From: Jimgerdemannia flammicorona
Taxonomy: Eukaryota
Direction: 5' to 3'
NCBI GenBank assembly: GCA_003990765.1
Contig: RBNJ01000002.1
Coordinates: 60,218 to 80,217 of the forward strand
DNA length: 20,000 nt
Made by a program: the position numbers and the translations under genes. Shown piece after piece: positions 1 to 20,000 of this stretch. Within the stretch, counting starts at the first letter, position 1, and each line of letters begins with the position of its first letter. The notes under the pieces are model-generated. The model was not told where the DNA came from. It made no database searches and was given only the letters and a program-made list of their open reading frames with translations.

Positions 1-161
1 TAAGTTTGTTATAAGCAAGTTCTTATTGGAGTAGTACTCCCAACAAATCAAATCAAATCAAATTTGGCCCAAACTCGATTTGATTCAATCGAATCAAGGG
101 TCTAATTCAATTCGATTCAAATCAAATCAAAGGTCCAATTTAATTTGAAGTTCAATTCAAA

Positions 162-316
162 CCTTAATTTTCAAAATGTAATAACTCGACGAACACTCAT
201 CCAAATTTAACATATTTTAGCTTGTTAGATTCACCATATTAATGTGATTCTAATAAGCTAAAGTATGTTAGATTTGGATGAGTTTACGCTGAGTTATTGC
301 ATTTTGAAAATTAGGG
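162..316. repeat. Central long inverted repeat (hairpin) inside the MITE
   Basis: Arm 162-234 matches the reverse complement of 244-316 (~73 bp, 9-nt loop CATATTAAT). Mismatches are mostly C/T or G/A transitions, plus one transversion and one divergent ~7-nt patch. Confidence 0.9.
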
Positions 317-396
317 TTCGAATCAGACCCTCAATTCAATTTGACTTTTGATTCGATTCGAATTGATTTGAATTGAAAAATCCCCAATTCAATTCG

Positions 397-448
397 ACTT
401 GTTTAACCCTCAATTCGATTCAACTTGTTTAACCCTCAATTCGATTCA
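397..448 (+). repeat. 26-bp tandem duplication in the MITE right subterminal region
   Basis: ACTTGTTTAACCCTCAATTCGATTCA at 397-422 and 423-448. Confidence 0.9.
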
Positions 449-1016
449 ATTCAAATTGATTTGACTTGTTTGGGAGTACTATATTGGAGTACCTTTTCAA
501 GATCTTATAGTCCTCAAACTTCTTATTTTTAAACTGTCTTGTTATCTCTTAGATTGCTCATAAGGAATTTGTATATAAGTGAACCAGAACTGACTTTATT
601 TCAGAGGAAATAAGAGGAGTATTTATACAAAATATAATTCAATAGTTGTTAAGATATAAAGCTAAATATAAATTCTAATAACTAAAATGAAATGTCAGAA
701 CAAGAAAAACTACTAAGTTCCAGGGTCAGTACTGATAGTTATATAGGTTCAGAATGCTGGTATAATTTTGATAGTACAGGAAAATAGTGCTGGAATAATT
801 CAGTGTTATCTCAGAATATCAGTGCTGACATAATTTGGTATCATATCAAAATACCAGTACTGGTATAACTCAGTGTAACTAAAGAACTTCAGAGCAGAAT
901 ATTCAAGACTATAGGGGCTTCATCTTTATCAGAGGTCAGAATGTCTTTGAAGAAGATGAGATCTGCAAATTTATCATTATTGTGTACTTCATGTATATTG
1001 TATAGGATAACATCAT

Positions 1017-2068
1017 CTACTCAGCTCTTCTAGTACTTCTAACAAATCCTCCTTCTTCTCCTCCTCACTTCTCTTCACCCTTATTATCTTACATATAAAG
1101 GCCCCCCACACTATTACTGATGACCAATTATAAGTCTTCTCAATAGCCTCCCTTCTAGTCAGCTGAAGCCAGATATCAATATCTCTTATTCTGAATGAGA
1201 TCCCTTCTCAGATTCAAAACTCAATATTGACTACTTCCTCATACTCAGCCATAATCTCCTCTACTCTTCTCCTCATCTCTATAGTAGTTACTATGGATAC
1301 TCCTTTTATCAGAAGTTGCACCATCCTGAGATCCTATTTTAAGCATCATACCATCAGAATATATATCTCCCCAACAGTCAGCTCTGCCTTCAGTATAACC
1401 TCTAATAGCTTAGCCTCTTTAAAACCCACCTCTACTCCTTTCAAACTCCTTAAAAACTTCACAGATACTATATTATCTATCTGCTTAGCAATTAGCTCCA
1501 AGACTATTTTCACTATCACTACTAAGCCTCAGAAGTACAGAGTGACTATAAACTCCAAGATTGACTTCTTAAGTAATGAGACTATTACCAGGCCTATCAC
1601 ACCATCTACCAGATCCCTCATTCAGCTAGGCCCTATCTTCCTAGCCTTACTATCAGTAGTTATATTTGGATTTTTTTTTTTCAAATTACTAGTTACTACT
1701 CTATTAATAGTTATGCTCCCAGTTACTATACCATCAGCCCTTCTATCAGATACTTCCAAGAGAGTCTCTTCTAGCCTCCCAGCAGCAGCCTTCCCCTTAC
1801 CACTCTATAGCTATCCATCTAGTCTAGCCACCAGACCCCCCTGCTTAATCTTCTTAGCAAAGCTCATCTGATTTCTCCCTGGCTGTATATTACCTCCTCC
1901 TCTACCACTACTGACCTCTCTTTCACTTACCAAAGTACTTGACATCTCCAACCCTACTCTCTGACTCCTCTCTACATGCTGCCAGCTAAATGCACTAGGG
2001 CTACCCTATTTAGTATACTCCATAGAACTCTAATTTGAGAATATGTTCTTAAGATATTTCTCCAAAGA
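1017..2068 (-). mobile_element. 5' fragment (5'UTR plus N-terminal ORF1) of a degenerate L1/Tx1-like LINE
   Basis: Colinear homology to 7815-8850: CTACTCAGCTCTTC at 1017 and ~7815; GCCAGCTAAATGCACTAGGGCTACCC at 1981 vs GCCAGTCAAATGTGCTAGGGCCACCC at 8766. Minus-strand reading from ATG at 2023 gives MEYTK*GSPSAFSWQHVER, with in-frame stops. Confidence 0.8.
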
Positions 2069-2069
2069 A

Positions 2070-3090
2070 TGGTATAAAAGTAGATAATATATATTTATAT
2101 AATATAAAGTATATCAGAAAGAGTTGCTGCTTAAATAATATCTTTAATTATTTACTCAAGCTCTATATCTTGATCTATTTTCTTAGATATAGTTTTACTT
2201 TCTATAGTTACTTCTCTCTATTCTTCTATAGACTTTTCTACTATATTCTTTTTGAGTCTTTCTAGTAGTCTTTTATACAGCTTTTTGTAGATATTCTTTT
2301 TAAATATTAGAGTAGAATAGACATCTTATTTCTGCTCTTTCTCTAAATCTTCAATCTCTTTAAAAGATATAGTAAAAGATATTAGAGAAAGAGATCACTG
2401 TCTAGTCTGAAAGTTTATTATCACTATAGATAAAAAGAGAGATACCTACTATACTTATAGAGAAGAAGATTACTACTCCTATAAATATATAAATAAGATC
2501 AAGCATAAGGCTCAGTTAAGTAATATTATTACAAATTATAAATAGACTAATACTATTACTTCTAAATATAGTTATTTAAGTAAATTTTTTAATAAGTTTC
2601 TTTATAAAATCACTATTCTTCTACTACTCTATAGCTTTTGACTGAGATATATTTTAGTTAATTATAGTTATAGAGATTATACTAGTTATCTTAGATACTT
2701 CTACTCTGACTTTAGTAACTTTCTCTATTATATAGTTTTGAAAATATTTGATTATCTAATATTACTAAGTATAAGTCACCTTTTGTAATAAATTTAGAAC
2801 TATTAGTGATAATTAAATTACTATAACTATCTCTAGGTAAATTTCTTTTATAAAAATTACTTTAATTACTTAATTTTTGATAATCTTAGTATAATCTACT
2901 AAAATTATCTAATAGTAAATTTAGATATAGTATATATATTTAGATCTTTATTTATTTTTTGATAAGTTGTATTGAATTAGTCATTCAGAGTCTACTTAAT
3001 TTTATCTATATAGTATATAGTTTATAGCTAGACCTTCTATACTATTAGTATTATATCATCATTATTTCTAATATAGTTTATAGCTATTGT
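2070..3090. other. Extremely AT/TpA-rich, CpG-free degenerate repeat-derived DNA
   Basis: Dense TATA/TAG/CTA motifs, no CG seen, no ORFs; the original identity is not recoverable by eye. Confidence 0.6.
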
Positions 3091-3099
3091 TAAATATAC

Positions 3100-6000
3100 A
3101 GTCTCTCTTCCACTATCTGATCCCCATAGGGGGGCCCCTCCCTACTCCTATCCAAGCAAAGACTATCTTCTCTCCCACTACTCCTACCCTTCTCCCACTC
3201 TGCCTATAAATTTTCTCCATCAATTGATGCCTCTGATCCCCCTGTATCTCCCAACCAAGCCACCAGCCTATCAATATGTCTTCTATAAGGCTATGCCATC
3301 ACAGCAGCCAGACCTCCAAGCCCAGTCTCCTCTTATCCTTGAAAACAAATAACCAGTATCTGGCCAATCCTACCCAAATGGCCAGAGTCCAGCCTAGCAT
3401 GAGTCATTCCTTTCTCACCCCCCCCACCAGTCTGTCTCTCAAATCCTCCCACCACTCCCATATGCCAGTTCCCCTGTACCTTACTCCCAAATAATCTCCA
3501 ACAGTCTGCCAAAAGTCACTAAGTACCTCACACTCCCCTAGCCAATGTTCAGGCATCTGCATATAACCCCCTACCTGTCTTACATTATAGTACTTCTCAC
3601 ATTCGAAGCAACCTCCCTCAACAAGGTGACCCAAGCAGTAATTGAACATGACATTCCTCCTCAGCATATACCACCAAGTCACCCAGTACTTCAGCAGCAT
3701 CCATCTTCTCACCTCAGCACTCCATGTCCAAATGCTATGCCAGTCCTACTCCTTGCCAATTCCTACACCTTGCCAACCACTGGGCCACAGATTCTGGCTC
3801 AGTCCCCTCTAGCAATCTATCCCATCACTAATGTCAAACTCAAGTAATGGGTTGCCATCCAGCAGTATCTGGTCCTATCTCTATATCCCTGGGTCTCAAT
3901 CTACCTCTTCTTCATTTCTCTGCCAATGGATTCTGATGTAGTGCACCCTCTCTGCTATCCCCCACCAAAAACCTTTGTATCACAATTGATTAGTATTCTG
4001 AAGTCCAACCAAAGATAAGAGATCTCCAGTTGAGCCTCTTGGCGAGGACCTCCTCTTCCAAACCTTCTGCAATAGGGGAACTCAACCACCCCCTCTCAAC
4101 TCTACAGCTCTCTTCAACTACCAAACCCTCAAGCAGTATAGCCTTTTCAGAAAGTCAACCAGTCCCAGTCCACCACTTGCCACTGGTAAGAACAAGACTT
4201 CCTAGCTTATCTAACTCCTCCTTCTAGCCCAGATCTATCTCTTGGCTAGCTTCATTAGTCTCTTCACTACTCAGGATAGAAAGTTCAGATGATACATCAG
4301 ATACCACAACTTCAGTATCCAGTAGATGTTCATAATTGTAACATGCCCTGTCAGAGACAATTGACAGCCCCCCCAACTCTGCAGGGCCTCTCTCCAGATT
4401 CCAACCTACTGCTCCCACTAAAGCCTGAGTAGTACTGACCCATATACTAATAAATAGATACCCAAGTACTGCACTGTCTCACCAGCAGAGACAATTGTTC
4501 CAATAACCTCCCTGCTCACCAGACCATTGCCTAATACTATTGTTTTGCATTTATACCAATTAAGTCTTGCCCCAGAGTTCTCCTCATACCACTCTACTGT
4601 CTCCTTAAGCTTCTCAATATCAGTAATTGATCCCAGTCTGACCACTATATCATCCACAAAGACCCCTACCTTCCACCCAATGCCAAAGATAGAGAGCCCC
4701 ACTATCTTCCACCTGATTCTATCCAGTAGCAGTTCCAGAGAAAGGGCATATAGAATGGGGAACAATGGGTCCCCCTAGAGCACTCCCCTACCCAAGGGAA
4801 ATGCCACCCCTCAATGTCTATTATATATGAGTACCACCCTACTTCCTTCCAGTAGACTGACCATTGCTAACTGGAACTAGTGCAGAACCCTGGTCCTATC
4901 TAAAACTTTTACCAGCCAGACTCACCTCACCTGGTCATAAGTGTTCTCCTGGTCCAAAAAGACCAGGCACCCATCCAATCCACAAGCTTGTGCCCCTTCA
5001 ATAACTCCATGTACCCAGGCTGTGCCATCCCTAATGAGCTATCTCCCTACAAAGCCCCTCTGCTCAATGTCTAAGATTTGCTGTACTACCTTTTGTAGTC
5101 TCACAACCACTATCTTAGTAACCAACTTTCTGTCCATACCCAGAAACATAATTGGTCTCCAGTTCCTCTAGTTCTCTTGCCTTCCTTTGTTCTTATAGAG
5201 CAATGTTACCAACTTCAGATTCTATTCCCCCACCCATCTCTCTGTCTGTAGAATAAGATCACACAATACTGTCATCTCACTCAGTACTCCTGAGATCCTG
5301 ATCATCTTCTTCCAGAAGTCTCAGGGCAAACCATCTTCTCCAGATGTCATACCCAGCATTGTTGCAGCAAGAACCTGGCAGATCTCCTCCTCTTGGACTG
5401 GCAACACCAAGTTGCTCATCCTATCTACTCATGGAGATTGCCAATCTTCTAATATATAGCCAATAGCATTGGCATCTACCCCACTCTCCTTTTCACTCCA
5501 CAATCTACTCCAGTGTATCTTTAAAGATCTAAGAATGTTTTGAATACTATGAACCAGAGTACCATTAGAGTCAAGCACTCTCTCCTATCTTTGTTGCACC
5601 CTCCTCACCTAAAGGGCCCTCATGAGATACTTAGAGGGCCTCTCTCCTTCTTCCAAACCCTACCAATGTAGCCATGCTGCCAAGCTCTACACCCTTGCTT
5701 CTTCCTCCTTCTGCAATACCTGTTATAGTTCACCAACCTTCTTCTTCATCCTTATTGACCTCCAGTTCTCCTCTCCCTCCAGTATTACCAATCTTGCCCA
5801 ATCTCCCAAGAGTCTAGACAGTCTACTAGAAGCCCATCTCACCCTTCACCTCCTCTGTTTCCCAGCCTTCCTGCCAGCCTCACTCCAGTATATCCTGGCT
5901 ATCTCCTTTATTCTCATCCACTGAACACCAACTGGGGCACCTTTCTATCTCCGACACTCTATCTATAGTTGAATGTCTGCAGCCCACCCATTCCACCAGA

Positions 6001-6760
6001 TTCTATCATCTTATCCAATAAGGAGAAATTGAGGTACCAATGTCCAGGCCCATCCCCACTTCCCCCAAACTGTCTCTGTCTGAAAATTCCCCAATGATCT
6101 GACCAAGGACACTATTCCACCTCCAGTGACCTCCAAACATCCATGCCCCAGTAGCTGGCTATCAGAATCCAATCAATTCTTGTCTCCAAGCCCCCTGTCC
6201 AATGTGTGTATACTCTCCTATCCTCTCAGCACTTCCTACCTATATCTACCAAAGCACTCAGCCTTTCCACTTCCTCTCATACTATCAGTCCTCCACTCTA
6301 ACCCTCAGCTTCTTATCCTCTATCTGTCCTGTCTAACAGTACATCTCGAATCATATTAAAGTCTCTACCAAGTATATCTACCCCAGTCTCTGCAAGTATC
6401 TCACTCTCTTAAAGACTCTTCACCCAGTCCACACACTCATCTCATACAGCAGGGCAGTAACAAGAGCCTACTGTGATTGGCTCCTGTCCAGTATATATCC
6501 ACTTGCCCCAGACCAGTCTATTTCCCTAGCTCTACATATCCCTTATCTCCCCTCTGTCTTTTTGTATCAGAATCCCAACCTTGTCCTTCCAAACTACCTC
6601 ACCTCTCCATTCCTTCATCTATTCCAGTTTATCCAAATTATCTTCACACTGAACATTCTGCAAGAGGAAGAGATCAGCCTTCAATCTCTTCAGCCAAGTA
6701 AAAATATTCCTTTATTGAGAAGTACTCTGTAACCTATTTATATTTAGTGAAAAATGTTGG
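3100..6760 (-). pseudogene. LINE ORF2 remnant: AP endonuclease - reverse transcriptase - zinc finger
   Basis: Minus-strand motifs read manually. APE: NIFTWLKRLKADLFLLQ (~6660-6710), ILGRDFN (~6355-6375), TRIDWI (~6165-6183), WSDH (~6095-6105), GPGHWYLNFSLL (~6018-6052). RT: SGEDGLP (~5325-5345), NWRPI (~5150-5165), EQRGFV (~5048-5065), FLDQENTYD (~4933-4960), RGVL*GDPLFPILY, FVDD (~4650-4660), SGARLN, QYLGI. C-terminal CFEC...EHWLGEC (~3530-3610). Confidence 0.92.
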
Positions 6761-6789
6761 TTATACTATTTATATTAAAGTATGGTGTG

Positions 6790-8810
6790 TTTATCCAGTC
6801 TATCTCTACTGCTCTAAGTTCATCTCTTCCTATACCATGTCCAGATTATATTCTGCAGTCACTGCCTCCTCTTCAGCCCTCTGAGCCTCCAATCCAGCCA
6901 ACAGCTCATTCATCTCACTATCTGCCTTCTTCTCAAACTCCTCTCAGTACTCCAGACAGGCCTCCTGCCAGAGCTACAACCCATGTTACTTGGCCCAACA
7001 GTACTTGGCCCTCTCACTGGCAACTCCTGCTAGTTTGGCCTCCTACTCCTTATCCACCTTATACTCTTTCTCCTCTAGATATACTACAAGGATCTCTGCC
7101 TTCAATGCCAACTCTACACCATCTCTCTGTATTACTTGCACCCACTGTTCATCACTCATTACCCTCAAGTCCACCTCTCCCAGCTCTTCAGCTATCAGGT
7201 TATTCATCATTCTGCACATCTATAGTAGATTTTCTACTTCCTTCTCTCCTGGGGTTGCTGGTCTTCTACTATCCAATATTGTGGTATCAGCCCCAGCACT
7301 TACAGCCTCATCCTACACCTCCAGAACATCTACCAATTTCTCCTCTCCAACTGCCACCACCTGTCCCTCATTCACTACCTCAGGAATACTAAATTACACT
7401 CACTGGGCCCCCTTCATTGACACATCCTCTCCTACTCTGCTCTAGAAAGCCAGCCCTTACCTGATGAGAGGAGTAGGGATAGGTGATCCCTCCCAGTCCT
7501 CCTCTCAGACCTTGAATGTACTATCAGTATACATGTTGCCACTGGCTGCTTTTCTGTCCTCCTCTGTTCCTTTCTCTGCACTCTCATCCATCTCACTGGC
7601 CCAGACACTCACCCTGGCACCCCCCAGTTCCACCATTCCACCTACCTCCTTCTGTGGTCAACTTTCCATCTTAGCCAGTAGCTCCTTCTGATGCTTATGG
7701 CTCTGAGCTTTTTCCCATTGCCCCTTGTCTATTCTAATTCTCTTTCCATCTACCACCTCTAAGTATGTTGACTCTACAAAAGCCCTCCAAGCCTTTGCTT
7801 ACTGCTCTACCACTCTACTCAGCTCTTCCAGTATCTACAGCAAGTCCTCTTCCTCCTCTTTGCTTCCCTTCACCCTTGTCACCTTGCATAAGATTGCCCC
7901 CCAGACTATTACCGAAGGTCAGTCCCTTGTCTTCTCTGTAGCTTCTTCTCTGCCAGCTAAATCCACACATCCATATCTCTAGTCCTGAGTGAGGTCTCTT
8001 CCCAGACTCTGAACCTGATATCTACTACCTTGCCATACTCCACCATAACCTCCTTGACTCTCCTTCTCATCTCTACTATCATCACTGTAGGTACTCCTTT
8101 TACCAGCAGTTGGACTACCCTGGGGTCCTATTTCAGACAGCATGCTATTAGAATACACATCTCTCTAACAATCAATCTAATCTTCAGTGCTTTCTCCAGA
8201 GGCTTGGTCTCCTCAAAACCCACCTCTACTTCCTTCAATCCCTTTAGAAACTTCATGGATACTGCTCCAGCCACCTACTTAGCAATAAGCCCCAGTACTA
8301 TTTTCACCATTACTACTAGTCTCTGAAAGTACAACATCACCATGAATACCAAGATTAATTTCTTAAGTAACAGCACCACCACTAGACCTATTACACCATC
8401 TACCAAATCTCTCTGCCTTCCAAGCCTCAGTTGCTCAGCCATACCATCAGCTATCATATTTGGATTTTTTTCCAGATTGGTAGTCTTATCACTATCAGCC
8501 ATCACACCCCCCCCAGCCACTACTCTCCCAGCTCCACTGCTCTCACCCCCAAGCACTACTCCCCTGCAAACTATCATCATCTCCATCTCCTTGCCTTTTC
8601 TCAGTCAACCCTCCAACTTTGTTATCTGCTGTCTCTCCTTCACTATCTCTGTGAAGCTCATCCTCTCTGATCCCTGTCCTCTACTGCCACCTCTCCCTCC
8701 TCCTCATCCTCTTGCCAACAACCCCCTCATGCTACCCCCCAGGCCAGGACCTCTCTCCACCTACTGCCAGTCAAATGTGCTAGGGCCACCCTGCTCAGTA
8801 TACACTCTAG
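6790..8810 (-). pseudogene. LINE ORF1 remnant (RRM-like nucleic-acid-binding protein with G/R- and E-rich low-complexity parts)
   Basis: Lies upstream of the APE domain. Reads YTEQGGPSTFDWQ*VERG at the 5' end and VQLLVKGVPT...VKEVMVEYGKVVDIRFRVW (~8000-8115), resembling L1/Tx1 ORF1 RRM regions. Homologous to 1017-2068; interrupted by stops. Confidence 0.7.
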
Positions 8811-9164
8811 AATACTTGCTGTTTGCTATTTTCTTATCACCTTTCTCCAATAAATGACTTGAGAGTATATTGTAAAGTATATGTAATGTAAATATTAGCT
8901 GAGAAAGGTGTGAAGAACTTGAATATAGTTCATAGCTATGAATATAGCTCTTATAGAACCTTGAAGGCTAAATAATATAAGAGCTACTTGTTATACTAGT
9001 AATAGAGTTCTTATAGTAATATATTGCTCAAAATTATTAAGAAAGTAATAATTAATTCATCAGATATATATTTATAGAATACTGATAGTCTTATATCTAC
9101 CTTGTTTAGATATCTTGATTTGATTTAAATAGATATTTAAATAGTAGTAGTTATTCATTATTTA

Positions 9165-10327
9165 ATACCTCTTTCAATACTACCTTACCAGTCATAAGAT
9201 TTGGTAGGTGACCTTCTGAGTCCCCTTTCCCCTAATATTACTCCCTCTACCTTGGGTTGGTTTGCTGTGCCTGCAGGGGCATGGTGGGAGGAGGGCAATA
9301 GTGATGAGTTGCCCCTTTATCAGTATCAGATTGGTACTTCCTCCACTTTTTTGCAGATTCTAGTACCTTCAGCTACATCTGGGGTATACCCATTTTGGTG
9401 TAGCACCTTCTTCCTTTTACCATTGTCAATAAGGTGTGTATCTCAGGCTACATAGGGAGTCAGCTAACCTTGGGCATCAAGTACTCAGTATAGGTTACCT
9501 GCAGGTCTTCAGTGCCTATAGTGAGGCCCTCTGGCTTTGGTGAGCTTCCTGGCGAGCATGGTTCTGGTGTAGGTGACTGCTTTTCAGGTGTTGTTGGGAT
9601 GGGAGGAGAGATGGCTATCACAGATAGATAGAAGGATAATAACAGTGAATCAGTAGGGTATCAGGCTGGGAGTGGTCATTGGGGCTGGGACAGATGCTGC
9701 TTCAGTAGGGCCTTTTGATTGATGCGGTATGGTTAGATGGTAGGTGTCACTCTCAGCTTCTTTTGGTGGTCAGCAAGGTTGGGCCCCAGTCGTCAGAGGG
9801 GGTCAGGGGGCCTGAGGCTACCCATTTCAGGCATCTTGGCTGCACTCAACTGGAACTGAGAGCTGACATAGCAATGTGATCGAGGCCTACAGACTTGAGT
9901 AGTGGGGTATTGGGGACTTCCTCCTGTCTCATATATAAGTCCTTTACTCATCTTGACTGGGAGAACCAGGCCCTACTCACTGTATTGTGCTTTGATGAGA
10001 GTTTTTCTTTGCCTATCATTCTCTTTGGGGTGATAAGGGCTATTCTATTTGGCTCGAGCATAGCCTTGTACATATATTGGGTTCTTGGGTATGTACTTTC
10101 AGTCATTGGCATATAGTTGGATTTCCCCTAGTAGTAGGGAGAGCATGGTGTGCAGAATGAGATACAGACTACTATAGGCCCTGCTATACCTAGCATGGTC
10201 GAGCTACTGGACAATAGCTAGTCTAGATTAATGGGGGGGCAGTGCTTAGTGGGTAATGGGAGAGGGTTTTGGTCTATATAGTCTAGGTTCTCTTCCAATA
10301 AAATTCCATGGGATATGAGTCCATTAA

Positions 10328-10375
<48 letters not shown>
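9165..10375 (+). mobile_element. Poly(A)-tailed retrotransposed insertion (5'-truncated non-LTR element or retrocopy) with 15-bp TSD
   Basis: 46-nt poly(A) at 10330-10375; AATAAA at 10297-10302; direct repeat GTTATTCATTATTTA at 9150-9164 and 10377-10391. GC is higher than in the AT-rich flanks. Confidence 0.85.
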
Positions 10376-10377
<2 letters not shown>

Positions 10378-10391
10378 TTATTCATTATTTA

Positions 10392-11070
10392 GCTTAAAAG
10401 TGAGAGATTTATCTTAAATTACTGATTAATAGATACTAAGTTATAATATAGTAGATACTTAATCTTAGAAATATAGCAGATTTTTTTATCTTAAATATTT
10501 AACTTTTTAGAGTTCTCAGAAATATAAGAGTGAGTAAGTTCAAAGTATATATATTTGTCTGTAGACTTACTAGTTCTCTTATCTCTTTACTTTGAACTAT
10601 TGAGATTTATTTACTCTATATAGATACTTGAAATATTTATATAAGTTTGCTAACTATATAGTAACTAAGTTAGAACTTCTTTTTCTATAAGTTATTTCTT
10701 ATAATTGTGAAATCTATATCTGTATAATTCTTATAATTGTGAGTTTTGCACAAGTACAATTATATAAATCATATAATTGTGAGATCAGATAACTACTAAC
10801 TATAATACTATATATATTATATCAGAAATTAGATTCAGGTACTGTAATCAAATATCTATTCTTCTGATTCTTGTTCCTAATTTGGATCAACTGTCACACT
10901 AGTAAATAATATATATTTAAAAATTTTACTAATTTAAGTATTTATAATATATATATTGATTAGATATTTTTTATAATAATTATTATATAACTATTAATAT
11001 ATAATATACATTTCAAATATAAATAAATAAAATAATATTTACTTATAATATTTATGTATTATTATAAACT
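10392..11070. other. Very AT-rich degenerate DNA with short repeated TATAATTGTGA motifs
   Basis: No CG seen until ~11072. TATAATTGTGA at ~10700, ~10732 and ~10772, plus inverted ACAATTATA at ~10757. 10900-11065 is almost pure A/T. Confidence 0.55.
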
Positions 11071-11144
11071 GCGTGCTGTGGTTTCTTTGAGATTTGAAAG
11101 TAGAGTTGATATTGTTCATGATAGGATTTGGAATAGGAGAATTG

Positions 11145-11363
11145 GATGATGATGACCCAGAATGGCGATGATGAAATAACGATAATGGAATGGTGATAAT
11201 CCCAGAATGGCAATGACAGACTAAATATAAATGATGACCCAGAATAGCGATGACAAACTAAGTGCAGAACAGCAATACTAACGATGACAGACTATGAATG
11301 ACGACTTGATGACGATGACAATGACGGACTATGAATGACAACTTGATGATGATGACAATGACG
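11145..11363 (+). repeat. GAT/GAC-rich low-complexity repeats including a 37-bp tandem duplication
   Basis: Recurring ATGACCCAGAAT(G/A)GCGATGA-like units; GACTATGAATGAC(G/A)ACTTGATGA(C/T)GATGACAATGACG at 11290-11326 and 11327-11363. Confidence 0.8.
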
Positions 11364-11407
11364 GAATAAGTTGAACAGAGGTGGGGTCAGTGACAGGGAA
11401 TAGATAA

Positions 11408-11816
11408 CTGGAATGCGGTGAGCTGGAAAGCTGGAATGCGACGAGCTGGAATGCGACGAGCTGGAATGCGACGAGCTGGAATGCGGCGAGCTGGAATGCG
11501 ACGAGCTGGAATGCGGCGAGCTGGAATGCGGCGAGCTGGAATGCGGCGAGCTGGAATGCGGCGAGCTGGAATGCGACGAGCTGGAATGCAAGAGATCGAG
11601 CAGCGAGTTGCAAGGCTAATACTTACGAAATTGCTGGAATGCAGCGAGCTGGAATGCGGCGAATATGGCGAGCTGGAATGCGGCGAATACGGCGAGCTGG
11701 AATGCGGCAGCTGGAATGCGGCGGCGAGCTGGAATGCGGTGAGCTGGAATACGGCGAGCTGGAATGTGGCGAGCTGGAATGCGGCGAGCTGGAATGCGGT
11801 GGGCTGGAATACGGCA
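11408..11816 (+). repeat. 15-bp minisatellite CTGGAATGCG(A/G)CGAG in two blocks
   Basis: Ten contiguous near-perfect units at 11431-11580 plus partial flanking units. Second, more variable block at ~11633-11816 with 12-, 15-, 18- and 24-bp variants. No unique spacers. Confidence 0.95.
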
Positions 11817-12359
11817 GTAGCCAGGGTTGATAGAATAGCTTATTAAAGGGATCAGATTTCATTTGCACATTGAAATTTTGTCCACCAATTATGTCATTTT
11901 CAACTTTGAGCGCACGTCCAGGGTTAGGAGGTCCAATTTTAGTGACTCACTCTTTTACACCATTACAGATAACGAACGAAGGTGTGACGTCGTATTTGTT
12001 AACACAACAAGTACCAACCTAGTAGGTGCGGAGATCTGTCAGTATAGCAATAAGCAAGATTGTGAATCTAGCTGAATCTAGCGACATTCAATTTTGAAAT
12101 AGGTAAGGTGGATGACCGACAATCAGTTAAAACATTTAATGTTATTGGTCAATTTGATCAGCTAAACTGAAAGAAGTATCGAGTTGAAAATGGAAAGAGT
12201 CTGTGACATCAACATTATCATCCAACAGATTTGGAATAATACCTGATGACGCACTTGTCCAAAAATAAAATTCCGTCTTAACTTTGAACGCATCTAATAT
12301 GACCCGTCAGGCGATCAAACCCTCCGTTCTCTGTCATCTTGTCCAAACCTCCCTCCAAG

Positions 12360-13529
12360 ATGTCTCTCGAAAATGGCAAAAAATCCGACGAGTGAGTGTG
12401 CCTTTTTATCGGTTTTGTGCAAATCCCACGCGCCCTGATATTCGCCAATTCTCACCACCCAACAGAGACATCCGCGAACACGGTTTCATCTCCAAACGCT
12501 CCAAAATTCACATCGTTCTCTCCGGAAGTGAGACTGAGGAAGAAGCTCGCGCCGCTGAGTTTCTCCCCGTTATCCCTCCGTTCCCGGCAAAGACCATGAG
12601 CTTCCACGAGGAGCGCCTCCGTCGCAAGCATATGCTCGCCGCTGGGTTCAGGCTGTTTGCCAAGTTTGGATTTGATACAGGTACGTGCGAAGGCATCTAG
12701 AAGAAGCCTCGCCATAGAATCAGATCAGCAATTTTTTCTTGTCCATGGAACGCCTTGAATGTTGCTTACGCGATTTCGCACGCCCTCTCCACACAGGTGT
12801 TGCCGGCCACATGACCTGCCGCGATCCCGAGTTTCCCGAGCTCTTCTGGGTGAACCCCTTCGGCATGTATTTTGGTCATATCAAGGCCTCTGACCTCGTC
12901 CTGGTCGACCACGAAGGTGAGCTCGCCCGCGGGACCTGCGCCGTGAACAAGGCCGCCTTTGCCATCCACTCGCAGGTTCATGCGGCGAGGCCAGACGCCA
13001 TTTGTGCGTGCCACAGGTATGTTTTAACTTCCTTTCGGGTTTTCCGTTTCCGGATCCTGATTCTCACAAACACCTTCTCCCAACCACCAGCCACTCCATG
13101 TACGGCAAGGCCTTTTCCTCGCTCGGCCGCCTCCTCCTCCCCATTACGCAAGACGCCTGTGCCTTCTACGAATCGCACGCGCTCTTTGACGACTACGCGG
13201 GAGTGGTGTACTCGACGGACGAGGGGGCGCGGATTGCCAAGGCGCTGGGCCCGACGAACAAGGCGGTGATCCTGCGTAACCACGGGCTGTTGACGGTGGG
13301 CACGACGGTGGCCTCGGCCATCTGGTGGTTCGTCTCCATGGAGCGGTGCGCCCAGGCCCAGCTGATCGCCGAGCAGGCTGCCATCAACGGCCACAAAGAC
13401 CTCATCACCATCGATCATGACATGGCCAGGGCCGCCCACGATATCATCGGTGTCGAGCAGACGGGACAGTTCAGCTTCCAGCCCATGTATCAGATGATTG
13501 TGAGGGACCAACCAGATTGCTTGGAGTAG
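12360..13529 (+). CDS. Class II aldolase/adducin N-terminal domain protein (mug14/NovR-like subfamily), 301 aa, 4 exons
   Basis: Exons 12360-12391, 12466-12680, 12797-13016, 13091-13529, all GT-AG, total 906 nt in frame. Motifs: [61 protein letters not shown], metal-binding CHSHS and ILRNHGLLTVG. Confidence 0.93.
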
Positions 13530-13786
13530 AGGGCTTTCTAATCTTTGAGATATTCAAGTCCTCCTTGTACATATTATTCTCGTCCAGACCTTAGCGATTT
13601 CGTAAGTCGCTTTCAAAGAAGCTAATAAAATTATATAGTAACTAACGCAAATACCTAAGATTCAACAAAGGTTCATCCAATAGAGACACAAAGTCCGTGG
13701 AAGCGTTTGTCTACGTCATCAAGTTCTAAATCAAAACAAAACCATTTCGAATTACCCTTCAACGCCTCCCACTCCAGTCACCAGCA

Positions 13787-15389
13787 ATGTCCGACAAACG
13801 GAAAGACCCGCCCTCCGCTGTGAGCACTGTCGTCAAGCGCCAGCGACAGGAAGACGATCAGCCCGCTGCTTCAACTGCCCTTACAACAATAAATGCTCCC
13901 GGCTCTTCCGCCGTGAGCATTGTCGGAACGGTACGCCATTCGAGTCTTTCCACCCCCTATTGGCCTGTTGAGGTCGACCAATTCATGACCAAATAATGTC
14001 TTCCTGATGGTTTTGCAGATCAAGCGGACATCGGGCCTTCAAGCTCCCATCATGTTGCTTTCCGGCCACGGGGTATGCCGTATTTCTTGTCTGTGCATTG
14101 TTGATTCTGAAATCTACCGCGCTTACGGCTCCCTTTTAACTGTTTTCTCTCCTCAGGGCGACGTCTTCTCTTGCAGGTTTGATCCCAGCGGCCAACACAT
14201 TGCCTCGGCTGGCTTTGATCGACAAATTCGTACGTTTTCGAAAATTTTAACTGTAATTGAATACACTGCATTTTCTCGCTCCAAAATTAAAAATAATATG
14301 AAAATCCTGGCCGCGGTAGTGTTATGGAACACCTACGGCGATTGCGTTAACTACGGCCTAATCAAGGGACACACAGGCTCCATCATGGAACTCAACTGGT
14401 CTCGTGATGGCAGGTATAATTCAACTCGATATTCATTCCTATTTTTTTGACCGTATTTCATATGCTCGAATATTCATCATTTCGCACAATTTTGGAAAAT
14501 TTTCTGTAGTCACATCTTTACCTGCTCGACGGACAAGACCCTGGGCCTCTGGGACGTCGTCACGGGTCAGCGTGTCAAGAAGTTCAAGGGACACACCTCG
14601 TTCGTGAACAGCTGTTCACCGGCAAGGAGGGGCCCCGAGATCTTGGTGAGCGGAGGAGATGATGGATGTATCAAGGTATGACGTCCCTGAGGTCTGGTAC
14701 GAGGTGGAAGGCTGAATTGGTATGCTTTGAATTGAATCCTGATGTTTTTCTGACAACCCTGTCTTGTACATCCTCTCCTTTCTTATAACCAAATCCAAAG
14801 CTCTGGGACCAGCGCGAGAAGAATGCAGTTGACACGTTCCAAAACAGATACCAGATCACAGCGGTTTGTTTCAGCGACGCCGGGGACATCGTGTTCGCGG
14901 GCGGGATCGACAACGAGATCAAGGTATCCTTTCGCTATCTGTTGCCCCGTCGATCTTCACCTTATGTACCTGTGGTCCGCGTGTTGCCAATATGCATTCG
15001 ATATCCAATTTTTACAGGCGTGGGATTTGCGCAAGAAGGACGTCGTGTACTCGCTCAAGGACCATTTGGATACCATATCGGGTATCAGGCTGAGTCCCGA
15101 CGGGTCGCTCTTATTGAGCGATGCGATGGATAATACCCGTATGTGATAACATTGTTTTTTTGTGGTGGGATTTCGGGGGGCTTTTGGCATCAGCGATGTG
15201 GGTGGGAATATCGGTAATTGACGTAAGCTTTCAATATCTATTTATTCGTCACAGTGCGGATTTGGGACGTAAAGCCCTTCGCACCAGCCAACCGGTGCAT
15301 GAAGGTATTTGAAGGTTAGCAAAACCATCTCGTTCTTTTTGCGATTTTCGTCTCGATGCTGCCAAGTTCTGACCTCCACGGGCTTCCTC

Positions 15390-15425
<36 letters not shown>

Positions 15426-15685
15426 GAAATTCTACAGGCGCCCCCCACGGCTTCGAGAAGAATCTTATCCGTCCCACCTGGTCTCCCGACGGAACGCAAA
15501 TCGCCGCCGGCTCCGGCGATCGCACTGTGGTGGTGTGGGATGTGCCATCGCGGAGGATTCTATATAAACTGCCTGGGCACAAGGGATGTGTCAACGACGT
15601 GGATTTTCATCCGCGCGAGCCCATTTTGGTATCGGGCAGCACGGATCACATGCTGTTTTTGGGGGAGATTAATCCGTCAAAGTAG
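13787..15685 (+). CDS. SNRNP40: U5 snRNP 40 kDa WD40-repeat protein (SNRNP40/WDR57; fission yeast Spf38/Cwf17), 360 aa, 9 exons
   Basis: Exons 13787-13930, 14019-14072, 14157-14229, 14320-14413, 14510-14675, 14801-14923, 15018-15138, 15255-15314, 15438-15685, total 1083 nt in frame, all GT-AG. Diagnostic RTSGLQAPIMLLSGH, LWNTYGDCVNY, HGFEKNL, RRILYKLPGHKGCVNDVDFHPREPI. Confidence 0.95.
15394..15424 (+). repeat. Intronic poly-T tract (similar tracts at ~18723-18754 and ~19353-19367)
   Basis: Homopolymer T runs just upstream of 3' splice AG sites in SNRNP40 intron 8 and in GTPase introns. Confidence 0.85.
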
Positions 15686-16041
15686 CGACGAAGGCGTATG
15701 TATGTGGCGGTTGTGTGGTTGAGTTCGATGTAGATGGCGGTGTTTAGACGAGGTATTGGGGGGAGGAACTTGACGTTTCGCTACCTGCGACAGGTTCTCA
15801 AAATTTATATCTTGCCATTTGGGTCCACTGTTGCCTCGATTCGTTTGCTGATAATCAGTTCTCTGTACATTATAAATGAGTGGACGAAGAATTCCGGAGG
15901 GATACGACTACACATTTAGCTATGATGTTCCGCCTTCCCTTGATGCCACTGGGGACGATAGGAGAAATGAAATTATGATTGTGGCGTAGGTAGTTTGCAA
16001 TGGGCTGGTTGACGGTGGAGGCAGTTGCATTGGCAGAGGAG

Positions 16042-16063
16042 AAAAAAAAAAAAAAAAAAAAAA
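16042..16063 (+). repeat. Intergenic poly(A) tract (22 nt)
   Basis: Homopolymer run; no flanking TSD found. Confidence 0.8.
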
Positions 16064-16787
16064 AGGATTAATCAATGCAACCGGAGTTTTAGCTCACTGA
16101 TCCACTTGTTCGGTTTCTCCATGAAACCCACCGCAAATGTTGGTTCGCACCGCAGACATCATTCAACCCCACGGTTTTTATCGGATCTCTTTCATTTCAC
16201 AATCGTTATAGTCGCTTGTGGCCGAGTTCTGCGCATCTGCGAGCGCATCTGCGAGCGCGACAAGTCCAGGATGTCATGGTTTATGGTTTCAGTCAGCAAT
16301 GTGTTTAGTGACATATAATATCTTACAAATATTCATCGTGCATCACAGTGAGTGATGGGTAAAGCAAACGGCTGATATATTGTCGGAAAATAAGGAAATG
16401 ATGACGGTGTGTGTAAATGCAGATAATAGGATCTTCACAATCAGCATACTAATTGATGGCCTCAGTTACTGATGGATGGATGGATGGTCTGCTACTCACC
16501 GCCTCATAAAGCCCAATATGACGGTGATTAAATCCTCAATATAATTATTTCAACAGGTCCTTGTATCAATAATACGCAGATCACCGTTTGCCAAGCTTTG
16601 GACTGTGATCACCTGCATGGGATGGGCTCTACATCCCATTTAAATTACTTTTTGAGTCTATTAGCCCAATACATCGAATTGGATTGGAGCTTAATATAAA
16701 GATTAGTCAGATGGTTCACTATCGAGAGAGGAATAAGAGGAAAACGGGGACTATAGCTTCGTTCTTTCCTTAAACAATTGCAACAAA

Positions 16788-18719
16788 ATGCTCAATAGCG
16801 AAGGGGTGAGCTGACCGACAGCCACGAGAAATCTATTGACCTACCTATTTTTCGTGAGAACATCGCTTCCTTCTTACCGACTCTTTTATCCTGCATTCTG
16901 GCAAACCTCCGCATGTAGGTCAATGGCGACCTTCCTCCACTTACGCCAATGACTGTAGAAAAATATACGGTCGCGTTGCGAGGTCATCTTAAGAAAATCG
17001 ACGAAGCGATCGAAAAGCACCGATTCGCGTCGAAGAATAGATCAAAACAGTTTCGTGAGGCGGTCCAGGAAATCATCGGGAGATTGCACCTCGGCAAAGT
17101 CGAAATTGCCGTTGTCGGAGATGCCGGGGCAGGTAAGATGTACCGCCGCATTCCATACGTTTCACGCATTGTATCTGATTTGCCGTCGCCTTTTCTCGAG
17201 TGCAGGGAAGACGTCCTTGTTCAACGCCCTTCTTGACATTGAGCACTTCATGCCAACCAGCAATGGAGGGTACGTATGTCCAAGATGATGATTATTTACG
17301 CCGGGGTGAGGTGTTCTTCTCTTGGGCCTTGGCGTCCTCCCAAAACTCAGCCACGAGCAACCTCACGACCTTGATGTGCCCAGTCTGCACGGTTTGATGA
17401 AGCGGCATTCATCTGTCGTTTGCTTTGATAATAATACCAACTGTCTCTGTTTAATTTGTTTGTTTCTTATGCGATCTCAGGGCCTGCACTTCTTCAGTGA
17501 ATGTGATTTCCTACAACTGTGAAGACTCCAGCTTTGTTTGCGATCTGAAATATAAGTCGAAAGAAGAATGGGAAAAAGAATTGGAATTGTACTTCGATTT
17601 TCTAAAAGACGAATGTGGCAATATTGTTAAGTCATTGGAAGATTCAGATCAAAGTATGCATAGTTGATATTTTGCCCCCTGATATCATTGAAACGACGTT
17701 GCTAACCACCCACAACATAAACATTTTCCCATCACCACTATATAGAGGACTCTGCTTCAAAATTGCGGACAGTCTTTGGACTTCCGTCGGATCACACAAC
17801 ATGGGTATTTGAACAGCTGCGTAAGGATGAACGTGTGAATGAATTGCTCGGTAGAACAAATTCTTCTATGAGAAAAAAAGCGCGCTTGTTTTCCACCACG
17901 CTAAAGCAAACATTGAAGGCCCCGGTAATTAAAGTACGTATTCTGAATCAGCTTAGAATAATGCAGACGTATTGCTCACGAAAAACATAATCGGATTTCG
18001 TTCCTAGGACCCCACTCGTGATTATACTCTGCTTATAAAAGAGGTCCATATCCGAGGGCCTTTCGAAATTCTGCGTTCCGGAGCCATACTTGTTGATTTG
18101 CCTGGTGTTGGGACCACGGACGCCATTACTTCGGCTGTTACCTGCAACTATCTGAAGTCTGCTAAAGCTTTCTGGGTTGTGCATGATATCTTGAGGTATA
18201 CTTACAAGGCTTAAAAAGCGAAGATGTGGCTCTTTTCAATCTCGGAACTGACTTTTTTTTTTGTTTAATTTACAGGGCGGCAGATAATCAAAATGCGCGA
18301 AATCAACTTAAAGAGAGTTTTAGACGAAGGGTGAGAATTTTCATTATCGAGCCCTGTAATGCTCTCCTCTGTCCTCCCCTTCACCTCCTCTTCTCTTTTG
18401 TTGAATGGAGATGGAAAGCAATCAATTCTCATGCAATGTCTATTATACCTGTATGTTTAAGGTGTTCATGGACAATCAATTACGGTCGGTCGCTTTCGTG
18501 TGCACAAAAACGGACCAGTGTGAGCCTGATGCCGATGATGTCCAGTTAGACTCGGATCAAGAGGATGATGACATGAGCTGCGATGAGAATAGCTCTACGG
18601 AGGATAATGGAGAATACCTGGCAAGGATTGCGAATGCAAGAAATATTTCAACAGTTCAAAAGATTAGGGATAATTTCAGAGCGATTCAACAAGGTACGTT
18701 TTTGTGCTTTGTCACTAAG

Positions 18720-18754
<35 letters not shown>

Positions 18755-20000
18755 CATTACAGAGGTGTTGGAGGGCAAACAACAGCCGTTTGACGATGAG
18801 GAACTGCATGTCTCGTGTGTCAGTTCGCGAGATTACTTTTCTCTCCGTAATAAAAACAGGTGACTCGTCAAAGAGAGGGATGTCTATGTTGCAAGTTTTG
18901 AAAGATACCATTCTTACAATTTACCATCTCATAATCTAGGAAACCTCGCAGGCCACCGACTTTCACTGACATTCAAGACACCGGAATAATTCAGCTTCGA
19001 GAATTTATTGGACGACAGACAGAAAATCGCGTTAGAATCATTTTCAACATTCTCCGTCAGGATGAACAAATCCTTCAAACCATGTTGAACTACATCGCCT
19101 TCAACAGGAAGCTTGGACTTGACAGTGAATATCGGCGCTCCTTGCAAACTGCCTATCAAGAGTCCCTTAGTGAGTTCCAGGCCAGCATTAAAGCCTTGAT
19201 GGCACAGAAACTCGACGCTATGAATGAAATCTTCGACAAGTTTCAGGAGAGCTTGATCGAACCGGTCGCCACAGCTCAAAGAGAAAGTTTACGTAATATA
19301 ATCCAGGAGAGCGACAAGGTATCGATAATTTTATGATCTTACACTTGACGCATTTTTTTTTTTTTTTAATACTGCAGTCAATAATCATTTTTTATACACC
19401 AAAGTTGAGATGGAATACATTCAAAGCGGGTACGTTTAACTAGTAATGATAATATTCTTTGAGGAGTTTTGATGTGCTCATAGCCGGAATAATGAATATC
19501 ACTCCAGTTTGCCGCAATAATGGCAAGTACGAAAGCAAAATAGGAGGCGAGGAAGGAGGCATACGCGTAATCGACTTTAACAATGTACGTACATAAGCGG
19601 TACATGCCCGTTCTTGCATGTTGATCACATTGTAATTCCCCTTTTGACCTCTGACTACAGGCTCTGGCTCGACCGCTGCTGGTAATGATATTGTTTCATT
19701 ATCGCTTTGATCGTCAATGTCAAAAATCCTCATCCATCTCCCTCTCTCTCTCACTATTCAGAATAAGCTCGCTAATCGTTGGTTCTCAAACACAATATGG
19801 AAGTTCCTAAAAGCCTTCAAGCAATTGAGTAAAGAGACGACGCAAGTATTTGAAGATGGATTAAAAAAGATTGGCGCCAAAATTCGGGCTGAGGATGTCC
19901 CTGAAGAATGCCTTCAGGACTTGAAAAGTCAATTCTCAAAGGTTGTCATCGAGGAGGTAATGATTTTTATTTTTATTTTATTTTATTTATTATTATTTGG
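16788..20000 (+). CDS. Nuclear GTPase SLIP-GC (NUGGC)-like dynamin-family GTPase, 3'-incomplete
   Basis: Predicted exons 16788-16805 (start exon less certain), 16919-17132, 17206-17269, 17481-17653, 17746-17933, 18008-18195, 18276-18330, 18462-18693, 18763-18859, 18940-19318, 19378-19429, 19508-19584, 19661-19681, 19762-19956; all GT-AG and in frame. G1 GDAGAGKTSLFNALL, G2 PTSNGGACTS, EEWEKEL, G3 LVDLPG, RAAD, G4 FVCTKTD, VSSRDY, DTGI, WNTFKAVCRNNG, DFNNALARP. Confidence 0.85.

What the first reader, a model, noticed from the sequence alone, without database searches (positions are those of the whole stretch)
490..11070. RIP-like hypermutation of repeats with a sharp boundary, in an apparently non-Dikarya fungus
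Seen: near-total CpG loss and strong TpA enrichment over ~10.5 kb, with CpG returning abruptly at ~11070. Conserved motifs are broken by transitions on both strands: GVxQGD has CAG>TAG; ILGGDFN reads ILGRDFN (GGT AGA, compatible with GGC GGA via CG>TA); FADD reads FVDD; YDRV reads YDQV. CG>TA needs a second, non-CpG (CpA/TpG) hit. Established: RIP is characterised in Ascomycota (CpA) with RIP-like patterns in some Basidiomycota. Inference: a repeat-targeted methylation/deamination defence, in a lineage (Mucoromycota, if that guess holds) where I am not aware it is well characterised.
Basis: partly seen in the sequence, partly recalled or inferred. Interest (0 to 1): 0.7.

Follow-up and report, generated by a model that had tools for sequence, protein, structure and literature searches.

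The report
Transposon-confined cytosine decay in Endogonales fungus
In this early-diverging mycorrhizal fungus a nest of dead transposons is steadily losing cytosines to thymine (fastest before G, then A, C and T) while the genes next door are untouched, which looks like the scar of transposon-targeted DNA methylation more than classical repeat-induced point mutation, a pattern not yet described for this fungal group in the papers searched.

Summary
Real, but not shown to be RIP. Window 490-11070 holds 11 CpG against 418 expected; genes beyond 11900 hold 442 against 425. It is a nest of transposons of Jimgerdemannia flammicorona (Endogonales); the edge is the end of the last repeat (11059). 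In copies of three families, C>T hazards run CpG >> CpA > CpC > CpT in similar ratios (CpG 7-9 times CpA, 200-420 times T>C). So the non-CpG excess is confirmed. Against classical RIP: CpG dominates, standard RIP indices mostly fail, hits show no strand clustering, and in a two-copy 7.3-kb segment 136 CpG transitions fall on one copy of each arm, 2 on the other. The genome encodes two DIM-2-like and one DNMT1-like methyltransferases; no RID-like gene was found (weak search). Best reading: locus-directed methylation followed by gradual deamination; an enzyme-driven DIM-2 mutator is the main rival. No methylation was measured. This scan already noted the same pattern on other pieces of this genome (8 notes seen); the one-sided duplicate is new here. 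A published kingdom-wide screen lists this species as 'no_rip'.

The parts
32..481 (.). Young MITE with terminal inverted repeats and an 8-bp target duplication (24-31, 482-489; hAT-like by TSD length, label recalled); family caught in mid-decay, 468 of 1,107 CpG site-copies kept
490..1049 (.). Fragment of an older dispersed repeat, 0 CG
   Evidence: 9 matches in 8 fetched loci at 71-86%
1050..2085 (-). Fragment of an older LINE 5' part (ORF1 region), about 71% like 7845-8471; 0 CG
2119..3087 (.). Old AT-rich repeat, first piece (21% GC, 0 CG, composite RIP index 0.91); joined to 8924-9164 and 10377-11059 in other copies
3088..8923 (-). Dead LINE (endonuclease and reverse transcriptase motifs, many stops), 16-bp target duplication at 3072-3087 / 8924-8939 differing by one CA/TA change; 5 CG against 308 expected
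   Evidence: (RVT_1, E 1.6e-6, just under the curated cut-off)
8924..9164 (.). Old AT-rich repeat, second piece
9165..10376 (+). 1.2-kb poly(A)-tailed element (SINE-like or truncated LINE), 15-bp identical target duplication at 9150-9164 / 10377-10391; copies keep 5-39 of 72 ancestral CpG sites
10377..11059 (.). Old AT-rich repeat, third piece (19% GC, 0 CG); its end is the boundary
11060..11820 (.). Flank: short tandem arrays (37-bp and 15-bp units) that keep CpG; their few unit differences are mostly C>T/G>A, a hint of slight leakage
12595..13529 (+). Class II aldolase/adducin gene, CpG normal (control; used for taxonomy)
   Evidence: second intron bridged by a contig
13788..15685 (+). U5-40K (SNRNP40) gene, CpG normal (control)
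16930..20000 (+). Intron-rich gene with a P-loop-like motif, no close copy found in the genome, CpG normal (control); family not identified

Best explanation
Transposon DNA in Jimgerdemannia is marked locus by locus with 5-methylcytosine, heavily at CG (DNMT1-like enzyme, perhaps also the DIM-2-like ones) and more weakly at CA > CC > CT (two DIM-2-like enzymes). Methylated cytosines turn into thymine one at a time, on either strand, over long periods, most simply by spontaneous deamination with poor T:G repair. Young insertions are half converted, older ones have lost all CpG and go on losing CpA and CpC until they fall to about 20% GC. Shown: spectrum, independence of hits, confinement to repeats at this edge, one-sidedness of a duplicate, presence of the enzyme genes. 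Inferred: methylation itself, which enzyme makes which context, and that the last step is passive.
For: Per-cytosine hazards CpG/CpA/CpC/CpT and T>C rate: MITE 0.43/0.047/0.019/0.007 and 0.0013; poly(A) element 0.68/0.10/0.051/0.011 and 0.0016; LINE 1.44/0.164/0.105/0.045 and 0.0073. Ratios stay similar and decay ranks with nesting order. TA share at converted CpG fits constant-rate sequential hits (0.034 vs 0.027; 0.066 vs 0.060; 0.110 vs 0.110). TG/CA outcomes are not strand-coordinated (concordance 0.491, 0.529, 0.494 against permutation nulls 0.493, 0.515, 0.508); simulation gives 0.55-0.58 for ten one-strand rounds. Non-CpG co-hits 0.99-1.09 of expectation at 6-1,600 bp. Two-copy segment, 7,277 sites: CpG transitions 136 vs 2, CpA 38 vs 12, CpC 13 vs 11, CpT 6 vs 6, 43 transversions. 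Enzymes: C8187 product best matches PDB 9BAQ/9BAP (E 6e-39; DIM-2, name recalled) over DNMT1 (1e-25), C11271 likewise, C3657 matches DNMT1/MET1. Zymoseptoria Dim2 methylates CHH in the order CA > CC > CT (PMC8016269, S8 legend). Phycomyces, with DNMT1 plus Dim-2, has mCG 2.2%, mCHG 0.3%, mCHH 0.5%, mainly in repeats (PMC7862722).
Against: No methylation data. CpG change is 200-420 times T>C, far above what I recall for mammals (about 10-20); passive chemistry reaches this only if T:G repair is nearly absent, and a TDG-like gene is present, although the fission-yeast orthologue cannot excise T opposite G (bioRxiv 10.1101/2023.03.07.530818). In Zymoseptoria heavily methylated CG is hardly mutated while CA is, so mutation need not follow methylation. 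Within families C>T load does not track background substitutions (Spearman 0.09, 0.03, -0.27) and correlates only weakly with the state of the flanks. In the oldest family the TA share (0.36) is below the model's 0.57, on 7 sites. The two-copy segment is a single case.
Confidence: 0.5

Rival explanations
1. Same heterochromatin targeting, but the C>T step is enzyme-driven: the DIM-2-like proteins (or a partner deaminase) act as a RID-independent mutator, in mitosis as in Zymoseptoria or before meiosis as in the DIM-2 branch of Neurospora RIP, in many weak rounds.
For: Very high ratio to background; flanking-base preferences RCA > YCA and CAY > CAR in all three young families; two DIM-2-like genes. 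DIM-2 RIP needs no RID and spreads into single-copy DNA (bioRxiv 10.1101/115501), which fits the decayed copy that is joined to a LINE. Mitotic Dim2 mutagenesis is shown in Z. tritici.
Against: Both precedents are strongly CpA-specific (>98% of C>T at CA in Z. tritici; 'very strong preference for CpA'), whereas CpG leads 7-9 fold here. No clustering. Flanking preferences can equally come from the methyltransferase.
Confidence: 0.27
2. MIP-like: repeats are found by homology pairing before meiosis, methylated to their exact ends, and then decay slowly.
For: Boundary within about 15 bp of the repeat end; sharp edges at four other loci; CG preference and methylation coextensive with the repeat are the MIP marks listed in PMC4165359.
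Against: Pairing should mark both copies; the two-copy segment is hit 136 to 2. No Masc1/RID-like gene found (weak).
Confidence: 0.12
3. Classical RIP: RID-type, pairing-triggered, premeiotic, here with a shifted CpG preference.
For: Repeat-confined C>T on both strands with a real CpA excess; oldest pieces reach RIP-type indices. The strand test cannot exclude 50 or more weak rounds. An unmutated copy could have come in from a parent that lacked the duplicate.
Against: No one-strand clusters (91.9% of Neurospora clusters are one-strand, PMC7296669); copies hit 136 to 2 where RIP hits both alike (3,163 vs 3,153; PMC3017866); CpG-led; all three DNMT1-family genes found resemble DIM-2 or DNMT1.
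Confidence: 0.05
4. Ordinary AT-biased decay of unselected DNA, with no targeting.
For: Dead elements are unselected; C>T is often the commonest neutral change (established).
Against: The clean copy of the two-copy segment, itself frameshifted, has 2 CpG transitions among about 440 sites at the same age; DNA right of 11900, introns and spacers included, has CpG o/e 1.04.
Confidence: 0.02

Closest known systems
CG hypermutation of transposons in Basidiomycetes and 'some lower fungi' (Clutterbuck 2017; only the title and citing passages seen; paper not held)
   Same: CpG deficiency tied to transposon content, in non-ascomycete fungi.
   Different: Here a measured non-CG series (CA > CC > CT) is added; whether that paper covers it, or Endogonales, I could not check.
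Dim2-dependent methylation and mitotic C>T mutation of repeats in Zymoseptoria tritici (PMC8016269, passages)
   Same: DIM-2-like enzyme, repeat targeting, non-CG order CA > CC > CT.
   Different: There CG is methylated but hardly mutated and >98% of C>T is at CA; here CG is the main target.
DIM-2/DIM-5/HP1 branch of RIP in Neurospora crassa (bioRxiv 10.1101/115501, passages)
   Same: RID-independent, heterochromatin-related, can reach single-copy DNA next to repeats.
   Different: Premeiotic, homology-triggered and strongly CpA-specific; none of these shown here, and the context differs.
RID-dependent RIP of Pezizomycotina (PMC7296669, PMC3017866, passages)
   Same: C:G>T:A transitions concentrated in repeats, ending in AT-rich relics.
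   Different: CpA-led, one-strand clusters, both copies hit; all three tested here and not met.
MIP of Ascobolus and the MIP-like methylome of Tuber melanosporum (PMC4165359, passages)
   Same: CG preference, marks coextensive with the repeat, very transposon-rich mycorrhizal genome.
   Different: Tuber shows no marked CG>TG or CA>TA enrichment by index; here loss is near total; Masc1-type gene not found; one-sided duplicate.
Repeat methylation in Phycomyces blakesleeanus (PMC7862722, PMC13297926, passages)
   Same: Same subphylum, DNMT1 plus DIM-2, CG > non-CG, on repeats.
   Different: Measured methylation there, mutational scar here; a scar of this depth is not described in the passages read.

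Membership tests
Classical RIP | C:G>T:A transitions confined to repeated DNA | tested here: met
Classical RIP | CpA is the preferred target | tested here: not met
   CpG hazard 6.7-9.1 times CpA in three families
Classical RIP | Mutations clustered on one strand per round | tested here: not met
   excludes about 10-20 rounds or fewer, not 50 or more
Classical RIP | Both copies of a duplication are mutated | tested here: not met
   136 vs 2 CpG and 38 vs 12 CpA transitions; one segment; allele or paralogue not settled
Classical RIP | RID/Masc1 gene present | tested here: inconclusive
   searches found only DIM-2-like, DNMT1-like and DNMT2-like loci; no RID query was available, one search missed C11271, assembly in 35,354 contigs
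Classical RIP | Occurs before meiosis | not testable with these tools
   needs crosses
Classical RIP | Index thresholds TpA/ApT > 2 or substrate < 0.7 | tested here: not met
   met in 1 of 7 repeat pieces of 490-11059 (2119-3083, substrate 0.46); whole span 1.11 and 1.22
MIP | Mark ends with the repeat | tested here: met
   repeat ends 11059, first CG 11072; but one duplicate copy is hit over several kb beside a LINE
MIP | Homology-triggered, both copies marked | tested here: not met
   read through the mutational scar only
Dim2-linked repeat mutagenesis (Zymoseptoria; DIM-2 branch of RIP) | DIM-2-type gene present | tested here: met
   (best-hit and domain evidence, no tree; one middle exon of C8187 hit DNMT1 better)
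Dim2-linked repeat mutagenesis (Zymoseptoria; DIM-2 branch of RIP) | Mutation almost only at CpA | tested here: not met
Dim2-linked repeat mutagenesis (Zymoseptoria; DIM-2 branch of RIP) | Depends on the dim-2 gene | not testable with these tools
   needs a knockout or enzyme assay
Methylation-linked CpG decay of fungal transposons | CpG-led, gradual, site-independent C>T in transposons | tested here: met
Methylation-linked CpG decay of fungal transposons | 5mC on the affected DNA | not testable with these tools
   no methylome; one search found no suitable run

The most novel reading that the evidence does not exclude
Endogonales carry an active, RID-independent, DIM-2-type mutator that converts cytosines in heterochromatic repeats at CG >> CA > CC > CT. 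It would be the surviving ancestral form of the heterochromatin branch of RIP, older than the Dikarya, acting locus by locus and not through pairing.
Probability: 0.25. Interest if true: 0.75.

Novelty: new variant of a known kind. Interest (0 to 1): 0.48.

Why it matters
Reviews and a 1,239-genome screen hold RIP-like signatures to be confined to ascomycetes; that screen's table lists J. flammicorona as 'no_rip', and early-diverging fungi are described as having near-undetectable 5mC. This genome nonetheless destroys cytosines in transposons hundreds of times faster than it makes other substitutions, with a DIM-2-type context order, and it still carries a very large repeat load. It offers a direct test of whether repeat mutagenesis began as a by-product of DNMT1/DIM-2 methylation before RID and pairing were added: one methylome compared with the context hazards given here decides between passive and enzyme-driven change. 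It also warns that dating transposons by divergence, and index-based RIP calls, mislead in this lineage.

Tried and rejected
Standard RIP indices: not met over the span. The MITE as a repeat that escapes: rejected, 58% of its CpG site-copies are already converted. UV-type CC>TT: adjacent co-hits are 0.44 of expectation. CHG-type methylation: CCG, CAG, CTG are not raised (0.056, 0.117, 0.050). Non-CpG hits spreading from CpG sites: no trend with distance. Flank state as predictor of decay: weak, 2 of 6 correlations at p about 0.045. Second isolate: one soil run with share 0.08; 3 short contigs, no differences, uninformative. Searches with SNRNP40's last exon (protein 6) and 102 used a wrong frame and mean nothing; one search is the right frame. 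No SNRNP40 or methyltransferase tree was built. A close paralogue of the third gene was not found. RID and DNMT5 could not be queried directly. PMC7928374 and PMC10386755 (passages) say nothing on repeat mutation in Endogonales.
Full report
Observation. The span 490-11070 has 11 CG against 417.5 expected from composition, and 11900-20000 has 442 against 424.9. The last CG on the left is at 10200, the next at 11072. TpA is higher than in the genes (o/e 1.10 versus 0.64), but TpA/ApT is 1.11 and the composite RIP index -0.10; only the oldest AT-rich pieces score clearly positive. The depleted block is far longer than the finding: 70 of 71 one-kb bins from the start of contig C2 to this edge have CpG o/e of 0.24 or less, and the nine bins after it have 0.88-1.16. 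Of the four motif readings three hold. ILGRDFN comes from GGT GGA by one CpA-type hit, not from GGC GGA (24 copies).

Organism. The aldolase exon's best hit is Bifiguratus, then Mucorales and Umbelopsis. A methyltransferase exon from the same genome is 100% identical to proteins named Jimgerdemannia flammicorona. The WD40 gene's last exon matches U5-40K. No tree was built.

Anatomy. The block is a nest. An old AT-rich repeat (2119-3087, 8924-9164, 10377-11059; contiguous in other copies) is split by a LINE (3088-8923, 16-bp target duplication) and by a 1.2-kb poly(A) element (9165-10376, 15-bp duplication). A MITE with an 8-bp duplication sits at 32-481, and a copy of it lies inside a LINE copy in L027. 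Similarity to other copies stops at 11059 among the 40 scored of 3,075 candidates, 13 bases before the first CG. Four other edges are also sharp at 100-200-base resolution and one (L166) is more stepped. The short tandem arrays right of the edge keep their CpG, though most unit differences are C>T or G>A.

Spectrum. I aligned the best-matching copies: 24 of 30 fetched LINE loci (6 dropped for alignments under 3,400 bases; 40 scored of 7,217 candidates), 30 MITE (of 2,184 candidates), 30 poly(A) element (of 6,286) and 20 old-repeat copies (of 3,075). This favours copies close to the window's. A column was called C or G if three copies kept it; non-CpG columns with more than 60% T were left out (80% for the old family); without that filter LINE rates are CpA 0.174, CpC 0.119, CpT 0.090. 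Per-cytosine hazards CpG/CpA/CpC/CpT, with the T>C rate: MITE 0.43/0.047/0.019/0.007, 0.0013; poly(A) element 0.68/0.10/0.051/0.011, 0.0016; LINE 1.44/0.164/0.105/0.045, 0.0073; old repeat CpG saturated, 0.85/0.65/0.18, 0.016. A purine before, and a pyrimidine two bases after, raise the CpA rate in all three young families.

Gradual, not in bursts. The share of converted CpG that has gone on to TA matches independent constant-rate hits (0.034 vs 0.027, 0.066 vs 0.060, 0.110 vs 0.110); the old family, on 7 sites, falls short (0.36 vs 0.57). Neighbouring TG/CA outcomes are no more alike than in permutations (0.491/0.493, 0.529/0.515, 0.494/0.508). Simulated one-strand rounds give 0.55-0.58 for ten rounds and 0.51-0.52 for fifty, so a few processive rounds are excluded but many weak ones are not. 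Non-CpG hits in the LINE co-occur at 0.99-1.09 of expectation from 6 to 1,600 bases and show no per-copy strand skew (p 0.15). In Neurospora 91.9% of RIP clusters are one-strand (PMC7296669, passages). Against a simple clock: within families CpG, CpA and CpC loads rise together (Spearman 0.29-0.81) but do not track private background substitutions (0.09, 0.03, -0.27), so copies differ in intensity and not only in age; flank composition explains little.

A one-sided duplicate. An ankyrin-like piece in an intron of the third gene led to a segment present at above 90% identity in two copies only, among 40 scored of 162 candidates: C8331 versus C21487 on one side of a 1.1-kb contig, C13137 versus C16487 on the other. 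Over 7,277 aligned sites CpG transitions are 136 on the decayed copies and 2 on the clean ones, CpA 38 and 12, CpC 13 and 11, CpT 6 and 6, with 43 transversions and no strand runs. C8331 runs into CpG-free LINE DNA where C21487 runs into CpG-normal DNA; the loss is even along the 2.85 kb, without a gradient. Pairing-triggered RIP hits both copies alike (3,163 and 3,153 mutations in bioRxiv 10.1101/115501; PMC3017866). Caveats: it is one segment; alleles and paralogues cannot be told apart; that the two decayed arms lie on one molecule is inferred; a clean copy might have come in from a parent without the duplicate; and the DIM-2 branch of RIP does spread into single-copy DNA. The clean copy, itself frameshifted, is also the control showing that unselected DNA does not lose CpG by default.

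Enzymes. The Pfam search gave four matches of 8 candidates: two halves of a DNMT2-like gene (label from recalled motifs), C8187 and C3657; protein queries added C11271. The C8187 product has RFD-like, DUF7893, BAH-like and methylase domains (RFD and BAH below their cut-offs) and best matches PDB 9BAQ/9BAP, E 6e-39 against 1e-25 for DNMT1 (that these entries are Neurospora DIM-2 is recalled). One middle exon alone matched DNMT1 better. C11271 also matches 9BAQ/9BAP best; C3657 matches DNMT1/MET1. No RID-like gene was seen, but there was no RID query and the assembly is fragmented; PMC8298701 (passages) states that RID and DNMT5 are lost in Mucoromycota outside the AMF. A TDG-like gene fragment is present.

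Mechanism. The best reading is locus-directed methylation and slow deamination (0.5). The order CA > CC > CT is that of Dim2 CHH methylation in Zymoseptoria (PMC8016269, passages), and Phycomyces, with DNMT1 plus Dim-2, has mCG 2.2% and mCHH 0.5%, mainly in repeats (PMC7862722). Is passive chemistry enough? Half-lives for C and 5mC in duplex DNA are given as 30,000-85,000 years (PMC3978516, passage). That is plausible, and fission-yeast TDG cannot excise T opposite G. An enzyme-driven DIM-2 mutator remains open (0.27); MIP-like 0.12; classical RIP 0.05; untargeted decay 0.02.

What is known. CG hypermutation of transposons in 'some lower fungi' is in print (Clutterbuck 2017; title and citing passages only; paper not held). 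Index-based RIP-like signal was reported in Entomophthorales with caveats (PMC11105155, passages). Badet and Croll 2025 (abstract, sections 8, 9, 16, supplement rows) find RIP-like signatures only in ascomycetes and list this species as 'no_rip'; their contrast of repeats with non-coding DNA has little power where most non-coding DNA is repeat (inference). Searches gave no paper describing this spectrum in Endogonales; subscription papers, Chang 2019 and Bewick 2019 among them, were not seen, and supplements other than those of PMC12543289 were not searched. This scan has noted the same pattern on other pieces of this genome (460 notes fit the look-up, 8 shown); they agree but are not independent evidence. 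A word search for a one-sided duplicate among them found none.

Verdict. A real, repeat-associated C>T hypermutation in a non-Dikarya fungus, with a true non-CpG component. It works like methylation-linked decay with a DIM-2-type signature and fails three tested features of RIP. New variant of a known kind; interest 0.48.

Noticed in passing
G000:C8331:1-2851 vs C21487:1-2839; C13137:1-4702 vs C16487:1-4571 (L163, L137, L197, L196): Two-copy segment with a broken ankyrin-repeat gene; CpG transitions 136 on one copy of each arm versus 2 on the other.
   Followed up: yes
window 17315-17430: A lone ankyrin-repeat-like piece inside an intron of the third gene, 72-92% like many ankyrin arrays elsewhere; it keeps its CpG.
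   Followed up: partly
window 11408-11817: 15-bp tandem array (about 26 units) right of the boundary, 44 CG kept; role and copy number elsewhere unknown.
   Followed up: partly
LINE alignment: Same-strand non-CpG hits one base apart are 0.44 of expectation and two bases apart 1.49; unexplained beyond context effects.
   Followed up: no
MITE alignment: Three CpG sites in or near the MITE's central spacer are kept in 25-27 of 30 copies while most arm sites are kept in about 12; context or protein protection.
   Followed up: no
G000:C8187 and C11271: Two DIM-2-like paralogues (34-51% identical in matched stretches); reviews list one per genome for Phycomyces.
   Followed up: partly
G000:C58:1-1500 and C2181:1-800: DNMT2-like gene split over two contig ends, flanked on both sides within about 1 kb by CpG-free DNA.
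   Followed up: no
G000:C34337:2-235: TDG/MUG-family glycosylase gene fragment at a contig end; no UNG match came up in the same search (2 candidates scored).
   Followed up: partly
L167 (C2305) and L169 (C624) first 2.5 kb; C2 218-4218, 23218-33218, 53218-59218: Stretches with intermediate CpG o/e (0.1-0.5), probably younger repeat families in mid-decay.
   Followed up: no
L163 (C8331) 7412-8930, minus strand: Next to nothing checked: LINE family about 67% like the window's, sharing 74-80% with flanks of MITE loci L050 and L073.
   Followed up: no
L035 (C8187) 7333-9125, minus strand: Neighbouring gene that reads like a tubulin-tyrosine-ligase family member (recalled resemblance, not tested).
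   Followed up: no

What the first reader, a model, noticed from the sequence alone, without database searches (positions are those of the whole stretch)
3600..10205. Surviving CpGs are almost all in TCG/CGA context: possible novel mutator specificity
Seen by manual scan (a few may be missed): CGs at ~3604 TCGA, 4043 GCGA, 5952 CCGA, 6347 TCGA, 7913 CCGA, 9553 GCGA, 9725 GCGG, 9791 TCGT, 9881 TCGA, 10055 TCGA, 10200 TCGA. Ten of eleven have TCG on one strand and five are TCGA, more than expected by chance. Established: RIP-like mutation in some Pucciniomycotina prefers TpCpG, the opposite pattern. Inference: the methyltransferase/deaminase here disfavours a 5' T, a distinct sequence signature.
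Basis: partly seen in the sequence, partly recalled or inferred. Interest (0 to 1): 0.72.

Follow-up and report, generated by a model that had tools for sequence, protein, structure and literature searches.

The report
Flank-biased CpG decay in fungal retrotransposons
Dead jumping genes in this early-diverging fungus have lost almost all CG sites, and those with a T in front decay most slowly and those with an A fastest, the same order known for decay of methylated cytosine in humans, so this looks like ordinary methylation damage rather than a new mutator.

Summary
The 11 CpGs are exactly as listed (about 300 expected); 10 of 11 carry TCG on one strand (P 0.006). They lie in a dead LINE and a 1.2-kb poly-A retroelement of an Endogonales fungus. 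The bias is real but milder elsewhere: 273 of 362 residual CpGs (75%) in 178 kb of other CpG-poor DNA, against 52% in CpG-normal DNA. Aligned copies give relative CpG loss rates by 5' base of A 2.65 : C 1.63 : G 1.57 : T 1, and faster before a 3' C; deep decay amplifies this into the residual TCG excess. This is not a new signature: it is the published order for 5-methylcytosine deamination in humans and close in size to the MBD4-deficient signature SBS96 (2.3-2.7 : 1.5-1.6 : 1.3-1.4 : 1). Loss shows no strand-coordinated bursts, unlike RIP. Non-CpG C>T (CA > CC >> CT) and DIM-2-like genes point to broad TE methylation. Methylation itself was not measured, so an enzyme flank preference remains possible. 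The scan noted the same pattern earlier on other DNA of this genome.

The parts
3088..8921 (-). Dead LINE (non-LTR retrotransposon), about 5.8 kb, stops in all three frames; holds 5 of the 11 CpGs
   Evidence: RVT_1 match at 4421-4774, E 6.7e-7; copies align from 3084 to about 8910 at 81-87%; 93-152 stops per frame
3070..3087 (+). Likely target-site duplication of the LINE, left copy (17 of 18 identical to 8922-8939)
   Evidence: read by eye
8922..8939 (+). Likely target-site duplication of the LINE, right copy
   Evidence: read by eye
9165..10376 (+). 1.2-kb poly-A-tailed, SINE-like retroelement, younger than the LINE; holds 6 of the 11 CpGs
   Evidence: 39 other near full-length matches at 86-87% among 40 scored candidates; common 5' end near 9171 and poly-A 3' end; poly-A 10326-10375; longest stop-free frames 108-122 codons in the three least decayed copies; no Rfam match
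9150..9164 (+). 15-bp target-site duplication of the SINE-like element, left copy (identical to 10377-10391)
10377..10391 (+). 15-bp target-site duplication, right copy
3604..7914 (.). Five CpGs in the LINE: 4043, 6347, 7913 inherited survivors; 5952 probably newly made; 3604 ambiguous
   Evidence: states in other copies
9553..10201 (.). Six CpGs in the SINE-like element, all inherited survivors (CG in 11-23 of 30 copies)
481..11050 (.). Whole CpG-depleted repeat block (11 CpGs, 377 expected); continues at least 20 kb to the left of the window
11900..20000 (+). CpG-normal gene block used as internal control (class II aldolase, WD40 protein, a third gene): 442 CpGs, 425 expected, no flank bias

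Best explanation
Repeats in this fungus are cytosine-methylated (inferred), densely at CpG and less at CpA and CpC, by DNMT1-superfamily enzymes including DIM-2-like ones (genes shown). Methylcytosine deaminates to T and is poorly repaired (inferred), one strand and one site at a time (shown: no strand coordination). The per-cytosine rate depends modestly on the flanks, 5' A 2.65 : C 1.63 : G 1.57 : T 1 and about 1.4-fold faster before a 3' C (shown). A CpG is lost when either strand is hit, so TCGA, slow on both strands, lasts longest; at 94-97% loss the exponential turns a 1.6-fold rate gap into a 3-fold survival gap per T flank (shown). The flank order is a property of 5mC decay already known from humans, not of a new mutator.
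For: Survival at inherited CpG sites with 0, 1, 2 T flanks: 0.024, 0.073, 0.155 (LINE 3090-7100, 120 sites, 29 copies), 0.028, 0.118, 0.223 (held-out LINE 7110-8890, 73 sites, 19 copies), 0.19, 0.35, 0.60 (SINE-like, 65 sites, 29 copies); site-level permutation P 0.0002 each. Fitted rates with site bootstrap: A 2.21-3.22, C 1.36-1.92, G 1.34-1.84, 3' C 1.17-1.61. SBS96 in five tumour types: A 2.26-2.72, C 1.45-1.58, G 1.26-1.40 relative to T (PMC11564873 source data; not corrected for trimer abundance). MBD4-deficient leukaemia: ACG high, TCG low, higher before 3' C, ACA top non-CG site (10.1101/180588, passages); here ACA is the top of 12 non-CpG trimers in both families. Rank correlation of the fitted 16 contexts with human methylated germline rates 0.94 (raw 10-class values 0.73 and 0.61). 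CpA shows the same extremes, ACA 0.22 vs TCA 0.085. No per-copy strand bias (P 0.48-0.73) or runs (P 0.19-0.98). The fitted model reproduces the residual spectrum (76% TCG at 6% survival, observed 75%, in-sample) and the independent genome sample gives 75%. Three DNMT1-superfamily genes in the genome.
Against: No methylation data. Human germline rates alone (1.41: 1.23: 1.19: 1) give only 56-58% TCG survivors from the real starting sites, against 75% observed, so the match in size rests on SBS96. G (1.57) is above all five SBS96 values, and three of them fall just under its 95% range. The 5' effect is absent at CpC and CpT, which a purely chemical 5' effect does not predict. Survival alone gives a stronger T effect (C/T 1.9-2.7) than TG:CA asymmetry alone (1.3-1.6), leaving room for lower methylation of the whole site. 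CpG C>T runs at 245-494 times the transversion rate, high for passive decay unless repair is weak. A TDG/MUG-type glycosylase gene is present and absence of MBD4 was not shown.
Confidence: 0.68

Rival explanations
1. Methyltransferase flank preference: the fungal DIM-2-like or DNMT1-like enzyme methylates TCG/CGA sites less, and mutation simply follows methylation level.
For: Survival shows a stronger T effect than strand asymmetry. The 5' effect is present at CpG and CpA but not at CpC. DNMT1 has almost 100-fold flank preferences in vitro (PMC7381644, passages); DIM-2 flank preference is stated to be unknown (PMC11315935, passages).
Against: It would have to reproduce by coincidence three features of the human 5mC-deamination signature (5' order, 3' C, ACA), which in humans remained after correction for methylation. 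No effect of the -2 or +2 flank (95% ranges span 1), whereas DNMT1 preferences are described over NNCGNN.
Confidence: 0.19
2. Enzyme-driven, RIP-like mutator: a methyltransferase or deaminase converts C to T in repeats directly and avoids a 5' T.
For: 89% of differences between copies are transitions (14831 of 16734); CpG C>T is 245-494 times the transversion rate; non-CpG C>T of 5-10% in the order CA > CC >> CT matches Zymoseptoria Dim2 site preference, and Dim2 there promotes mitotic C>T (PMC8016269, passages).
Against: No strand coordination within copies; CpG loss and non-CpG change rise together smoothly across copies (rho -0.49 and -0.75 with survival); the Zymoseptoria mutator spares CG, which here is the main target.
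Confidence: 0.09
3. Chance, composition, newly created CpGs or selection on the element.
For: Only 11 sites; one is probably new, one ambiguous, one has a changed flank; the window exceeds the genome-sample rate; 3 of 17 loci did not show a T excess.
Against: Measured per inherited site in three data sets, one non-coding; 14 of 17 loci and 362 CpGs elsewhere agree; CpG-normal DNA shows no bias.
Confidence: 0.04

Closest known systems
5-methylcytosine deamination signature of MBD4-deficient human cells (SBS96; 10.1101/180588, PMC11564873)
   Same: ACG > CCG ~ GCG > TCG at nearly the same ratios; higher before 3' C; ACA the top non-CpG site; A highest and T lowest at CpA too
   Different: Here in fungal transposon fossils, not tumours; much more non-CpG change, including CpC; GCA exceeds CCA; methylation and repair state not measured; a TDG-like gene is present
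Human and primate germline CpG mutability (PMC13245866)
   Same: 5' A raises and 5' T lowers the rate at methylated CpG; same rank order; strand asymmetry within one CpG
   Different: Spread is 1.41 : 1.23 : 1.19 : 1, much smaller than 2.65 : 1.63 : 1.57 : 1; the 3' T slowing seen in humans is not seen here (0.80-1.24)
Dim2-dependent methylation and C>T mutation in Zymoseptoria tritici (PMC8016269)
   Same: DIM-2-like genes; non-CpG order CA > CC >> CT; confined to repeats
   Different: There CG sites are not mutated at high rate; here CpG is by far the main target
TpCpG hypermutation of Pucciniomycotina (PMC3318451)
   Same: Repeat-associated C>T at CpG with a 5' flank effect
   Different: Opposite direction (TCG is the slowest here) and graded rather than one outlier trimer; different phylum
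CpG-type transposon decay in fungi with DNMT1/Masc2 or DIM-2 (PMC4352252); 5mC in Phycomyces repeats (PMC11258239)
   Same: CpG C>T in repeats ascribed to methylation then deamination; Phycomyces repeats methylated at CG and CHH but not CHG, like the lower CAG and CCG rates here
   Different: The passages read give no 5' flank analysis and do not mention Endogonales

Membership tests
5mC deamination signature (SBS96-type) | 5' order ACG > CCG ~ GCG > TCG | tested here: met
   versus 74, 80
5mC deamination signature (SBS96-type) | Higher rate before a 3' C | tested here: met
   1.41 (1.17-1.61); 1.59 in the held-out part, where 3' G and T were also about 1.5
5mC deamination signature (SBS96-type) | ACA the most mutated non-CpG trimer | tested here: met
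   highest of 12 in both families; its range overlaps that of GCA
5mC deamination signature (SBS96-type) | Mutated sites are methylated; rate follows 5mC level | not testable with these tools
   no methylome at hand
5mC deamination signature (SBS96-type) | Lack of MBD4-type T:G repair | tested here: inconclusive
   HhH-GPD search scored 4 candidates: MutY, NTH1 (two exons) and a weak 3-methyladenine glycosylase match; no MBD4 query was run; TDG/MUG-like gene present
RIP (Neurospora type) | CpA as main target | tested here: not met
   CpG loss 73-95% versus CpA C>T 10-15%
RIP (Neurospora type) | Strand-coordinated bursts within a copy (feature recalled) | tested here: not met
   tested on CpG outcomes; plus and minus non-CpG rates correlate across copies
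RIP (Neurospora type) | RID/Masc1 gene | tested here: inconclusive
   none among 4 PF00145 matches of 8 scored candidates; no RID query was run
RIP (Neurospora type) | Premeiotic and triggered by sequence duplication | not testable with these tools
   needs crosses or transformants
Pucciniomycotina TpCpG hypermutation | TCG is the hypermutated trimer | tested here: not met
   TCG is the slowest
Zymoseptoria Dim2 mutator | DIM-2 gene and CA > CC >> CT | tested here: met
   best solved-structure match DIM2 at E 6e-39; rates
Zymoseptoria Dim2 mutator | CG sites spared | tested here: not met

The most novel reading that the evidence does not exclude
A DIM-2-like enzyme of Endogonales acts as a repeat-targeted mitotic mutator or has its own flank code (favours 5' A, avoids 5' T, avoids 3' T), giving CpG loss hundreds of times faster than transversions without RIP-type bursts. 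In the weaker form: the transposon fossils are a cross-kingdom replicate of SBS96, showing that the A > C ~ G > T order is intrinsic to 5mC chemistry and not to human repair or methylation enzymes.
Probability: 0.2. Interest if true: 0.6.

Novelty: new member of a known kind. Interest (0 to 1): 0.3.

Why it matters
As a claimed new mutator it mostly dissolves. What remains useful: a fungus with different methyltransferases shows the same flank order, at about the same size, as unrepaired 5mC deamination in human tumours, which argues that the order comes from DNA chemistry; and it warns that residual-site counts in deeply decayed repeats exaggerate small rate differences. A methylome of an Endogonales fungus would separate chemistry from enzyme preference directly.

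Tried and rejected
Longer motif (runs of T, -2 or +2 flank): no effect in the alignment model (95% ranges span 1), only a mild TT dimer excess in the genome sample (1.71 vs 1.05-1.37 for other NT dimers). Human germline rates as a full explanation: first looked sufficient with equal starting contexts but not with the real starting sites. RIP-type strand coordination: none. Structured-RNA origin of the 1.2-kb element: no Rfam match. Search for a canonical DNMT1 with a basidiomycete-type query: the top match (C172) was, by eye, to a non-methyltransferase tail of the query, and the methyltransferase part matched the DIM-2-like gene; the gene on C3657 has one exon closer to DNMT1 (E 3e-4) and stays unclassified. 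DNMT5 was not searched for separately. Sequencing runs for a methylation or read check: none was listed. Word search of earlier findings: nothing.
Full report
Observation. The 11 CpGs, their positions and tetramers are exactly as listed. They are the only CpGs in 481-11050, where 377 are expected. Against local composition, 10 of 11 with TCG on one strand has P 0.006; 5 TCGA P 0.0012 and 15 of 22 half-sites with 5' T P 1.5e-4 (which corrects three wrongly entered counts). The gene block at 11900-20000 has 442 CpGs (425 expected) and no flank bias.

Host and anatomy. The window's aldolase has Bifiguratus and Mucorales proteins as best hits, and a methyltransferase exon from the same genome is identical over 87% of its length to proteins labelled Jimgerdemannia flammicorona: an Endogonales fungus. 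The stretch is a dead LINE on the minus strand (3088-8921; RT match; 18-bp likely target duplication) and a 1.2-kb poly-A element (9165-10376; exact 15-bp target duplication; no long frame; no Rfam match). In other copies, 9 of the 11 CpGs are inherited survivors, 5952 is probably new, 3604 is ambiguous, and the TCGA at 10055 is TCGG in 18 of 30 copies.

Outside the window. I took 40 stretches of 10 kb from contigs chosen by number, not by a random draw, all longer than 11 kb. Of 800 bins, 356 were CpG-poor with CpG-poor neighbours and held 362 CpGs: 273 (75%) with TCG on a strand, 77 (21%) TCGA; 5' T 1.37 times and 5' A 0.46 times background (T 1.55 in bins of GC 0.40 or more). In 268 CpG-normal bins the figures were 52%, 8.6%, 1.05 and 1.01. 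14 of the 17 loci with enough CpGs showed the T excess.

Rates from aligned copies. I used 29 of the 39 other matches, 29 of the 39 other full-length matches and 19 of the 39 other main matches; these are the copies most like the window's own and share some ancestry, so tests were made at site level. Inherited CpG sites were called from the presence of both TG and CA, independent of surviving CG; sites with unclear flanks were dropped (120 of 136, 73 of 83, 65 of 66 kept). Survival with 0, 1 and 2 T flanks was 0.024, 0.073, 0.155; 0.028, 0.118, 0.223; and 0.19, 0.35, 0.60 (P 0.0002 each). A strand model fitted to survival and TG:CA outcomes gave 5' A 2.65 (2.21-3.22), C 1.63 (1.36-1.92), G 1.57 (1.34-1.84), T 1, and 3' C 1.41 (1.17-1.61) (window copy included; nearly the same without it). 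The -2 and +2 flanks add nothing. With these rates 76% of survivors carry TCG at 6% overall survival, from 46% at the start (87 of 189): a modest rate gap amplified by near-complete decay.

The wider process. 14831 of 16734 differences between the window's LINE and its copies are transitions. Non-CpG cytosines also change: CA 0.15, CC 0.10, CT 0.04 in the LINE and 0.095, 0.050, 0.010 in the younger element, against 0.13-0.6% transversions. CpA shows the same 5' extremes (ACA 0.22, TCA 0.085) but CpC and CpT do not. Copies show no strand bias or runs, and CpG loss and non-CpG change rise together: gradual, site-by-site decay. The genome holds three DNMT1-superfamily genes, two closest to Neurospora DIM2 and one unclassified, plus DNMT2-like matches (label by recalled motif), and a TDG/MUG-like gene. 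MBD4 was not among 4 HhH-GPD candidates, which is weak evidence.

Comparison with what is known. In the human germline a 5' A raises and a 5' T lowers the rate at methylated CpG (PMC13245866: abstract, passages, section 6, part 1 of the S1 table); ranks agree with the fungal fit (rho 0.94) but the spread is smaller and gives only 56-58% TCG survivors. In MBD4-deficient leukaemia ACG is highest, TCG lowest, a 3' C raises the rate and ACA is the top non-CG site (10.1101/180588, passages). SBS96 source data give A 2.26-2.72, C 1.45-1.58, G 1.26-1.40 relative to T, uncorrected for trimer abundance (PMC11564873: passages, section 10, source-data parts 1 and 6; its large supplement 3 could not be read), close to the fungal values except that G is higher here. 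The non-CpG order matches Zymoseptoria Dim2, where CG is however spared (PMC8016269, passages); Phycomyces repeats carry CG and CHH but not CHG methylation (PMC11258239, passages). PMC4352252, PMC7381644 and PMC11315935 were seen as passages. Searches listed no paper on the 5' flank of CpG loss in Endogonales or Mucoromycota; a 2017 survey of CG deficiency in fungi by Clutterbuck is recalled only and was not itself listed.

Earlier notes of the scan. After forming my reading I found that the same TCG/CGA sparing (e1-7552188) and the CpG > CpA > CpC >> CpT pattern (e1-7507978, e1-7552540) were noted on other DNA of this genome. They are not independent support. The 'behind runs of T' detail was tested and only weakly seen.

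Verdict. Real, genome-wide in the sample taken, and best explained as the known flank dependence of 5mC deamination (A > C ~ G > T) acting on methylated, poorly repaired repeats and amplified by deep decay. Shown: the bias, the rates, the lack of bursts, the genes. Inferred: methylation, passive deamination, weak repair. An enzyme flank preference cannot be excluded without a methylome.

Noticed in passing
window 30-480: AT-rich inverted-repeat element built of short ATTCG/ATTCA/ATTTG-like units; keeps 12 CpGs, 10 of them TCGA, beside 20 TCAA and 10 TTGA, as if a TCGA-rich repeat were decaying slowly; copies occur elsewhere.
   Followed up: partly
window 9165-10376: High-copy 1.2-kb poly-A element without long frame or Rfam match; its origin and partner LINE are unknown. 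One locus (L046, L122) holds a second, diverged subfamily at 72-77%.
   Followed up: partly
window 1016-1677 and 7814-8471: A second, older fragment of a related LINE at 72% identity.
   Followed up: no
window 2020-3050 and 10380-11050: AT-rich relics (GC 0.19-0.25) with CA/TG and CC/GG depleted and CT/AG doubled: the end state of the same decay.
   Followed up: partly
window 11408-11815: 15-bp tandem array of about 26 copies at the edge of the depleted block that keeps its CpGs.
   Followed up: no
G000 C8187, C11271, C3657 (L101, L113, L112): Three DNMT1-superfamily paralogues, two DIM-2-like; more than the single DIM2 reported for Phycomyces.
   Followed up: partly
window 16930-20000: Multi-exon gene with a P-loop-like motif (dynamin-like by recall); no Pfam match for three pieces.
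   Followed up: no
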